Shown: piece by piece, positions 1 to 64,000 of the stretch
Layout of the letters: every line of letters starts with the position of its first letter
How positions within the stretch are numbered: the first letter of the stretch is position 1
The notes under the pieces: generated by a model
Seen by the model: only the letters and a program-made list of their open reading frames with translations
Database searches by the model: none
What the model was told of the DNA's origin: nothing
Translations under genes and position numbers: made by a program
Source of the DNA: Clostridia bacterium
GTDB taxonomy: Bacteria > Bacillota > Clostridia > UBA1381
Reading direction: 5' to 3'
DNA: 64,000 bases
Assembly (NCBI GenBank): GCA_045658645.1
Contig: JAZOVJ010000054.1
Location: forward strand, 7,805-71,804

Positions 1-1
1 T

Positions 2-1105
<1,104 letters not shown>

Positions 1106-1147
1106 GAGGGTAGCACATAAATTTGGCGCAGAACGTATGAAAATCAA

Positions 1148-1177
1148 AACCAACATCGAAAGATGTTGGTTTTTTTG
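1148..1177 (+). terminator. Rho-independent terminator after guaB
   Basis: Hairpin AACCAACATC-GAAA-GATGTTGGTT followed by a T-run. Confidence 0.8.
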
Positions 1178-1230
1178 TATTTAACTACAACCAAAATTAT
1201 TCGCCACAAAAATGTGGCGGGGACTGCTCT

Positions 1231-1262
1231 AAAAAAGACTTTGCATCAGCAAAGTCTTTTTT
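1231..1262 (-). terminator. Terminator hairpin after lgt (flanked by A/T runs on both sides, so possibly bidirectional)
   Basis: AAGACTTTGC-ATCA-GCAAAGTCTT with an A-run upstream and a T-run downstream. It lies 5 nt beyond the lgt stop. Confidence 0.75.
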
Positions 1263-1266
1263 ATTT

Positions 1267-2103
1267 TTATTCTTCAATTTCTTTTGGTTCTTCAGCATTC
1301 TTAACAGTTAGAGTCTGTTTTCTTGCTTTTAATCCTAAATAAACCTTGCCGCCTGCTCCGATGATGATACCAATAACAGCGACTACTTGCGAAATACCAA
1401 GCACATTCGGTATTAAATACAAAATATATTCGCTCTGTCGCAAACCTTCCAAGAAAAGTCTTCCCAGGCTATACCAGAAAATATAGAAGCAGAATACCTG
1501 ACCGTCAGCGTGTTTTTTGTGGCGCCGTGACAAAAGCAGGACAAGTCCTATAAAATTCCAGATGCCCTCATACAAGAACAGAGGATGAACGCCGGCACTG
1601 CCGTTTATGGTCATTCTTAAGATGTTGTCAGTTTCACGCCCGAAAACTTCCGCATTAAAGAAGTTTCCCCAACGCCCGATTATCTGCCCTATAAAAAGCC
1701 CCGGGCAACACACGTCAAATACGTTCAGGGTGTTGAGTTTTTTCTTTTTGCAATATATGGTGGTAGACAGAACTGCACCGATTATAGCACCATAAATGGC
1801 AATTCCGCCCTCCCAGATTTTAAATATGTTCCAGAAACTGCCGATTGAGCCCCAGTCAAAAATGCAATAGTAAAGCCTTGCACAGATGATAGAAGAAATA
1901 AGACCCCAGAAACAAATATCGAAAATATGGTCAGGGTCAACGCCTCGCTTTTTGGCAGTAAGGCTTACGAAAATAAATCCAAGCATAAAACCTGTCAGAA
2001 TACATATTGCGTACCAGAAAATCGGTCTTGAAAATGCTGTAAACGCCACACGGTTTACGCTGAAAGAAAGGTTAAGACCGGGAAAAGCAATTGTGTTTAC
2101 CAT
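1267..2103 (-). CDS. lgt: Prolipoprotein diacylglyceryl transferase
   Basis: Polytopic membrane protein with the Lgt signature GRWGNFFNAEVFG and GGIAIYGAIIG. It has a charged C-terminal tail ending in EEPKEIEE. Confidence 0.9.
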   Translation of the reverse strand: MVNTIAFPGLNLSFSVNRVAFTAFSRPIFWYAICILTGFMLGFIFVSLTAKKRGVDPDHIFDICFWGLISSIICARLYYCIFDWGSIGSFWNIFKIWEGGIAIYGAIIGAVLSTTIYCKKKKLNTLNVFDVCCPGLFIGQIIGRWGNFFNAEVFGRETDNILRMTINGSAGVHPLFLYEGIWNFIGLVLLLSRRHKKHADGQVFCFYIFWYSLGRLFLEGLRQSEYILYLIPNVLGISQVVAVIGIIIGAGGKVYLGLKARKQTLTVKNAEEPKEIEE

Positions 2104-2104
2104 A

Positions 2105-4255
2105 CTATGCCTCCTTTATTGAAAGAGAAATCCTCTTTTTCTTAACATCAACATCAAGGATTTTGACCTTTACTATATCTCCTACAGAAAGAACATCAAG
2201 AGGATGCTTTATATATTTATTCGAAATGTGTGAAATATGAACCAATCCGTCCTGATGGACGCCGATGTCAACAAATGCACCAAAGTCAATTACGTTACGG
2301 ACAGTTCCTTTCATAACCATACCAGCTTTCAGGTCCTCGATACTCATAACATCAGACATTAAAATTGGTTGAGGCAATTCTTCTCTCGGGTCACGTCCGC
2401 GCTTTAAAAGTCCGTCCGCAATATCACGAAGAGTGGGAACGCCAACGCCCAAAAGCTCTGCAAGTTTATTTATATCCTGTTTTTTCAGTCTGTCCTTTAA
2501 ATCTGCAATATTTCCGCCTGCAACATCATCAAGGGTGTAGCCGAGTTTTTCTAAAAGACCTTTCGCAGCATCATAGCTTTCAGGGTGAACGGAAGTGTTG
2601 TCAAACACGTTCTTTCCGTCAGTTATGCGAAGAAAACCTGCACACTGTTCAAAGGCTTTCTTGCCCAGTTTTGCTACCTTCAAAAGCTGATTTCTGTCTA
2701 CAAACTTTCCGTTTTCTTCTCGGTATGCGGTGATGTTTTTCGCAACAGTTGAATTAATTCCCGCAACGTATGATAAAAGTGACGGTGATGCGGTGTTCAA
2801 GTCAACACCAACGCTGTTAACGCAGGTCTCAACAACGCCGCCTAAAGCCTCGCCTAAAAGTTTCTGATTCATATCGTGCTGATATTGACCGACACCGATG
2901 GCTTTCGGGTCAATCTTAACAAGCTCTGCAAGTGGGTCCTGCAAACGTCTTGCGATAGATACCGCACTACGTAAGGATACGTCAAATTCAGGAAATTCCT
3001 CTGTCGCAAGTTTTGATGCGGAGTAAACCGATGCGCCTGCCTCGCTTACTACCATATAATAAACTTCCCGGTCAATTTCCTTTATCATTTCTGCAACAAG
3101 CGCTTCAGTTTCCTTTGATGCCGTTCCATTACCGATTGAAACAAGGTTAACGCTGTGTTTATTAATAAGATTTTTAAGTATATTCTTTGCCTTTTCTTTG
3201 TCGTGGACAGGAAGAGTGCAGTAAACAACATTTGTGTCCAAAACTTTTCCCGTATCGTCAACTACGGCAACCTTGCAACCTGTTCTGTAGCCCGGGTCAA
3301 GCCCTAAAACAACCCTTCCCTTAATCGGTGGCTGTAAAAGAAGACCGCTTAAGTTTTTGGAGAACACCTTAATTGCAGCTTCTTCGGCGCGCTCGGTTAA
3401 AAGGTTTCTGATTTCGGTTTCAACTGACGGTGCAATTAAACGCTTGTAGCTGTCCTCTATTGCAAGGGATACTGTATCACGTGAGCCTGATGCCTTATCG
3501 GAAAGCACCTCGCCCTTTATATAGTCGTGAATAATACTCTCTTCAATATCAAGCTTTGCAGACAAAAATCCGTCCTTTTCACCTCGGTTAATGGCAAGAA
3601 CTCTGTGATTTGCAAGTTTTGATAAAGGCTCGGAGAAATCGTAGTACATACTGTAAACGCTGTCCTCTTCCTTTGTCTGTTTGGTTCGCATAACACCGCC
3701 TGATAAGGTGAGCGCACGAATTTTCTTTCGGAACTCTGCGTTGTCTGAAATGGTTTCAGCTATTATATCCATAGCGCCTGCTATGGCGTCCTCAACGGTT
3801 TCAACGCCTTTTTCGGTATCAATAAACGGCTCTGCCAGAACTTCTGCCGGTTCGGTTGACTCCTGTGAAAAGATAAGGTCAGCCAAAGGCTCAAGACCTT
3901 TTTCCTTTGCAATCATTGCACGAGTACGGCGCTTTGGTCTGAACGGCCTGTATATATCGTCAATTTCCGTAACGGTTTTTGCGTTCTCTATGGCAAGGCG
4001 TATTTCGTCAGTAAGATTACCCTGCTCATCAATCAGGCGTGTAACCTCCTCCTTTTTTGCCTCGATGTTGCGAAGAGTTTCCAAACGTCTTGAAAGCTCG
4101 CGCAGAACCTCGTCAGAAAGCTCACCTGTTGCCTCTTTTCTGTAACGTGCAATAAAAGGAATGGTGTTTCCCTCGTCAATAAGTTTCAGGGTGTTCACAA
4201 TCTGGAATTCCCGAAGATTGAATTCCTGCATAAGTATGGTTGCAATTTTGTCCAT
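2105..4255 (-). CDS. tex: Tex-like transcription accessory protein (YqgF/HHH/S1 domains)
   Basis: N-terminal NTIPFIARYRKEATG, a central RuvC/YqgF-like region GLDPGYRTGCK, and a C-terminal S1 domain GMVMKGTVRNVIDFGAFVDIG. The start is set at MDKIATIL because GGAGGA lies 7 nt upstream. The ORF-track start at 4351 has no RBS. Confidence 0.9.
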   Translation of the reverse strand: MDKIATILMQEFNLREFQIVNTLKLIDEGNTIPFIARYRKEATGELSDEVLRELSRRLETLRNIEAKKEEVTRLIDEQGNLTDEIRLAIENAKTVTEIDDIYRPFRPKRRTRAMIAKEKGLEPLADLIFSQESTEPAEVLAEPFIDTEKGVETVEDAIAGAMDIIAETISDNAEFRKKIRALTLSGGVMRTKQTKEEDSVYSMYYDFSEPLSKLANHRVLAINRGEKDGFLSAKLDIEESIIHDYIKGEVLSDKASGSRDTVSLAIEDSYKRLIAPSVETEIRNLLTERAEEAAIKVFSKNLSGLLLQPPIKGRVVLGLDPGYRTGCKVAVVDDTGKVLDTNVVYCTLPVHDKEKAKNILKNLINKHSVNLVSIGNGTASKETEALVAEMIKEIDREVYYMVVSEAGASVYSASKLATEEFPEFDVSLRSAVSIARRLQDPLAELVKIDPKAIGVGQYQHDMNQKLLGEALGGVVETCVNSVGVDLNTASPSLLSYVAGINSTVAKNITAYREENGKFVDRNQLLKVAKLGKKAFEQCAGFLRITDGKNVFDNTSVHPESYDAAKGLLEKLGYTLDDVAGGNIADLKDRLKKQDINKLAELLGVGVPTLRDIADGLLKRGRDPREELPQPILMSDVMSIEDLKAGMVMKGTVRNVIDFGAFVDIGVHQDGLVHISHISNKYIKHPLDVLSVGDIVKVKILDVDVKKKRISLSIKEA

Positions 4256-4409
4256 CAAAATATCCTCCGCCATAAAATAACTACCACTATTATATAACGG
4301 AATACGGGCATTTACAAGCGGAATAAGACATTTATGAAATTTATATAACATAGCGGTAATATTTGTAATATAAACTCAAAAAAAATTTAAAAAAATTTAT
4401 TCAAAACTA

Positions 4410-4438
4410 TTGATATTTGAGAAAATATATTATATAAT
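4410..4438 (+). promoter_or_regulatory. SigmaA-type promoter of the dcw (mraZ) operon
   Basis: TTGATA (4410-4415), a 17-nt spacer, then TATAAT (4433-4438). Confidence 0.7.
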
Positions 4439-4473
4439 GGGAGAGTAATGGAGTGGATTGGAGTGTTTGGGAG
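4438..4473 (+). promoter_or_regulatory. Putative MraZ operator: four TGG(G)AG boxes with ~10-nt periodicity
   Basis: TGGGAG at 4438, TGGAG at 4449, TGGAG at 4459 and TGGGAG at 4468. The boxes start immediately at and downstream of the -10 element and upstream of mraZ. Confidence 0.55.
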
Positions 4474-4524
4474 GAAAAACAACCCAATTCAGTCAAAAAT
4501 TCCCAAAAGAAAGGATGGTGCCGG

Positions 4525-4968
4525 ATGGTTAATTTTGTTGGAAAATATCCAAGACAATTAGATGAACGCGGAAGATTTATATTGCCTGCAAAAATCAGAG
4601 AAAAACTGTCAGGCACAGTCTATATAACACAGTCACCTGTTGATGCGTGTTTAAATCTTTACACAGAGGACGAATGGGAAGCGATTGCACAAAAAGTGAG
4701 GGCACTTCCTACGGTGACTGACAGAAACGCTGCAGCACTCCAGAGAACACTTTTCGGAAATGCCATTTCCTGCGATTTGGACAAGCAGGGAAGAATTCCG
4801 TTAAATCAGGAGCTTATAGCCTTTGCGAATATGAAGAAAGACATAATGCTTGTAGGCGTTAATGCAAAGCTTGAAATCTGGGATTCAGAGGAATGGAACA
4901 AGGCAAGCCAGGCGATTGATGCCGATAGTGTTATTGAAGGTATTGCAAAATACGAAATCAATATATGA
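4525..4968 (+). CDS. mraZ: Transcriptional regulator MraZ
   Basis: Two SpoVT/AbrB-like repeats (DERGRFILPAKIREKL and DKQGRIPLNQELIAF). It is the first gene of the dcw cluster. The start is taken at MVNFVGKY (ATG 4525). Confidence 0.9.
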   Translation: MVNFVGKYPRQLDERGRFILPAKIREKLSGTVYITQSPVDACLNLYTEDEWEAIAQKVRALPTVTDRNAAALQRTLFGNAISCDLDKQGRIPLNQELIAFANMKKDIMLVGVNAKLEIWDSEEWNKASQAIDADSVIEGIAKYEINI

Positions 4969-4977
4969 GGATAAGCT

Positions 4978-5910
4978 ATGGAATTTAAACATTATTCCGT
5001 AATGCTTTCGGAAACAGTAGACGCTCTTAATGTGAAAGACGGCGGCATATATGCTGACGGAACCCTTGGCGGTGGCGGGCATTCACACGAGATATTATCC
5101 CGTGCGGAGAATATACGTCTTATAGGTATAGACCAGGACTTGGATGCTCACAAAGCGGCAAAGCAAAGACTTTCAAAGTTTGGCGACAAGGTTACATACG
5201 TAAACGATAATTTCAAGAACGTAGCGAAGGTTCTTGACGAGCTTGGAATTGACGAAATAGACGGTATGGTTTTAGACCTTGGGGTTTCTTCGTATCAGCT
5301 TGATAATGAGGAACGTGGGTTTTCATATATGAAATCAGCACCGCTTGATATGAGAATGAACCAGAATAATAACTTTTCTGCGTATGACGTGGTAAACGGA
5401 TATACAGAGGACCAGCTTACCGAAATCTTCTACCGTTACGGCGAGGAGAACTGGTCAAGAAGAGTTGCAAAGTTTATTTGCGAAAAGAGAGCGGAAGCAC
5501 CTATTGAAACAACAGGCGAGCTTTCTGAAATAATAAAAGCGGCAATACCGAAAAATGCAAGAAAGGATGAGCTTCATCCCGAAAAACGTATTTTTCAGGC
5601 AATAAGAATAGAAGTAAACGGCGAGCTTGAAATTTTAAAAGGTGCCGTTTGTGACATAGTAAAACGACTCAAAAAAGGCGGCAGACTTGCCGTAATAACC
5701 TTCCACTCGCTGGAGGACAGAATAATAAAGCAGGTATTTCAGGAGCTTGCAAAAGGTTGTACCTGCCCGCCGGAGTTTCCTGTATGTGTATGCGGAAAGA
5801 AACCGGAAATTAAAGTGATAACAAGAAAACCAATACTGCCCACCAAAGAGGAACTTGAAGAAAATTCAAGGTCAAAGAGTGCAAAGTTAAGGGTGGCAGA
5901 AAAACTATAA
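4978..5910 (+). CDS. rsmH: 16S rRNA (cytosine1402-N4)-methyltransferase
   Basis: [13 protein letters not shown] motif, [11 protein letters not shown], and [10 protein letters not shown]. Confidence 0.95.
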
Positions 5911-5917
5911 CGAAAGG

Positions 5918-6391
5918 ATGTTTGGCTCGATGGGATACAATGGAAATCTTGCATACGACTGGGAGTTTTATGAAAACACAGCCAGAGTGCAGAGAAAAGT
6001 TGAAGAACACAGACAGCAAAACAAAACTAAAGCAAAAGCGAAAGAAGCTAAATTACATAAAACAGTAAGTATTTGTGCTATAATGCTTGCACTTTGTGCC
6101 GGATTTATGATTTCAAGGAATGTGGCAGTATACGAAAGCAGAAATGACGTTGCAGCACTTCAAAAGGAGCTTAATCAGCTGAAGGAATATTCAAGCCAGA
6201 AGGCTTTTGAGCTTGACCAGAGTCTTGACCTTGAACTTATTGAAGAAACCGCAAAAAAGAAGCTTGGAATGGCACGACCTGAAAAGTATCAGATTGTTTA
6301 TGTAAATATCAAGCAGGACGATGTTACAGAGGTAACAGCAAACGAAGTGGAAGGAATAAAGGGAGCACTTAGCATATTCGGGGAAGAATAA
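5918..6391 (+). CDS. ftsL: FtsL-like cell division protein (single transmembrane segment plus coiled coil)
   Basis: It occupies the positional equivalent between rsmH and the class B PBP. It has one TM segment (VSICAIMLALCAGFMI) followed by a coiled coil. The start is uncertain (5918 or ATG 5930). Confidence 0.65.
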   Translation: MFGSMGYNGNLAYDWEFYENTARVQRKVEEHRQQNKTKAKAKEAKLHKTVSICAIMLALCAGFMISRNVAVYESRNDVAALQKELNQLKEYSSQKAFELDQSLDLELIEETAKKKLGMARPEKYQIVYVNIKQDDVTEVTANEVEGIKGALSIFGEE

Positions 6392-6436
6392 TAATAGAGT
6401 ATATTTAGATATATGTATGGATAGGAATGGTACAGA

Positions 6437-8665
6437 ATGACTTTAGGCAAAATGAAGAGAAGGTCTCTTGTATTGTTTGCGCTGATGGCAGTAGTCCTCG
6501 GCGCACTTATATTTAGAATAGGTTATTGGCAGATAGTTCGCGGAAACGAGATGAAGGAAGCAGTTCTTCGCCAACAGACCAGCGAAGCGGCTATACACGC
6601 AAGCCGAGGTACAATCTATGACCGAAATCAGAAGGTGCTTGCGGAAAGTGCTACAGTTAACACGGTTGTTTGTAACCCGCAACAAATCAAAAAAGACAGA
6701 AGCGAGCTTATAGTCGCATCACACCTTGCCGAAATTCTTGGCATGGACAAGGAAGAAATTTTAGAGAAGTTAACAAAGAACAATCAGTTCCAGTATATAA
6801 AAAAGAGAGTAACCGTTGAAGAGGCGGACGCAATAAAGAAACTTAAGGATAGCTCAGTCGACAAGGAAATGGCTAAGCTTTTTTCTGGTATTTATTTTGA
6901 GGAGGACTCAAAGAGATACTATCAATACAATATCGCATCGCATATCATTGGTTTTACAGGATATGATAATAACGGAATGCAGGGTATTGAGAGAACCTTT
7001 GACGATTATCTGATGGGAAGAGCAGGAAGCGTGCTTTCTGCAAGAACAGCATCGGGTCTTTCCTCCGAATATCAATACGAAGAGGCGTATGATGCACAAA
7101 AGGGTGACGATGTAGTTCTTACAATAGATGAAACAATTCAGTCAATCTTAGAGAAATATTTAGAGCAGGCGTGTGTGGAAAACCAGTTAAAAGAGGGTGC
7201 CTGCGGAATTGTTATGAATCCGCAGACAGGCGAAATTTTGGCAATGGCAACAAAGCCGGACTTTGACCTTAACAAGCCGACAGACCTGACACGATTTAAA
7301 AAGTATGCAATACAGATGGATACCGCCTTTGCAAATGCCGAGTCAGAAGATGACGAGGTGGCAAATGAGGCTATTGCGTCAATAAGAAACAAGATGTGGA
7401 GAAATAAGGCACTTTCAGACACATATGAGCCGGGTTCCACATTTAAGATTTTGACTGCCGCTATGGCACTGGAAGAGGGAGCGGCAAGCTTAAGTACGCA
7501 GTTCTTCTGCTCCGGGTCTAAACAGGTTGCGGACAGAACTATCAGATGCCATAAAACTGCAGGTCATGGTGCAGAGGATTTTGCAAGAGGCGTAATCAAT
7601 TCCTGCAACGTTGTGTTTATGGATTTGGGAGAAAGGCTCGGAAGTTCGAAGTTCCAGGAATACTTTAAGGCATTTGGTCTTACACAAAAAACAGGTATAG
7701 AGCTTATCGGTGAGTCGGGCAGTGTTTACTATCACGGAAAAATGTCCGAAACAGATATTGCAACAAGTTCATTCGGTCAGGGATTTTCTGTTACACCGAT
7801 GCAGATGATTACGGCTATTTCTTCCGTTATAAACGGCGGAAATCTTATGAAACCGCAGATTGTAAAGGAAATCAGAAATCGTGGCGGAATTGTAAAAAGC
7901 TTTTATCCTGAGGTTGTAAACCGTGTAATTTCAGCAGAAACTTCAGCAACCATGCGAAGCATTTTGGAAAGCGTTGTAAATGACCCTAAGGGTACAGGTA
8001 AGAATGCATATATTAAGGGATACCGCATCGGCGGAAAAACAGGAACATCAGAAAAAGGACGTAACAATAACAAGCGTATTGCATCGTTCGTAGGTTTTGC
8101 TCCTGCTGATGACCCGCAGCTTATCTGCCTTGTAATGTTCGATGAACCGCAGGTTGCAAACAAGTACGGCGGAACTATTGCAGCACCGGTAGCAGGGGCA
8201 ATATTGGAAGAAGCACTTGAATATATGGGCGTTGAAAGACAGTACACAGAGGAAGAGGCGATGTCTGTTTCCGTGGCGGTCCCTGACCTTCGTGAACAGT
8301 CGGTAACTGTTGCAAAGGAAAGTATAGATGCAAAACGCCTTAACATAAAGGTTGTGGGAAATGGTGATACAGTTGTTGACCAGCTCCCTAAGCCGGGTAT
8401 GACCATAGGCGAAAACTCAACCATAATTATATATACAGAAGCTCGTGACGAAAACAAAAAGGTATCAGTACCTGACGTTACAGGACTGACCGTTGCACAG
8501 GCGAAGAAACGTCTTGAGGATTCAGGACTCAACTTCGAGGTTGCAGGTGCGGGACTTACAGGAACGGACGGAGCTTTTGCATTTAAGCAGAGTATAGCAC
8601 CGGGAACGCAGGTTGAACCGGCGACAGTAGTAAGCGTTGAGTTCAGACACGCATCATCAGACTAA
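6437..8665 (+). CDS. Class B penicillin-binding protein (FtsI/PBP2B/SpoVD-like) with two C-terminal PASTA domains
   Basis: N-terminal TM segment, and transpeptidase motifs STFK (GSTFKILT), SCN and KTGT (GGKTGTSE). There are two PASTA-like repeats, VPDLREQSV... and VPDVTGLTVAQAKKRLEDSGL. Confidence 0.9.
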   Translation: MTLGKMKRRSLVLFALMAVVLGALIFRIGYWQIVRGNEMKEAVLRQQTSEAAIHASRGTIYDRNQKVLAESATVNTVVCNPQQIKKDRSELIVASHLAEILGMDKEEILEKLTKNNQFQYIKKRVTVEEADAIKKLKDSSVDKEMAKLFSGIYFEEDSKRYYQYNIASHIIGFTGYDNNGMQGIERTFDDYLMGRAGSVLSARTASGLSSEYQYEEAYDAQKGDDVVLTIDETIQSILEKYLEQACVENQLKEGACGIVMNPQTGEILAMATKPDFDLNKPTDLTRFKKYAIQMDTAFANAESEDDEVANEAIASIRNKMWRNKALSDTYEPGSTFKILTAAMALEEGAASLSTQFFCSGSKQVADRTIRCHKTAGHGAEDFARGVINSCNVVFMDLGERLGSSKFQEYFKAFGLTQKTGIELIGESGSVYYHGKMSETDIATSSFGQGFSVTPMQMITAISSVINGGNLMKPQIVKEIRNRGGIVKSFYPEVVNRVISAETSATMRSILESVVNDPKGTGKNAYIKGYRIGGKTGTSEKGRNNNKRIASFVGFAPADDPQLICLVMFDEPQVANKYGGTIAAPVAGAILEEALEYMGVERQYTEEEAMSVSVAVPDLREQSVTVAKESIDAKRLNIKVVGNGDTVVDQLPKPGMTIGENSTIIIYTEARDENKKVSVPDVTGLTVAQAKKRLEDSGLNFEVAGAGLTGTDGAFAFKQSIAPGTQVEPATVVSVEFRHASSD

Positions 8666-8761
8666 TAATAGAAAAAACAGGGCGAACCTTTGTTCGCCCG
8701 GCTTTGCTTTAATGAAATAATGCGAAAATGGGGTTTTTTAGACGAATTAAAGGATTTTGTT

Positions 8762-10183
8762 ATGTTAGCAAGTAAAATTTTTGAAGAAAAGTGGATATGG
8801 CAGGATGTGGAAGCCTACGACATTACCATTGACTCACGAAGCGTGGAAAATGGCAGTGTATTTGTGTGTATCCGAGGCGCGAATGTTGACGGTCACGATT
8901 ATGCAAAAATGGCAGAGGAAAAGGGAGCAGTTTGCGTTGTGGCAGAAGAGGAACTTTCTCTTAACATTCCGTGCATAGTATATCCCGACACAAAAATCGC
9001 ACTTTCCCAAATTGCATCAAAATTCTACGAAAGTCCTGAGGAAAAGCTTCATCTGGTAGGAATAACCGGAACAAACGGCAAGACCTCGGTAAGCTATTTT
9101 ATAAAGAAAATTCTTGAAACACAGGGGAAAAAAGTCGGAATTATCGGCACTAATGAAATTCTGGTGGGAGATAGGGAGGTTGGAATAAAATCTTCGACAC
9201 CTACAACACCAAATTCACTGGAGCTTAGAAAAATATTTGCTAAAATGGTAGAAATGGGTGCAGAGTATGTTGTTATGGAGGTTTCATCACACGCTCTGGA
9301 TTTGCATAGAGTTTACGGACTCACCTATGATGTGGGCGTTTTTACAAACCTGACCCGTGACCATCTTGACTATCATAAAACTATGGAAAACTATTTCCTT
9401 GCAAAGAAAAAACTGTTTTCTATTTCAAAGGTTGGAGTTGTAAATTGCGATGACGAATACGGAAACAGAATTTTATGTGAGGATAAAAACAATAAAATAA
9501 GTGTTGGCATAAAGGATGCCGACCTTTTGGCAAAGGACATCGAAATTGACGAAAAAGGCGTTAAATTTAACGTATTGTATAAAGGAAACGAGTATCCTGT
9601 AGAGCTTCCTGTATCGGGTATGTTCAGCGTGTATAACGGGCTTTGTGCATTCGGCGGTGCTTTGGCGCTTGGGATTGAGCCTTGTGATATAGCAAGCGGA
9701 CTTTCAAAAACAGGCGGGGTTTTGGGAAGACTTGAACGAGTTGACACAAACACCGATTTTTCGGTAATAATAGATTACGCTCACACGCCTGACGGACTGG
9801 AAAACGTTCTTTCTGCAGTAAATTCCTTTAAAAAGGGAAGATGCATAGCAGTTTTTGGCTGTGGCGGTGACAGAGATGCAACAAAACGCCCGATTATGGG
9901 TGAAATCGGCACAAGAATGGCAGACGTTGCCATAATAACATCGGATAATCCAAGATGTGAAGACCCGATTAAGATAATAGAAGACATAGTTCTCGGTGCT
10001 GTAGACGGAAAATATACCGTTGTTGAAAACAGAAGAGAAGCTATAAAATATGCCTTATCACTTGCAAAAAAAGACGATATAGTCCTGCTTTTAGGTAAAG
10101 GTCAGGAAACCTATCAGATAATAGGCAAGGAAAAGATACACTTTGATGAAAGGGAAATAGTAAAAGAAATTTTGGGAGAATAG
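8762..10183 (+). CDS. murE: UDP-MurNAc-L-Ala-D-Glu:meso-DAP ligase
   Basis: GITGTNGKTS P-loop, a DNPR motif (SDNPRCEDP), and HTPDGLENVL. The start is taken at MLASKIFEE (8762). Confidence 0.9.
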   Translation: MLASKIFEEKWIWQDVEAYDITIDSRSVENGSVFVCIRGANVDGHDYAKMAEEKGAVCVVAEEELSLNIPCIVYPDTKIALSQIASKFYESPEEKLHLVGITGTNGKTSVSYFIKKILETQGKKVGIIGTNEILVGDREVGIKSSTPTTPNSLELRKIFAKMVEMGAEYVVMEVSSHALDLHRVYGLTYDVGVFTNLTRDHLDYHKTMENYFLAKKKLFSISKVGVVNCDDEYGNRILCEDKNNKISVGIKDADLLAKDIEIDEKGVKFNVLYKGNEYPVELPVSGMFSVYNGLCAFGGALALGIEPCDIASGLSKTGGVLGRLERVDTNTDFSVIIDYAHTPDGLENVLSAVNSFKKGRCIAVFGCGGDRDATKRPIMGEIGTRMADVAIITSDNPRCEDPIKIIEDIVLGAVDGKYTVVENRREAIKYALSLAKKDDIVLLLGKGQETYQIIGKEKIHFDEREIVKEILGE

Positions 10184-10189
10184 AACAGA

Positions 10190-11545
10190 ATGCAGAGATT
10201 AAATGTTAAAGATGTTTTAGCCGCAACGGGAGGAACTCTTGTTTGCGGAACGGAGGATTTTGAAATCTCCGAAATTGTAACAGATTCAAGAAAGGCAGGC
10301 GCAAATATGTTGTTTGTGCCTATTGTCGGTGACAACAATGACGGGCACGACTTTATCGGCAGTGCCTTTGAAAATGGTGCGGAAACGGTGGTAACACACC
10401 GTGACATCCCTGCTATGGCAGGCAAAAACATTATACGCGTAAGAGATACTCGCATTGCATTCGGCGATATTGCACGCTATTATAAGGAAAAGTATAATCT
10501 CCCGACCGTTGCAATTACGGGAAGTGTTGGAAAAACCACAACAAAGGATATGATTTCGGCAGTTCTTGCCATGAAATATAACACCTTAAAAACACAGGGT
10601 AATTTCAACAATGATATAGGACTTCCAATAACAGTTTTCCGTCTTGAGAAAAAGCACGAAGCGGCAGTTTTGGAAATAGGTATGTCCCATATGGGTGAAA
10701 TCAGATACCTTGCATCAATAGCCAAGCCGGACGTTGCGGTTATAACCAATATCGGTATGTCCCATATTGAAAATCTTGGTTCACAGGAAAATATATATTA
10801 TTCAAAACTGCAGATTTGCGACTTTATGGATAAGGATAAGCTTTTAGTTGTAAACGGTGATGATAAATTCTTAACACGTCATTTTGACAGATGCCGTGTA
10901 GTAACCTGCGGTATTGAGAACAAAAACTGCGATTTGGTGGCAGAGAACATAAAAAATCTTGGCATTGACGGAACAAAATTCACGGTCAGTGTGGACGGAG
11001 AAAACCACGAAGTATACGTGAAAATTCCGGGCGTTCATAACGTGTATAATGCGCTTATTGCAATTGCAGTGGGTCGCAACTACAATATCCCGATGAAAGA
11101 CATAATTGAAGGTATTCGTGGATTTGTGCTTACAAGTATGCGAATGGAAATCAGGGATTATAACGGCGTAACAGTTATAAATGACTGCTATAATGCATCT
11201 CCTGACTCAATGCGTGCAGCACTTTCAGTGCTTCATGATATGAAAGCAAAACGCAGGATTGCGGTTTTGGGCGATGTTCTCGAAATGGGAACCTTTGCAG
11301 AAAAAGCACTCTATGAAGTCGGACTTTCAATAGAGGATATGGATATGCTTGTAACTGTTGGGGATAACTCAAGATTTATTGCCCGTGGCGCAAGCTTTGC
11401 AGGTATTAAAAATACAAAGAGCTTTAAAACAAACAGGGAAGCTATTGACTGTCTAAAGGAATATTTAAAGCCGGGTGATGCGGTTTTGGTAAAGGCATCA
11501 CGCGGGATGAGGTTTGAACAGATAGTGGATGCACTGAAGAAATAA
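10190..11545 (+). CDS. murF: UDP-MurNAc-tripeptide:D-Ala-D-Ala ligase
   Basis: ITGSVGKTTTKDM P-loop, the Mur ligase central and C-terminal domains, and its position after murE. Confidence 0.9.
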   Translation: MQRLNVKDVLAATGGTLVCGTEDFEISEIVTDSRKAGANMLFVPIVGDNNDGHDFIGSAFENGAETVVTHRDIPAMAGKNIIRVRDTRIAFGDIARYYKEKYNLPTVAITGSVGKTTTKDMISAVLAMKYNTLKTQGNFNNDIGLPITVFRLEKKHEAAVLEIGMSHMGEIRYLASIAKPDVAVITNIGMSHIENLGSQENIYYSKLQICDFMDKDKLLVVNGDDKFLTRHFDRCRVVTCGIENKNCDLVAENIKNLGIDGTKFTVSVDGENHEVYVKIPGVHNVYNALIAIAVGRNYNIPMKDIIEGIRGFVLTSMRMEIRDYNGVTVINDCYNASPDSMRAALSVLHDMKAKRRIAVLGDVLEMGTFAEKALYEVGLSIEDMDMLVTVGDNSRFIARGASFAGIKNTKSFKTNREAIDCLKEYLKPGDAVLVKASRGMRFEQIVDALKK

Positions 11546-11558
11546 AGGAGAACTTTAT

Positions 11559-12581
11559 ATGCTATACACATTTTTGTCACAAGTAGAAGAAACATCGGGC
11601 AGTATGTGGTATTTTATCTTGCCTATGGTAATTGCATTTTTGGTGACCGCTGTTTTAGGGCCTGTAGTAATACCTTGGCTTGCAAAACTCAAATTCGGTC
11701 AGCAAATTCTTGAAATCGGACCAAACTGGCACAAAAACAAGGCAGGCACACCTACAATGGGTGGAATTATGTTTATTGCAGGCGTGTTAGTATCTGTGCT
11801 GGCAGCACTTTTTGCAAAATTTGATATACGCCTTTTAATGATGCTTTTAATAGCAACAGGCTTTGGTGTAATCGGGTTTATAGATGATTATGTGAAGGTT
11901 GTAAAGAAACGAAATCTTGGACTTACGGCAAAACAGAAGTTCTTGCTTCAGGCAATTTTGTCGGTTATATACATTTTGGTTTTAAAGGAAACAGGAAACC
12001 TAAACACAGAAATTATCATTCCGTTTATGGCTAAAACTGTGGAGCTTCCTTGGATACTATACATAGTGTTCATTCTTTTTGTAGTAACTGGAACGGTAAA
12101 CGCCGTTAACTTAACAGACGGAATTGACGGGCTTGCAACAAGCATAACAGTGGTGGTAGCACTGTTTTTCGGTATTGCCGCTGCTATGTTTAAAAGCTCT
12201 GCAGAAACCATTTTTGCAATGGCACTTTTAGGCGGATGTCTTGGGTTTTTGATGTTTAATAAGCATCCTGCAAAGGTGTTTATGGGCGACACAGGCTCGC
12301 TGTTTTTGGGCGGTGCAATTTCGGTTGTAGCGGTAGGGCTTGGTATGCCGCTTATCCTTATAATCTGCGGATTTGTATATCTGTTTGAAACTCTGTCGGT
12401 TATTTTGCAGGTTGCATCCTTTAAATTGACAGGAAAACGTATATTTAAGATGTCACCTATACATCATCATTTTGAGATGTGTGGCTGGCGAGAGGTAAAG
12501 ATTGTATCGGTATTCACTTTAGTCACTCTTTTACTGTGCATCATTTCGGTATTGGCAATTATGCCTGCCGGTGGCTTTTAA
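11559..12581 (+). CDS. mraY: Phospho-N-acetylmuramoyl-pentapeptide transferase
   Basis: Polytopic membrane protein with NAVNLTDGIDGLA, MGDTGSLFLGG, and the HHHFE motif (SPIHHHFEM). Confidence 0.95.
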   Translation: MLYTFLSQVEETSGSMWYFILPMVIAFLVTAVLGPVVIPWLAKLKFGQQILEIGPNWHKNKAGTPTMGGIMFIAGVLVSVLAALFAKFDIRLLMMLLIATGFGVIGFIDDYVKVVKKRNLGLTAKQKFLLQAILSVIYILVLKETGNLNTEIIIPFMAKTVELPWILYIVFILFVVTGTVNAVNLTDGIDGLATSITVVVALFFGIAAAMFKSSAETIFAMALLGGCLGFLMFNKHPAKVFMGDTGSLFLGGAISVVAVGLGMPLILIICGFVYLFETLSVILQVASFKLTGKRIFKMSPIHHHFEMCGWREVKIVSVFTLVTLLLCIISVLAIMPAGGF

Positions 12582-12605
12582 GTGACCTTGAAAGGAAGAT
12601 AAAAG

Positions 12606-13907
12606 ATGGTAAGGGATTTTAACTCAGGAAATTCCACACAAAAGAGAAATACATCAGGGGTAAGGAGAACTACCACAAGTCAGAATGTTCGCAAGGTAAG
12701 TTCTGTACCGCCTGTTAAAAAAGCAGGAACTACAACACATCGTTCAGCAAAAAAAACGGTAAAGAAAAGAAAAACCGGATTTTTGGCAAACCTGCTTTAT
12801 TCCGACAGAACTCCGGGCGAAATGGACTACACCTTCCTGCTTTTAGTTGGCGTTTTGGTGGTGTTTGGTCTTATTATGCTGCTTTCAGCATCAACTCCTA
12901 CTGCCAATGTAAAGTTCGGCAAAAGCTATTATTTTTTTCTGCGTCAGTTCTTTTTTGTAATACTTGGTGCGGCTGCTATGTTCAGCCTTGCTCATATTGA
13001 TTACAGGAATTTAAAACCTTATGCAAGAATTTTTATGCTTATATGCATCGGTCTTCTGGTGCTTGTATTTATTCCGGGCATCGGCGTTTCCCATAATGGC
13101 TCACGCCGTTGGATAAACCTTGGTTTTATGGAACTTCAACCATCGGAAATTATGAAGGTTTCCATCGCTATGTTTTTTGCGGCACTGATTGAAGATAAAA
13201 AATATGACATAAGAACAAATAAGGGTCTTGGTCAATATCTTGTCTGGGTTGGTGTTGTTGCAGCGCTGTTGCTTGCAGAAACACACTTAAGCGGTACTAT
13301 AGTTATTTGCGGTATTGCTCTTTTGGTGCTTTTGATAGGCGGCGCAAATATGGGACTGATAATAGGCGGAGGAGCTGCGGCGTGCGGTGCGCTTATAGGA
13401 CTTGTTGCGGCAATAAACCCTACCCGAATGGCGAGAATTACGAGCTTTTTGAACCCGTTTACCGATATGCAGGGAACAGGATACCAGACGGCACAGGCAG
13501 TTTATGCTATTGGGTCGGGAGGTATCTTTGGAAAAGGTCTTGGAGAAAGCGTTCAGAAATTTTCATATCTTCCGGAACCGTACAATGATTTTATTTTTGC
13601 GGTTATCTGCGAAGAACTTGGACTAATAGGTGCTATTGTAATCATAGGAATGTTTATCGGCCTGATAATCCGTGGCATAAAAATAGCAACAGAAGCACAG
13701 GACGTGTTTGGCGCGTTGACAGTTGTGGGAATAATGGGACAGATTGCAATCCAGACCATTCTTAATATTGGCGTGGCGACAGCGTCTATCCCGAATACAG
13801 GAGTGTCCCTGCCGTTCTTCAGCTACGGCGGTACGGCGATTATGATACTTCTTGCGGAAATGGGAATAGTTTTGAGCGTTTCCAGATATTCTTCGGAAAA
13901 TAAATAA
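12606..13907 (+). CDS. ftsW: SEDS-family peptidoglycan polymerase FtsW/SpoVE, with a ~75-aa basic N-terminal extension
   Basis: ESVQKFSYLPEPYNDFIFAVICEELG and NTGVSLPFFSYGGT motifs. The N-terminus is rich in K, R, T and S and is predicted to be disordered. Confidence 0.9.
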   Translation: MVRDFNSGNSTQKRNTSGVRRTTTSQNVRKVSSVPPVKKAGTTTHRSAKKTVKKRKTGFLANLLYSDRTPGEMDYTFLLLVGVLVVFGLIMLLSASTPTANVKFGKSYYFFLRQFFFVILGAAAMFSLAHIDYRNLKPYARIFMLICIGLLVLVFIPGIGVSHNGSRRWINLGFMELQPSEIMKVSIAMFFAALIEDKKYDIRTNKGLGQYLVWVGVVAALLLAETHLSGTIVICGIALLVLLIGGANMGLIIGGGAAACGALIGLVAAINPTRMARITSFLNPFTDMQGTGYQTAQAVYAIGSGGIFGKGLGESVQKFSYLPEPYNDFIFAVICEELGLIGAIVIIGMFIGLIIRGIKIATEAQDVFGALTVVGIMGQIAIQTILNIGVATASIPNTGVSLPFFSYGGTAIMILLAEMGIVLSVSRYSSENK

Positions 13908-13922
13908 AAGGACAGGTAGTTT

Positions 13923-15029
13923 ATGAGAGTTTTGTTTGCAGGCGGAGGCACTGCGGGGCATATTAACCCTGCCATTTCCATAGCCGATTATATCAAGACA
14001 AAAGAGGACAATTTTGAGGCACTTTTCATTGGTACTGAAAGAGGCCTTGAGAAAAAGCTTGTTCCGGCATCGGGATACAAAATCAAGTATATTGACATAC
14101 GTGGATTTGACAGAAAAAATCTGTTGAAAAATGTTTCCGTGATAATGAAGCTTATAAAATCAAGGCTTGATTGCCAGAAGATTATCAGGGAATTCAAGCC
14201 GGATTTTGTGGTATTAACAGGCGGATACGTGTCAGGCCCCGTTGCTATGGCGGCGAAAAAAGCAGGTGTTCCGGCTTTGATTCACGAACAGAACGTCTAT
14301 CCGGGGCTTACAGTAAAAGGCGCTGAAAAGTACGTAAACTACGTGGCTTTGAGCTTTAGCGAAAGCGTCGAGCAGATGAAAGACCCGAAAAAGTGTGTTG
14401 TTACAGGGAACCCTGTAAGGTGCGAAATCTTAAATGCGGACAAGGAAACAGCACGGGCAGAACTTGGACTTGGTGACAAACCGTTTGTTCTTGTTTTCGG
14501 CGGAAGTCTTGGTGCTAAAAAGATAAACGAAACGATGATTGGCGTTTTGAAAAAGGCATCTAAGGAGCGAGCATTCAATATTCTTTTCGCAACAGGCGAC
14601 AGAAATTATCAGGAGGTAATGGCGGCGCTTAATGAGTCTAAAGTTACTCTTGATGATGAGATAAAGGTAGTACCGTATATAAACAATATGAGTACCGTTA
14701 TGGCGGCCAGTGACCTTGTGGTTTCAAGAGCGGGAGCCATAACAGTTTCTGAAATTGCGGCACTTTCCAAGCCATCAATCCTTATTCCGTCACCCAATGT
14801 GGTAAGAAACCATCAGGAACAGAACGCAAGGGAATTTGAACGAAATGAAGCTGCGGTTGTTATTGTGGAAAGTGAGCTTTCCGATGACGCTTTATATGAG
14901 AAAATAATCCGGCTTACAGGCGATAAAGCCGAGCTTTTAAAAATGAGTAAAAACGTGAAAAAGCTTGCAAAATGCGATGCTTTGGAAGAAATATATAAGC
15001 TTATAAAGAAAACTGATGCACTAAAATAG
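13923..15029 (+). CDS. murG: UDP-GlcNAc:lipid I GlcNAc transferase
   Basis: AGGGTAGHINPA N-terminal motif and GT28 architecture. It is the last gene of the dcw block. Confidence 0.95.
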   Translation: MRVLFAGGGTAGHINPAISIADYIKTKEDNFEALFIGTERGLEKKLVPASGYKIKYIDIRGFDRKNLLKNVSVIMKLIKSRLDCQKIIREFKPDFVVLTGGYVSGPVAMAAKKAGVPALIHEQNVYPGLTVKGAEKYVNYVALSFSESVEQMKDPKKCVVTGNPVRCEILNADKETARAELGLGDKPFVLVFGGSLGAKKINETMIGVLKKASKERAFNILFATGDRNYQEVMAALNESKVTLDDEIKVVPYINNMSTVMAASDLVVSRAGAITVSEIAALSKPSILIPSPNVVRNHQEQNAREFERNEAAVVIVESELSDDALYEKIIRLTGDKAELLKMSKNVKKLAKCDALEEIYKLIKKTDALK

Positions 15030-15050
15030 GTTTTAGTGCATCTTTTTTTT
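15015..15050 (+). terminator. Rho-independent terminator of the dcw operon
   Basis: GATGCACTAAAA-TAGG-TTTTAGTGCATC followed by T8. The murG stop codon sits in the loop. Confidence 0.85.
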
Positions 15051-15148
15051 GAAAAAACCGCACTTTTTCTCGATAAAATATAGACTTTTCGGAAAAAATG
15101 TAGTAATATATAATTTGGAGTATTATAAATTAAGAAAGGAAAGCTTTA

Positions 15149-15490
15149 ATGGAAAGATTAAAGGTAATAGTGAAAGCTCTGGACGATAAGCGTGCAGAGA
15201 GCATTGATGTATTAAATATTTCAGAACTTACATCTTTGGGTGACTATTTCGTTATCTGTACCTGTAACTCAAACGTTCAGGTAAGAGCGGCGGCAGACGA
15301 AGTGGAAGTTAAGATGAAAGAGGCAGGCTTTGAAGCTCTTCATACCGAGGGTTATCGTGGCGGAAGCTGGATTCTTCTTGACTTTGCGGATATAATTGTT
15401 CACGTGATGGACAGAGAAACAAGAGATTTTTATTCATTGGAACGTTTATGGGATGATGCTCAGCGTATCGATGTAGATATAGATGATTAA
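15149..15490 (+). CDS. rsfS: Ribosomal silencing factor RsfS (iojap family)
   Basis: 113 aa. The [23 protein letters not shown]...[14 protein letters not shown] pattern is typical of RsfS. Confidence 0.85.
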
Positions 15491-15504
15491 GGGGGTATAA
15501 ACCT

Positions 15505-17916
<2,412 letters not shown>

Positions 17917-17917
17917 T

Positions 17918-17950
17918 AAAAAAGTACGAACTTTTGTTCGTACTTTTTTT
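17918..17950. terminator. Bidirectional terminator between leuS and the convergent lipoprotein gene
   Basis: AAAAAAGTACGAAC-TTTT-GTTCGTACTTTTTT, a perfect stem flanked by A- and T-runs. Confidence 0.85.
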
Positions 17951-18338
17951 ATCTTGGTTCCTTGCTGTATTGCAGAATTTCACCGGTTTTTGCATCTATT
18001 TCGTAGTCATATTCCAAGCTGCCGTAATCAAACTCAATTTCATAAACCTGTCGCCCATCTTCCCAATCCAGCTTGGACTGAAAACGCTGTGCATTTTCTT
18101 CGCTTACGCCGGCGTGGGTTAAAGCTATTTTCTTTGCCGACTCTTTGGTTATTATGGCATTTTCGACAGGCTTTTCGGTTGCAACCTGACCTGAAACTGT
18201 GGTATCAGGGGTAGACTGAGGAACGGTAGTACTGTTTTCGGTCTCTGAATTACTGCAGCCTGTGATAAATAGGGTTGCTATCAAAAGACATAGTATAACA
18301 AGGCTGATTCCAAATAAAGTTTTTGCACTTTTGTTCAT
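17949..18338 (-). CDS. PepSY-domain lipoprotein
   Basis: Start taken at MNKSAKTLF (AGGAGGTG RBS upstream). Lipobox LFITGC. The C-terminal half (ITKESAKKIALTHAGV...YEIEFDYGSLEYDYEIDAKTGEIL) matches the PepSY fold pattern. Confidence 0.75.
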   Translation of the reverse strand: MNKSAKTLFGISLVILCLLIATLFITGCSNSETENSTTVPQSTPDTTVSGQVATEKPVENAIITKESAKKIALTHAGVSEENAQRFQSKLDWEDGRQVYEIEFDYGSLEYDYEIDAKTGEILQYSKEPR

Positions 18339-18398
18339 ATAAAAACACCTCCTGTGTGTTGTTTTATATAGTATAGGCAAAAAATAAATCTTTTAAAC

Positions 18399-18430
18399 AA
18401 AAAAATCCGCAAGACATTTGCCTTGCGGAT
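18399..18430 (-). terminator. Rho-independent terminator of the glg operon
   Basis: On the minus strand, ATCCGCAAG-GCAAATGT-CTTGCGGAT followed by T-run. It lies 8 nt beyond the glgD stop. Confidence 0.8.
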
Positions 18431-18437
18431 TAAAATT

Positions 18438-19559
18438 TTAAATTACGGTTCCTTTTGCAACGGGAACAGGGTAGCTGTCCTGACCGATAATTTGTTTTCC
18501 GGCCAAAACCTGAACATCCTTGTCAAGAACAACATATTCAAGAGTGGAATCTTCATTGACAACTGTGCTCTGCATCAGAACGCAGTTCTTTACAACAGCA
18601 CCCTTCTTAACAACTACATTTCCTGACAAAACACTGTTGATAACTGTTCCGTCAATAGTACATCCGTCTGCTATATAAGAGTTTACAACATTAGCACTGC
18701 TTCCGTATTTTGTTGGCGGAAGGTCGCGGTTTTTGGTGTAGACAGGAAGCTTCGGATTTTTAAGCATTTCGTCCTGAACTTCTTTTTCAAGGAATTTCAT
18801 ATTATTGTTGTAGTATGCTTTCATACTGTCAACCTTGTCAACATAACCGTCATGCTCATATCCGAAAATTCGAAGACCGCCCATTTTCTGAGCAATAGCG
18901 TCCTTGATGAAGTCGTGGTTGCCGCGTGCCGAACATTCGTCCAAAATGCTTTCCAGTAAGGCTCTTTCCATTACAAAAACGTCAATTCCTGCATTAGTTG
19001 TCTTTGGATAGTATGGGCAAACTTCAATATCGGTGATTGCACCGTCTTTATCAATGTCCAAAAGTGTATAGCGTGAAAGTTCCTTTTCTTCAACACCATT
19101 TAGGTTCTTGTAAATAACAGTAACGTCTGCGTTATTTTCCTTATGGCTTTTTAAAACCTTTTCAAAGTCGATGTTATAAACGCAGTTGCCAAGAGAAAGG
19201 ATAACGTATGTTTCGCGGCTCTTTCTGATGTATTGGCGGATTCCGTTTAAGATGTCAAGGTCGCCTCTGATGATTTCAGCAGCGTTTTTGTTGCCGATGT
19301 TTGGAGGTAAAATGTGAAGACCATCGTCCTTCATATGCAAATCCCAAGGAGCGCCGCTTCTTAAGTGGTCCATAAGTGAAGAATAGTTAGCCTCGGTTGC
19401 AACGCCTATACGGCGAAGACCTGCCGTTGCCATATTGGAAAGGATAAAGTCGATAATTCTGAATCCGCCTGCCATTGGAAGCGCAGATGCACTTCTCACA
19501 TCTGTAAACGGCGGAATATTTATATTACTGGCAATTATAATGCCCATTGTATCTCTCAT
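18438..19559 (-). CDS. glgD: Glucose-1-phosphate adenylyltransferase, GlgD (regulatory/non-catalytic) subunit
   Basis: Nucleotidyl-transferase plus left-handed beta-helix architecture. It lacks the GGxGxRL catalytic motif and lies directly downstream of glgC, as in Firmicutes. Confidence 0.85.
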   Translation of the reverse strand: MRDTMGIIIASNINIPPFTDVRSASALPMAGGFRIIDFILSNMATAGLRRIGVATEANYSSLMDHLRSGAPWDLHMKDDGLHILPPNIGNKNAAEIIRGDLDILNGIRQYIRKSRETYVILSLGNCVYNIDFEKVLKSHKENNADVTVIYKNLNGVEEKELSRYTLLDIDKDGAITDIEVCPYYPKTTNAGIDVFVMERALLESILDECSARGNHDFIKDAIAQKMGGLRIFGYEHDGYVDKVDSMKAYYNNNMKFLEKEVQDEMLKNPKLPVYTKNRDLPPTKYGSSANVVNSYIADGCTIDGTVINSVLSGNVVVKKGAVVKNCVLMQSTVVNEDSTLEYVVLDKDVQVLAGKQIIGQDSYPVPVAKGTVI

Positions 19560-19574
19560 TTTTTATGCCCCCTT

Positions 19575-20783
19575 TTAGTTTGCTTCAATCATTGAGCATT
19601 TTGGAATATCGGCACCGGGTAAAACATCAGCGCCGCCTTCGATAAGCACAAGCCCGTCTGTGCACATAGAAGAAATAAACTCGCTGTTTTCATCGGTGGT
19701 TTCGCCGATAACAGCGCCGTCTTCTATAATTGCGCCCTGACCGATAACCGCCTTTGTAATCTTGACATTGTTACCAATCTTAACGTCAGGCATAATTACG
19801 GAATCTGAAATTTCTGAGCCTTCTCCCACAGAAACGCCGGAGAAGATAACGGAATGTGAAATTTTGCCGTAAACACTGCAGCCTTGTGCAACTGAACTAT
19901 CAATAATCTTAGCATTATCTCCTACGTATTGCGGGGCAAGAGCGTTATTTCTTGAATAAATGCTCCACGTATCATCGTATATATCGAATTTAGGCGGATT
20001 TTCAATAAGGTCCATATTTGCTTCCCACAAACTCTGAACTGTACCAACGTCTTTCCAGTACCCCTCGAAGCGATAGCTGACCATCTTTTCGTTATTCTTA
20101 AGCATTGTAGGAATAATGTTTTTACCAAAGTCGTTAGCTGATTCAGGGTCACGCTCGTCATCCATAAGATACTTTTTAAGGATTTGGTAATCGAAGATAT
20201 AGATACCCATTGAGGCAAGGTTGCTCTTTGGATTTTTCGGCTTTTCCTCAAATTCTGTAATAAACCCGTTTTCGTCAACGTTCATTATGCCGAATCGTGG
20301 AGCTTCTTCCCAAGGAACAGGCATAACTGCAATGGTAATTGCGGCACCTGATTCTTTGTGGGTTTTAAGCATTTCGCCATAGTGCATCTTATAGATATGG
20401 TCACCGGACAGGATAAGTACATTGTTTGGAGAAAATCTGTCCAAAAATCCCAGATTTTGATATATAGCGTTTGCAGTACCCTTGTACCATTCGCCTGCAG
20501 CGGCACTCTGATATGGTGGCAAAACGTATACGCCGCCTCGGTTTCTGTCAAGTTCCCAAGGGCTGCCGTTTCCTATATATGTGTTAAGCTCAAGCGGTTG
20601 ATACTGGGTCAATACACCAACGGTATCAATTCCTGAATGAACACAGTTAGACAGAGGAAAATCTATGATTTTATATTTTCCTCCAAATGGTACAGCCGGC
20701 TTGGCCACGTTTTTGGTAAGTGCGCCCAGTCTGCTGCCCTGACCGCCTGCCAAAATCATTGCTACACAATCTTTTGCATTCAT
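19575..20783 (-). CDS. glgC: Glucose-1-phosphate adenylyltransferase
   Basis: [14 protein letters not shown] motif, [15 protein letters not shown], and a C-terminal hexapeptide-repeat domain. Confidence 0.95.
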
Positions 20784-22693
20784 TTAATATCTTCCTTTCC
20801 AACTTTTTTTAAATAGATAACAGACAAACCTTTCACATTCACGCTGATTTGATAAGGCAAACCCTGTGTATCTTTATTCTTTTTGGTTTTATATTTTTTA
20901 GAGCGGGAAATTGAAGCCCCGCCAAAACGTTTCCAGTCGGAATTTATAATAACCTCATAATCTCCTGCTTCAGGAACGCAAATAATATAGTTTTCGCGGT
21001 CAACAGGAGTGAAGTTTGCCACAACCACCACGTTTTCGCCGTCTTTTGCCGAACGATAGAACGAAATAACCGAGTTATCTCTGTCCTGTTCGTTTATCCA
21101 GTGGAATCCGCTCCAGTCACGTTCTATTTCCCACAAAGCCTTGTTTTCAAGATAGAAATGGTTGATTTCTTTTACATAATCCTGAAGCTTTTTGTGTTTT
21201 TCGATGCCTAACAGATGCCACTCAAGTCCTTCGTCATATCGCCATTCGATAAATTGCCCGATTTCACCGCCCATAAACAGCATCTTTTTTCCGGGAAGCG
21301 TCAGGTAATATCCCAAAAGCGCACGGTATCCGGAGAATTTTTCCTCATAAGTTCCATACATTTTGTCTATAAGCGACTTCTTGCCGTGTACCACTTCGTC
21401 ATGGGACAGCGGAAGAATAAAATTCTCGGAATATGCATAAAGCATCAAAAAGGTTAAAAGGTCGTGGTTGAATTTTCTGAAATACGGGTCCATTGATGTG
21501 TACCTTAAGGTATCGTTCATCCAGCCCATATTCCATTTGTAGTTAAATCCAAGACCACCGTTTTCAACGGCACCCGTAACCATACTCCAAGCAGTAGATT
21601 CTTCTGCAATCATAAGGATATTCGGGAATTTTGCAAACATTATCTTGTTTAAGTTCTGCAAAAATTCGATAGCTTCAAGATTGTGGTTTCCGCCGTAAAT
21701 ATTAGGCACCCATTCGCCGTTTTGACGGCTGTAATCGCGGTAGAGCATTGAAGATACGGCGTCTACACGAAGCCCGTCAAAGTGGTATTCATTCACCCAG
21801 AAAAATGCGGATGACAAAAGGAAAGAAACAACTTCGCTTTTTGAATAGTCAAAAACCATAGTTCCCCAGTCTTTGTGTTCGCCGAGTCGGGTGTCTGCAT
21901 ATTCGTATGTTGGTGTTCCGTCAAAGTGGAAAAGTCCATGTGCATCTCGCGGGAAGTGGGCAGGAACCCAGTCCATAATAACGCCGATGCCGTTTTCGTG
22001 GCACTTATCCACAAGATACATAAGGTCTGAAGGCGTTCCAAAACGGGAGGTTGCTGCAAAATATCCTGTAACCTGATATCCCCATGACCCGTCAAACGGA
22101 AATTCTGTTAATGGCATAAACTCGATGTGAGTATAGCCCATTTCAAGAATATAAGGAATCAGCTCGTCTGCAAGCTCACGATATGTGTAAAGACTGCCGT
22201 CTTTGTGGGTTTTCCACGATGCCACATGCATTTCGTAAATATTCATAGGCTTGTCATATATAGGGGTAGATTCCCTCTTTTTAAGCCACTCTGAATCGTG
22301 CCATTTAAATTTCGGAAGTTCTATCGCAACGGACGCAGTTTCCGGTCTTAGTTGGCACATAATTGATACGGGGTCAGCCTTTAAAACTGTATTTCCCTGT
22401 GTGTCGGTAACAGCGTATTTGTAGAGAGTGCCATCTTCAATACTGTCAAAAAATCCGCACCATACGCCGGTTGAGCCCATTCTGGTAAGAGGCATATCAT
22501 CCCCCGACCAACCGTTTTTGTCGCACGCTAAAGATACATGTGCGGCATTTGGAGCCCATACTGCAAATCGCCACCCTTTATCTATTTTATGAGGCCCAAG
22601 CATCTCGTATGCTTTAAAATTTGTGCCCTCGTTATATAAATAAAGTTGAAATTCACTTATACCATACCATTCCTTCGGTGAATCTGACTTCAT
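20780..22693 (-). CDS. glgB: 1,4-alpha-glucan branching enzyme (GH13)
   Basis: GH13 motifs [23 protein letters not shown] and LSHDEV. The start is taken at [11 protein letters not shown] (AGGAGG RBS). It overlaps glgC by 4 nt. Confidence 0.95.
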
Positions 22694-22730
22694 GTTGTCG
22701 CCTCCTGTTAGTAGATTAGTCCTTACTGTA

Positions 22731-22759
22731 ATTATATCACACATATTTTAGGCAGTAAA
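22731..22759 (-). promoter_or_regulatory. Candidate extended -10 promoter for glgB
   Basis: On the minus strand, TTTACT, a 17-nt spacer, then TGaTATAAT, about 40 nt upstream of the glgB ATG. Confidence 0.4.
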
Positions 22760-22886
22760 GACTAATAAAGTACATTTTGTAAAGAAAATTTTGTGCAAAA
22801 TGACATAAAAAGACCAAAAACCAACATATTTTACAGTATAACCAAAAAAAATCAATTTATTATAGGTAGAGATTTTTAATAATCAC

Positions 22887-22915
22887 TTGACAGAAAGAGG
22901 AAAATACGATAAAAT
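22887..22915 (+). promoter_or_regulatory. SigmaA-type promoter upstream of rny
   Basis: TTGACA (22887-22892), a 17-nt spacer, then TAAAAT (22910-22915). Confidence 0.55.
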
Positions 22916-23060
22916 ATTTATGTGCTTGTTATTTCTTTAAACTATTTTTTGGGAATGTTGAATTTTTCCTAATAGTTTACGAAAAACAATTTTATATAAA
23001 TGTTTTGAATAAAGTTTATTAGATGTATTCAGCATCCCCGATTTATATTAAAAATTTGAG

Positions 23061-24632
23061 ATGGGGGTGGACGAGATAGACACAATAAAATTAGTACTTA
23101 TCGTTGTGGCGGCAGTATTTGCATTACTCAATATTGCATCTTTCTTTATAGGAATTGCATACAGAAAAAAGATTGCTGAAGCTGAAATTGGCTCTGCGGA
23201 AGAAAAGGCAAAGAGTATTTTAGAAGAAGCAAGAAAGAATGCAAAAGCCAAGGCGAGAGAAGTAATGCTTGAAGCAAAGGAAGAAAATCATAAGCTAAGA
23301 GCAGCGCTTGATGCCGAAATGAAGGATCGCCGCCGCGAGATATCAAATCAAGAAAACAGAATTAACCAAAAAGAAGAAAATCTTGAAAGAAAAAATGAAG
23401 CTCTTGAGAAAAAAGAACAAACCTTGAATCAGAAGATTAAGGAAAATGAAGAAAAGAGCATAGAACTTGCAAAGCTTAAAGAACAGCAGATGGAGGCATT
23501 GGAGAAGATTTCCGGAATGTCACAGGCTGAAGCAAAAGCTATACTCATTCGTGATATTGAACAGGAAGCACGTCACGAAGCGGCAATTATGGTTAAAGAA
23601 ATTGAGCAGGAAGCAAAAGACACAGCAGAAAAGAAAGCAAAGAACATTGTAGCGACATCCATTCAGAAGATAGCAGCAGATCACGTTTCAGAAACTACAG
23701 TTTCTGTTGTAGCATTGCCTTCTGATGAAATGAAGGGTAGAATTATTGGCCGTGAAGGTCGAAATATCCGTACAATCGAAACTATGACAGGTGTTGACCT
23801 TATCATTGACGATACTCCGGAAGCGGTTATCCTTTCAAGCTTTGACCCTGTAAGACGTGAAGTTGCCCGTCTTGCACTTGAAAAGCTTATTGTTGATGGA
23901 CGAATTCATCCGGCACGTATTGAAGAAATTGTTGAAAAGTCTAAAAAAGAAGTTGAGCAGACAATTAAGCAGGAAGGTGAAGCTGCGACCTTTGAAACAG
24001 GTGTTCACGGCTTGCATCCTGAACTTATTAAACTTCTTGGCCGCTTAAAATACAGAACCAGCTACGGTCAGAATGTACTTCGCCACTCAATCGAAGTTGC
24101 GCACTTGGCAGGAGTTATGGCAGGTGAGCTTGGCGTTGATGTTGCACTTGCAAAGCGTGCAGGTTTACTTCACGATATCGGTAAGGCTGTAGACCACGAA
24201 ATCGAAGGTTCACACGTTACAATCGGTGCGGATATCACTAAAAAGTACAAGGAAAACAATGATGTTATTCACGCAATTATGGCGCATCACGGTGACGTTG
24301 ATGCACAGACAATAGTTGCACAGCTTGTCCAGGCAGCAGACGCGATTTCCGCTGCAAGACCAGGTGCAAGACGCGAAAACATCGAAACATATATCAAACG
24401 TCTTGAAAAGCTTGAAGAGATTGCAAACGGCTTTAATGGCGTTGAAAAATCATTTGCAATTCAGGCAGGCCGTGAAGTAAGAATTATGGTTAAGCCGGAG
24501 GTTGTAAACGATGAAGGTATGATTTTGGTTGCAAAGGATATTGTTAAGAAGATTGAATCTGAACTTGAATATCCGGGACAAATTAAGATTAGCTTAATCA
24601 GAGAAACCAGAGCAGTTGATTTTGCAAAATAA
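23061..24632 (+). CDS. rny: Ribonuclease Y
   Basis: N-terminal TM helix, a long K/E-rich coiled coil, a KH domain ([12 protein letters not shown]), and an HD domain (GLLHDIGKA). Confidence 0.95.
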
Positions 24633-24640
24633 TATTTATG

Positions 24641-24675
24641 AAAAAAACGGTTATCTTTTATGGTAACCGTTTTTG
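24641..24675 (+). terminator. Weak terminator/attenuator hairpin between rny and ymdB
   Basis: ACGGTTA-N10-TAACCGT followed by TTTT. The stem is short. Confidence 0.45.
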
Positions 24676-24696
24676 AACTTAGAAAGAGGTCTTTAT

Positions 24697-25473
24697 ATGA
24701 AGATTCTTACAATTGGCGATATTTTCGGCAGAATTGGGCGTGACAGCGTTTTTTCTGTTCTTGACAGAATGAGCAGTAGTTTTGATTTTATCGTAGCAAA
24801 CGCCGAAAATGCAGCTCACGGACGTGGACTTACAAAGCCTGTTTATGAAGAGCTTAAAAGTGCCGGTATTGACGCTTTCACTATGGGTAATCACGTATGG
24901 GGATGCCCTGATATTGAAAGCGTTATGCGTTATAATGATGACGTAATACGCCCTGCCAACTTTGAGGGTGATATACCGGGGAAGGGAAGCACAGTAATTA
25001 CGGCAAAAAACGGAATACGTGTCGGTGTCATAAACCTTATTGGCAGAACGTATATGCAAGGACCTATTTCGTCACCGTTTCTTACAGCAGATGCTGAGAT
25101 AGAAAAGCTTAAGGGCAAGGCAGACGTGGTTCTGGTGGATTTTCACGCCGAAGCGACAAGCGAAAAAATGGCGCTTGGATACTACCTTGATGGCAAGGTT
25201 TCGGCGATGTTCGGCACTCATACCCATATTCAGACTGCAGATAGTAAGGTGCTTCCAAAAGGTACGGGATACATTACTGACCTTGGAATGACAGGCCCCG
25301 AGCATTCCGTATTGGGACTTGACAAAAACACGATTATTAAAAGATTTATAAACGGAATGCCGCAAAAATTTACTGTGGCAACCGGAAAGGGTCAATTCTG
25401 CGGCGCCATATTTGATATAGATGAGAATACAGGTAAAACTGTAAGCGTTGAGCGGATTTATAAAGAACTGTAA
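24697..25473 (+). CDS. ymdB: YmdB-family metallophosphoesterase (2',3'-cyclic-nucleotide 2'-phosphodiesterase)
   Basis: MKILTIGDIFG start, with NAENAAHGRG, GNHVW and DFHAEATSEK motifs. It has the conserved position downstream of rny. Confidence 0.9.
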   Translation: MKILTIGDIFGRIGRDSVFSVLDRMSSSFDFIVANAENAAHGRGLTKPVYEELKSAGIDAFTMGNHVWGCPDIESVMRYNDDVIRPANFEGDIPGKGSTVITAKNGIRVGVINLIGRTYMQGPISSPFLTADAEIEKLKGKADVVLVDFHAEATSEKMALGYYLDGKVSAMFGTHTHIQTADSKVLPKGTGYITDLGMTGPEHSVLGLDKNTIIKRFINGMPQKFTVATGKGQFCGAIFDIDENTGKTVSVERIYKEL

Positions 25474-25477
25474 ATAG

Positions 25478-25507
25478 AAATCCACCGGCTTAGCCGGTGG
25501 ATTTTTA
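25478..25507. terminator. Bidirectional terminator (ymdB / asnA)
   Basis: AAATCCACCGGC-TTA-GCCGGTGGATTT followed by T-run. It lies between convergent genes. Confidence 0.85.
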
Positions 25508-25508
25508 T

Positions 25509-26516
25509 TTACAGTAAGTATATTCCGTGTGCTTTTGCTTCTTCCAAAACGTCTTCCGGCCAAACTGATGACTGTACCTCACCAACGTGAGCTTTTCTTA
25601 AGAAGTACATACAAATTCTTGACTGACCGATTCCGCCGCCGATGGTGTAAGGAAGCTCGCCATCAAGAAGCGCCTTCTGGAACGGAAGCTTTGCGTTTTC
25701 TTCTTTTCCGCGGATTTTGAGCTGTGAAAGAAGTGTTTCTTCATCAACACGAATACCCATTGAAGATAGCTCCAGTGAGATATCCAAAACAGGATAGTAT
25801 ACGATAATGTCGCCGTTCAAACTCCAGTCGTCATAGTCAGGTGCACGTCCATCGTGTGGCTTGCCTGATTTTAACGCTCCTCCGATTTGCATTAAGAATA
25901 CTGCGCCTTTGTCCTTTGCAATAGCGTATTCACGCTCTTTGGCGGATAATTCAGGATACATATCCTCAAGTTCCTGTGATGTTATGAAGAAGATTTCTTC
26001 AGGCAGGAAGATTTCTGCAAATTCGTATTCTGAGGCGATATATCTCTCGGTGTGCTTTAGAGTGTTGTAAATGCACTTTACCGTTTCTTTCAGTGTTTCC
26101 ATTGTGCGCTCGGATTTTGAAATAACCTTTTCCCAATCCCATTGGTCAACATAAATTGAGTGAATGTTATCAACGTCCTCGTCACGTCTTATGGCGTTCA
26201 TATCGGTATACAGACCTTCGCCTGCACCAAAACCGTAATGTTTAAGAGCGAAACGCTTCCACTTTGCAAGAGAATGCACGATTTCATATTCACCGTCAAC
26301 ACTCTTTAAATCAAATGAAACAGGGCGCTCAACGCCGTTTAGTGTATCGTTAAGACCGCTGTTGCGATTTACAAACAGCGGTGCTGAAACTCGTGTTAAG
26401 TTAAGCTGGATAGAAAGGTCACGTTCAAAAAAGTCCTTTACTTTCTTGATAGCCTGTTCTGTCTGTCGTAATGATAAAAGAGATTTATATCCCTTTGGTA
26501 TAGTCAGATTTTCCAC
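25509..26516 (-). CDS. asnA: Aspartate-ammonia ligase (asparagine synthetase A)
   Basis: 335 aa, a class II aaRS-like AsnA pattern ([14 protein letters not shown]..., [18 protein letters not shown]). Confidence 0.9.
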
Positions 26517-26555
26517 GGTAATTCCTCTTTTCTTGGTATAAAATCCATTCCGTCA

Positions 26556-26584
26556 ATTATAACCTAAATTGCAGAATATGTCAA
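26556..26584 (-). promoter_or_regulatory. Consensus sigmaA promoter of asnA
   Basis: On the minus strand, TTGACA (26584-26579), a 17-nt spacer, then TATAAT (26561-26556). Confidence 0.7.
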
Positions 26585-26589
26585 TAATT

Positions 26590-27153
26590 TTAGAAAAACA
26601 AGTGTTCAAACAGTATTTTAACGCCAATGCCGATCAGGACAACCCCGCCGGTAATTTCCGCTTTGTTACCTAAAAGATTGCCGAACCAGCTTCCTAAGTA
26701 CACACCCAAAAGGCAGATAAAGAATGTTATTATGCCGATTAGCGCCGATGCAAAAATTACTGATACAGCCATTGTGGCAAAGGTAATGCCAACCGCAAGT
26801 GCGTCAATGCTTGTGGCAATCGCAAGAATGAAAAGCGTGTAGGTATCAAGCGGATTTTTTATCTCACCGCACTCTTCCTTTTCGTGAAAGGCTTCCCAAA
26901 TCATCTTTGCACCAATAAAGCCTAAAAGACCAAAAGCGAGCCAGTGGTCAAAAGCGGTTATGTACCTTGCGAAGGCACTGCCCAAAAGATAGCCTAAAAT
27001 CGGCATCAAAAATTGAAATCCGCCAAAGAAAAGCGCAATCTTCGCCGATTGACCAAGATGCGGCTTTTTTAAGATAATTCCGTCAGTTACCGAAACGGAA
27101 AAGGCGTCCATTGCAAGACCTATGCCAATTAAAAGTATTGTGTAAATATCCAT
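26590..27153 (-). CDS. mntP: Manganese efflux pump MntP
   Basis: 187 aa, six TM segments, and duplicated DAFSVS / DALAVG motifs. Confidence 0.85.
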   Translation of the reverse strand: MDIYTILLIGIGLAMDAFSVSVTDGIILKKPHLGQSAKIALFFGGFQFLMPILGYLLGSAFARYITAFDHWLAFGLLGFIGAKMIWEAFHEKEECGEIKNPLDTYTLFILAIATSIDALAVGITFATMAVSVIFASALIGIITFFICLLGVYLGSWFGNLLGNKAEITGGVVLIGIGVKILFEHLFF

Positions 27154-27166
27154 TAATAACTCCTTA

Positions 27167-28153
27167 TTATTCGGCGGTTTTAGAACGTGTCATAAGGTCT
27201 ATAACTGCATGCTTCGGGTCTTTCCCTTCAAACAGAATCTTATATGATTCAGAGGTTATAGGCATTGAAACGTCATACTTTTTACTTAAATTATATGCAG
27301 CACCTATTGTATTAACACCCTCAACAACCATTTGAACCTCATCAAGAGTTTCCTTTAAGGAATAGCCTTTGCCCAATAGAATTCCGGCTCTGTGGTTTCT
27401 TGAATGCATACTTGTGCAGGTTACGATTAAATCACCTACACCGGAAAGTCCGGCAAAGGTTTCGGGTTTTGCACCCATTTTAACACCAAGGCGTGTTATT
27501 TCTGCAAGACCGCGTGTGATTAAAGCGGCACGTGAGTTATCGCCATAGCCAACGCCGTCACAAATTCCTGCGCAAAGTGCAATTACGTTTTTAAGCGCAC
27601 CGCCAAGCTCTGTGCCGATGATATCAGAGCCTGTGTAAACACGGAAGAAATCGGTCATAAAAATGTTCTGTATATACTTTGCAGTTTCAGGGTTTTCTGC
27701 TGCAACCACGTTTGTAGTCGGCATAAATTCACTCACTTCTTCTGCGTGTGACGGACCGCTCATTACGGCGATGGTCGCCTGCGGGATTTCTTCTTTATAA
27801 ACCTCTGAAAGACGAAGAAGAGTTCCGTCTTCAAGACCTTTTGAAAGGTTAACCAAAACCTGACCCTCTTTTACGAAAGGTGCAAGCTGTTTTGCTGTGG
27901 TACGTGTTGCGGGGCTTGGCGCAACAGTTACGATTAAGTCGGCGTCTTTTACGCATAAACCCATATCGTGAGAGCAGGTTATATTATCAGGGAACTTTTT
28001 GCCCGGAAGCACGAGCTTGTTTTCACGGTCTTGTGCCAAACGGTCGGTTTCTTCCTGTTGCCAGCTCCAGAGATAAACGTCATACCCTTTTTTTGCAAGG
28101 AGGATAGCTGCGGCGCATCCCCAGCTGCCTGAACCAATGACTGCTATTTTCAT
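27167..28153 (-). CDS. gpsA: NAD(P)H-dependent glycerol-3-phosphate dehydrogenase
   Basis: MKIAVIGSGSWG Rossmann motif and GALKNVIALCAGI. It is the conserved neighbour of plsY and der. Confidence 0.95.
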   Translation of the reverse strand: MKIAVIGSGSWGCAAAILLAKKGYDVYLWSWQQEETDRLAQDRENKLVLPGKKFPDNITCSHDMGLCVKDADLIVTVAPSPATRTTAKQLAPFVKEGQVLVNLSKGLEDGTLLRLSEVYKEEIPQATIAVMSGPSHAEEVSEFMPTTNVVAAENPETAKYIQNIFMTDFFRVYTGSDIIGTELGGALKNVIALCAGICDGVGYGDNSRAALITRGLAEITRLGVKMGAKPETFAGLSGVGDLIVTCTSMHSRNHRAGILLGKGYSLKETLDEVQMVVEGVNTIGAAYNLSKKYDVSMPITSESYKILFEGKDPKHAVIDLMTRSKTAE

Positions 28154-28885
28154 TTATTCTTCCTCCTCAATTTCTTCATCTTGTTCTGAAACTTCAGCAT
28201 CTTCTTTTTTTGAGAAGAGCTTGTTTTCTGTTCCAAGACTCAATTTCTTTATATTTGAGTGATGCTTCACTATCAAAAGCAGTGCAAGGACAAATGCCAT
28301 TACAATATACCCAAGCTTGTCGTTCAGGTTAGACATCTCTTTTGCCATAAGATATACGAAAAGAACAAAAGGATAAAGTGCTGCAGCACATATTGAGCCT
28401 AATGAAACATACCTTGATGATGCCATTATGATAAGGGCAATTACTGCTATAATCAAGCCGACCTGCCAGTCAAGTGTTAACGCAACGCCAAGACTTGTTG
28501 CAACGCCCTTTCCGCCACGGAAGCCGAAGAAAACAGGGAAGTCGTGACCCAAAACCACGAATATTCCTGCGATATACTTAAGGTTGCCAAGTATATAGCG
28601 GCTTGCAAAAGGCGTAAGAATAGCGGTTTTTGCAAAATCGTTAATGATTATGTCTGCCCAGGCTGCGATAACAATGGCTATCATACCCTTTAGAACGTCA
28701 CATATAAGGGTTGCAACAGCGATGCCTTTTCCATGGGTTCTGAGCATATTGGTAGCTCCGGCATTTCCTGAACCGGAATTACGTATGTCGGTACCATATA
28801 TACTTTTTGAAAGGATAATAGATGTGTTGATGCTGCCTATTAAATAAGATATTACGGCAACAATGACTGCAATAGCTAATACCAT
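28154..28885 (-). CDS. plsY: Acyl-phosphate:glycerol-3-phosphate acyltransferase, with an acidic C-terminal tail
   Basis: GSGNAGATN and GGKGVAT motifs. There is an extra ~40-aa tail ending in SEQDEEIEEEE. Confidence 0.9.
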   Translation of the reverse strand: MVLAIAVIVAVISYLIGSINTSIILSKSIYGTDIRNSGSGNAGATNMLRTHGKGIAVATLICDVLKGMIAIVIAAWADIIINDFAKTAILTPFASRYILGNLKYIAGIFVVLGHDFPVFFGFRGGKGVATSLGVALTLDWQVGLIIAVIALIIMASSRYVSLGSICAAALYPFVLFVYLMAKEMSNLNDKLGYIVMAFVLALLLIVKHHSNIKKLSLGTENKLFSKKEDAEVSEQDEEIEEEE

Positions 28886-28901
28886 AAATTCACCTCGAAA
28901 G

Positions 28902-30227
28902 TTACTGGTCTTTCTGTCCTTTTTCTCTTAATATAAAATGTATCGGTGTTCCTTCAAAACCAAATGCGGAACGTAGCTGGTTTTCGATGAAACGAAGATA
29001 TGAATAGTGGAACAAATCCTTTGAGTTACAGAAAAGTACAAAGGTCGGCGGGGAGACTGAGGCTTGTGTTCCGTAGTAAATCTTAAGTCTCTTACCCTTG
29101 TCTGACGGTGGCTGTTGCTTTTGCATAGCATCGTTTAATACGTCATTTAGCATACCTGTTGTAATTCTGCGCTTGTGCTGTTGATTAACAATCTTGACTT
29201 CTTCTAAAAGCTTATCAACTCTCTGACCTGTTTTGGCAGATATAAACATAATTGATGCATAGGACATAAACGCAAAGCCCTCTTTTACCTGCTCGGTAAA
29301 GTGCTTCATTGTTTTATCGTCTTTTGCGATAGAGTCCCACTTGTTAACAGCTATTATGCAGGCTTTGCCTTGCTCGTGAGCGTATCCTGCAATCTTTGTA
29401 TCCTGCTCGGTAACACCCTCGTTGGCATCTAACATAATAATGCAAACGTCACTTCTGTCAACTGCCGCCAAAGCTCGTACAACGCTGTAATGTTCAACGT
29501 TTTCGTCAATTTTTTTACGCTTTCGCATACCCGCTGTGTCGATAAGCAGGAACTTATCGCCGTTTTTCTCAAAGTGTGAGTCAATAGCGTCACGTGTAGT
29601 TCCGGCAATATCGGAAACGATAACACGGTTTTCGCCAAGGATACGGTTAATAAGGCTTGATTTTCCTGCATTTGGCTTACCGATAACCGCAACCTTGATT
29701 TCGTCTTCGTCCTCCTGGGTTTCGGCACCGTCAGGGAACTGATTGCAAATCTCTTCCAAAAGGTCGCCAACCCCAAGACCGTGAGTAGATGAAATGGCGA
29801 TAGGGTCGCCAAGACCCAGGTTATAGAATTCGTAAAATTCCATTGGCGGCTCGCCGATATTATCAACCTTGTTTACTGCAAGGACGATTTTTTTCTTTGC
29901 CTTCTGAAGCATTGATGCAACGTCTAAGTCATTGGCGGTAACGCCATCTGCCACATTGGTCATCAAAACCACAACATCTGCCATATCTATGGCAAGCTCT
30001 GCCTGACGGCGCATCTGCTTTAAGATTTCGTCCTTTGATGACGGCTCAATACCGCCTGTGTCAATCAGGGTGAATGCCTTGTCAAGCCAGGTGCAGTCAG
30101 CATAAATTCTGTCACGGGTAACGCCCGGTGTATCCTCTACGATACTTATGCGCTGCCCTGAAATTTTATTAAATAGTGTGGACTTTCCAACATTCGGGCG
30201 TCCTACGATAGCAACAACAGGTTTCAT
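28902..30227 (-). CDS. der: Ribosome-associated GTPase Der/EngA
   Basis: Two tandem G domains (GRPNVGKST and GKPNAGKSS) and a KH-like C-terminus. Confidence 0.95.
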   Translation of the reverse strand: MKPVVAIVGRPNVGKSTLFNKISGQRISIVEDTPGVTRDRIYADCTWLDKAFTLIDTGGIEPSSKDEILKQMRRQAELAIDMADVVVLMTNVADGVTANDLDVASMLQKAKKKIVLAVNKVDNIGEPPMEFYEFYNLGLGDPIAISSTHGLGVGDLLEEICNQFPDGAETQEDEDEIKVAVIGKPNAGKSSLINRILGENRVIVSDIAGTTRDAIDSHFEKNGDKFLLIDTAGMRKRKKIDENVEHYSVVRALAAVDRSDVCIIMLDANEGVTEQDTKIAGYAHEQGKACIIAVNKWDSIAKDDKTMKHFTEQVKEGFAFMSYASIMFISAKTGQRVDKLLEEVKIVNQQHKRRITTGMLNDVLNDAMQKQQPPSDKGKRLKIYYGTQASVSPPTFVLFCNSKDLFHYSYLRFIENQLRSAFGFEGTPIHFILREKGQKDQ

Positions 30228-30239
30228 TATTTTCTCCTT

Positions 30240-31562
30240 TTAAAATTCAAGTTCTGTTCCCAAAACTTTTTCGCAAAATGTGTATCCGTCATTTATAACG
30301 GGAGTAATCTGTATTTTAAGCTTTTCTGAAAGCTCAGGCAGTGTTATATCGTCAAGGAAAATATCCTCACCGTCACGAAGCATTGAGCAAGGTATTAAAA
30401 GCTCGTCAAATCCCGAAAGGTCGGGAAGTGCTTTTATGAGGTCCGAGCCGGTCAGAAGTCCGGAAACGTTAACTCCGCCGCCGAAAAATTCGTTCTTGAC
30501 AGGGAAAACTGTTATAGAAAGTCCCTGACATTCAGTAGTCAGCCTGTCTGCTAAGGACTGAATAAAACCATAAGCGATTTCGCCTGTGGCGATTGCAATA
30601 TTCCTTTTGAATTTCTTGTCCGGAATAAGCTCCAAAGCACTTTCAAATTCCTCTTCCATTGAAGATATAAGCCCCACGCCGTTTTCAATCTGCGGGAAAC
30701 CGTCATATTCCTGTGCTTTTGGGAGCGGAAGCTTTGCGTTTATATAAAATTCATCGGCAAGGTATATAAGGTTTATGCCAAACTCTTTTTTGAACTCTTT
30801 CTGGAAATCCTCTACCTGTCTTATGGTGTCAAGAGACGTCCTGGCATCAAACGGCGTAAGCTCACATAACCCCTCCCGGTATCTTGTAAGACCGACAGGA
30901 ACTACCGAACAGCTTGCAACATACGGATAAAGATGAGCCATATCGCAGATAGTACGTGAAAGCTCGTCCTTGTCATTATACCCTGGACATAGGACAATCT
31001 GGCAGTTCATATATATATTATTCGCCGCAAATTTTTTCATTATGTCATAAATTTTGGCAGCATTTGGATTTTTAAGCATTGTAACACGAAGCTCAGGGTT
31101 TGTGGTATGAACCGAAATGTTGACAGGCGAAATCCGCATCTCAATCATTTTGTCAATCTCTTCATCGGTAAGGTTGGTTAAGGTAACATAGTTACCCTGC
31201 AAAAAGGAAAGACGTGTGTCATCATCCTTAAAATAAACCGTTTCGCGCATACCTTTGGGAAGCTGGTCAATAAAGCAGAAAATGCACTTATTTTTGCAGG
31301 ACTGGGGTTTATCAATAAGCCCCTGGCGAAACTCAATCCCCAAATCCTCATAATCACTTTCTATTGTAATAATCTCAATAGTACCATCAGCTTTTTCTAC
31401 TTCAAGCTCAACTTCTGTATCCGATGCCAAAAACCTGTATTCCAATATATCAGAAAAAGAGTGGGAGTTTATTGTTAAAAGCTTATCGCCCGGCACTATT
31501 CCGGCTTCTTCTGCCAAAGAACCGGGTTCAACATATGAAATTGTTCTGTCTTCGCAGTGCAT
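30240..31562 (-). CDS. PDZ / radical-SAM-like (CX3CX2C) / DUF512 protein of unknown function
   Basis: N-terminal PDZ-like region (GSLAEEAGIVPGDKLLTIN), CKNKCIFC at ORF residues 92-99, and a C-terminal DUF512-like region. The start is set at the second ATG (31562) because the GGAGG abuts the first one. Confidence 0.75.
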   Translation of the reverse strand: MHCEDRTISYVEPGSLAEEAGIVPGDKLLTINSHSFSDILEYRFLASDTEVELEVEKADGTIEIITIESDYEDLGIEFRQGLIDKPQSCKNKCIFCFIDQLPKGMRETVYFKDDDTRLSFLQGNYVTLTNLTDEEIDKMIEMRISPVNISVHTTNPELRVTMLKNPNAAKIYDIMKKFAANNIYMNCQIVLCPGYNDKDELSRTICDMAHLYPYVASCSVVPVGLTRYREGLCELTPFDARTSLDTIRQVEDFQKEFKKEFGINLIYLADEFYINAKLPLPKAQEYDGFPQIENGVGLISSMEEEFESALELIPDKKFKRNIAIATGEIAYGFIQSLADRLTTECQGLSITVFPVKNEFFGGGVNVSGLLTGSDLIKALPDLSGFDELLIPCSMLRDGEDIFLDDITLPELSEKLKIQITPVINDGYTFCEKVLGTELEF

Positions 31563-31711
31563 AAAACCCATCCTCCTTTTAATATTGTCAGGTAAAATTT
31601 ACATACATTGTTATTATACCAAAAAACAAGCGGTTTGTCAAAGAGAACATCTTGAAAAAAGGATATTTTAGTGATATACTGAAATAATAGAGAATATATG
31701 GGAGAAAAAGT

Positions 31712-31927
31712 ATGTTTGAAAAAGGGATTTACAGGCATTTTAAGGGCAATAAATACCAACTTTTAGACGTTGCAAAGCATAGCGAAACTCTGGAAGAAAT
31801 GGTGGTATATCGCGCACTTTACGGAGACGGCGGTGTATGGGTAAGACCGGCATATATGTGGGACGAGGAAGTGGAATTTGAAGGTAAGACTGTAAAACGG
31901 TTTACATATTTAGGCAGGGAGGAATAA
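31712..31927 (+). CDS. DUF1653-family small protein
   Basis: 71 aa. YRHFKGNKYQLL...HSETLEEMVVYRALYGD...WVRP is the DUF1653 signature as I recall it. Confidence 0.7.
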   Translation: MFEKGIYRHFKGNKYQLLDVAKHSETLEEMVVYRALYGDGGVWVRPAYMWDEEVEFEGKTVKRFTYLGREE

Positions 31928-31928
31928 A

Positions 31929-32453
31929 ATGAAAGCGTGGTCACATTTTAAAACAATAACCCGCCATCGTCACGAGGTTATTAAAAACTGCAAAAAAGCA
32001 GGCATTTTGTGGCAGGGTCTTTTTCATGACCTGTCAAAATATTCGCCTAAAGAATTTATTGTGGGGGCAAGATATTATCAGGGAACAAAAAGTCCTAATG
32101 ATATGGAAAGAAGGGTGAACGGATACTCTTCTGCATGGATGCATCATAAGGGCAGAAACAAGCACCATTTTGAATACTGGACCGATTACAGCCCCGAAAC
32201 AAGAAAGTACGGACCTGTTAAAATGCCGCTTCCGTACGTAAAGGAAATGTTTTGCGACAGAGTTGCGGCGAGCAAGATTTATCAGGGCGAAAACTATAAA
32301 GACTCTCACCCGTATGAGTATTTTGATATGGGAAGAAGTAACCGACTTATTCACAAGGAAACCTCGGACATTTTGGAGAAGCTTCTTTTGATGCTTCGTG
32401 ATGAAGGCGAAGATGCGACATTTTCATACATAAGAAAGCTTAAAGAATACTAA
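31929..32453 (+). CDS. Conserved hypothetical protein (DUF5662-like; HDLSKY / HHKGRNKHH motifs)
   Basis: 174 aa. It is translationally coupled to the preceding ORF, with a 1-nt gap. The family assignment is from memory only. Confidence 0.55.
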   Translation: MKAWSHFKTITRHRHEVIKNCKKAGILWQGLFHDLSKYSPKEFIVGARYYQGTKSPNDMERRVNGYSSAWMHHKGRNKHHFEYWTDYSPETRKYGPVKMPLPYVKEMFCDRVAASKIYQGENYKDSHPYEYFDMGRSNRLIHKETSDILEKLLLMLRDEGEDATFSYIRKLKEY

Positions 32454-32464
32454 TAGGAGAAGAA

Positions 32465-33817
32465 ATGGAAAAGGGAGAAGTACAATTTAAAAAGATGACG
32501 GAGGGAAGCGTTGGGAAGCTTATTGCATCTCTTTCTGTACCAACAGTTATAGCAATGCTTGTAACTTCCGTTTACAATATGGCAGATGCATACTTTGTGT
32601 CAAAGCTGGGGACAAGCGCATCGGGTGCTGTGGGCGTTGTTTTTTCGCTTATGGCAATAATACAGGCATTTGGGTTCGCACTTGGAATGGGCTCGGGCAG
32701 TATGATTTCAAGGCTTATGGGAGAACAAAAAACGGAGGACGCATCAAAAATTGCATCAAGCGCACTGTTTTTCGGACTTTTGTTAGGCGTGGTTCTTGCG
32801 GTTGGATGCTCGTTTTGGATTTCTGATTTAATGATGTTTTTCGGGTCAACCAAAACAATTCTTCCCCACGCCATAGACTACGGCAGATATATAATTTTCG
32901 GCGCGCCTGTTATGATTGGTTCATTTATAACGAACAATATTTTAAGGTCGCAGGGGAAAGCCAAGTATGCTATGATAGGCATAGGAACAGGCGGTATTTT
33001 AAACATCGTGCTTGACCCTTTGTTTATTTTTAATATGAATATGGGTATTACGGGTGCTGCAGTAGCAACGCTTTTAAGCCAGATAATAAGTTTTTTGATA
33101 TTAGGTGTGTTTTTTGTTTTGAAAAAAACCGAAGTAAAGATTTCGCCGAAACGGATTTCTTTTAAAATTACGGACTATCTGATGATTTTTAAGACGGGAC
33201 TCCCGTCACTGTCAAGGCAGGGTCTTGCAAGCGTGTCCACAACCGTACTGAACCGTCAGGCACGTATTTTCGGCGATGCGGCGGTTGCAGCAATGAGTAT
33301 ATCAGGCAAAATCTTTATGATTATTTTCGCAGTTTTAATCGGTATAGGACAAGGCTTTCAGCCTGTCTGCGGTTTCAACTACGGCGCAAAGAAGTATAAA
33401 AGGGTACGAAAAGCGGTATTGTTCTTATTATGTTACGGAAGTGTGATTATGACGCTTCTTGCAATTCCTGTGTTCTGTTTTCCCGAATGGTTTATGTCAC
33501 ACTTTACAATAGACGACCTGAAGGTTATAGAAATCGGCAGAGTGGCGCTTCGGGCACAGTGTCTTGTACTTCCTATAGTATCAATCAGTACGGTTGCCAA
33601 TATGACCTATCAGACTGTGGGCAAATCATGGACGGCGACAGTGCTTTCTGCAACAAGGCAGGGAATATTCTTTATCCCTGCGGTCTTGATTCTTACAAAA
33701 ACTATGGGCATTACAGGTCTTCAGTGGTCACAGGCTGTTGCTGATACTTTATCCTCGGCATTCTGCCTGCCATTTTTAATAAAGTTTTTAAAAGAAATAA
33801 AAGAAAATAAAAGCTGA
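32465..33817 (+). CDS. MATE-family efflux transporter
   Basis: 450 aa with 12 predicted TM segments. The N-terminal LSVPTVIAMLVTSVYNMADAYFVSKLG pattern is typical of MATE. Confidence 0.85.
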   Translation: MEKGEVQFKKMTEGSVGKLIASLSVPTVIAMLVTSVYNMADAYFVSKLGTSASGAVGVVFSLMAIIQAFGFALGMGSGSMISRLMGEQKTEDASKIASSALFFGLLLGVVLAVGCSFWISDLMMFFGSTKTILPHAIDYGRYIIFGAPVMIGSFITNNILRSQGKAKYAMIGIGTGGILNIVLDPLFIFNMNMGITGAAVATLLSQIISFLILGVFFVLKKTEVKISPKRISFKITDYLMIFKTGLPSLSRQGLASVSTTVLNRQARIFGDAAVAAMSISGKIFMIIFAVLIGIGQGFQPVCGFNYGAKKYKRVRKAVLFLLCYGSVIMTLLAIPVFCFPEWFMSHFTIDDLKVIEIGRVALRAQCLVLPIVSISTVANMTYQTVGKSWTATVLSATRQGIFFIPAVLILTKTMGITGLQWSQAVADTLSSAFCLPFLIKFLKEIKENKS

Positions 33818-33841
33818 ACGAATTTCGTTCAGCTTTTTTTG
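33812..33841. terminator. Bidirectional terminator (MATE gene / pcrA)
   Basis: AGCTGAACG-AATTT-CGTTCAGCT followed by T7. The stop codon is embedded in the stem. Confidence 0.8.
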
Positions 33842-36040
33842 TTATATCTTTTCGAGCTTTGCAAATGCTGCCATAAGCCTTTTGGTTTCACCCGAATCAA
33901 AAGCGATTTCAAGCATAGCGTCCTTTTCGAATTTCTGTGCTGCAGTAACAGTTCCGTCACCAAACTTCTTGTGGCGAACGCGGTCGCCGACATTAAAGTC
34001 AATTATGCCGGTTGCCTGAGATGTGGCTTTGGTGATAGTGCTGAATACGTTAGTTGTTGCTTTTTTTGTTAAAATCGGTATTTTCGTAACAGACGAAGTG
34101 AAGCTGTCCGCTGCCGTCATTCCGTCTTCTGCGAGGTATTCCTTTGGAATTTCAGCTAAAAAGCGTGAATTAACCTGATGCGTTGTCTGACCGTATAGTG
34201 TACGGTCCTTTGCCGCTGTTATATAAAGCTGTTTTTTTGCACGGGTTATTGCAACGTAGCAAAGCCGGCGTTCTTCTTCTAAATCGTCCATTTTTTCCAT
34301 AGACCGTGCAGACGGGAAAAGCCCTTCTTCCATACCTGTTAAGAAAACAGTTGGGAATTCAAGACCTTTTGCCGAGTGTATGGTCATTAAAACCACCAAA
34401 TCGTCAGTTTCGTCATAGCCGTCAAGGTCGGAAATCAAAGCCGCATTTTCCAAAAATCCTGCAAGGGTAGGATTATCCTCCGCCTTTTCATATTCTGAAA
34501 CCGCTGATAAAAACTCACCAAGGTTGTCAAGTCTTGTCTTTGCCTCAACGCTGTTTTCTGCAATTAGCATAGCAGAATAGCCAGTGTCAGCAATAACCCT
34601 TTCCACAAACTCAACAAGAGGCATTGTATCAGATGCTTTTTTTAAGGAAAGAATAAGATTAGAAAACTCCACAAGCTTAATAGCGGAGCGGGACAGAGAC
34701 GGATACTGATTTGCATTTTTTACAACCTCAAAAGAGGAAATGCCGAAATCAAGAGCAATTTCGTAAATTTTATCAAGTGTGGTTTTTCCTATACTTCGCT
34801 TGGGTTCGTTGATTATTCTGCCTAAGCTGACGTCATCATTCTGGTTTAAGATAAGTCTTAAATAAGCAATAATATCCTTGATTTCCTTGCGGTCATAGAA
34901 GCGAAGCCCGCCTACAACCTTATACGGAATTGCGTTTCTCAAAAGCAAATCTTCTATTACACGTGATTGTGCGTTGGTGCGGTATAAAATGGCGATATCG
35001 GAAAGAGGTTCGCCATTTGATTTTTGTTTTTCGATTTCGTTTGCGATATAAAGTGCCTCGTCACGCTCGTTGTAGCCGATGTGAAGCTTAATCTTTTCGC
35101 CAACCTCATTTTCTGTCCAAAGTGACTTGTCTTTTCGGGCGTGGTTGTTGTGAATAACCGCATTTGCGGCGTCTAAAATGGTTGAGGTTGAGCGATAGTT
35201 CTGCTCAAGCTTGATTACGCAGGTATCGGAAAATGTATCCTCAAAATTCAGAATATTCTGAATGTTCGCGCCACGGAACTTGTAAATACTCTGGTCATCA
35301 TCGCCAACAACGCAGATGTTTTCGTGCTTTGCCGCCAGCATACTTATAAGCATATACTGGGCATTGTTGGTATCCTGATACTCGTCAACCATTATGTAAC
35401 GAAATCTGTCCTGATACTTTTCCAAAACGTCAGGGTTGTCCGCCAAAATTTTTACCGCAAAAACCAAAATATCGTCAAAATCAACGGCGTTGTTGGATTT
35501 CAGCTTTTTCTGGTAAAGCTCGTATATGTCACAAATACGGCTCATGCGAAAATCATTTCCGTTTATAAGGCGGAATGTGTCAGGGTCCTGCAGGTCATCT
35601 TTTGCGTTTGAAATAACTGATGCAACCAGTTTATAAGGATAATTTTTCTCATCAATATCAAGGTCCTTGTAGCAGTCCTTTAAAACTGTTTTTGTGTCAG
35701 AGGTATCGTAAATCACAAAATCGTTGGAAAAGCCCAAAAGGGAAATGTGGCTTCTCAAAATTCTGACACAAGCCGAGTGGAATGTGCAAAGCCACATATC
35801 ACGGGAAAGGTCGCCTATAACACGTGACACACGCTCCTTCATTTCGTTGGCAGCCTTGTTGGTAAAGGTGATTGCCATAATGTTATATGGTCGCACATTT
35901 TTTGTTTCAATTATATAAGCAATACGGTTTACTAAAACTGTGGTCTTTCCTGAGCCTGCACCGGCAAGGATTAAAACGGGACCTTCAGTCTGCAAAACCG
36001 CTTTTTTCTGCATATCGTTTAAGGTTGTCAAGTCAATCAT
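33842..36040 (-). CDS. pcrA: ATP-dependent DNA helicase PcrA (UvrD family)
   Basis: AGAGSGKTTV Walker A, DEYQDTN, and the helicase motifs through VAITRAK. Length is 732 aa. Confidence 0.95.
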   Translation of the reverse strand: MIDLTTLNDMQKKAVLQTEGPVLILAGAGSGKTTVLVNRIAYIIETKNVRPYNIMAITFTNKAANEMKERVSRVIGDLSRDMWLCTFHSACVRILRSHISLLGFSNDFVIYDTSDTKTVLKDCYKDLDIDEKNYPYKLVASVISNAKDDLQDPDTFRLINGNDFRMSRICDIYELYQKKLKSNNAVDFDDILVFAVKILADNPDVLEKYQDRFRYIMVDEYQDTNNAQYMLISMLAAKHENICVVGDDDQSIYKFRGANIQNILNFEDTFSDTCVIKLEQNYRSTSTILDAANAVIHNNHARKDKSLWTENEVGEKIKLHIGYNERDEALYIANEIEKQKSNGEPLSDIAILYRTNAQSRVIEDLLLRNAIPYKVVGGLRFYDRKEIKDIIAYLRLILNQNDDVSLGRIINEPKRSIGKTTLDKIYEIALDFGISSFEVVKNANQYPSLSRSAIKLVEFSNLILSLKKASDTMPLVEFVERVIADTGYSAMLIAENSVEAKTRLDNLGEFLSAVSEYEKAEDNPTLAGFLENAALISDLDGYDETDDLVVLMTIHSAKGLEFPTVFLTGMEEGLFPSARSMEKMDDLEEERRLCYVAITRAKKQLYITAAKDRTLYGQTTHQVNSRFLAEIPKEYLAEDGMTAADSFTSSVTKIPILTKKATTNVFSTITKATSQATGIIDFNVGDRVRHKKFGDGTVTAAQKFEKDAMLEIAFDSGETKRLMAAFAKLEKI

Positions 36041-36228
36041 ATTTCCTCCGAAAACCGCTTATTTGCGGCAAAATAAACTCACCATTTCAGTATATCACAA
36101 CCTGAAAGAAAAAGCTATATTTTTTTCAAAGTTCAGCCAAATTTGCATTATCTTTTAGAGTATTTAAAATTGCGTTGCGGTTAAGTTAATAAAGTAATTT
36201 CGAAAATGATGCGGAGGTGATAAAGTTG

Positions 36229-37368
36229 ATGAAAAAATTTAAAAAAATATTAAAAAAATCAATAGTAGTATTACCTGTTTTATTGTTTTTAACCGCATAT
36301 TCAGGCGTTCCTGAAAAGGTTACAATTGTAGAGGGAGAAAGTCTTGACTTTAAGTGGGGCGTAACCGCTACTGTAAACACGTCAAAGGTAGACAGATATT
36401 CTGTAGAAGCAAAGCTGTTTAATGTTATTCCTATTAAATCGGTAGACGTGTCGGTTATCCCGAAAAAGTACCTTGTTCCGTCAGGCGAAGCGATTGGCGT
36501 CAAGCTATATACCGATGGAGTGTTGGTTGTGGGAATAAGCGATGTTACGGATAGCTATGGAAAAATCTATCAGCCAGCAAGGGATGCGGGAATAACGGTG
36601 GGGGACAGAATTTTGTCAGTAAACGGGAAATATGTTAAAAATATTAATGATTTTACCGACAAAATTAATGAAGCAGGAACTCGTGCAACCCTTGAAATAG
36701 CAAGACAAGATTACAGGTTTTCAGCAGAACTTTCACCGGCATATTCCAAAGACGGAGGCTATAAGGTAGGACTTTGGGTCAGGGATTCAACGGCAGGGAT
36801 AGGAACTCTGACTTTTTATAACCCTGAAGACAACACCTTTTATGCTCTTGGTCACGGAATATGCGACAGCGATACAAAGGAGCTTATGGCGGTCAGAGAG
36901 GGAAGTATAAACGCATGCAGGATACGAAGCGTGATTAAAGGTGAGCGAGGTATTGCAGGGGAACTTTCAGGTGATTTTTCCGGTGTGGAAATCGGGGAAA
37001 TAACTAAAAATACCGATGCGGGAATAAGCGGAAAAGCAAGCACTCATTCACAGGCGGAACCTGTAATGATAGCATCAAGATTTGAGGTCAGAAAGGGTAA
37101 TGCGGAAATTTTGTGCGATGTTGACGGATGTGGACCAAGACGCTATAAAATCGAAATTACAAGAATCCAGAAAGGACAGGACCAGAAGAACCTTGTTTTA
37201 AAGGTGACAGATGACAGACTTGTTGAAAAAACCGGCGGAATCGTGCAGGGAATGAGCGGTTCGCCGATACTTCAGAATGGTAAATTTGTAGGTGCTGTGA
37301 CTCACGTGTTTGTAAATGACCCAACGAGAGGATACGGCATATTCATTGAGAACATGTTAGCAGAATAA
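36229..37368 (+). CDS. spoIVB: SpoIVB signalling serine peptidase (S55)
   Basis: N-terminal TM/signal region, a PDZ domain (GITVGDRILSVNG), GTLTFYNPEDNTFYALGHGI, and the catalytic Ser in GMSGSPILQNGKFVGAVTHVF. The start is ambiguous (GTG 36217, TTG 36226 or ATG 36229). Confidence 0.9.
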   Translation: MKKFKKILKKSIVVLPVLLFLTAYSGVPEKVTIVEGESLDFKWGVTATVNTSKVDRYSVEAKLFNVIPIKSVDVSVIPKKYLVPSGEAIGVKLYTDGVLVVGISDVTDSYGKIYQPARDAGITVGDRILSVNGKYVKNINDFTDKINEAGTRATLEIARQDYRFSAELSPAYSKDGGYKVGLWVRDSTAGIGTLTFYNPEDNTFYALGHGICDSDTKELMAVREGSINACRIRSVIKGERGIAGELSGDFSGVEIGEITKNTDAGISGKASTHSQAEPVMIASRFEVRKGNAEILCDVDGCGPRRYKIEITRIQKGQDQKNLVLKVTDDRLVEKTGGIVQGMSGSPILQNGKFVGAVTHVFVNDPTRGYGIFIENMLAE

Positions 37369-37401
37369 AAAAAGACTTGTATGCTTTTTGCATACAAGTC
37401 T
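37366..37401. terminator. Terminator hairpin between convergent spoIVB and the MFS gene
   Basis: AGACTTGTATGC-TTTTT-GCATACAAGTCT. The A7 run on the plus strand gives a T-run for the minus-strand transcript. Confidence 0.7.
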
Positions 37402-37412
37402 GTACTTATTTA

Positions 37413-38630
37413 TCATGGTTTTTTGATAAAAGCATTTAAAATGAGTGCCACAACAGTCAGTGATAAAAGCATCACGAATGTTGCATTGTATCCGCCTGTT
37501 GCTTCTAAAACCTTGCTCGACACAGTAGCGATTAAAGAACCGCCCATAACGGTAAATGTCATAAGTGCCATATTGGAAGAAAAATACTTCATACCAAAGA
37601 ACGATGAAGTGAATGCGGCGGTGATAGTCGGGCAGGCACCATAGGACATACCGGTTAAGCAAAGACCGGCAATACATAGCGGTAATGAGCCGACAGATAC
37701 AGAAAGTAATGTAACTCCTGCTGCAAAAATGGTTAAAATATTAGCACAAATCATAGTTTTGCGGCGACCGATAGTATCAAAAACCGCTCCTGTTATGATA
37801 CGGCCAATGCCGTTACAAACGGACAGTACGCCAACCAAAGATACTGCCAAAGCCTCAGGCGCGTTAACTGATAGTGCCAAATCCTTGGCAAAGCTTATTA
37901 CCGAACTGCCAACGGCAGCAAGGAAAGAAATGCAGATAAATGCCATCCAGAAAGACGGACGGCGAAGCATCTCGGCTGAAGTGTAGTCTTTCTGCTCAAA
38001 ATTTTCAGTATTTCCTGTTTTTGCCGATTTAGGCTCGGGAAGGACTATATCTGTGTTTGGTTTTTTGAGGATAATGCCTGAAAGGATAATAACCACACAA
38101 ATTGAAGCGCCTAAAATCACATAGGTCATCTTCCAGCCAAGTGAGCTTTTGAAAAGGCTGTCTGCCAGATTTCCAAGCACTAAAGCAGAAGCGCCAAAAC
38201 CCATCATAAGACAACCTGAACACAAGCCTTTCTTGTCAGGAAACCAGGCACTTACTGTTGCAATAATCACGTTATATGCAATACCGATGCCAAGACCTGC
38301 CAAAACACCGTAGGTTATGTATAGCATCAAAACAGAAGAGCCTGAAAGAGTTGCGGTCAGGATAAAGCCTGAAGCGGAAAGAATGCCTGAGGTTATCAGC
38401 GCAGGCAAATGTCCTGCCTTTTTTGATATTTTAGAGCCTAAAAGTCCGCCGATACAGAAGAAACTCATAGCAAGAGTGAAGTTTAAAGCAAGGCTTGATG
38501 CACTCCAGCCAAAATCTGCTGCAAGCGGTGATTTTAAAATTGACCATGCGTACAGGATACCTGCAAAAAGCATTGCGATAACGCCAACTGCCATATAACA
38601 CCAACGCACCGATAAATTATTTTTAGTCAT
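37413..38630 (-). CDS. MFS transporter (oxalate/formate antiporter-like, OFA family)
   Basis: 12 TM segments. The N-terminal RWCYMAVGVIAMLFAGILYAWSILKSPL pattern is typical of OFA-family MFS proteins. The start is taken at MTKNNLS. Confidence 0.8.
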   Translation of the reverse strand: MTKNNLSVRWCYMAVGVIAMLFAGILYAWSILKSPLAADFGWSASSLALNFTLAMSFFCIGGLLGSKISKKAGHLPALITSGILSASGFILTATLSGSSVLMLYITYGVLAGLGIGIAYNVIIATVSAWFPDKKGLCSGCLMMGFGASALVLGNLADSLFKSSLGWKMTYVILGASICVVIILSGIILKKPNTDIVLPEPKSAKTGNTENFEQKDYTSAEMLRRPSFWMAFICISFLAAVGSSVISFAKDLALSVNAPEALAVSLVGVLSVCNGIGRIITGAVFDTIGRRKTMICANILTIFAAGVTLLSVSVGSLPLCIAGLCLTGMSYGACPTITAAFTSSFFGMKYFSSNMALMTFTVMGGSLIATVSSKVLEATGGYNATFVMLLSLTVVALILNAFIKKP

Positions 38631-38713
38631 TAGTAACACCACCAATGTGTAAAATTTTGATATGTGGCTATTGTATCATGTTTTTGAAAAAAAGTCCATA
38701 TTTAATTTAGAGC

Positions 38714-40327
38714 TTACCCACGAAAATGGGTAAGTTCTTCTTTTTTTACGGCACCAAACAGAGTAAGTGACAGTGAATAGCAAACAAAAGCCATCAGCAT
38801 CGTTGATAAAAAGCCTGAATAGATATTTCTTGTAAGGTGTATCAGCGGATTCAAGACAAGATATGTCACAAAAAGCATAATAACCGTTGCTGAAAATACT
38901 TTCCCAAAATCTTTTAAGGATACAGGCGTTATGTTAAAATCCTTTTTAATTCTTCTCATATTCAGTATAAAGTAGATGACATTTGCCAAAAATGTTGCGA
39001 TTATAGCGCCTAAAATATTCAACTGCGGAATTGGAATAAGCACGAACGTCAGTACAATTTTAATAAGGTTGCAGGACGTTATGTACTTAAATGGCGTCAT
39101 AATATTCCCCGATGCGTGAAGTACGGCACAGTAAAACTGGGACAGGGCAGAAAACACCAATATTGGCGCCATAGCCGAAAGCATAAGCTGTGATGCGGTG
39201 TTTTTGAACAGTATGTAAAGAATTTCTTTTGAGAAAAGCATCAGAATACCGCTTGCGGGAAGGGATATTAGCAGAATGGTTTTGGCAGCCATAGACACGG
39301 TTTTTGTAAGGCGTGTATAATTTTTTGAAACAATTCCTCCTGATACGACAGGTAATATGGCTACTCCAAAGGACGCTAAAACCCCTGACGGAAGATTGAA
39401 AACAGTCGCCGCATATCCCGAATATGCACCATAAAGCCACCTTGCACCGTCAAGTGACAGCTTTCCACCCTCCGACAGCGAGCTGAAAATATCGGTGAAA
39501 GGAGAATATGTGGCGATAAAATCCCTTGCCTGATTTTCTGAAAAAGTGATGTTAGTAAGCTGGGAGCGGATGACTGATGCGTCCCAAAGCCCTAAAAGCC
39601 CTGAAACGAGAGCACAGGCGGTCATAGGAACTGCCACCGAAACCAGTGTTTTCACAATTTTTCTGCGTGAGACAATACGTTTTTCAAATTGCAGATTTTT
39701 TCTGTAAGGTATATATAAAAGGAACAATATGAGAGTTGCCACTGCTTCACCGATGGTTACGCCGAAGATGGCAGCACCGGATGTGTATTTTACAGGAAAG
39801 GAAGAGAACCAGAATGCCAGAAGATACCCGAATATCAGCTTTACAAGTGCTTCTATTACCTGAGAAATGGCAGTTGGCGTCTGACAGGCATACCCCTGAT
39901 AACAGCTTTTATAAACGCATCCTATGGCTACAAAAAATATGGAGGGCGCTATTGCTTTTATGGCAAAAACTGCCTTGGGGTCTTTCATAGAAAGTGCAAA
40001 AAAGTCTGCACAAAAAAACATAACAAGGCTTGCAAGAAGACCAAGCATTGACATCATAAGGAAAGAAAGCTTTACAGAAAAGCGTATATTTCCGTATCTT
40101 TTAAGTGCCAGCTCGCCTGATACATAACGTGAAATTGCAAATGGAAGCCCCGAGGTGATGAGCGACAAAAGCATTATGTAAACGGAAAAGGCGGTCTGGT
40201 AAATCGCCATACCCTGTTCGCCTAAAATATAGGTTAAAGGGATTTTTAAAACGGCGCCAAGGATTTTTGATATGGCATTTGCGGATATTAAAATAAGAGT
40301 GCCTCTAAAAAATGATTCCGATTTCAT
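38714..40327 (-). CDS. MOP-superfamily flippase (YabM/SpoVB/MurJ-like polysaccharide or lipid II flippase)
   Basis: 537 aa with about 14 TM segments. The N-terminal FFRGTLILISANAISKILGAVLKIPLTYILGEQGMAIYQ matches the SpoVB/MurJ-type pattern. It neighbours the yabO-yabR block, as yabM does in Bacillus. Confidence 0.75.
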   Translation of the reverse strand: MKSESFFRGTLILISANAISKILGAVLKIPLTYILGEQGMAIYQTAFSVYIMLLSLITSGLPFAISRYVSGELALKRYGNIRFSVKLSFLMMSMLGLLASLVMFFCADFFALSMKDPKAVFAIKAIAPSIFFVAIGCVYKSCYQGYACQTPTAISQVIEALVKLIFGYLLAFWFSSFPVKYTSGAAIFGVTIGEAVATLILFLLYIPYRKNLQFEKRIVSRRKIVKTLVSVAVPMTACALVSGLLGLWDASVIRSQLTNITFSENQARDFIATYSPFTDIFSSLSEGGKLSLDGARWLYGAYSGYAATVFNLPSGVLASFGVAILPVVSGGIVSKNYTRLTKTVSMAAKTILLISLPASGILMLFSKEILYILFKNTASQLMLSAMAPILVFSALSQFYCAVLHASGNIMTPFKYITSCNLIKIVLTFVLIPIPQLNILGAIIATFLANVIYFILNMRRIKKDFNITPVSLKDFGKVFSATVIMLFVTYLVLNPLIHLTRNIYSGFLSTMLMAFVCYSLSLTLFGAVKKEELTHFRG

Positions 40328-40476
40328 AACCCCTCGATTCTGCCCGTTTTAATAAGGGCAACCGGTTTTTACATTAAAAAACTGAAATTCAACTGATTTT
40401 ATATATCTTTTTTGTTAAAATCAACAATAATTGTCAAGGAATTTCAAGAAAAATGCTAAATTTTCACAGAAAGCTA

Positions 40477-40505
40477 TTGACAAGCATAGATATTTATAAT
40501 AAAAT
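40477..40505 (+). promoter_or_regulatory. SigmaA-type promoter of hup
   Basis: TTGACA (40477-40482), a 17-nt spacer, then TAAAAT (40500-40505). An overlapping TATAAT at 40495 has only a 12-nt spacer. Confidence 0.5.
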
Positions 40506-40571
40506 GTTATTCAGTAGGGGAATGGTTAATTCCCGAAATAAAAAAAACAATTTTTTTAGGAGGATACATTT

Positions 40572-40847
40572 ATGAACAAGACAGAATTAGTTGCAGCTGT
40601 TGCAGAAAAAGCAGCATTATCAAAGAAAGATGCTGAAAAGGCAGTTAGCGCAGTAGTTGATACAATTACAGCAGCTCTTGCAGACGGCGACAAAGTTCAG
40701 TTAGTTGGTTTCGGTACATTCGAAGTTAGAGAAAGAGCAGCAAGAACAGGTAAGAACCCAAGAACAGGCGCTGCTATCAAAATTGCAGCTTCTAAGGTTC
40801 CTGCATTCAAGGCTGGACAGGCTTTCAAGAACACAGTTAACAAATAA
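40572..40847 (+). CDS. hup: DNA-binding protein HU
   Basis: 91 aa. [13 protein letters not shown]..., [21 protein letters not shown], and a strong AGGAGG RBS. Confidence 0.97.
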
Positions 40848-40860
40848 TTGCGTAAGATTC

Positions 40861-40892
40861 GAAGCTCCTCAAGTTCTTGAGGAGCTTCTTTT
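40861..40892 (+). terminator. Rho-independent terminator of hup
   Basis: GAAGCTCCTCAA-GTTC-TTGAGGAGCTTC followed by TTTT. Confidence 0.85.
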
Positions 40893-40912
40893 CGTTATAG
40901 TCGGAGGGATAT

Positions 40913-41152
40913 ATGAGACTTGATAAATATTTAAAGGTATCCAGGCTTATAAAAAGAAGAACAGTTGCAAATGAAGCTTGTGACAACCAGAGAATTCAGG
41001 TAAACGGGCGGATTGTCAAGGCGTCTTATGATGTAAAAGTCGGCGATATAATAGAGATAAAAATGGGCGAAAAAGTGGTTAAGGCAGAGGTTTTGCAGGT
41101 TTTGGAACACGCCTTGAAAAACGATGCAGCCTTAATGTATAAAATACTGTAA
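40913..41152 (+). CDS. yabO: S4-domain RNA-binding protein (YabO/Hsp15-like)
   Basis: 79 aa. MRLDKYLKVSRLIKRRTVA is the S4 motif. It precedes yabP-yabQ-divIC, as in Bacillus. Confidence 0.85.
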   Translation: MRLDKYLKVSRLIKRRTVANEACDNQRIQVNGRIVKASYDVKVGDIIEIKMGEKVVKAEVLQVLEHALKNDAALMYKIL

Positions 41153-41212
41153 TATAAAAAATGCATTCTCAATAAAATATACGGAGGGTGCATATTTAAT
41201 AGCGTGAATACT

Positions 41213-41245
41213 GCTCCCTTTAAGTTTTAAAAAGGGAGCTTTTTT
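41213..41245 (+). terminator. Terminator-like hairpin abutting the yabP start codon
   Basis: GCTCCCTTT-N9-AAAGGGAGC followed by T6, then the ATG immediately. The only purine-rich RBS candidate (GGGAG) is the 3' arm of the stem. Confidence 0.6.
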
Positions 41246-41527
41246 ATGATTGAACAAAATACAGAAAAACCAAAAATGAACCAGAAACTGATTTTAGAGG
41301 ACAGAAGCAGGTTCTCTGTGGGACTTGTTGAGAATGTGGAGAACTTTTCAGAGGAGGAAATCCTTTTAAAGACGGCTTTGGGCGGACTTCTGGTTACGGG
41401 AAAAAATCTTAAAATGGAGGATTTGTCAATAGAAAACGGCAACATTCTCTTAACGGGAAGAGTGGATAAGATTGAGTTTTCACAGATAAAGGAAAAACAC
41501 AGCTTTTTTAAGGATTTGTTCAGGTAA
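41246..41527 (+). CDS. yabP: Sporulation protein YabP
   Basis: 93 aa. The LILEDRSRFSVGLVENVENFSEEEILLKT..G.L.V.G..L pattern matches the YabP/YqfC family. It is followed by yabQ. Confidence 0.85.
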   Translation: MIEQNTEKPKMNQKLILEDRSRFSVGLVENVENFSEEEILLKTALGGLLVTGKNLKMEDLSIENGNILLTGRVDKIEFSQIKEKHSFFKDLFR

Positions 41528-41967
41528 TGGTAGTTTCTTTGGAGTACGAATTATTAACCTTTTTCTCATCAATAGTCCTTGCCGTTTTGGTGGGCGTTTT
41601 GTACGATTTTTTTAGGGTGTTGAGAAAGTTCACAAAAATAACTGTTTTATGGGACGTTTTGATGTGGATTTCTGTTATTATCCTGACATGTGCGGTGTGG
41701 TTTTTGGTGTTGAACGGTGAAGTGAGATGGTATACGATTTTAGGCTCGTTTTTTTCAGGGGTTATATACCTTCTGACTCTGTCAAAATACGTGTATCTGG
41801 TGCTTTATTTTCTGGCGGATAAAATTTACTTTCTTTTTCACATAATTTTCAAAATTCTATTGACACCGCTTGCTTTTTTATGTAAAATAATAAGTGTATA
41901 TGTTATAAGGGCAAGACTTAAGTTTTCTAAGAAAGTTGAAGAGAAAGATGATGAAAAAAAGGCCTAA
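41527..41967 (+). CDS. yabQ: Spore cortex biosynthesis protein YabQ
   Basis: 146 aa with four TM helices. The GVLYDFFRVLRK motif is typical of YabQ. The ATG overlaps the yabP stop. Confidence 0.8.
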   Translation: MVVSLEYELLTFFSSIVLAVLVGVLYDFFRVLRKFTKITVLWDVLMWISVIILTCAVWFLVLNGEVRWYTILGSFFSGVIYLLTLSKYVYLVLYFLADKIYFLFHIIFKILLTPLAFLCKIISVYVIRARLKFSKKVEEKDDEKKA

Positions 41968-42250
41968 ACTAAAAGTGAATATTGCCACTCTTTCAATACT
42001 TCTGGCAGCCTTGGTTTCTGTTGGAATGATAATTAAAGGCGTTATGTATCAGCCTGCGATTTCTGCCCACGAAAAAAGAAAAGCAGAAATTCAGGAAAGC
42101 ATAGAATACGAAAAGCAGAGAATCAAGGAAATTGACGAAGTCACCCAGAAGGTCGGAACTGACGAGTACACAGAAAAAGTTGCAAGAGAAAAGCTTGGTA
42201 TGATTAAATCGGACGAAATCGTATTCGTAGACATATCAGGACAGAAATAA
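41936..42250 (+). CDS. divIC: Septum formation initiator (DivIC/FtsB family)
   Basis: 104 aa with a single TM segment and a coiled coil. The C-terminal EKVAREKLGMIKSDEIVF motif is present. It overlaps the yabQ 3' end. Confidence 0.8.
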   Translation: MKRKMMKKRPKLKVNIATLSILLAALVSVGMIIKGVMYQPAISAHEKRKAEIQESIEYEKQRIKEIDEVTQKVGTDEYTEKVAREKLGMIKSDEIVFVDISGQK

Positions 42251-42270
42251 ATGAAGGGAAATACACAAAT

Positions 42271-42714
42271 ATGTCATTGGAAAAAGGTAGCATAGTCGAT
42301 GGAAAGGTTACAGGCGTAATGCCTTTCGGGGCGTTTGTTTCGTTACCTGATAACAAAACAGGACTTGTGCACATTTCCGAAATCACAAAGGAATATGTAA
42401 AAGATATTAATGATCACATAAAACAGGGTGACGAGGTTAAGGTAAAGGTTATTGACATTGATAAAAACGGAAAAATTAACCTTTCCATAAGGCAGGCACA
42501 GGTGTCTGAAAAGAAAAATAAGAGACAGGAAAAGCCTTCAGGACCTATTCGACCTGCGGATATTGACTGGTTTGCCAAAAGCGATGAGGACTTATCTTTT
42601 GAGGACAAGCTGTCCCGCTTTAAAAAAGACGCAGATGAAAAGATGCTTGCGCTTAAGCGTTCAAACGAATCAAAGCGTTCAGGCGGTTATCACAGAGGCG
42701 GCGGTACATATTGA
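42271..42714 (+). CDS. yabR: S1-domain RNA-binding protein (YabR-like)
   Basis: S1 domain GSIVDGKVTGVMPFGAFVSLPDNKTGLVHISE with a basic C-terminal tail. Confidence 0.85.
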   Translation: MSLEKGSIVDGKVTGVMPFGAFVSLPDNKTGLVHISEITKEYVKDINDHIKQGDEVKVKVIDIDKNGKINLSIRQAQVSEKKNKRQEKPSGPIRPADIDWFAKSDEDLSFEDKLSRFKKDADEKMLALKRSNESKRSGGYHRGGGTY

Positions 42715-42719
42715 TGTTA

Positions 42720-42757
42720 AAGGGGGATGTTATATCCCCCTTTTATGTGTTTTTTTA
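42720..42757 (+). terminator. Rho-independent terminator after yabR
   Basis: AAGGGGGAT-GTTAT-ATCCCCCTT followed by a T-rich run. Confidence 0.8.
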
Positions 42758-42773
42758 AGGAAAGGATTTTAAA

Positions 42774-44216
42774 ATGAGAGACAGACTAAACCTGACACTT
42801 TTAACGGACTTTTATGAGTTCACAATGTCTCACGGCTTCTTTGCCGAAGGTGTGGGAGACAGGATTGCATATTTTGATATGTTTTTCAGAACTGTTCCGT
42901 CAGACGGCGGATTTGCTATTATGGCAGGGGTTGAACAGCTTATTGAATACCTTAAAAATCTTAACTTCACGAAAGAGGATATTGAATATTTAAGAAGTAA
43001 AAATCTTTTCTCGGAAGAATACCTTAAATATCTTGAGAATTTTGAGTTCAAGTGCGATGTCTGGTGCATTCCTGAAGGCACACCGATATTCCCGAAAGAG
43101 CCTATCGTGGTGGTAAGAGGACCTATTGCGCAGGCACAGTTCATTGAAACGATGGTACTATTAACAATAAATCACCAGAGCCTTATCGCGACAAAGGCGG
43201 ACAGAATTGTGAGGGCTGCTGACGGAAGACCGGTAATGGAGTTTGGCTCAAGACGTGCGCAAGGCGCAGATGCTGCAATTTTAGGTGCAAGAGCCGCTTA
43301 TATCGGTGGATGTGTTGGAACTGCCTGTGCTATGGCGGATAGAGAATACGGCGTTCCGGCACTTGGAACAATGGCACACAGCTGGGTGCAGATGTTTGAC
43401 ACAGAGTATGACGCATTTTATGCATATGCTAAAAGATATCCTGATAACTGCACGCTTTTGGTAGACACCTATAATGTTTTAAAGTCGGGGATTCCGAATG
43501 CAATCCGTGTATTTGACGAGGTTCTAAAACCACTTGGAAAAAGACCGAAGGGTGTTCGTATTGACTCGGGTGATATTACTTATCTTTCTAAAAAGTGCAG
43601 AAAGATGCTTGATGATGCGGGATATCCTGATTGCGGAATTTGTGCATCAAACTCACTTGACGAATATATCATTAGAGATACTCTTATGCAGGGCGCAAAA
43701 ATAGACTCATTCGGCGTTGGCGAAAGGCTTATAACTTCAAAGGAATCACCTGTTTTCGGCGGTGTTTATAAGCTCGTTGCCGTTGAAGATGAAAACGGAG
43801 ATGTGACACCTAAAATAAAGGTTTCAGAAAATGTTGCAAAGATAACAACTCCGGGCTTCAAACAGGTTTACCGACTTTATTCAAAGGAATCGGGAGCGGC
43901 TATTGCAGATGTTATGACACTGTTTGATGAAGTTATAGATGCGGACGAGCCGTATGAACTTTTCGACCCCGAACATACATGGAAGAGAAAAAAGGTTACA
44001 GACTACTACGTAAGACCGCTTTTGAAACAGATTTTCAAAGAGGGAAAATGTGTTTATGAAAACCCTGATATCCACGTTCTTCGTGAGTACTGTAAGCTTG
44101 AAACAGAAAAGCTTTGGGACGAGGTTAAGAGATTTGAAAATCCGCACAAATACTACGTAGACCTATCACCAAGCTTGTGGAAGATGAAATACGATTTATT
44201 GGAGAAATTTCAGTAA
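42774..44216 (+). CDS. pncB: Nicotinate phosphoribosyltransferase
   Basis: 480 aa. TDFYEFTMSHGFF N-terminus, MEFGSRRAQG, and GTMAHSWVQ motifs. Confidence 0.9.
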   Translation: MRDRLNLTLLTDFYEFTMSHGFFAEGVGDRIAYFDMFFRTVPSDGGFAIMAGVEQLIEYLKNLNFTKEDIEYLRSKNLFSEEYLKYLENFEFKCDVWCIPEGTPIFPKEPIVVVRGPIAQAQFIETMVLLTINHQSLIATKADRIVRAADGRPVMEFGSRRAQGADAAILGARAAYIGGCVGTACAMADREYGVPALGTMAHSWVQMFDTEYDAFYAYAKRYPDNCTLLVDTYNVLKSGIPNAIRVFDEVLKPLGKRPKGVRIDSGDITYLSKKCRKMLDDAGYPDCGICASNSLDEYIIRDTLMQGAKIDSFGVGERLITSKESPVFGGVYKLVAVEDENGDVTPKIKVSENVAKITTPGFKQVYRLYSKESGAAIADVMTLFDEVIDADEPYELFDPEHTWKRKKVTDYYVRPLLKQIFKEGKCVYENPDIHVLREYCKLETEKLWDEVKRFENPHKYYVDLSPSLWKMKYDLLEKFQ

Positions 44217-45250
44217 TGGACACACTTATAATAAAGGACATAAACAGTCAAAACCTTGAGTTAGCAGGCAAAATAATCCGCAAGGGCGGTACAGTGTGTT
44301 TCCCGACAGAAACCGTGTACGGACTTGGCGCTTCTGCGTATGATGAGGATGCAATTGCCAAAATATACGAGGCAAAAGGAAGACCGTCCGACAATCCGCT
44401 TATTGTTCATATCCCTGATGTTTCAGAGGTGAAAAAGGTGGCGAGAGAAGTGCCTGATGCAGCAAAAAAACTGTTCGAGGCATTTGCGCCGGGACCTTTT
44501 ACCCTGATACTTAAAAAAAATCCTGAAATTGCGGACAGGGTTACGGCAGGTCTTGATACTGTAGGAGTAAGAATACCGTCACATCCTGTGGCACGTGATT
44601 TTCTTAAGGCAGCAGGCGTGCCTGTTGCGGCACCAAGCAGTAATATTTCGGGGAAGCCAAGCCCGACAAAAGCAGAACACGTAATTGCAGATATGAACGG
44701 CAGAGTTGATGCTATAATCTGTGGCGGAGCCTCCGAGGTTGGAGTTGAGTCCACAATAATTGATATGACAGACAAAGTGCCTGTTATATTAAGACCGGGC
44801 GGTATAACCCCTGAGGATATTAAACGCGTTTTGGGAGAGGTTAAAATTGACAGGCACGTTTTAGAGTCTGTGAATGTTAAAGAACAGCCCAAATGCCCGG
44901 GTATGAAGTACAAACACTATGCACCTGATGCGGATGTAACAGTTGTTTCGGGGGATATTGCTGATACTGAAAAGAAAATTTTGGAGCTTGTTTTAGAAGA
45001 AAAACAAAAAGGCAACCGTGTCGGCGTTCTTGCAAGATGCGATGCGGGATATGGTGCGGACGCATTCATATCATCAGGAAACGATAATTCAGAACTTGCG
45101 AAAGTGCTGTTTGATGCACTTCGTCAGTTTGACAAGGAAAATATTGATATCTGCTTTGTTCAGTTTACAGGCGATGGCGGAATAAGCCTTGCCGTTAAAA
45201 ACAGACTGTTTAAGGCGGCAGGGAACAAGGTAATATATACGGAGGAATAA
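44216..45250 (+). CDS. tsaC: L-threonylcarbamoyladenylate synthase (Sua5/YwlC type with C-terminal Sua5 domain)
   Basis: FPTETVYGLGA, RPSDNPLIVH and APSSNISGKPSPT motifs. The start overlaps the pncB stop (TAATG). Confidence 0.9.
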   Translation: MDTLIIKDINSQNLELAGKIIRKGGTVCFPTETVYGLGASAYDEDAIAKIYEAKGRPSDNPLIVHIPDVSEVKKVAREVPDAAKKLFEAFAPGPFTLILKKNPEIADRVTAGLDTVGVRIPSHPVARDFLKAAGVPVAAPSSNISGKPSPTKAEHVIADMNGRVDAIICGGASEVGVESTIIDMTDKVPVILRPGGITPEDIKRVLGEVKIDRHVLESVNVKEQPKCPGMKYKHYAPDADVTVVSGDIADTEKKILELVLEEKQKGNRVGVLARCDAGYGADAFISSGNDNSELAKVLFDALRQFDKENIDICFVQFTGDGGISLAVKNRLFKAAGNKVIYTEE

Positions 45251-45688
45251 ATGAACGTATTATTCGTATGCACAGGCAATACCTGCAGAAGCCCTATGGC
45301 AGCAGCTCTTTTTGATAAGATTGCGCAGGATAAGGATTTGCCGGTGAAAATTGAATCGGCAGGGCTTTATGCCAAGGACGGAGAGGGTGCATCGGCTGAG
45401 GCTATAGTTGCTATGAAAGCCTATGATATCGACCTTTTAGGGCATAGAGCAAAGACCATAAATGCAGAGCTTCTTGAAAGAAGCGACCTTGTTTTAACAA
45501 TGACAAATGCACATAAAATGGTTTTAGAACAGTATCTTCACGACAAGGTTTATACCCTTATGGAATTTGCAGGACTTTTAGGCGACATTCCTGACCCGTA
45601 CGGAAAAGATGCAGATGAATACAAAAAGTGTGCCGAAAGCATATATCAGGCACTTTTGAAGGTGGCGGAAAAATTTGAATATAGCTAA
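45251..45688 (+). CDS. ywlE: Low-molecular-weight protein arginine/tyrosine phosphatase (YwlE-like)
   Basis: CX5R(S/T) P-loop VCTGNTCRSPMA and a DP motif (DIPDPYG). Confidence 0.85.
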   Translation: MNVLFVCTGNTCRSPMAAALFDKIAQDKDLPVKIESAGLYAKDGEGASAEAIVAMKAYDIDLLGHRAKTINAELLERSDLVLTMTNAHKMVLEQYLHDKVYTLMEFAGLLGDIPDPYGKDADEYKKCAESIYQALLKVAEKFEYS

Positions 45689-46106
45689 AGCGACAATCAA
45701 AGATGCGAAAGAGCTGGCAGTCTTGGACCAGCTTTGCTTTGCGGTTCCCTGGTCAGAAAAATCATTTTGCGAAGAACTTAAAAACCCTTTGGCGACATAC
45801 TTTGTGGCAAAGGAAAACGGGGAAATCATAAGCTATGGCGGGATATGGAACGTGTCGGGAGAAGGACAGATTACCAACATTGCAGTCCATCCTGATATGC
45901 GAAAAAAAGGCATAGCATCAAAGATTTTAGAAGAGTTGATTAAAACTGCAGAATCTTGCGAAAAGATTTTTCTTGAGGTAAGAGTGAGTAATATTGCCGC
46001 AATAAGCCTTTATGAAAAGTACGGCTTTAAAAGGTGCGGCGTCAGAAAGAATTTTTACCATTCACCGCAAGAAGACGGAATTATAATGATACGAGAGGAA
46101 ATGTAA
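45675..46106 (+). CDS. rimI: Ribosomal-protein-alanine N-acetyltransferase (GNAT)
   Basis: GNAT motif [15 protein letters not shown]. It lies directly upstream of tsaD. TTG start. Confidence 0.8.
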
Positions 46107-47113
46107 TGGACACATATATTCTTGGTATTGAAAGCTCCTGTGACGAAACAGCAGCGAGCGTTGTTAAAAACGGCAGAGAAGTTTTGTCAAACGTTATAAA
46201 TACACAGATTGATATACATAAAAAATATGGCGGAGTTGTGCCTGAAATTGCGTCAAGAAAGCATATTGAGAACATTGATGCGGTAATAGACGAGGCACTT
46301 TCAAAGTCGGGAAAAACTCTTGACGATATAGATGCAATAGCCGTAACAAACGGACCGGGACTTGTTGGTGCGCTTTTAGTCGGGGTTTCCGAGGCAAAGG
46401 CTTTGGCTTATGCGAAAGGACTTCCGCTTGTGCCTGTTCATCATATAAGAGGACACATAACAGCAAACTTTTTGGCACATAAGGAGTTAGAACCGCCTTT
46501 TGTATGCCTTGTAGCATCGGGCGGACACTCACATATAGTAAATGTGAAAAGCTATACCGATTTTGAGGTTTTGGGTCGCACCCGTGACGATGCGGCAGGT
46601 GAGGCCTTTGATAAAATTGCAAGGGTATTAGGGCTGGGATATCCGGGCGGACCGCTTGTTGACAAGCTTGCCAAAGAGGGTAACCCGAAAGCCATAGACT
46701 TCCCGAGAGTCAAAATGGATAAGGATTCTCTGGACTTTAGTTTTTCAGGCGTAAAAACTGCGGTTATTAACTATATCCATAAGCTTGAGCAGAACGGACA
46801 GGAGATAAACCGAGCCGATGTTGCGGCAAGCTTTCAGGATGCAGTGACAGATGCCCTTTGTGAGCATACGATTGAGGGCGCAAAAAGAGTTGGTGCAAAG
46901 ACCGTTGCTATTGCAGGCGGCGTTGCGGCAAACTCTGAACTGCGTTACAAGATGACGAAAGAATGTGAAAAGTTCGGCATAAACGTGGTGTATCCACCGC
47001 CGGTACTTTGCACAGATAATGCTGCCATGATTGCAGCGGCAGGGTATTATTCATATATGGAAGGCGTAAGGGCTGACCTTGACCTTAATGCAATACCAAA
47101 CCTGCCACTATAA
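46106..47113 (+). CDS. tsaD: tRNA N6-adenosine threonylcarbamoyltransferase
   Basis: [22 protein letters not shown] and GYPGGP motifs. The start overlaps the rimI stop (TAATG). Confidence 0.95.
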
Positions 47114-47134
47114 AATTTTAGCGGAGAGAAAAAT

Positions 47135-48931
47135 ATGCAGGATAAAATCAGAAATTTTTGTATAATAGCACATATTGACCACGGTAAGTCTACGCTTGCT
47201 GACCGTCTTTTAGAGCTTACGGGAGAAGTGAGCGAAAGAGATATGGAGGAGCAACTTTTAGACGATATGGACCTTGAGCGTGAGCGTGGAATTACCATAA
47301 AGGCGCACGCAGTTAAGCTTAACTATAAGGCAAATGACGGCGAGGAATATACTCTTAACCTTATCGATACACCGGGACACGTGGACTTTAACTATGAAGT
47401 ATCACGAAGCCTTGCGGCGTGCGAGGGTGCAATTTTGATTGTGGACGCATCTCAGGGTATTGAAGCACAGACTCTTGCCAATACGTATATTGCGGTGGAG
47501 CATGACCTTGAAATTGTGCCGGTGATAAACAAGATTGACTTACCGAGCGCAAATCCTGAAAATGCAATAAAGGAAATTGAAGATATAATCGGAATACCGG
47601 CAGAAGATGCACCGAGGGTTTCTGCAAAAACAGGACTTAATGTTGAACAGGTTTTAGAGGCCATTGTTGAGAAAATTCCGGCACCTCAGGGTGATGCAAA
47701 TGCACCTTTAAAGTGCCTTATCTTTGATTCATACTACGATAGCTACAAGGGTGTTATTGTGTATGTTCGTGTAAAGGACGGAACGCTAAAAGCGGGGGAC
47801 AGAATAAGAATGATGGCAACGGGAGCGGAGTTTGACGTTGTTGAAGTCGGAACAATGCATCCGTCAGGCTTAAAGCAGACAGCAAAGCTTTCAGCGGGTG
47901 ATGTTGGATATATTGCGGCAAGCATTAAGTCAATCCGTGACACACGTGTGGGTGATACTGTAACAACTTGCAAGAACCCTGCGACAGAACCGCTTGCGGG
48001 ATATAAGAAGGTTAACCCAATGGTATACTGCGGTATTTATCCGGCAGATGGCGCACAATACGAGGACTTAAAGGAGGCTCTTGCAAAGTTACAGCTTAAT
48101 GATGCATCGCTTATGTTTGAGCCTGAAACATCAATTGCATTGGGGTTTGGCTTCAGATGTGGATTTTTGGGACTTCTTCATATGGAAATTATTCAGGAGC
48201 GTTTGGAAAGGGAATATAATCTTGACCTTGTAACAACAGCGCCGAGCGTTATATATAAGGTACACAAAACAGGCGGAGAGGTTGAGATGATTTCAAACCC
48301 TGCAAACCTGCCTGCACCGACAGAGATTAACTATATGGAAGAACCGATGGTTAAGGCGGACATAATGGTGCCGGTTGACTTTGTTGGTAACGTTATGGAG
48401 CTTTGCCAGGAAAGACGAGGCATATTCAAGAATATGACCTATATTGAAACAACACGTGCGCAAATTCATTACGATTTGCCGCTTAACGAAATAATCTATG
48501 ATTTCTTTGACGCACTGAAATCTCGTACGAAGGGTTATGCGTCATTTGACTATGAATTAAAAGAGTATATGCGGTCAGACCTTGTGAAACTTGATATGCT
48601 CCTAAACGGCGAACAGGTGGACGCACTTTCCTTTATAGTTCATAAGGACAGTGCATATTCACGAGGCAGAAAAATGGCGGAAAAGCTTAAGGAAGCAATT
48701 CCGCGACAGTTGTTCGAGGTGCCTATTCAGGCGGCGATAGGGTCAAAAATTATCGCAAGAGAAACTGTTAAAGCTATGCGAAAAGACGTGCTTGCCAAGT
48801 GTTATGGTGGTGATATTACCCGAAAGAAGAAGCTTTTGGAAAAGCAGAAAGAGGGTAAAAAACGTATGCGTCAGGTGGGAAATGTGGAAATTCCGCAGGA
48901 AGCATTTATGTCCGTGTTAAAGTTAGACTAA
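47135..48931 (+). CDS. lepA: Elongation factor 4
   Basis: [25 protein letters not shown] and NKIDL motifs, and the LepA-specific C-terminal domain. Length is 598 aa. Confidence 0.97.
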
Positions 48932-48933
48932 TA

Positions 48934-48966
48934 AAAAAATTCCGACACTGTTGTGTCGGTTTTTTT
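48934..48966. terminator. Bidirectional terminator (lepA / flavodoxin-like gene)
   Basis: An A7 run, then CCGACAC-TGTT-GTGTCGG, then a T7 run. Confidence 0.8.
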
Positions 48967-49492
48967 ATGCTTTTGCATATTCAACAAGCTCAGTTATCAG
49001 GTTCTTATCTGAAAGGTCAGCGTCAATGTCGCAAAGGGTAACAAGCATTTTTTCCATATCGGTTGGGTTTTCCTTTTTAGACATAATGTTCTTAAGGGTT
49101 TTTATTGCCGTTCTATGTACTAAAGAAAGCTCTTTATACACCATTTTGCCGGGGAAATTAAAGATTTTAACCTTATCTTTGGTGTTGCCCTTGAAGTTCT
49201 TTTCAAGAACCATACCGTCATAGTATTCACGGCAGTCGGTCGGGGTAAGACCTGTTGTGAAAACAATAAGTTTTTTGCGGGAAAGTTTTTCGATATTCTT
49301 GGTTATAAGACTTACGCCGGCGATTATTTCGGCATAAAGACCGCCGCCGTAGATAATGGTATCATAATCCCTTAAGATGTCAGCATCAACGCCTTTAGCG
49401 TCCATTACTTCGCAGGAAAGCGCCTCTGCAATCCACTGTGCATAGCTTTTTGTTGAGCCGTATTTTGAACGGTATAAAACGATAGATTTCAT
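48965..49492 (-). CDS. Flavodoxin-domain protein
   Basis: 175 aa. MKSIVLYRSKYGSTKSYAQWIAE matches the FMN-binding T/S-x-T-G-x-T-type N-terminus. It has an alpha/beta pattern. Confidence 0.7.
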   Translation of the reverse strand: MKSIVLYRSKYGSTKSYAQWIAEALSCEVMDAKGVDADILRDYDTIIYGGGLYAEIIAGVSLITKNIEKLSRKKLIVFTTGLTPTDCREYYDGMVLEKNFKGNTKDKVKIFNFPGKMVYKELSLVHRTAIKTLKNIMSKKENPTDMEKMLVTLCDIDADLSDKNLITELVEYAKA

Positions 49493-49532
49493 AATTTTTG
49501 CCTTTCTTATTTATTTTTAAAGTATATTAAAA

Positions 49533-50225
49533 TTACTTCAAAAACATTCCCAAAATGTAAATAACAACAAGGTGTAGTGGGTAGTAGATATAAAAGAAAT
49601 TTTTCATACGCCATTTGCCTCGTGTACCGTTATATAACAAAACAATGGGCAGGGCAAGCAACGAGAACAACTGCAGTGTACCAAGGGTTGGTGCCAAAAG
49701 CAAAAGACCCATTGCTAAAAGGAATATTTTTTCCTGATTTGTTTTGCCAAGATACACAAGGAAAGGAAGCATTACGCCGTAAAAACCGTAATCAACGGCA
49801 AATCCCCGCCCGATTCGTGACGGAAGGATAAAGCAGATGAAAAATACCAGAATCAATACGGCTGTTGCAAGCAGGTAACTGAAGAAATTTCTTGTTTTCT
49901 TGGCAAAATCAAAGGTATAGATTACCAATGCTGAAAGAGTCAGGGTAATCAGTATGTTTTGATACAAGGATTTGGTCACGTAAGTATACACTGCCTGACA
50001 CAAAACCGCAAAAAGACATAGAACAAAGAAATGTCTTGAACGGTTTTTTGTGTATTTGCAACCCTCTGCAAAGGTGAAGGCGAAAATAGGGAACGCAAGG
50101 CGCCCGATTATGCGGAAAATTTGCACGCCGGGGAACAGGTATAGCCCAACGTGGTCAATGGTCATAAAAATGACCGCCAAAATCTTAAGCTGATTTCCTG
50201 ATAATCCTAAAATACTTTTACTCAT
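49533..50225 (-). CDS. TraX-family membrane protein
   Basis: Start taken at MSKSILGLSGNQLKILAVIFMTIDH (AAAGGAG RBS). It is polytopic, and the LKxxAxxxMxxDH N-terminal motif is typical of TraX. Confidence 0.75.
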   Translation of the reverse strand: MSKSILGLSGNQLKILAVIFMTIDHVGLYLFPGVQIFRIIGRLAFPIFAFTFAEGCKYTKNRSRHFFVLCLFAVLCQAVYTYVTKSLYQNILITLTLSALVIYTFDFAKKTRNFFSYLLATAVLILVFFICFILPSRIGRGFAVDYGFYGVMLPFLVYLGKTNQEKIFLLAMGLLLLAPTLGTLQLFSLLALPIVLLYNGTRGKWRMKNFFYIYYPLHLVVIYILGMFLK

Positions 50226-50245
50226 AAAAACTCCTTTAACGCCAA

Positions 50246-50599
50246 TTATTCCTTCCCTTTGTTTTTCGCCGTTGTAACCGATGCAATAAGTTTTCTTCTT
50301 ATTGTTCCGCACTTGTTAATCGATGATTTATATGTGCTTTCATCAATCTTATTCTTACGATATAATAATTCTAACCAATACTCAGTTTCAAAGCTCTCTT
50401 TTAATGCAATTTCTAATTTGTTTATAAAATCTGCCTTGCTTTGAGCATATTTTGCTTCGTGAAGATTTGCACCGATCGAAGAGGAGCATCTTAATAGTTG
50501 ATTTACATAAACAGAACACCCATTGATGTTGTCGCAAATATCGGATATTTCGATTGCAAAATTTATGGTGTCCTCTCTTAATAAGTTTTTCTGATCCAT
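50246..50599 (-). CDS. Four-helix-bundle protein (TIGR02436 / 23S rRNA intervening-sequence protein family; the DGR Avd proteins are structural relatives)
   Basis: 117 aa. NQLLRCSSSIGANLHEAKYAQSKADFINKLEIALKESFETEYWLELL is the family core motif. AAAGGAG RBS. It lies 20 nt upstream of the TraX gene. Confidence 0.8.
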   Translation of the reverse strand: MDQKNLLREDTINFAIEISDICDNINGCSVYVNQLLRCSSSIGANLHEAKYAQSKADFINKLEIALKESFETEYWLELLYRKNKIDESTYKSSINKCGTIRRKLIASVTTAKNKGKE

Positions 50600-50615
50600 A
50601 ATCTATTCTCCTTTG

Positions 50616-50792
50616 TCGATATACACGCTTTGCGTGTTCGATATATTTTGCTTCGCAAAATTCGATATAACCTCGCTATGCTCGGTTTCGATATGATATA
50701 AATCTCGTTGCCGTAAGGCAACATATCGAGCCGTCAGGCATATCGAGTTCCTATGGAACATATCGAAAATCCCGCGAGAGATTTATATCGAT
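50616..50792. repeat. Array of 8 heptamers: 4x (T)TCGATAT, then 4x the inverted ATATCGA(A), with each interval itself a different short hairpin
   Basis: The plus-strand heptamers start at 50616, 50638, 50662, 50688, then 50723, 50740, 50760, 50785. The spacers are hairpins: CACGC-TTT-GCGTG, TTTTGC-TTC-GCAAAA, GTTGCC-GTAA-GGCAAC, GCC-GTCA-GGC, GTTCC-TAT-GGAAC and AAATC-N8-GATTT. There is a 12-nt long-range complement between 50695-50706 and 50778-50789. No ORF covers the region. Confidence 0.8.
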
Positions 50793-50824
50793 GAATCTGT
50801 CTGCACAAAAAGTGCGACAGATTC
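50793..50824. other. 13-bp stem-loop flanking the heptamer array
   Basis: GAATCTGTC(T)GCAC-AAAAA-GTGCGACAGATTC with one bulged base. No adjacent U-run on either strand. Confidence 0.7.
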
Positions 50825-50934
50825 GACGTGATACCCTTTGTACAAACTTGTGGTGTCGTGCCATAAAGCCATATGTATCAAGGAATTGTGCCAATTTATA
50901 ACTTTGCAAGATTTAGCAAATTTTATCCGTTTGA

Positions 50935-50979
50935 GACCACTCAATCAAGGAAGAAATCAACTCCTCCGATTGAGTGGTC
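50935..50979 (-). terminator. Long-stem hairpin 7 nt beyond the stop of the scaffoldin-like gene (possible terminator or processing site)
   Basis: A 12-bp perfect stem, GACCACTCAATC / GATTGAGTGGTC, with a 21-nt loop. The downstream U-tract is poor. Confidence 0.4.
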
Positions 50980-50985
50980 GAGTTG

Positions 50986-53900
50986 TTATTTTACAGCTGT
51001 TATAGGCTTCAAGCTATTCATATCTTCCCAAATCATAAGTTTATAAGTTGCATAAGCCTTTTTGTCATAGTCGATGCTTAAATCAACCTTACCAGGCTTA
51101 ACAGTTATATCCTTTGGCATAAGCTGAACCATTCTGCCATCACCATCATAGAAAGCGATTATTGCTTTTGCAGATTGTTCTTCATAAGAATTATCAAAGT
51201 ACAATTCACAAGAGAAGTTGGTATCGCCTACAGCCTTATTTGTCGTGATATAATCATCACCTAAAACATAGCCTGTTTCGTAGTTTACGGCTACATTTTC
51301 TATCGTCTGATTACAGAAGTTGTTTTCTGCAGATTTAATGCTGATAGGTGAAATAGATGTGTCTGTAGGGTTCTTATAACGAACCTTGACGGTAAAGAGT
51401 TCACCGTCTGCTACTGCATTGCCTTCCTGATAGCAGAATACAATCAAGCCTTCATCATTTTCCTGACCTAAGTTTGTGCCAAAGTTTTCGGGGTTGATAA
51501 ATTCTGATGGAGCGATGCTTACAATCTCAATGTCATCAGCATCGTAATCAAGTACAAATCTGTATGCCGCAACACCCGGATTATTCTTAATATAAACAGG
51601 AATATCCGCTTCATTTGCATCATTTACCGAAGCGGTACCAATGGTTACTGTTGGTGTTTCCGGAACATCAGTATTCAATGACATCAGCGACATAAGTTCA
51701 ATGCCCGTCCAACCGACAACGTATTGTGCTAATTTTACCACGTCTTTGATATCAACTAAATCGTCATCAGTAACATTTGCAGCTTCCATCTGACGGTCTG
51801 TGAAATCTGCAAGACCTATCATATGTCTTGCAAGTAAGGTTAAGTCATAAATATTAACATCGCCGTCTTCATAGATATCACCGGGCAAAGGTTCTTCAAC
51901 GGTTACTTTTGATGATTCTGTGTAGAGCGCAATGTTTTCGCCTGCTGTGTTGCAGATATCCTTTGCTCCGTATTCGATGGAAATATCAGAGTAATCACCG
52001 AGTTTCGCTGTTTCTGCTACTTTGAAATCAATAGTAAATAATTCGCCGTTAATATCAATATCAGTATCACTATTTGAATACCAAACTACGTTGAATTCAG
52101 TTCTGTTTTCATCATCAAGGTTAGTTGTAAGTGTACCACCAAATTCTTCATTTGCAGTTACAGATACAGGTGTCAAAAGAGTATCATCATAATTAATGGT
52201 AAATTTATATCCTGATATGCCAGGGTTTCTGATGATGTTTACTTTAGCTTTTGCTATTCCTGCTGGGAACGATTTAACATTGTCTACAATTACAGATGGA
52301 CCGGATGCAGATACAACTTTAACAACACATTCATGTGAAAGTCCGTTTGTGGTTTTTGCTTTAATCGTTGCAAAACCCTCGCCAACAGCTGTTATAACAC
52401 CATTTTTGTCAACTGCTGCAACATCATCATTGGATGATGTCCATATCAGAGTGGTTTCAGTTGCGTTTGAAGGTAGCATAGTTGCAGTTAATGCTTTAGC
52501 GTCTTCAGGTGCAAGTGTTATATATGTATCTGAAAGAGTTAGCGAGGTTGGCTCAATCGGTGTAGATTTTACTGTTACATAACAAGTTGCAGTTAATCCG
52601 CTTGAGGTTCTTGCAGTAATTGTTGCTGTTCCTACTCTTTTTCCAGTAACAAGCCCAGTACTTGATACAGTTGCGTAAGTTGTTGACGAGCTTGACCATG
52701 TGATTGTATCTGTTGTATCAAGTGGTAACATAGAAGCACTTAATTGATACGTAGAATTCACATAGGTTGTTATGCGAGGTTTATTCACTGTAACACTTAT
52801 TGAGGGTTGTGTTACTGTCACTGTACACTGTGCAGTTATCCCACTTGTTGCAGTTGCGGTAATATAAGTTATCCCAATTTTATGTGCCGTAATTTTGCCA
52901 TTCTGGTCAACTGTTGCAATACTTTCATCCAAACTACTCCAGGTTATATTGCCTTCATAATCGGAAGGGGATAATGTTGCTGATATAATATCACTACTAC
53001 CAATTTTAATAGATTTGGATGTAGCAGAAAGTGTAATTGAAGCAATAGGAGCGGATACATTAACAAAACATTCCGCTCGAAGATTGCTTTGAGTTGTAAT
53101 TGCATAAATTTTTGTTGTTCCTCTTGCTTTAGCTGTAACATATCCATTTTGATCGACTGTTGCAACTTTTTCATTTTCGGAATACCATTTAACCGTTTCA
53201 TTTGCGGCAGTAGGATTTTGGATTGTCGTTAAACCATAACTTTGTCCTTCGTTTACATTGATTTCAGACTTTGAGAGAATCATTGAAGAAGCAGTTCTAT
53301 AAACATAAACCATACAATTTGCCTTCATTCCATTTGCATTTGTTGCTGTTATGGTGCACGAGCCAATGGAACGAGGTGTTACTATGCCTGTGGATGATAC
53401 CGTTGCAATTGAAGTATCATCACTTGCCCAAGTTACAGATTCTTTTGTATTATCAATGTATGCGTTTAATTGTTCAGTTTCACCTTCATTCATAACAACT
53501 ATACATTTGTTAATGTCTATATGTCTAGGTAAGTCTACTAAGCTTGGAAGTCCATTATTAATATTATCATTAATACACCATTTTTCTTCAGAAAATTTGT
53601 AATTAGATAACGTCATATCATCTATTGAATCATAATATATTGTCGCTTCTTTTGAATCTTTGTGTGGTGATATATCTCCTAAATGATAACTATTAATATA
53701 ATTATTTGATATATTGTCATAGCCTCGTTCAGCATTGTTTTTTCCATAAGATTTAACAATGCCAACATTTATTGAGTTTTCAACTGGCTTTGAGGAAGAA
53801 CTATCGCAATTTACAATTCCACTAGAGTATACTAATCCCTTTGCATAAACCATTCCAGAATTAAAAGAATCACTTATATATCCTCTCTGACTAGTGTGCA

Positions 53901-55068
53901 TATAATCATAGTTCTCTCCGGCTATTCCTCCCACGTATATGCTATATTCAGATGATGTGATTACTATAATCTTTCCAGAATTAAAACAACTGCGTATATA
54001 TCCATTTCTTTCTCCGCCGTTATTACCAGCTATTCCGCCTACAGCACAACCAACTGTTGCAGCACTTTCTATAGTACCAGTATTTATGCAGTTATCAATA
54101 CTTCCGTTATTTAAAACTGCAATACCGCCTGCATCATCTGAACATATTATGTTTCCGTTATTTATACATTTTTGTATAGAACCCCTATTTTGTCTTGATA
54201 TACCTCCTGCGTTTCCTCCTTCAATATTTCCATAACCAACACAATCTTTTATAGTACCGTTGTTCTCAGCACAAATACCGCCTGCATAGTTGTAACCTTC
54301 AACAACACCATAGTTTTCACAATTAATTATAGTACTATTATTTTCTCCACATACACCACCCGTTGTTTTTCCATCTATATATCCGTTGTTAGAACAATTT
54401 TTTATATTTTTTATGTTTTTTCCTGCAATACCACCATTTACTGTTCCAACCACATTTCCCGTGTTCTGAGAATTTAGTATATCTCCTGCGTTGTATCCAA
54501 CAATGCCACCACCTGTTGAGCTAGGAGAGGAAACATAGCAGTTGTTGTATAAATCATCTACTATTCCTAAACTATATCCTACAACACCACCTACATTTAA
54601 GTCAAAACTGTGATAAACTCCTTTTACATTACCACTTACGGAGCAATTGTAAACATTGCTATTTTCTTCAGCATACCCAACTAATCCACCTACATAACGA
54701 TAACCAGACGCATCAACATTGGTAAGATTGAGATTCTTAACAGTACCTTCAAGATAACCTACAAAACCAACATACTTATTTTCGGGTAAATTAATATTCA
54801 GGTTACTGATGGTATATCCTGCGCCATCTATTGTGCCCGTAAATGCGCCTTCGGTTTCGTTGCCGATAGGTTCAAATGCTATACCTGACATATTGATATT
54901 GTTTGTTAGTTTGTAATATCCGTCTAAATCATCATGAATCTTTGCAATATCACTTGCAGATGAAATTAAATATGGGTTTGATTCTGTACCTGTTCCACTG
55001 ATAGCAAATGCAGGAACAGACGCTAAAAGCATAGATATTGTAATTATAATTGATATTATCTTTTTCAT
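50986..55068 (-). CDS. Giant secreted scaffoldin-like protein: signal peptide, GLUG-like Gly-rich repeat region, 5 Big_2 Ig-like domains, cohesin, dockerin, cohesin, C-terminal beta-domain
   Basis: Signal peptide MKKIISIIITISMLLASVPAFA. Repeated GG(I/L/V)(V/A)G units over residues ~125-390. Five modules of ~80 aa with the (V/I)TW(A/S)S(S/D)..(I/V)ATV...G.(V/I)TA...G...ITA signature over residues ~518-918. Cohesin-like modules at residues ~924-1057 and ~1138-1262. A dockerin-like duplicated segment, GDIYEDGDVNIYDLTLLARHMIG...ANVTDDDLVDIKDVVKLAQYVVG, at residues ~1062-1119. AGGAGG RBS. Confidence 0.8.
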   Translation of the reverse strand: MKKIISIIITISMLLASVPAFAISGTGTESNPYLISSASDIAKIHDDLDGYYKLTNNINMSGIAFEPIGNETEGAFTGTIDGAGYTISNLNINLPENKYVGFVGYLEGTVKNLNLTNVDASGYRYVGGLVGYAEENSNVYNCSVSGNVKGVYHSFDLNVGGVVGYSLGIVDDLYNNCYVSSPSSTGGGIVGYNAGDILNSQNTGNVVGTVNGGIAGKNIKNIKNCSNNGYIDGKTTGGVCGENNSTIINCENYGVVEGYNYAGGICAENNGTIKDCVGYGNIEGGNAGGISRQNRGSIQKCINNGNIICSDDAGGIAVLNNGSIDNCINTGTIESAATVGCAVGGIAGNNGGERNGYIRSCFNSGKIIVITSSEYSIYVGGIAGENYDYMHTSQRGYISDSFNSGMVYAKGLVYSSGIVNCDSSSSKPVENSINVGIVKSYGKNNAERGYDNISNNYINSYHLGDISPHKDSKEATIYYDSIDDMTLSNYKFSEEKWCINDNINNGLPSLVDLPRHIDINKCIVVMNEGETEQLNAYIDNTKESVTWASDDTSIATVSSTGIVTPRSIGSCTITATNANGMKANCMVYVYRTASSMILSKSEINVNEGQSYGLTTIQNPTAANETVKWYSENEKVATVDQNGYVTAKARGTTKIYAITTQSNLRAECFVNVSAPIASITLSATSKSIKIGSSDIISATLSPSDYEGNITWSSLDESIATVDQNGKITAHKIGITYITATATSGITAQCTVTVTQPSISVTVNKPRITTYVNSTYQLSASMLPLDTTDTITWSSSSTTYATVSSTGLVTGKRVGTATITARTSSGLTATCYVTVKSTPIEPTSLTLSDTYITLAPEDAKALTATMLPSNATETTLIWTSSNDDVAAVDKNGVITAVGEGFATIKAKTTNGLSHECVVKVVSASGPSVIVDNVKSFPAGIAKAKVNIIRNPGISGYKFTINYDDTLLTPVSVTANEEFGGTLTTNLDDENRTEFNVVWYSNSDTDIDINGELFTIDFKVAETAKLGDYSDISIEYGAKDICNTAGENIALYTESSKVTVEEPLPGDIYEDGDVNIYDLTLLARHMIGLADFTDRQMEAANVTDDDLVDIKDVVKLAQYVVGWTGIELMSLMSLNTDVPETPTVTIGTASVNDANEADIPVYIKNNPGVAAYRFVLDYDADDIEIVSIAPSEFINPENFGTNLGQENDEGLIVFCYQEGNAVADGELFTVKVRYKNPTDTSISPISIKSAENNFCNQTIENVAVNYETGYVLGDDYITTNKAVGDTNFSCELYFDNSYEEQSAKAIIAFYDGDGRMVQLMPKDITVKPGKVDLSIDYDKKAYATYKLMIWEDMNSLKPITAVK

Positions 55069-55081
55069 CTGTTTTAACCTC

Positions 55082-58000
55082 CTATTTCTGTGTTACAGTT
55101 CCTGATACATTGCTATCGTTTTTGTTATATTCGCCATAACAGTTTACAGAACTGCTGAAAGTTATTCCTTTACGGGAATTATTTAATAAATTTAAGTTAT
55201 TAAAGTTTGCACCACTGCAAGAAATGATTTGTGGGGTTTTGCCGATTATATTAACATTCTCAGGCTTATTTACAGTAAGAGAACTACCATACAAATCACC
55301 CTTAATATTAATCGTTCCGCTTCCGCTTAATTTTGTAGAATTCATTACTGCATCACTTCCGAGAGTTAATTCGCCATTAACAATAATATCAGAATAGGAT
55401 GAAATACTTGCTAATTTCTTTACTGTTAGAGAAGAAGTTTCATCAATCTCGATTGTTTTGGAACTTACACTTGCAGTAAGACGCTTATTTATAACAAGTT
55501 TTGCACCATTTATCAACTTGATTCCTGCTGTTATATTTGCGGTATCTACCGCAACAGTACATCCATCTATAATTAAATCTGTTGTCTGATTCAATGTAGA
55601 ATAAGTCTTATTTGATGTAATTACTCTGCCGGAGGATATAATAATTTTTGTGTCATCAACCGTTACACCATTGTTAGAGTAGGTGTCTGCAACATTGATA
55701 TTTGTTTTCAGATTTATTTTGCCTTTTCCATTCAACGTAAGATTATCAGTTGAGATACTGTTTCCACTAATTTCTGTTAATGATGCCGAACTCAAACTCA
55801 AATCATCAATATCAATTGTTCCGTTATTATAAATATCATGCGGCGTTGTGATTGAACCTCCGCTGATAGTTCCAGAATTAACAAATTCTTTATTGGCAGT
55901 TATTAGGCAATTGTTTATTGTACTGCTATTTTGTAGAATGCCTTTTACTGCAATTGGAGTAGAATTACCTGTTATAGTATTACTGTTTGTAAACCCAGAA
56001 TTGCAGATAACTGAGCTGCTTTCGTCAGTTGTTAAAGGAACAGATAGTGTAAATTTGCCATCAACATTCAATTTTGCATTTTCAAGAGTAAGATTTCCGC
56101 TATTAACAGTTAAATATCCTCCAATATCTGTATCTTGTTTTATTGTATTGGTTGCGGATACTATCACATTACCTGTCAATTTTGAGGGCAAATCACAAGA
56201 ACTCTGGATTGTAACATCGCCCTGATATGTATTACTTCCAAATTTACCGCCAGATAAAAGTGTCATCCCTATTCCGGATGTTTTGCCGTAGGTGTTGGTT
56301 AGTGTACCGCTGACATTTACAGTATTTGAAACCTTTACTCCTTTAGGATTGGTATTTGTAAAGTTTGTAGTGTTCAGAGTCCCGTTAATATTCTGTTGCA
56401 GTTTGCCTTGAGTAATGATGTTATTGAAGGTATTTGTACCATTTACAGTGATATCTCCGTCTGAATAATAGGTATTTTCATTTTGCGTAACTGTTCCGCC
56501 AAAATAGGAATCAGCAGTTACTGTTACATCTCCATTTAAATTAAGTGTTCCGCTGCTTTGAGTAAGACCACCAGTAATACTTACATCATCAAGGTTTACT
56601 GTGTTCAGGGTTTTGAGTGTTCCGCCAAATGTCATTGCTCTATCAAGAGTAATTCCATCAAGGGTAAGCCCACTATTATAATGGTCACCTATAATGCTCC
56701 CTGTAGATTTCAGCGTAGTATTTTGACCATTAGTCACTTTTGAAGAGGTATTCTTAACTGTTCCTGAAACATATATTGTTCCTGGCTGATTTGCAGTACC
56801 AGTATTATTGTACACAAGGTTAGTAATATTTAATGCACCACTTAAATTCTGCGTATCACTACCCGAAACACATAAATTTTGAATGACGCCACCGCCACCA
56901 GTGGAGTCACCCTTTAAATATATTGTGCTACCATTGATTGTTCCCTTAACAGATAGATTTTCACAATATATAGGAATTTCTAAAGTCACAGTGCCACTTG
57001 AGTTATCAAAATATTTACATGCTAGATTATCTCTATGGGCAGATTTAAGAGTACCACCATTTAAGTGCAAGGAGTTAATATAAGAGGTATTTGCGCCCAA
57101 TGTAGTAGTACCACTGTTTTGGGTATATTCAGAAATGCTTGTACTACCAGCAAACTGAACCAACCCACCATTATTAACTATATACGGAATATAAGCATTA
57201 GGGATATTATTACTCATAAGAACTTCTCCACCATTATTCACATAAATACCACCTGCAACTCTATATTCAAGTTCTCCGATTCCTCTCGTGTTATCAGCAG
57301 TTGTAAGAATACCATACAAACCGCCTTTAGCATCTTCATAATATATAGTCAATCTTTCACCTTTATTAACAGTTAAACTGTTTGAAGTAAAAGGCATCGC
57401 CGATGCGCCAATTAAAGCATCAACCCTATACTGATAAACAGTACCAAGATAAGAAATTAAAGATTCATCTCTATTAAGTGTTCCACTTGATAAAAGTCTG
57501 CATAATGGAGAATCCCACTGACCTTCTATCATTTTATAAGCAACTGTTTCACCGCGAAGCCTTAATTTTTGAATCATTAACAAGTCATCAAGAACATTCT
57601 CGGCATTTTCTTCAGTTTTGTTTGCAAGATAGGTTTGAACATCTTTATTATAGGTATCAACAGCAACTTTGATTATTTTTTCAAGATATTTTAATTCATA
57701 AGTCTTTTTACAAACATCGCCAAAACTCATAGTTTTATCTGCACACCAAGCAGCAATTTCAACCACGTTAACCGATTTTGCCAATACAGTACTTGCAGCA
57801 GTCTTTGCGAGACCTGCGTTTGAATATTCCCAAGCCATATCAAGATTTTCACATATGAATTTCTCGACATAAGGGGAAACCTTACCAGATACTTTATCTA
57901 TAGCCCAATCTCCAAATTCATTTACAGCACCTGCATTTCTCAAATACTGCATCAGGGTTTCATAACCCATAAGTTTTGCATTACCCGCTTCACCAACTTC

Positions 58001-59056
58001 ATCAGCAAAGGTATTTAATATAGAATTAAGTTGTGTGTTTTTACTGTTATCAGACATTCTGGTAAGAGTGTCGCCAACAGCCTCCTTCTGTGTTCCTATT
58101 GAATTGATAAACATATAGGTAGAAAGAGTTTTTGATACTGTGCTTATAGAAGAACTTGCACTCTTAACAATACCCAAAGTACCATCATCGACAAAGAAAG
58201 TAGGAGCATAATAAACTATATCAGATGATATTTCTGCATTAGCAGATTCAAATCTATCCATTTGAGAAACCATTGCAAGAGCAGTAATAAAAGCAGCGAG
58301 GTCTTCGGCATCATCAGTACCCTGAATATCAGCAAAAGAACCCAAAACACTTTCAACACTATCGGTATAAGGAATAAGGAACTTATTGTAGTAATCCATT
58401 CTGTCATCAAAAGTGTCATCATTCATATGATTAGCAGATGCATCCGCTTTAAAGAAACTTGCAAAATCTTTAAGATTTTTAAGACCTTTATCAAGTCTTT
58501 CAAGGTTTTCTAATTCAATTTCTTTTGTAGAAAGAGTTGTACCATCAGAAGAAGTATAATCGGTTGCAAGAACTTCTTTCAATATACTTTCATACTGAAG
58601 CTCACCCACGCTATATGTAAGGTCATCCATAACAGTTTGAGCATCACTACTGAAGATAGATGCTAAATCTGCCGCAAAGGAAGAAACCCAATCAGTAGCA
58701 TGCTGAACATAGTCATCACCATTATATACTTTTTCCATAATATCCACAGCAAAAGAATACGCAAGATTAAACTCTGGATTATCTGTATTCCGATATTGCT
58801 CTAATAGGTTATCCATCATAGCATTTTCATTACCAATGTTATTAACCAGTGCATGAGGATTTGTAGAGAAGTCTGTTTTATAATTTGTACCGATTAAGGT
58901 ATCAATTACAAACTGCCTGTCCCCATATAATATATTTTCAAGTATTGCCATATTAGGCGAAACATAAGAGGTTGCCGCACTTGAATATATATTAAAAGTA
59001 AACAGACTTGCAATAATACTCAAGACAACAGCAATACTTATAAGTCGTTTTTTCAT
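55082..59056 (-). CDS. Giant secreted protein: signal peptide, ~530-aa helical domain of unknown function, ~760-aa beta-helix-like degenerate repeat region
   Basis: Start taken at MKKRLISIAVVLSIIASLFTF...SSA (GGAGG RBS, ATG 59056). The C-terminal two-thirds consists of degenerate G/N/T/S-rich ~20-25-aa units (..NNGG.L.....T.....N.GT..L..). There is no LPXTG, dockerin, SLH or cohesin motif. It lies 13 nt upstream of the scaffoldin-like gene. Confidence 0.75.
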   Translation of the reverse strand: MKKRLISIAVVLSIIASLFTFNIYSSAATSYVSPNMAILENILYGDRQFVIDTLIGTNYKTDFSTNPHALVNNIGNENAMMDNLLEQYRNTDNPEFNLAYSFAVDIMEKVYNGDDYVQHATDWVSSFAADLASIFSSDAQTVMDDLTYSVGELQYESILKEVLATDYTSSDGTTLSTKEIELENLERLDKGLKNLKDFASFFKADASANHMNDDTFDDRMDYYNKFLIPYTDSVESVLGSFADIQGTDDAEDLAAFITALAMVSQMDRFESANAEISSDIVYYAPTFFVDDGTLGIVKSASSSISTVSKTLSTYMFINSIGTQKEAVGDTLTRMSDNSKNTQLNSILNTFADEVGEAGNAKLMGYETLMQYLRNAGAVNEFGDWAIDKVSGKVSPYVEKFICENLDMAWEYSNAGLAKTAASTVLAKSVNVVEIAAWCADKTMSFGDVCKKTYELKYLEKIIKVAVDTYNKDVQTYLANKTEENAENVLDDLLMIQKLRLRGETVAYKMIEGQWDSPLCRLLSSGTLNRDESLISYLGTVYQYRVDALIGASAMPFTSNSLTVNKGERLTIYYEDAKGGLYGILTTADNTRGIGELEYRVAGGIYVNNGGEVLMSNNIPNAYIPYIVNNGGLVQFAGSTSISEYTQNSGTTTLGANTSYINSLHLNGGTLKSAHRDNLACKYFDNSSGTVTLEIPIYCENLSVKGTINGSTIYLKGDSTGGGGVIQNLCVSGSDTQNLSGALNITNLVYNNTGTANQPGTIYVSGTVKNTSSKVTNGQNTTLKSTGSIIGDHYNSGLTLDGITLDRAMTFGGTLKTLNTVNLDDVSITGGLTQSSGTLNLNGDVTVTADSYFGGTVTQNENTYYSDGDITVNGTNTFNNIITQGKLQQNINGTLNTTNFTNTNPKGVKVSNTVNVSGTLTNTYGKTSGIGMTLLSGGKFGSNTYQGDVTIQSSCDLPSKLTGNVIVSATNTIKQDTDIGGYLTVNSGNLTLENAKLNVDGKFTLSVPLTTDESSSVICNSGFTNSNTITGNSTPIAVKGILQNSSTINNCLITANKEFVNSGTISGGSITTPHDIYNNGTIDIDDLSLSSASLTEISGNSISTDNLTLNGKGKINLKTNINVADTYSNNGVTVDDTKIIISSGRVITSNKTYSTLNQTTDLIIDGCTVAVDTANITAGIKLINGAKLVINKRLTASVSSKTIEIDETSSLTVKKLASISSYSDIIVNGELTLGSDAVMNSTKLSGSGTINIKGDLYGSSLTVNKPENVNIIGKTPQIISCSGANFNNLNLLNNSRKGITFSSSVNCYGEYNKNDSNVSGTVTQK

Positions 59057-59072
59057 TTGATTACCTCCATTT

Positions 59073-59106
59073 AAAAAATGCGTAGCCCGTATTTCAGAGC
59101 TACACA
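59073..59106 (-). terminator. Imperfect terminator-like hairpin between the methyltransferase gene and the first giant gene
   Basis: On the minus strand, TGTGTAGC-N12-GCTACGCA (7 of 8 positions complementary, the eighth a G-U wobble) followed by T6. It ends only ~10 nt before the GGAGG RBS of the 55082..59056 gene. Confidence 0.4.
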
Positions 59107-59153
59107 CGAAAAACATACGTTCTCTGACATAAATCGTTTCTTCATATTTTGGT

Positions 59154-60767
59154 TTATATCATTCTGAAATGCTCAAAAGCATCTTTAATTGCATCCACTT
59201 TATGCTTGGGACAATTAGGTTGTTTATAATCCTCGGATGGTTTATTATAATTTTCTCTTTCTGTTATCCCACATTCTTGTTTTACCTGTGCGATATTTAA
59301 GGATGAAACTTTAAAACCGTATTTATTCAAAACATGTTCTTTTACTTGGTTATATGTTGCCCTGGCTTTTGGTGCAGTTACTTCAAGTTCATCCAAATCA
59401 AGTTCAACTGTTATAGAGTCACTTTCTTTCAGTTTGGTCAAAAGAGCAACAGTCTCAACATGAACAGTATGCGGGAACATATCGACTGCCGTTACTGCTT
59501 TTGCAGCGTAACCATTTTCTGTCAAAAATCTCGCATCACGGGCAAGAGTTGCAGGGTTACAGGACACATACACAATCCTTTCAGGCTTTGCGGAAACGAT
59601 TGCAGAAAGCGTTTTTTCGTCACTGCCCTTTCTCGGAGGGTCAAGGATAACGATGTCGGGGGATATATTGTCTCTTAAAAGTTCAGGCACAATATCCTCT
59701 GCAGCCGAGCAATAGAACTTTGAATTTTCAATGCCGTTTCGTTTGGCATTTTCTTTGGCGTTCTCAATTGCCTCGGGTACTATTTCCACACCGATAACCG
59801 CTTTGGCGGTTTTTGCGGCAGTAAGTGAAATCGTACCAATTCCGCAGTAAATATCCAAGACGGTATCATCTTTTTTAATATCCGCAAACTCGATTGCCTT
59901 TCCGTAAAGTTTTTCGGTCTGCTGTGGGTTTACCTGAAAGAAACTATGCGGGGAAATCTCGTAGGAAAGACCGCAAAGTGTGGCAGATAACACATCTTTT
60001 CCCCATAAAGTCACATTTTTATCTCCAAGCACAAGATTTGTACGTTTTTTGTTTATATTAAGAATAATGCTTGAAATTTTCGGTGAAACAGCGGTGATGC
60101 TCTCAATCAGTTCTTCGCTTTTCGGGATGCTGCCTGCATTTGCCGAAATCACAACCATAGCCTCATTCTCTGTGGTACGAAGAAAAGCTCTGCGCATAAT
60201 CCCTTTGTGTTCTGCCTCATCATACACCGAAATGTTGTACTTTTTTATATGAGCCGAGATAGCGTTCATAATCTCGGTTGTTAAGCTGTCGCCTAAAAGG
60301 CAATCGGAAAGCGGGATAACATCGTGGCTTCTTTGTCTGTAAAAGCCCCAGCTGCCGTCAGGCGCGAAAGGGAACACCATTTTGTTTCGGTAACGTGATG
60401 GTTGCTCCATGCCGATAATATCAGGCTCCAAATCAATTTTGCCAAGACGTAAAAGAGCGTCACGGACGATGTTCTTTTTGAACTCAAGCTGGGTGCTGTA
60501 ATCAACTGTCATAAGCTGACAGCCACCGCACTTTGCAAAATGCCTGCAAGGCGGCTCTGTTCGAAGCGGTGACGGGGTAATAACCTCCACTGCTTTGGCA
60601 TAGCCATAGTTCTTATTTGTCTTTAAAACCAAAAGCGTAACCTCATCGCCGGTTACTGTTTGCGGTACAAAAAGAGTGTATCCGTCAATTCTGGCGATGC
60701 CGTTGCCGTCAGAGGATAGAGTTTCAATTATTGCTTTATATTTATGATTTTTCTTTACGGGAATAAT
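59154..60767 (-). CDS. 23S rRNA (uracil-C5)-methyltransferase, RumA/RlmD/RlmCD family (TRAM domain, 4Fe-4S Cys cluster, SAM methyltransferase, ~90-aa C-terminal extension); start codon unresolved
   Basis: FAKCGGCQL cluster, DPPRKG, and VSCNPATLARD. The ORF-track start (TTG 60632) truncates the TRAM domain, which continues in frame upstream (KKNHKYKAIIETLSSDGNGIARIDGYTLFVPQTVTGDEVTL). No ATG, GTG or TTG is available there, so the 5' end given (ATT 60767) is a guess. Confidence 0.8.
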   Translation of the reverse strand: MIPVKKNHKYKAIIETLSSDGNGIARIDGYTLFVPQTVTGDEVTLLVLKTNKNYGYAKAVEVITPSPLRTEPPCRHFAKCGGCQLMTVDYSTQLEFKKNIVRDALLRLGKIDLEPDIIGMEQPSRYRNKMVFPFAPDGSWGFYRQRSHDVIPLSDCLLGDSLTTEIMNAISAHIKKYNISVYDEAEHKGIMRRAFLRTTENEAMVVISANAGSIPKSEELIESITAVSPKISSIILNINKKRTNLVLGDKNVTLWGKDVLSATLCGLSYEISPHSFFQVNPQQTEKLYGKAIEFADIKKDDTVLDIYCGIGTISLTAAKTAKAVIGVEIVPEAIENAKENAKRNGIENSKFYCSAAEDIVPELLRDNISPDIVILDPPRKGSDEKTLSAIVSAKPERIVYVSCNPATLARDARFLTENGYAAKAVTAVDMFPHTVHVETVALLTKLKESDSITVELDLDELEVTAPKARATYNQVKEHVLNKYGFKVSSLNIAQVKQECGITERENYNKPSEDYKQPNCPKHKVDAIKDAFEHFRMI

Positions 60768-60876
60768 AAAAATCAGTCCTTTTCTGTTTGGGCAAAACCG
60801 CCCTATTATGCAAATATTATACTATTTTTCAGTTTTTTTTGCAATAGATGTTAACAATTTATTTACAAAATTACCC

Positions 60877-60904
60877 TTGACAAAGAAAAAAAGAGTGGTA
60901 TAAT
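60877..60904 (+). promoter_or_regulatory. SigmaA promoter of the ctsR-mcsA-mcsB-clpC operon (extended -10)
   Basis: TTGACA (60877-60882), a 16-nt spacer, then TGgTATAAT (60896-60904). Confidence 0.75.
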
Positions 60905-60915
60905 GAAGTTGTAAA

Positions 60916-60932
60916 GGTCAAAGAAAGTCAAA
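60916..60932 (+). promoter_or_regulatory. CtsR operator (tandem heptad)
   Basis: GGTCAAA-GAA-AGTCAAA matches the CtsR box consensus (A/G)GTCAAA-NAN-(A/G)GTCAAA. It starts 12 nt downstream of the -10 element. Confidence 0.85.
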
Positions 60933-60954
60933 GTTAAAGTTAAGGAGAAAAAGT

Positions 60955-61389
60955 ATGGGTATCAGTGACAGAATAGAATCCTTTATTATAGAGCTTATGA
61001 GAGATGAGGCGGAGTATGCAGAGTTCGGGAGAAACGAGCTTGCGGAGATTTTCGGTTGTGTTCCGTCACAGATTAATTATGTTATTTCAACACGATTCAA
61101 TCCTGAAAAAGGGTATACCGTTGAATCTCAAAGAGGTGGCGGAGGATACATTAAAATTAAGCGAATATCAGTCAACAAGGCAGAGGATGCGGTTGCACTT
61201 GTGGGGAAGTCCTGTAATTTCAGGGAAGCAAAAACCATTATTAAATACCTTTTTGATAAGGGTGATATATCTTTGGAAACGGCAAAGGTGTTGACTGCGG
61301 CGGTTTCTGACAATGCCATCGCAATCCCCAATCCGCATCGGGATATAGTGAGGGCAAACATATTGAAGAATGCACTTTGTGAATTATAA
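60955..61389 (+). CDS. ctsR: Class III stress gene repressor CtsR
   Basis: 144 aa. ISDRIESFIIELM, FGCVPSQINYVISTRF, and the glycine-rich loop ESQRGGGGYIKI. Confidence 0.95.
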   Translation: MGISDRIESFIIELMRDEAEYAEFGRNELAEIFGCVPSQINYVISTRFNPEKGYTVESQRGGGGYIKIKRISVNKAEDAVALVGKSCNFREAKTIIKYLFDKGDISLETAKVLTAAVSDNAIAIPNPHRDIVRANILKNALCEL

Positions 61390-61401
61390 GGAGATGATGT
61401 T

Positions 61402-61749
61402 ATGTACGATTTATTTGCAGATTTTTTCAACAGTTTTGATGTAGTGCCGGTTTATCGTGAAGACAGAAGATGTGAAAACTGCGGCAGAACATATTATGAA
61501 TTTCAAAAAAGCGGACGCCTTGGTTGCAGTGAGTGTTATAAGGCATTTGAACCGCAGGTAAAACAGGCGCTTTATAAGATGCAAAAGGGAACAGAGCATA
61601 AGGGCAAAATCCCGTCAAAGTCATCTGCCCAAATCCTTAAAAAACGCAAGCTTGCTGACTTAAAGAGTCAGCTTTCAAAGGCGGTTGATGCAGAGGACTA
61701 TGAAAAAGCAGCTAAACTTCATAAGGAAATAAAGGGATTGGAGGGTTAA
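61402..61749 (+). CDS. mcsA: McsA (UvrB/C-motif, zinc-finger activator of McsB)
   Basis: CENCG...GRLGCSECY zinc-finger pairs and a C-terminal UVR motif, EDYEKAAKLHKEIKGLE. Confidence 0.85.
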   Translation: MYDLFADFFNSFDVVPVYREDRRCENCGRTYYEFQKSGRLGCSECYKAFEPQVKQALYKMQKGTEHKGKIPSKSSAQILKKRKLADLKSQLSKAVDAEDYEKAAKLHKEIKGLEG

Positions 61750-61752
61750 GCT

Positions 61753-62754
61753 ATGATTTGGTATAAGGAAAAAAATGATAATGACATTATAGTAAGCACA
61801 AGAGTGCGACTTGCCAGAAATATTGATAAGTACCCTTTCCCGAACAGTCTGAACGATGAGGGCTGCCAAAAGGTTTTAGAAGAGGTAAAGAGTGCGGTGT
61901 TGAATTCAGGTTCAACTCTTGCTAATAGCTTTACTTTTAAGGCTATTAAAGACCTTTCGGCAGAGGAAAAACAGGCACTTTCTGAAAAGCACCTGATAAG
62001 CGTTGAAATGACAAAGGGTAAAAGAGGCGGAGTTCTAATCAGCGAAGATGAGAATATGAGCATAATGATGCTTGAAGAGGACCATTTAAGGCTGCAGATA
62101 ATACTTGGCGGTTTCAAATTAAAGGAAGCCTGGGAGCTTGCGGATAAGGTTGATAACGTGATTGAAGAAAACGTAAATTACGCATTTTCTGAGGAGTTTG
62201 GCTACCTTACAGCCTGCCCGACCAATACGGGAACAGGAATGCGTGCATCAGTTATGATGCATCTTCCGGCACTCACCGTTACAAATAACATAAACAGAAT
62301 TATATCCTCTGCATCTGCATTGGGATTAACAGTCCGAGGACTTTACGGAGAGGGTTCGAAGGCATACGGAAATCTTTATCAGGTTTCAAATCAGGTGACC
62401 CTTGGAATAAGCGAAGAGGAAATTATAACAAGCCTTGAAAATATAGTAAAACAAATTGAAAAGCACGAGCGGGATGCACGGGAGAAACTAAAAGGGAATG
62501 AAGAATTTGCCGATAAGCTATGGCGTTCTTTGGGAACACTCAAGTATGCGAGAATTGTTTCATCTGCCGAAGCAAAAGCTCTTATTTCGGAGGTAATTCT
62601 GGGTAAAAATATGGGTATAATAGATATTGAAGAAAAAACACCTCTTATCTCGCTTATGGTGGAAACCGAGCCGGCGCTTATAATGAACGGCGAGAACTTG
62701 ACACCTGACGAGCGTGACAGGAAGAGAGGAGAACTTTTAAGAGAAAATATATAA
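61753..62754 (+). CDS. mcsB: Protein arginine kinase McsB
   Basis: Phosphagen-kinase fold with the [12 protein letters not shown] motif and LRLQ. Length is 333 aa. Confidence 0.9.
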
Positions 62755-62768
62755 AGGAGGAACTTATT

Positions 62769-64000
62769 ATGTTTTCTAATTTTACTGAAAAAGCAAGAAT
62801 TGCAATAAATAAAGCTCACGATGCAGCTTGCAGTATGGGTCACGGATATATCGGCTCGGAGCATCTGCTTTTGGGCATAATTGACGAGGGGACGGGCGTT
62901 GGCGCAAAAATTCTTGAGAACGCAGGCGTTAAAAAAGAGATGCTTTACGATCGTATAAAAGAGCTTATGGGTCAGAATATGCCACTTCCAAATAACGCCG
63001 AACTGGCGCTTACACCAAGAAGTAAGCGGATTTTGGAACTTGCGGCTATGGAAGCACGCAGTATGGGTCATAACTATATCGGAACAGAGCATATTTTAAT
63101 CGGTATAATAAAAGACGGTGACGGAGTTGGAGCAAATGTTCTTGCCCAGAGCGGCGTTGATTTTAATAACATATATAACGATATTGTGGCATCGACCGAG
63201 CCGGGATTTTCAGGAACTTCAAAGACACAACCCAAGCGAAAGGGGAATGAGAAAACGCCTACCCTTGACCAGTTTGGCAGAGACCTTACAAAAATGGCAA
63301 AAGAGGGCAGATTTGACCCTGTAATAGGCAGAGATGAAGAAATTGCGAGGGTTATTCAGATTTTATCAAGACGTACTAAAAATAACCCTTGCCTGATTGG
63401 TGAACCGGGCGTTGGTAAAACAGCGGTGGCAGAGGGCCTTGCACAGAAAATTGCAGCGGGTGACGTCCCTGAACTCTTAAAGGATAAGCGCCTTGTCACA
63501 ATGGATTTATCATCAATGGTTGCCGGAGCAAAGTATCGCGGTGAGTTTGAGGACCGTATGAAAAAGGCTATTGAGGAAGTTACGGCATCGGGGAACATAA
63601 TTCTGTTCATTGACGAAATTCATACAATCGTTGGCGCAGGCTCGGCAGAGGGCGCAATTGATGCATCAAACATCTTAAAACCGTCACTGGCACGTGGTGA
63701 AGTTCAGTTAATCGGTGCTACGACCTTAAACGAATACAGAAAATACATTGAAAAGGACGCAGCGTTGGAAAGACGTTTTCAGCCTGTCACAGTAGGCGAG
63801 CCGACAGTTGAGGAAACTATCGAAATCCTGAAAGGTCTTCGAGACAAATACGAGGCGCACCACAGCGTGAAAATTGACGACAGTGCAATTATTTCGGCGG
63901 CAAAGCTTTCGGAGCGGTATATAACCGACAGATTTTTGCCTGATAAAGCGATTGACTTAATGGACGAGGCGGCGAGTAAGAAAAGACTTTCGGCGCTTAC
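62769..64000 (+). CDS. clpC: ATP-dependent Clp protease ATP-binding subunit ClpC (N-terminal ~410 aa; runs off the window)
   Basis: Not in the ORF track because there is no stop in the window. ATG 62769 follows AAAGGAGG. Translation gives [38 protein letters not shown] (Clp_N repeat), then [15 protein letters not shown] Walker A and FIDEIHT Walker B. Confidence 0.95.

Follow-up and report, generated by a model that had tools for sequence, protein, structure and literature searches.

A covarying heptamer-and-hairpin element between rlmD and a four-helix-bundle gene represents a new family of structured elements in Clostridia

A 64,000-nt stretch of the Clostridia bacterium assembly GCA_045658645.1 (contig JAZOVJ010000054.1), referred to here as the window, contains ahead of a four-helix-bundle (4HB) gene an array of heptamers and hairpins that is almost certainly a real, selected structured element and belongs to a new family. 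On the minus strand, on which all of its parts are read here, it is composed of a hairpin (P0), four UCGAUAU and then four AUAUCGA words, seven further hairpins, and a long-range helix of 12 bp. At least about 90 relatives with the same layout were found in Clostridia MAGs and in gut and rumen metagenomes. The explanation that we prefer, to which we give about an even chance, is that the element is a structured RNA domain of minus-strand polarity that forms the conserved spacer of an rlmD-4HB gene pair, with the Avd-like product of the second gene as its probable partner. Heptamers (h) and hairpins (hp) are named below in minus-strand order, and relative loci carry L-numbers (e.g., L121).

Layout of the element in the window

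The window contains 14 copies of TCGATAT/ATATCGA compared to 7.4 ± 2.9 in shuffles, and eight of them fall within positions 50616 to 50791, four direct and then four inverted; no second heptamer array was found in the 64 kb. A sequence-only reading of this DNA had placed the eight starts at 50616, 50638, 50662, and 50688 on the plus strand and at 50723, 50740, 50760, and 50785 on the minus strand, and our heptamer search recovered all of them at these positions. P0 (50793 to 50824), which had been described as a hairpin capping one end, was confirmed by folding, with 13 bp and one bulge, and ends 1 nt before h1 (UCGAUAU, 50785 to 50791). It is followed by hpA (AAAUCUC-loop-GGGAUUU, 50767 to 50784), h2 (UCGAUAU, 50760 to 50766), hpB (GUUCC-AUA-GGAAC, 50747 to 50759), h3 (UCGAUAU, 50740 to 50746), hpC (GCC-UGAC-GGC, 50730 to 50739), h4 (UCGAUAU, 50723 to 50729), and the central hpD (GUUGCC-UUAC-GGCAAC, 50707 to 50722). 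The segment X (GAGAUUUAUAUC, 50695 to 50706) comes next, and then h5 (AUAUCGA, 50688 to 50694), hpE (AACC-GAGCAUAGCGA-GGUU, 50669 to 50687), h6 (AUAUCGA, 50662 to 50668), hpF (AUUUUGC-GAA-GCAAAAU, 50645 to 50661), h7 (AUAUCGA, 50638 to 50644), hpG (ACACGC-AAA-GCGUGU, 50623 to 50637), and h8 (AUAUCGA, 50616 to 50622).

All seven intervals are hairpins, and their stems touch the heptamers with zero linker bases. Six of them had been recognized before and stand as described, while the seventh (50669 to 50687), which had been considered only weakly paired, is also a hairpin, with a stem of 4 to 5 bp and a conserved 11-nt loop in which GAGCNNAGCGA recurs, and it covaries across the family. X is the 3' strand of the long-range helix and, as had been claimed, is perfectly complementary (12/12 pairs) to positions 50778 to 50789, which comprise positions 3 to 7 of h1 and the 5' arm of hpA; this helix competes with hairpin A. 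The folding energy of both strands lies far below that of shuffled sequence (z = -6.8 and -7.3). No tandem repeats were found in the element, and it is overlapped by small ORFs of 48 to 53 aa.

The borders of the element are also conserved. In most relatives, a P0 hairpin (stem of at least 7 bp) is present and ends 0 to 2 nt before h1, and most keep the CAAA that follows h8 (50612 to 50615 in the window). The 4HB ribosome-binding site (CAAAGGAGAAUAGAUU) begins 4 nt past h8, and together with the CAAA it occupies positions 50600 to 50615, directly ahead of the 4HB gene (50246 to 50599, minus strand, 117 aa; PF05635, 1.2e-20; TIGR02436, 8.9e-24; PDB 2RLD, 2e-22). The same (C/U)AAAGGAG arrangement precedes the 4HB start in L306, L307, L311, and L061.

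A family supported by covariation

On the minus strand, the window copy scored 162.4 bits (E = 2e-37) with a covariance model (R1), compared to 79.4 bits on the plus strand, values that are partly circular because the window sequence is part of the training alignment; relatives outside the training set, including L306, L307, L311, and L290, scored 153 to 168 bits. The element is thus not confined to the locus in the window; it belongs to a multicopy dispersed family. Since the spacers differ among the at least about 90 loci, the element is not a strain-specific duplication.

Covariation was evaluated on 56 aligned relatives, in all of which four (U)CGAUAU precede four AUAUCG(A). When they were scored against the ladder structure (see below), 93.2% of cells were paired, versus 79.9% in shuffled alignments, and 506 cells were changed on both sides, versus 146 in the shuffles, none of which reached 506 in 500 trials. 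The covariation score was 0.364, compared to 0.121 in shuffles (0/500) and 0.02 to 0.08 in slid controls, and RNAalifold found compensatory changes at 30 of 49 pairs. These changes affect all the hairpins and the long-range helix, with every stem pair covarying in hpF (7/7) and hpB (4/4); hpA, hpC, hpD, hpE, and hpG were likewise supported by the family test, the MAFFT alignment being poor at hpD. The unconstrained minimum-free-energy fold was the ladder in 16 of 57 cores. Stem sequences thus change among the 56 relatives while pairing is kept, which bears out the proposal that the element folds on a single strand rather than serving as a double-stranded operator. The helix proposed to close a three-hairpin junction covaries as well: 97% of its cells are paired, and 7 of its 12 pairs show two-sided changes; in L066, L079, L099, and L106, the h1 variant UCGAGAU is matched by AUCUC in X.

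The heptamers themselves are almost invariant. Rungs of 7 bp between the two halves (UCGAUAU:AUAUCGA) would be thermodynamically reasonable; they show nearly zero covariation, several heptamer variants would disrupt them, and variants of h1 are compensated in X and not in h8. One concerted complementary change was seen, in L150, where the words are GCGAUAU (four copies) and AUAUCGC (three copies), an indication that complementarity of the heptamers is of importance. Half arrays, which carry four UCGAUAU but lack AUAUCGA, were found in L006, L048, L051, L078, L087, and L098, some of them leading other genes, so that pairing in cis is not essential everywhere; circularly permuted arrays were found in L032, L060, and L107. 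Formation of the rungs in cis is possible but falls somewhat short of being probable. Kissing loops between the halves were discarded, as there is no element-specific loop complementarity and the A-E pair alone is marginally above shuffles. Mimicry of a T-loop (UUCGA), as a substrate of the RlmD/TrmA type, was set aside; the heptamers lie outside closed 7-nt loops.

A viral origin was also dropped. Nearly all the hits in a scan of viral contigs were simple tandem repeats, with real elements just in L138, L150, and L156, and BLAST against phage and plasmid collections gave no match to the element.

Gene context

In the window, rlmD (23S rRNA uracil-1939 C5-methyltransferase; 59154 to 60632, minus strand) was identified by the TIGR00479 rumA equivalog (413.7 bits, cut-off 183.6) and PF05958. 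Between it and the element, a block of 8.6 kb with two giant genes has been inserted. A relic with the last 16 rlmD codons (YHVESVALFVQTDSSI and the stop) was detected by translation at 50783 to 50833 on the minus strand, its TAA stop spanning the h1/hpA junction, and the matching stretch is the real rlmD 3' end in L121, a near-identical relative from which the giant genes are absent. The insertion makes the giant scaffoldin-like gene, TraX, and flavodoxin incidental neighbors, and the ties to them proposed earlier were abandoned, given that the other loci all have different neighbors; rlmD is the partner conserved upstream. The neighboring ORFs in the window encode TraX, flavodoxin, LepA, TsaD, the giant proteins, and RlmD.

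The order rlmD, element, 4HB was found in all six homologue contexts looked up (L121, L294-300, L304, L306, L307-309, and L311) and in three loci found by pattern (L071, L081, and L260), and the outer neighbors of this unit all differ between loci. The element directly adjoins rlmD in L121, L294, L304, L306, L307, and L311, with P0 built on the final rlmD codons and the rlmD stop codon inside or just ahead of P0/h1. At the other side, the 4HB start comes directly after h8 in 9 of the 10 pattern-found 4HB genes and directly after the last heptamer in all the looked-up contexts, in agreement with the earlier suggestion of a minus-strand leader of the 4HB gene. In the loci compared, identity is 78 to 83% for the 4HB proteins but only 35 to 43% for the RlmD proteins next to them. 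The best 120 homologues of the window 4HB protein are 79 to 94% identical to it, and its family is abundant, with more than 7,900 of the 8,000 candidates scored matching it at an E value of ≤1e-5. PADLOC gave no match for this protein.

Dispersed copies and alternative explanations

Copies of the element that are 90 to 97% identical are found behind unrelated genes, sometimes several in one locus (three in L028; two in L083, L044, L093, L109, and L311) or in one MAG (L021/L120, L043/L099, and L005/L100). Most of these dispersed copies have no adjoining 4HB gene, which counts against the explanation that we prefer. Elements lie 2 to 70 nt past upstream stop codons or after tRNA operons, and 22 of 35 are between convergent genes; in tandem contexts, eight are co-oriented with the genes and one is opposed. 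The copied unit runs from P0, outside h1, to h8 plus CAAA or further, and its ends are therefore not formed by heptamers. Paralogous copies showed no target-site duplication, and no transposase-like family appeared among the best 25 families listed for 79 flanking genes. The unit boundaries and the absence of a visible duplication disfavor a TIR transposon or MITE with the heptamers as ends.

Such dispersal in unrelated flanks, often in convergent gaps, would fit a DNA-level repeat similar to REP/REPIN or MITEs, an explanation that we regard as unlikely but that deserves serious consideration. The heptamers would then be recombinase or nuclease sites in both orientations, the palindromes would fold as cruciforms or in single-stranded DNA, and the RNA structure would be a by-product. 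Several features fit. The stems are nearly pure Watson-Crick (1674 WC, 16 G.T, and 6 A.C), and a G.U share of about 1% is low for an RNA. The loops of the two halves mirror each other, with the pattern U..C in the 5' half as opposed to G..A (GAA, GNA, and GNRA) in the 3' half, and C-G-closed GAA/GNA triloops are classic stable DNA mini-hairpins. The architecture is identical when read on either strand, and every helix can form equally on the opposite strand or in single-stranded DNA. In addition, the heptamers are invariant, with the complementary change in L150 as the sole concerted one, and in L311 and L260 one copy lies on each side of the 4HB gene, as REPs do around RAYT genes. However, besides the lack of a visible duplication and of transposases among the families listed, and the position of P0 beyond the outermost heptamer, the polarity is fixed, the canonical strand usually scoring about 70 to 100 bits higher with R1, and G.U outnumbers A.C by 11:2 in the 3' half (15:13, with no bias, in the 5' half). 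The rlmD-element-4HB order also persists across lineages in which RlmD identity has fallen to 35 to 43%.

The comparison with REP and REPIN elements points in both directions. They share the dispersed, multicopy, structured, extragenic condition, often at 3' ends or in convergent gaps, the conserved short word beside a variable palindrome in inverted units, and, for RAYT, a single conserved and vertically inherited gene flanked by repeats. In contrast, the unit described here contains eight heptamers, eight hairpins of fixed identity, and a long-range helix that covaries, and it extends to P0 beyond the outermost heptamer. The gene that its copies were seen to flank encodes a 117-aa four-helix bundle rather than an HUH/Y1 transposase. 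The unit is found in Clostridia, while REP/BIME and REPIN-RAYT belong to Proteobacteria. Overall, we lean moderately toward the element acting as an RNA of minus-strand polarity. This polarity is also supported by a UNCG-type UGCG loop on hpD in 19 of the 56 elements, by the prevailing co-orientation in tandem contexts, and by the Rho-independent terminators found past h8 plus CAAA in many copies.

If it does act as RNA, the hairpins might form with the heptamers left single stranded as an array of binding sites, making the element a protein sponge or platform similar to CsrB/RsmZ, in which one short word is also repeated many times between or on hairpins. We consider this improbable. The heptamers are conserved in sequence beyond mere pairing, and both the half arrays with four UCGAUAU and the permuted arrays would be compatible with it. 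However, a protein reading single strands would see UCGAUAU and AUAUCGA as two different words, although the two are exact complements, arranged 4+4 in inverted order and altered in concert in L150; pairing of h1 with X is demonstrated; and the zero-linker contact between stems and heptamers is a requirement of perfect four-way junctions. No candidate binding protein was found besides 4HB, and, different from CsrB/RsmZ, the element lacks the GGA motif and lies mostly within operons or 3' UTRs.

A bidirectional 3'-end module, terminating or stabilizing mRNAs in the manner of REPs and with no specific partner, seems very improbable. Location shortly after stop codons and tRNA operons and in convergent gaps would suit such a module, as would the equivalent hairpin arrays on both strands, and many copies are followed by a Rho-independent terminator after h8 plus CAAA. 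Nevertheless, in the window hpD is the sole terminator-like hairpin, and the module would leave the eight invariant heptamers, the covarying helix, and the coupling to the 4HB start unexplained. Finally, eight identical short sites in two orientations ahead of a gene might suggest double-stranded operators bound by a transcription factor, or else a chance or low-complexity duplication, but this is contradicted by the covariation results and can be set aside for practical purposes, because the spacing is variable rather than fixed and phased (17 to 26 bp in the window, as already noted, and far more variable in other loci), compensatory spacer changes are superfluous for a duplex operator, and the array recurs in at least about 90 loci with differing spacers and no tandem repeats.

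Sigma-70 promoters in the window were at chance level (four sites versus 4.3 expected) and were discarded. In most copies, the upstream stop codon is too near for the element to have its own promoter. TATAAT-like boxes ahead of P0 in L024, L061, and L083 overlap the P0 stem.

Comparison with known RNA families and systems

None of the Rfam 15 families matched the window at the gathering threshold or the element in 18 member loci, consistent with the initial impression that it belongs to no named RNA family, and the published literature searched for the heptamer, PF05635/TIGR02436, and related terms contained no description of it. The sole Rfam model with any signal on the element was Gut-1 (RF01706; 18.4 bits, E = 0.95, gathering threshold 50), a motif known solely from human-gut metagenome sequence (PMC2864571). 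Both have short conserved linkers between sequence-variable hairpins, a grammar that would also suit a binding-site array, but the match, which lies on the opposite strand, extends over just two hairpins, and the Gut-1 linker is GAAAU and not UCGAUAU. Type III toxin-antitoxin systems (ToxI-like) differ in having near-identical tandem repeats of about 36 nt, whereas all spacers of the element are different, and in encoding an endoribonuclease toxin, whereas 4HB has no PADLOC match.

The PF05635 protein provides two further comparisons. Intervening sequences of 23S rRNA carry PF05635 ORFs, from which the Pfam name derives. As in our case, a PF05635 protein is found in or next to a stable, sporadically distributed RNA fold, and with rlmD upstream of the element, 23S rRNA is a common theme. 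However, the element lies outside any rRNA gene (there is no rRNA in the window) and lacks a single long RNase III stem. In diversity-generating retroelements (DGRs), whose Avd protein belongs to PF05635 (PMC10053308), a PF05635 protein also lies beside a highly structured noncoding RNA (PMC10053308; 10.1101/2023.10.23.563531), although that RNA is downstream of the protein gene, while the element is upstream. A DGR with 4HB as Avd and the giant gene as variable target was rejected: no direct repeat of at least 45 nt that could be a template/variable pair exists in the 64-kb window, no reverse transcriptase was found among the eight window neighbor ORFs or the 4HB neighbors in six other contexts, and L121 does without the giant genes.

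A possible RNA partner of an Avd-like protein

Under the structured-RNA explanation, the hairpins would fold during RNA synthesis, and the UCGAUAU words could then zip onto the AUAUCGA words, giving four rungs of 7 bp each; the hairpins would thereby become three perfectly paired four-way junctions stacked on one another (the ladder). The long-range helix would allow a second state, with h1 taken out of the rungs. Such a compact domain would probably be stable and nuclease resistant, serving as a module at the end of the upstream message and at the head of the 4HB message, and unit copies (P0 through h8 plus CAAA) may have spread behind unrelated stop codons to ride in 3' UTRs. The element would probably be the RNA partner of the 4HB protein, by analogy with Avd: the family of 4HB includes both Avd, which binds the adjacently encoded RNA in DGRs, and the ORFs inside 23S rRNA intervening sequences. 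Taken separately, direct binding of the element RNA to 4HB is a tentative proposal drawn from this analogy. A point against it is that a rough residue count by eye gives a near-neutral 4HB protein, whereas Avd is basic.

A more speculative version, which we see as a long shot, is that the ladder RNA, the Avd-like 4HB, and perhaps RlmD could constitute a ribonucleoprotein system tied to 23S rRNA biology, in which the four-way junctions would build an "RNA origami" raft of four helices, the heptamers would pair copies in trans, and the P0-h8 unit would be copied to 3' UTRs via an RNA intermediate with the Avd-like protein as cofactor.

In the literature searched, PF05635/TIGR02436 is discussed almost solely as the Avd component of DGRs. 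The family now gains a testable candidate partner, a 180-nt structured element immediately upstream, together with a conserved neighbor, the 23S rRNA m5U methyltransferase RlmD, and the PF05635 ORFs inside 23S rRNA intervening sequences become experimentally approachable. The combination of complementary heptamers, linker-free junctions, an alternative helix, and permuted and half variants has no Rfam counterpart, and should the rungs form, it would rank among the rare natural cases of serially stacked perfect four-way junctions. In gut and rumen Clostridia, it may also be the first dispersed structured repeat family of the REP type to be described, which is relevant for the annotation of MAGs. 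The 4HB gene is called 40 to 70 aa longer in many database entries than in the window; in L306, where this was checked, the extra length corresponds to an ORF extended into the element.

Array structure and covariation

The window contains 14 copies of TCGATAT, both strands counted, against 7.4 ± 2.9 in shuffles, and 8 of these 14 sites lie inside 50616-50791, four on the plus strand followed by four on the minus strand. This count over the window reproduces the coordinates of the eight heptamers, four direct and four inverse, described in the sequence-only reading; the 64-kb window holds no second heptamer array of the same kind. The intervals, six of seven described there as stem-loops and one as pairing weakly, are borne out as hairpins, with stems that directly touch the heptamers. 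As proposed, segment 50695-50706 is fully complementary to 50778-50789 over all 12 nt, and the 13-bp hairpin is present at one end (50793-50824). Both window strands fold far more stably than shuffled sequence (z = -6.8 and -7.3). In its canonical orientation, on the minus strand of the window, the element reads, 5' to 3', P0 (the terminal hairpin), heptamer h1 (UCGAUAU), hairpin hpA (AAAUCYC..GRGAUUU), h2, hpB, h3, hpC, h4, hpD, segment X (GAGAUUUAUAUC), h5 (AUAUCGA), hpE with a conserved 11-nt loop, h6, hpF, h7, hpG, h8 and CAAA.

The element is genuine, strongly selected and previously unnamed. In a test where pairs were set solely by distance from the heptamers, with no fitted alignment, hairpins B, C, E, F and G were 96 to 100% paired at depths 1 to 4, except for G at depth 4 (83%); a single stem position could show as many as six pair types, and the observed value was reached in 0 of 1,000 shuffles. 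An independent RNAalifold run found compensatory changes at 30 of 49 pairs. For the full ladder structure on the same MAFFT alignment, 93.2% of cells were paired (79.9% in shuffles), double-change cells numbered 506 (146 in shuffles), and the covariation score was 0.364, compared with 0.121 in shuffles and 0.02 to 0.08 in slid controls. The long-range helix between X and h1 positions 3 to 7 plus the 5' arm of hpA was 97% paired, with both-sided changes at 7 of 12 pairs; where h1 is UCGAGAU (L066, L079, L099 and L106), X reads ...AUCUC and h8 is still AUAUCGA. This helix and hpA are mutually exclusive. At L251 (815-981), h1-hpA is joined straight to AUAUC-h5 through a deletion between two identical segments, the hpA 3' arm and X, and a second, partial copy comes next; this variant reflects either recombination between internal direct repeats or an assembly artifact.

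Nested 7-bp helices between direct and inverted heptamers had also been proposed. With rungs nested from h1:h8 to h4:h5, four in all, the hairpins, which have no linkers, would become three perfect four-way junctions, and unconstrained minimum-free-energy folding yields the ladder for 16 of 57 cores. L150 carries GCGAUAU four times together with AUAUCGC three times, a concerted change that is the one clear signal for the importance of heptamer complementarity. In contrast, rung pairs almost never covaried in the MAFFT alignment, and a tally of pair types put wobble-preserving heptamer transitions (about 10) roughly equal to pair-breaking ones (about 8). The heptamers are near-invariant even where the search pattern left them free, the only variable positions being the first of UCGAUAU and the seventh of AUAUCGA.

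Family size and variant arrays

The element is a family rather than a local oddity. At least 120 loci were found by scanning a collection with one genome per species for three spaced TCGATAT, and 53 further loci by a metagenome scan anchored on GATTTATATCATATCGA...ATATCGA. Among the matches listed, parsing gave 63 distinct full elements, and the covariance-model search suggested by the earlier reading, run with a model built on the family (R1), detected about 90, partial and second copies included. The carriers are uncultured Clostridia of animal and human guts and the rumen, with MAGs from Oscillospiraceae, Acutalibacteraceae, Christensenellaceae and Ruminococcus. Only three elements were on viral contigs, and the plasmid and phage collections searched gave no match.

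Some arrays show four AUAUCGA, a short loop and four UCGAUAU, with hairpins throughout. These arrays (L032 1334-1524, L060 15-205, L107 7791-7933 and L150 1428-1571) resemble the standard element circularly permuted, and in L107 an hpE-like hairpin stands behind the first AUAUCGA. Half arrays have four UCGAUAU and their hairpins without the inverted half (L006 3219, L048 4532, L051 1753, L078 1038, L087 2868, and two tandem copies 396 nt apart at L098 621 and 1017). Some UCGAUAU-only half arrays run directly into the RBS and ATG of other genes.

Gene context and dispersed copies

By profile search, the gene behind h8 in the window (50246..50599, minus strand) encodes a PF05635/TIGR02436 four-helix-bundle protein (4HB), which also matches PDB 2RLD. 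Its placement after the element, seen from the sequence, recurs: among the matches listed, nine of the ten 4HB genes in pattern-found loci begin right behind h8. Homologues are very numerous, the best 120 being 79 to 94% identical. In 6 of 6 looked-up homologue contexts the gene upstream of the element encodes a TIGR00479 RlmD-type 23S rRNA m5U methyltransferase, all other neighbors differing among the six, and L071, L081 and L260 have the rlmD-element-4HB order too. The rlmD frame continues into P0, whose 5' arm is formed by the codons behind the HVE motif, and the rlmD stop falls within P0/h1 or just ahead of it. While the 4HB proteins are 78 to 83% identical, the adjacent RlmD proteins share only 35 to 43%.

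Many database entries call the 4HB gene 40 to 70 aa longer than in the window (P0004, P0006-P0010 and others). In the one case checked (L306 2501-3067), the extra length is an ORF running upstream into the ladder, which has one frame without stop codons; the long calls look like a systematic misannotation. At L304 (2230-2860), the 3' half of the ladder (h5-h8) is lost, h1 is mutated and 4HB is retained, its end overlapping the start of an HNH endonuclease gene. Two same-orientation ladder copies bracket 4HB at L260 (500-674 and 1-108), and 4HB plus one unknown ORF at L311 (2313-2485 and 3432-3604). The 8-mer AUAUCGAC (h8 at 50616-50622 plus the C at 50615) recurs in E. coli 23S rRNA (rrl, hit H1), within AAGAGUUCAUAUCGACGGCGG, in the region of helix 89. 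A match of 7 to 8 nt carries no significance by itself, and we note it because of the two flanking genes (RlmD and the "23S rRNA IVS protein" family), each of which points to 23S rRNA.

Dispersed units lie 2 to 70 nt past the stop codons of unrelated housekeeping genes and tRNA operons. Almost every flanking Pfam family among those listed was seen once only, and just two locus pairs had a flanking gene in common. Elements 90 to 97% identical have unrelated flanks (L249/L280, L095/L271 and L252/L273), and the homology within these pairs starts at P0 and ends at h8 plus C or up to about 110 nt further. The rlmD-linked L294 has the P0 core ATTGTGC..GCACAAT, which codes there for L-L-C, in common with dispersed copies (L255, L248, L282 and L011); this suggests that the dispersed copies descend from the rlmD-linked form. 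Multiple copies per locus or per MAG occur. Dispersed copies stand behind tRNA clusters at L055 (2956-3378, five tRNAs) and L063 (1958-2043, one), and a SAM riboswitch lies between two copies at L109 (4753-4853).

Proposed RNA domain and rival DNA-level repeat

R1 scored 162.4 bits on the minus strand of the window and 79.4 bits on the plus strand, and the gap in relatives is usually about 70 to 100 bits, so the polarity of the element is fixed. In tandem gene contexts it is co-oriented in eight cases and opposed in one; 22 of 35 copies are between convergent genes, and their orientation is therefore uninformative. The mechanism we infer as best supported, with about even confidence, is an RNA domain of the rlmD-4HB transcript. 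This domain would fold into a hairpin array or ladder and would partner the Avd-like 4HB protein; copies in other 3' UTRs would be hitchhikers. Among known systems the element behaves most like a combination of two, a dispersed structured repeat in the REP/REPIN style and a protein-RNA pair in the Avd style.

The main rival, a DNA-level repeat read on both strands, seems to us rather unlikely. Only about 1% of stem pairs are G.U, and a symmetric count of G.U to A.C gave 11:2 in the 3' half and just 15:13 in the 5' half. Loops run U..C in the 5' half (UUC, UGC and UNNC, hpD carrying UGCG in 19 of 56), whereas 3'-half loops run G..A (GAA, GNA, and GNRA with a count of 16 vs 1), many hairpins of that half reading GCGAAGC; the two halves are mirror images family-wide, which none of the explanations tested accounts for. 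Loop symmetry and G.U counts keep a DNA-level or two-strand role in play.

As the sequence-only reading had recognized no named RNA family, so Rfam 15 gave none at threshold, whether in the window or in the 18 member loci scanned; Gut-1 alone gave a signal on the element (18 bits against a threshold of 50), and literature searches found no description of the element. Four known systems were ruled out: a DGR by a repeat search of the window and a profile search of eight neighboring ORFs, an rRNA IVS by the Rfam scan of the window, a ToxI-type array by the interval sequences and a defense-system search, and a TIR element by the boundaries of the copied unit.

Extra 8.6-kb block in the window

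The scaffoldin-like giant gene, previously taken as context of the element, falls outside the system, since a 99.5% identical relative (L121) carries rlmD, element, 4HB and TraX directly one after another. The window has an extra 8.6 kb (50832-59439) between rlmD (59154..60632, minus strand) and P0, made up of two giant genes, one with Big_2/cohesin domains (50986-55068) and one with no Pfam match (55082-59116). A diverged repeat of about 24 nt bounds the block (59440-59463 and 50808-50831), both copies encoding H-V-E-(T/S)-V-A-L, the RlmD C-terminal motif; the block was therefore inserted here (or lost from L121) by recombination at the repeat, with a 16-codon rlmD relic (50783-50833) left ahead of the element. 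In the window, RlmD ends in a C-terminal extension of about 90 aa (LTKLKESDSITVELD...FEHFRMI, 59154-59440) that has no Pfam or NCBIfam match and is missing from RlmD of L121 and L294; this extension may stem from read-through of rlmD into the block. A perfect inverted repeat of 12 bp (GACCACTCAATC / GATTGAGTGGTC, 50935-50979) closely follows the stop codon of the giant gene; it is probably that gene's terminator, separate from the ladder.

What the first reader, a model, noticed from the sequence alone, without database searches (positions are those of the whole stretch)
50986..59056. Two-gene module for giant secreted proteins, apparently lower in GC than its surroundings
SEEN:
- Two ORFs of 1324 and 1360 aa lie back to back, 13 nt apart. 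Each has a Sec-type signal peptide and a strong GGAGG RBS.
- They sit between a housekeeping rRNA methyltransferase gene and the Avd-like/TraX/flavodoxin genes.
- By eye the DNA is more AT-rich than the flanking core genes, and the proteins are strongly enriched in N, T, S and G. This was not computed.
- I could not find a sigmaA-type promoter in the 97 nt between the upstream gene and the first giant ORF. That space is occupied by a terminator-like hairpin ending ~10 nt before the RBS.

INFERENCE: this is an accessory cell-surface module, probably co-transcribed. Expression may depend on read-through or attenuation at the upstream hairpin, or on a non-sigmaA promoter. The pairing of a beta-helix protein that has no anchor or dockerin with a cohesin-bearing partner suggests the two products assemble with each other or with other dockerin proteins.
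Basis: partly seen in the sequence, partly recalled or inferred. Interest (0 to 1): 0.6.

Follow-up and report, generated by a model that had tools for sequence, protein, structure and literature searches.

The report
Mobile two-gene surface-protein cassette, promoter lost
Two giant secreted-protein genes in this gut Clostridia genome are foreign DNA, left behind by a mobile element that inserted into the end of an rRNA methyltransferase gene; they belong to a conserved, unnamed gene pair that spreads between gut bacteria, and this copy has lost its own promoter.

Summary
Two intact minus-strand ORFs, A (55082-59056, 1324 aa) and B (50986-55068, 1360 aa), lie 13 nt apart. Both have Sec-type signal peptides and GGAGG ribosome-binding sites. 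GC is 0.354 against a genome value of 0.397, and GC3 is 0.235 against a mean of 0.366.

They are accessory. An 8.6-kb insertion (50831-59439) sits inside the 3' end of rlmD/rumA. It gives rlmD a new tail of about 95 aa, and the original rlmD tail is stranded downstream of B. Close relatives have the empty site. Only 1 of 40 relatives searched has an A homologue.

Elsewhere the A-B pair is always together, with TAG overlapping the GGAGG site. It often lies in islands with serine recombinases, and one of these also abuts a long-tailed rlmD.

A is a signal peptide, a swappable N-terminal head and a conserved beta-helix. The head is an unknown helical domain here, and Lipase_3 or a third type in relatives. 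B is GLUG repeats, Big_2 domains and cohesin-dockerin-cohesin, so B has its own dockerin.

The hairpin upstream of A is the terminator of a ~190-nt switch-like leader RNA. That leader is absent from Rfam, and this scan has probably met the family before in another genome. In this genome the promoter and the 5' two-thirds of the leader are deleted. Function is inferred, not shown.

The parts
59440..59462 (-). Left junction: the rlmD segment CATGTTGAGACTGTTGCTCTTTT, where homology to relatives' rlmD ends. It is an imperfect copy (17/23) of the segment at 50808-50830.
59154..59439 (-). Insert-borne replacement 3' end of rlmD (~95 codons, ...ALLTKLKESDS...HFRMI*). It is absent from the ~405-aa RlmD of the nearest relatives. 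It is 49-59% identical to the tails of long-form rlmD in L002 and G019.
59057..59130 (-). Remnant of the leader RNA: only the linker (GTCAGAG...), the terminator and the ribosome-binding site. The promoter and the P1-P4 domain are deleted.
59073..59107 (-). Intrinsic-terminator hairpin (11 bp, 5 GC) plus T6. It is homologous to the terminator of the intact leaders.
55082..59056 (-). Gene A, 1324 aa: signal peptide (58976-59056), all-helical head of unknown function (57383-58975), beta-helix (55085-57382) with a strongly conserved C-terminal ~90 aa (55085-55354).
55066..55087 (-). A-B junction AAATAGGAGGTTAAAACAGATG: the stop codon of A overlaps the Shine-Dalgarno sequence of B.
50986..55068 (-). 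Gene B, 1360 aa: signal peptide (55003-55068), GLUG / M26_N-like repeats (53524-55002), 5 Big_2 plus Big-like (52303-53523), cohesin 1 (51973-52293), dockerin (51718-51885), cohesin 2 (51331-51651), unassigned C-terminal domain (50989-51282).
50935..50979 (-). Long inverted repeat just after the stop codon of B, with no T-run. Possibly the end of the operon.
50783..50830 (-). Stranded original 3' end of rlmD (HVESVALFVQTDSSI*). It is collinear with the native rlmD end of relative G012 and marks the right junction of the insertion.

Best explanation
The region 50831-59439 is what remains of an integrative element of gut Clostridia that inserted into the 3' end of rlmD (rumA).

Shown:
- The insertion replaces the last codons of rlmD with an insert-borne tail and strands the native tail 8.6 kb away.
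- Nearest relatives have the site empty or filled with other things.
- The same two genes travel together in other genomes, often next to large serine recombinases.
- One such island starts at a long-tailed rlmD and ends with a serine recombinase in the same orientation.
- In this genome everything but the two cargo genes is gone, including the recombinase, the promoter and about 120 nt of a structured leader RNA.

Inferred:
- A and B are one operon, translationally coupled, and both are exported by Sec.
- B is a scaffoldin-like stalk. Its cohesins and dockerin could let it bind itself, the host's dockerin proteins or the host's scaffoldins.
- A is a beta-helical fibre that carries an exchangeable N-terminal head. 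The head is an unknown helical domain here and a class-3 lipase or a third type in relatives.
- The conserved C-terminal beta-helix of A is the likeliest part to hold A to B or to the cell.
- In intact copies a switch-like leader decides whether transcription passes the terminator.
- In this copy the terminator stands alone behind rlmD, so expression probably depends on read-through and may be low.
For: Insertion:
- Homology to relatives G009, G010 and G012 stops at ~59440 and resumes at 50831 (G012) or 50237 (G009, G010).
- The orphan tail at 50783-50830 matches the native end in G012.
- The new tail is shared with L002 and G019.

Distribution:
- A homologue of A was found in 1 of 19 species of the same genus and in 0 of 21 other relatives.
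- It was found in 11 loci among 185,579 species genomes, from several Clostridia lineages.

Mobile context:
- Neighbours include serine recombinases, TnpV, Amidoligase_2 with GGACT, and DnaB_C.
- rumA is a documented target of single serine integrases, with exchange of gene 3' ends (PMC4701971).

Pairing:
- A is followed by B in all nine loci examined.
- The junction is conserved.
- dN/dS against the closest pair is about 0.2.

Architecture:
- The beta-helix model has pLDDT 92.
- Head swapping is seen.
- The head family has 103 cluster representatives, nearly all placing the domain at the N-terminus.

Leader:
- Promoter plus leader stand upstream of A in L001, L002, L003, L040 and L073.
- The leader fold has z = -8.1.
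- 19 of 45 predicted pairs show compensatory changes.
- G000 matches only the last ~76 nt.
Against: - No recombinase, att core or mobilisation gene is present in this window, so the mechanism of arrival is inferred from relatives.
- In L046 and L048 the pair also sits alone between housekeeping genes, so it may move by routes other than this element.
- There is no expression data.
- No interaction between A and B was tested, and A has no recognisable dockerin.
- Neither protein has a recognisable cell-wall anchor.
- The dockerin of B scores 22.0-22.4 bits, just under the Pfam cut-off of 22.9.
- The head model is poor (pLDDT 57) and matches no fold.
- The genome is a 77-contig MAG, so repeat-rich scaffoldin genes could be missing from it.
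Confidence: 0.6

Rival explanations
1. Silent relic: the deletion that removed the promoter and leader left the pair transcriptionally dead behind a constitutive terminator. The open frames only reflect how recent the deletion is.
For: The promoter and 5' leader are missing. The terminator is the minimum-free-energy and centroid fold of the remnant. The linker that could oppose the terminator is mutated in G000. No promoter-like site was found on the minus strand.
Against: Both 4-kb frames are intact and full length against homologues. There is a possible extended -10 at 59153-59161. Read-through from rlmD is possible. This rival concerns the state of this copy, not what the pair does, so it can be true together with the best explanation.
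Confidence: 0.3
2. Polymorphic toxin-like antagonism system: A carries interchangeable toxic heads (lipase, membrane-active helical domain) and B presents or delivers it.
For: The heads vary on a conserved carrier, and one head is Lipase_3. The pair is carried on mobile elements.
Against: No conserved small immunity-like gene lies next to the pair, and G000, L046 and L048 have none at all. Export is by Sec signal peptide only, with no dedicated secretion system. The variable part is N-terminal, the reverse of classical polymorphic toxins. The helical head has no toxin match in Pfam or the PDB.
Confidence: 0.12
3. Transfer adhesin of the mobile element: the pair promotes cell-cell contact for conjugative mobilisation, like the aggregation proteins of Gram-positive conjugative elements.
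For: The pair is the constant cargo of one island family, with backbones shared between L003 and L074. The proteins are large, secreted and repeat-rich.
Against: No conjugation genes were seen within 10 kb in any locus. The pair persists alone after the element is lost (G000, L046, L048). A lipase head is hard to fit to an adhesin.
Confidence: 0.12
4. Native core operon or assembly artefact: the genes belong to the lineage, or the contig is a chimera.
For: Cohesin-dockerin proteins are common in relatives (27 of 41 genomes).
Against: Relatives have the empty site. The duplicated rlmD end and the low GC3 also argue against a native operon. The flanks are syntenic on both sides of a single 73.5-kb contig. 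A chimera would not create an in-frame new rlmD tail together with an orphan tail.
Confidence: 0.03

Closest known systems
ICEs and IMEs of Firmicutes that integrate into rumA with a single large serine integrase (streptococci; CTn5 of C. difficile 630 delta-erm), PMC4701971
   Same: The target gene is the same. The insertion lies in the 3' part of that gene, and the C-terminus of the methyltransferase is replaced by element sequence. The related island L002 has a serine recombinase at the far end in the same orientation.
   Different: This copy has no integrase, no mobilisation genes and no defined att core, and only the cargo is left. The published cases exchange 3' ends with a frame change. 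Here the new tail begins with a rumA-like HVETVALL stretch.
Adaptor scaffoldins of cellulosomes and amylosomes (proteins with both cohesins and a dockerin, such as ScaA of Ruminococcus flavefaciens); named from established knowledge
   Same: B has two cohesins above the Pfam cut-off and a type-I-like dockerin in one secreted protein.
   Different: B has no carbohydrate-active module or CBM. The dockerin sits between the cohesins. The N-terminus is GLUG and Big_2, as in adhesins. The obligate partner gene A has no dockerin. The pair is carried on a mobile element.
Non-cellulosomal cohesin-dockerin complexes of secreted enzymes in Clostridium perfringens (Adams et al. 2008); from memory, not checked here
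   Same: Cohesin-dockerin modules are used to assemble secreted proteins other than cellulases.
   Different: Those modules sit on glycoside hydrolases encoded at separate loci. Here there is a fixed two-gene unit with an enzyme-free scaffold.
Beta-helical secreted adhesins and fibres (two-partner-secretion adhesins such as EtpA and HMW1, autotransporter passengers, phage spikes)
   Same: The confident model of A residues 560-1324 is a long beta-solenoid. The top structural neighbours are of this class.
   Different: No PDB match is significant (best E = 0.16). The viral matches have TM <= 0.25. This is a Gram-positive, Sec-only protein, with no TPS or autotransporter domain.
Terminator/antiterminator leaders (riboswitch expression platforms) of Firmicutes
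   Same: In intact copies a promoter, a conserved multi-stem domain, a linker with alternative partners and an intrinsic terminator lie just before the ribosome-binding site.
   Different: There is no Rfam family and the ligand or factor is unknown. This window keeps only the last ~76 nt.

Membership tests
rumA-targeting serine-integrase integrative element | Insertion within the 3' part of rumA/rlmD, with replacement of the protein's C-terminus | tested here: met
   definition from PMC4701971
rumA-targeting serine-integrase integrative element | Element-encoded large serine recombinase at the distal end | tested here: not met
   None lies between 50831 and 59439. One is present in the related island L002. 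So this copy is a remnant, not a functional member.
rumA-targeting serine-integrase integrative element | Short direct repeats (2-21 bp) at both ends | tested here: inconclusive
   Only an imperfect 23-nt similarity (17/23) was found between 59440-59462 and 50808-50830. The crossover point is not resolved.
rumA-targeting serine-integrase integrative element | Conjugation or mobilisation module | tested here: not met
   None in the window or within 10 kb in related loci
Cohesin-dockerin scaffoldin | One or more cohesin modules | tested here: met
   PF00963 at 59.6 bits (cut-off 24.1), two stretches; 43.5 and 41.0 bits in the genome scan
Cohesin-dockerin scaffoldin | Dockerin module with duplicated Ca-binding loop-helix | tested here: inconclusive
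   PF00404 at 22.0-22.4 bits against a cut-off of 22.9. The duplicated DxDxD-type segments are visible by eye. B homologues carry recorded Dockerin_1 hits.
Cohesin-dockerin scaffoldin | Cell-anchoring module (SLH, sortase signal) or binding to an anchoring scaffoldin | tested here: not met
   Pfam and NCBIfam reported no SLH or other anchor family for either protein. No LPXTG-type C-terminal sorting signal or C-terminal TM segment was seen by eye in the translations. No other cohesin was found in this 97.7%-complete MAG.
Cohesin-dockerin scaffoldin | Demonstrated cohesin-dockerin binding | not testable with these tools
   Needs protein work or a multimer prediction
Polymorphic toxin system | Variable toxin domain on a conserved carrier | tested here: inconclusive
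   The heads vary, but only one has an enzyme family (Lipase_3). No toxicity is known.
Polymorphic toxin system | Adjacent cognate immunity gene | tested here: not met
Any Rfam RNA family (for the hairpin and leader) | Match to a curated covariance model | tested here: not met

The most novel reading that the evidence does not exclude
A-B is a self-contained, horizontally portable plug-in for cohesin-dockerin surface networks. In this reading B is a scaffoldin that can dock to itself and to host partners, and it presents a beta-helical fibre whose N-terminal effector head is exchanged between elements (lipase, unknown helical domain, others). The whole unit is switched by an undescribed leader RNA. 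It would be a Gram-positive counterpart of two-partner or contact-dependent effector display.
Probability: 0.2. Interest if true: 0.7.

Novelty: new variant of a known kind. Interest (0 to 1): 0.45.

Why it matters
Gut Clostridia are hard to culture, and their surface biology is mostly unannotated. This work defines a two-gene unit that carries no functional annotation: neither half of protein A matches Pfam, NCBIfam, PHROGs or the PDB. The unit is conserved as a pair, moves between families of gut bacteria, and carries exchangeable heads on a constant fibre. It also shows cohesin-dockerin modules riding on a mobile element outside any fibre-degrading context. That gives a route by which surface architecture could be transferred as a package. 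This copy is a natural deletion mutant of a widespread, undescribed leader RNA, which could serve as a contrast when that leader is tested. If the pair proves to be an ordinary adhesin, the result is still a clean annotation of an 8.6-kb island and of a rumA insertion hot spot in this lineage.

Tried and rejected
- Function of the head domain of A: Pfam and NCBIfam gave nothing. A profile search against PDB sequences gave nothing. The AlphaFold model has pLDDT 57 and no fold match. PHROGs and PADLOC gave nothing.
- Beta-helix of A: the best PDB hit has E = 0.16. The viral library gave only generic fibre or spike matches with TM <= 0.25. So this gives a fold class, not a family.
- Phage origin: the PHROG hits of B come from its Ig domains, except one hit of unknown function on the N-terminal GLUG region. 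No capsid or terminase gene lies in any context.
- Immunity-gene search: the small ORFs next to the pair share no homology linked to head type.
- Test of whether the new rlmD tail is the C-terminus of the excised element's integrase, as in streptococci: the tail matches no recombinase in the held loci, and the L002 record could not be extended.
- I first read the insertion as 9.2 kb including the hairpin ladder and the four-helix-bundle gene. This was corrected to 8.6 kb once G012 showed rlmD, ladder and bundle gene contiguous.
- Leader hunt in JGI metagenomes with a strict pattern: only 2 loci. A looser pattern in sampled genomes was far more productive. The 3 IMG/VR hits look like chance matches inside coding sequence.
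Full report
**1. What is there**

- The two ORFs are on the minus strand. A runs 55082-59056 (1324 aa) and B runs 50986-55068 (1360 aa), 13 nt apart.
- Each follows a GGAGG site and begins with a basic n-region, a hydrophobic core and a small-residue cleavage motif (SSA|A and AFA|I). This was read by eye, because no signal-peptide predictor was available.
- Upstream lies rlmD (TIGR00479, 414 bits). Downstream lie a four-helix-bundle gene, traX and a flavodoxin gene.
- The 97-nt spacer before A holds an 11-bp hairpin with a T-run (59073-59107), ending 9 nt before the ribosome-binding site.
- The composition claim holds. Module GC is 0.354 against 0.397 for the genome, in the lowest 2% of 8-kb windows.
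- GC3 is 0.235 for both genes against a mean of 0.366 (sd 0.052); they rank 4th and 5th lowest of 545 long ORFs.

**2. It is an insertion into rlmD**

- The window lies in a 1.38-Mb, 77-contig MAG that is 97.7% complete.
- A homologue of A was found in 1 of 19 other species of the genus and in none of 21 further relatives.
- The flanks are syntenic in close relatives:
  - G010 has ctsR, a ~405-aa rlmD, traX and the flavodoxin gene; its contig ends just inside lepA.
  - G009 has the same order through a complete lepA, but with a small membrane ORF between rlmD and traX.
  - G012 has rlmD, a hairpin ladder, the four-helix-bundle gene and traX.
- Against G012, homology stops at window ~59440, near rlmD codon 397, and resumes at 50831.
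- The segment 50783-50830 reads HVESVALFVQTDSSI*, which is the native end of rlmD (G012: HIESVTLLVQTDSSI*), stranded 8.6 kb downstream.
- The rlmD of this genome instead continues into a tail of about 95 aa (59154-59439). That tail is 49-59% identical to the tails of long-form rlmD in G019 and in the metagenomic locus L002.
- The insertion is therefore 50831-59439. It contains the new rlmD tail, A, B and little else.
That led me to check G012, and it corrected my first estimate of 9.2 kb.

**3. Where it came from**

- In all nine other loci whose neighbourhoods I read, an A-type gene is followed at once by a B-type gene.
- In six of seven loci measured, the stop codon of A overlaps GGAGG and the gap is 11-13 nt.
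- Several loci are islands with large serine recombinases, TnpV, Amidoligase_2 with GGACT, DnaB_C-like genes and methyltransferases.
- L003 and L074 share one backbone.
- In L002 the island begins right after a long-tailed rlmD and ends with a serine recombinase in the same orientation.
- This matches the published behaviour of single serine integrases that target rumA and exchange the 3' ends of rumA and the integrase gene (PMC4701971).
- No island gene other than A and B survives in this window or genome.
- In L046 and L048 the pair also stands alone between housekeeping genes.
- GC of the pair follows its host elsewhere (0.32-0.49). The values here match the low-GC copies.
- dN/dS against the closest pair, L073, is about 0.2.

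**4. The promoter puzzle**

- In L001, L002, L003, L040 and L073, gene A is preceded by a strong sigmaA promoter (TTTACA, 17 nt, TGnTATAAT or a close variant). The promoter is followed by a ~190-nt RNA that ends in the same terminator and ribosome-binding site as here.
- The L002 leader folds with z = -8.1.
- Eleven sequences give a consensus of P1, P2, P3, P4 and the terminator. It has 45 pairs, of which 19 show compensatory changes.
- A five-sequence alignment instead gave an 18-bp helix between the conserved AAAAGCGTAC.CTCTGAC and the linker GTCAGAG..TGTGCGTTTTT, with three compensatory pairs.
- Single-sequence folds split evenly between terminator and linker-terminator pairing. This is the layout of a switch.
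- No Rfam family matches.
- A motif pattern hits 14 of 401 sampled Clostridia genomes (12 of 216 genera); the reversed-pattern control gave 0 hits. The downstream genes are varied, and several are secreted or membrane proteins.
- The scan has apparently met this leader family before on other DNA (e1-3390047). The link rests on only 3 of 39 shared short words and on my own structural evidence.
- This window matches only the last ~76 nt of the leader. The promoter and the P1-P4 domain are gone.
- About 25 nt separate the rlmD stop codon from the point where leader homology starts.
- The remnant folds as the terminator.
It is now in effect the terminator of rlmD. A-B must rely on read-through or on an untested extended -10-like TGATATAAA at 59153-59161.

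**5. The proteins**

- Residues 560-1324 of A model confidently as a beta-helix (pLDDT 92).
- Its structural neighbours are secreted adhesins and viral fibres, but none is significant in the PDB, and the viral matches have TM <= 0.25.
- The head (residues 28-558) is all-helical. It models poorly (pLDDT 57) and has no Pfam, PDB-sequence or fold match.
- The head defines a family of 103 cluster representatives. Nearly all place it right after the signal peptide of proteins 1.2-1.6 kaa long.
- P0028 and P0035 keep the signal peptide and beta-helix (78% and 41% identity) but carry a Lipase_3 head.
- The partner gene in L069 keeps the beta-helix (31% identity, E = 9e-47) with a third head type.
- The last ~90 residues of A are the best conserved part.
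- B has GLUG / M26_N-like repeats, five Big_2 domains, a Big-like domain, two cohesins and, between them, a dockerin (22.0-22.4 bits against a cut-off of 22.9; homologues pass).
- Pfam and NCBIfam reported no SLH or other anchoring family for either protein. I saw no sortase-type sorting signal or C-terminal TM segment by eye in the translations.
- In this MAG the only cohesins are the two in B.
- Two other dockerin proteins exist:
  - a 231-aa secreted protein on contig C3, with orthologues in relatives;
  - a protein on contig C25 with what looks, by eye, like a C-terminal membrane helix.
- Cohesins are common in relatives (27 of 41 genomes), so the lineage uses this system. This small genome either keeps few cohesins or they were not assembled.

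**6. Reading**

- Origin and state of the locus are well supported.
- Function is inferred. I read the pair as a co-translated pair of Sec-exported proteins that form an extracellular or surface assembly. In that reading B is a scaffoldin-like stalk and A a fibre with an exchangeable head.
- I rank a toxin-like role and a transfer-adhesin role lower. There is no immunity-like partner gene and there are no conjugation genes nearby.
- The copy may be poorly expressed.

**7. Verdict**

The accessory and operon readings are supported. The promoter question is answered by a deletion. The assembly hypothesis is corrected (B has its own dockerin) but remains untested. It is a new variant of known kinds: a rumA-targeting element remnant and a non-cellulosomal cohesin-dockerin protein pair.

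Noticed in passing
L001:9787-9980, L002:9803-9985, L003:9778-9985, L040:3335-3517, L067:5558-5742, L073:137-331, L078-L085, L087; remnant at window 59057-59130: A ~190-nt leader RNA behind a strong promoter, made of P1-P4, a conserved TAAAAGCGTAC and TAGCAACCTT, a linker and a terminator. It has no Rfam family. It was found in 14 of 401 sampled Clostridia genomes, ahead of varied genes: secreted proteins, an O-antigen-ligase-like protein, an ECF-S-like protein, an apparently NRPS-condensation-like protein (my reading by eye; no domain search run), and small proteins. In L085 the terminator is absent and the ribosome-binding site follows the linker directly.
   Followed up: partly
window 50237-50831 and the same site in G009, G010, G012: The rlmD-traX junction is a variable spot. 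G010 has nothing there (20 nt), G009 has a 578-nt segment with a small membrane ORF, G012 has the hairpin ladder plus the four-helix-bundle gene, and this genome has the ladder, the bundle gene and the A-B insert. The first heptamer of the ladder overlaps the native rlmD stop codon.
   Followed up: partly
window 50246-50599: The four-helix-bundle (TIGR02436) gene has up to 5 paralogues per genome in 22 of 41 genomes searched (G000 included). Copies of ~90% identity occur in another family of the order (G036, G038, G028), which looks like a mobile small gene.
   Followed up: no
window 60633-60758: The rlmD of L002 aligns to this frame upstream of the TTG start at 60632, through the TRAM region. 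The real start of rlmD is therefore probably further upstream or non-canonical.
   Followed up: no
G000 contig C25:3895-4062 (minus), outside the window: An ORF with a dockerin-like EF-hand pair, an acidic Thr/Pro-rich linker and what looks, by eye, like a C-terminal hydrophobic helix. It is a candidate membrane-tethered dockerin that could hold a cohesin protein such as B at the cell surface.
   Followed up: no
L068:4336-11618 and L069:6684-13972: More distant B-type scaffoldins also follow tightly coupled partner genes. In L068 the scaffoldin has LRR_5 and M26_N, and the partners are proteins of 522 and 205 aa with no family. In L069 the partner is an 1101-aa A-type protein with a third head. 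L069 lies among replication-type genes (DNA pol III beta, SSB, helicase, MoxR, VWA).
   Followed up: partly
L033/L040 (G014 contig C22) and L034 (G014 contig C9): The one congener with A-B has its long-tailed rlmD cut by a contig end, and the pair with a full leader lies on another contig 3.5 kb from that contig's end. This is compatible with the same insertion site, but it is unproven.
   Followed up: partly
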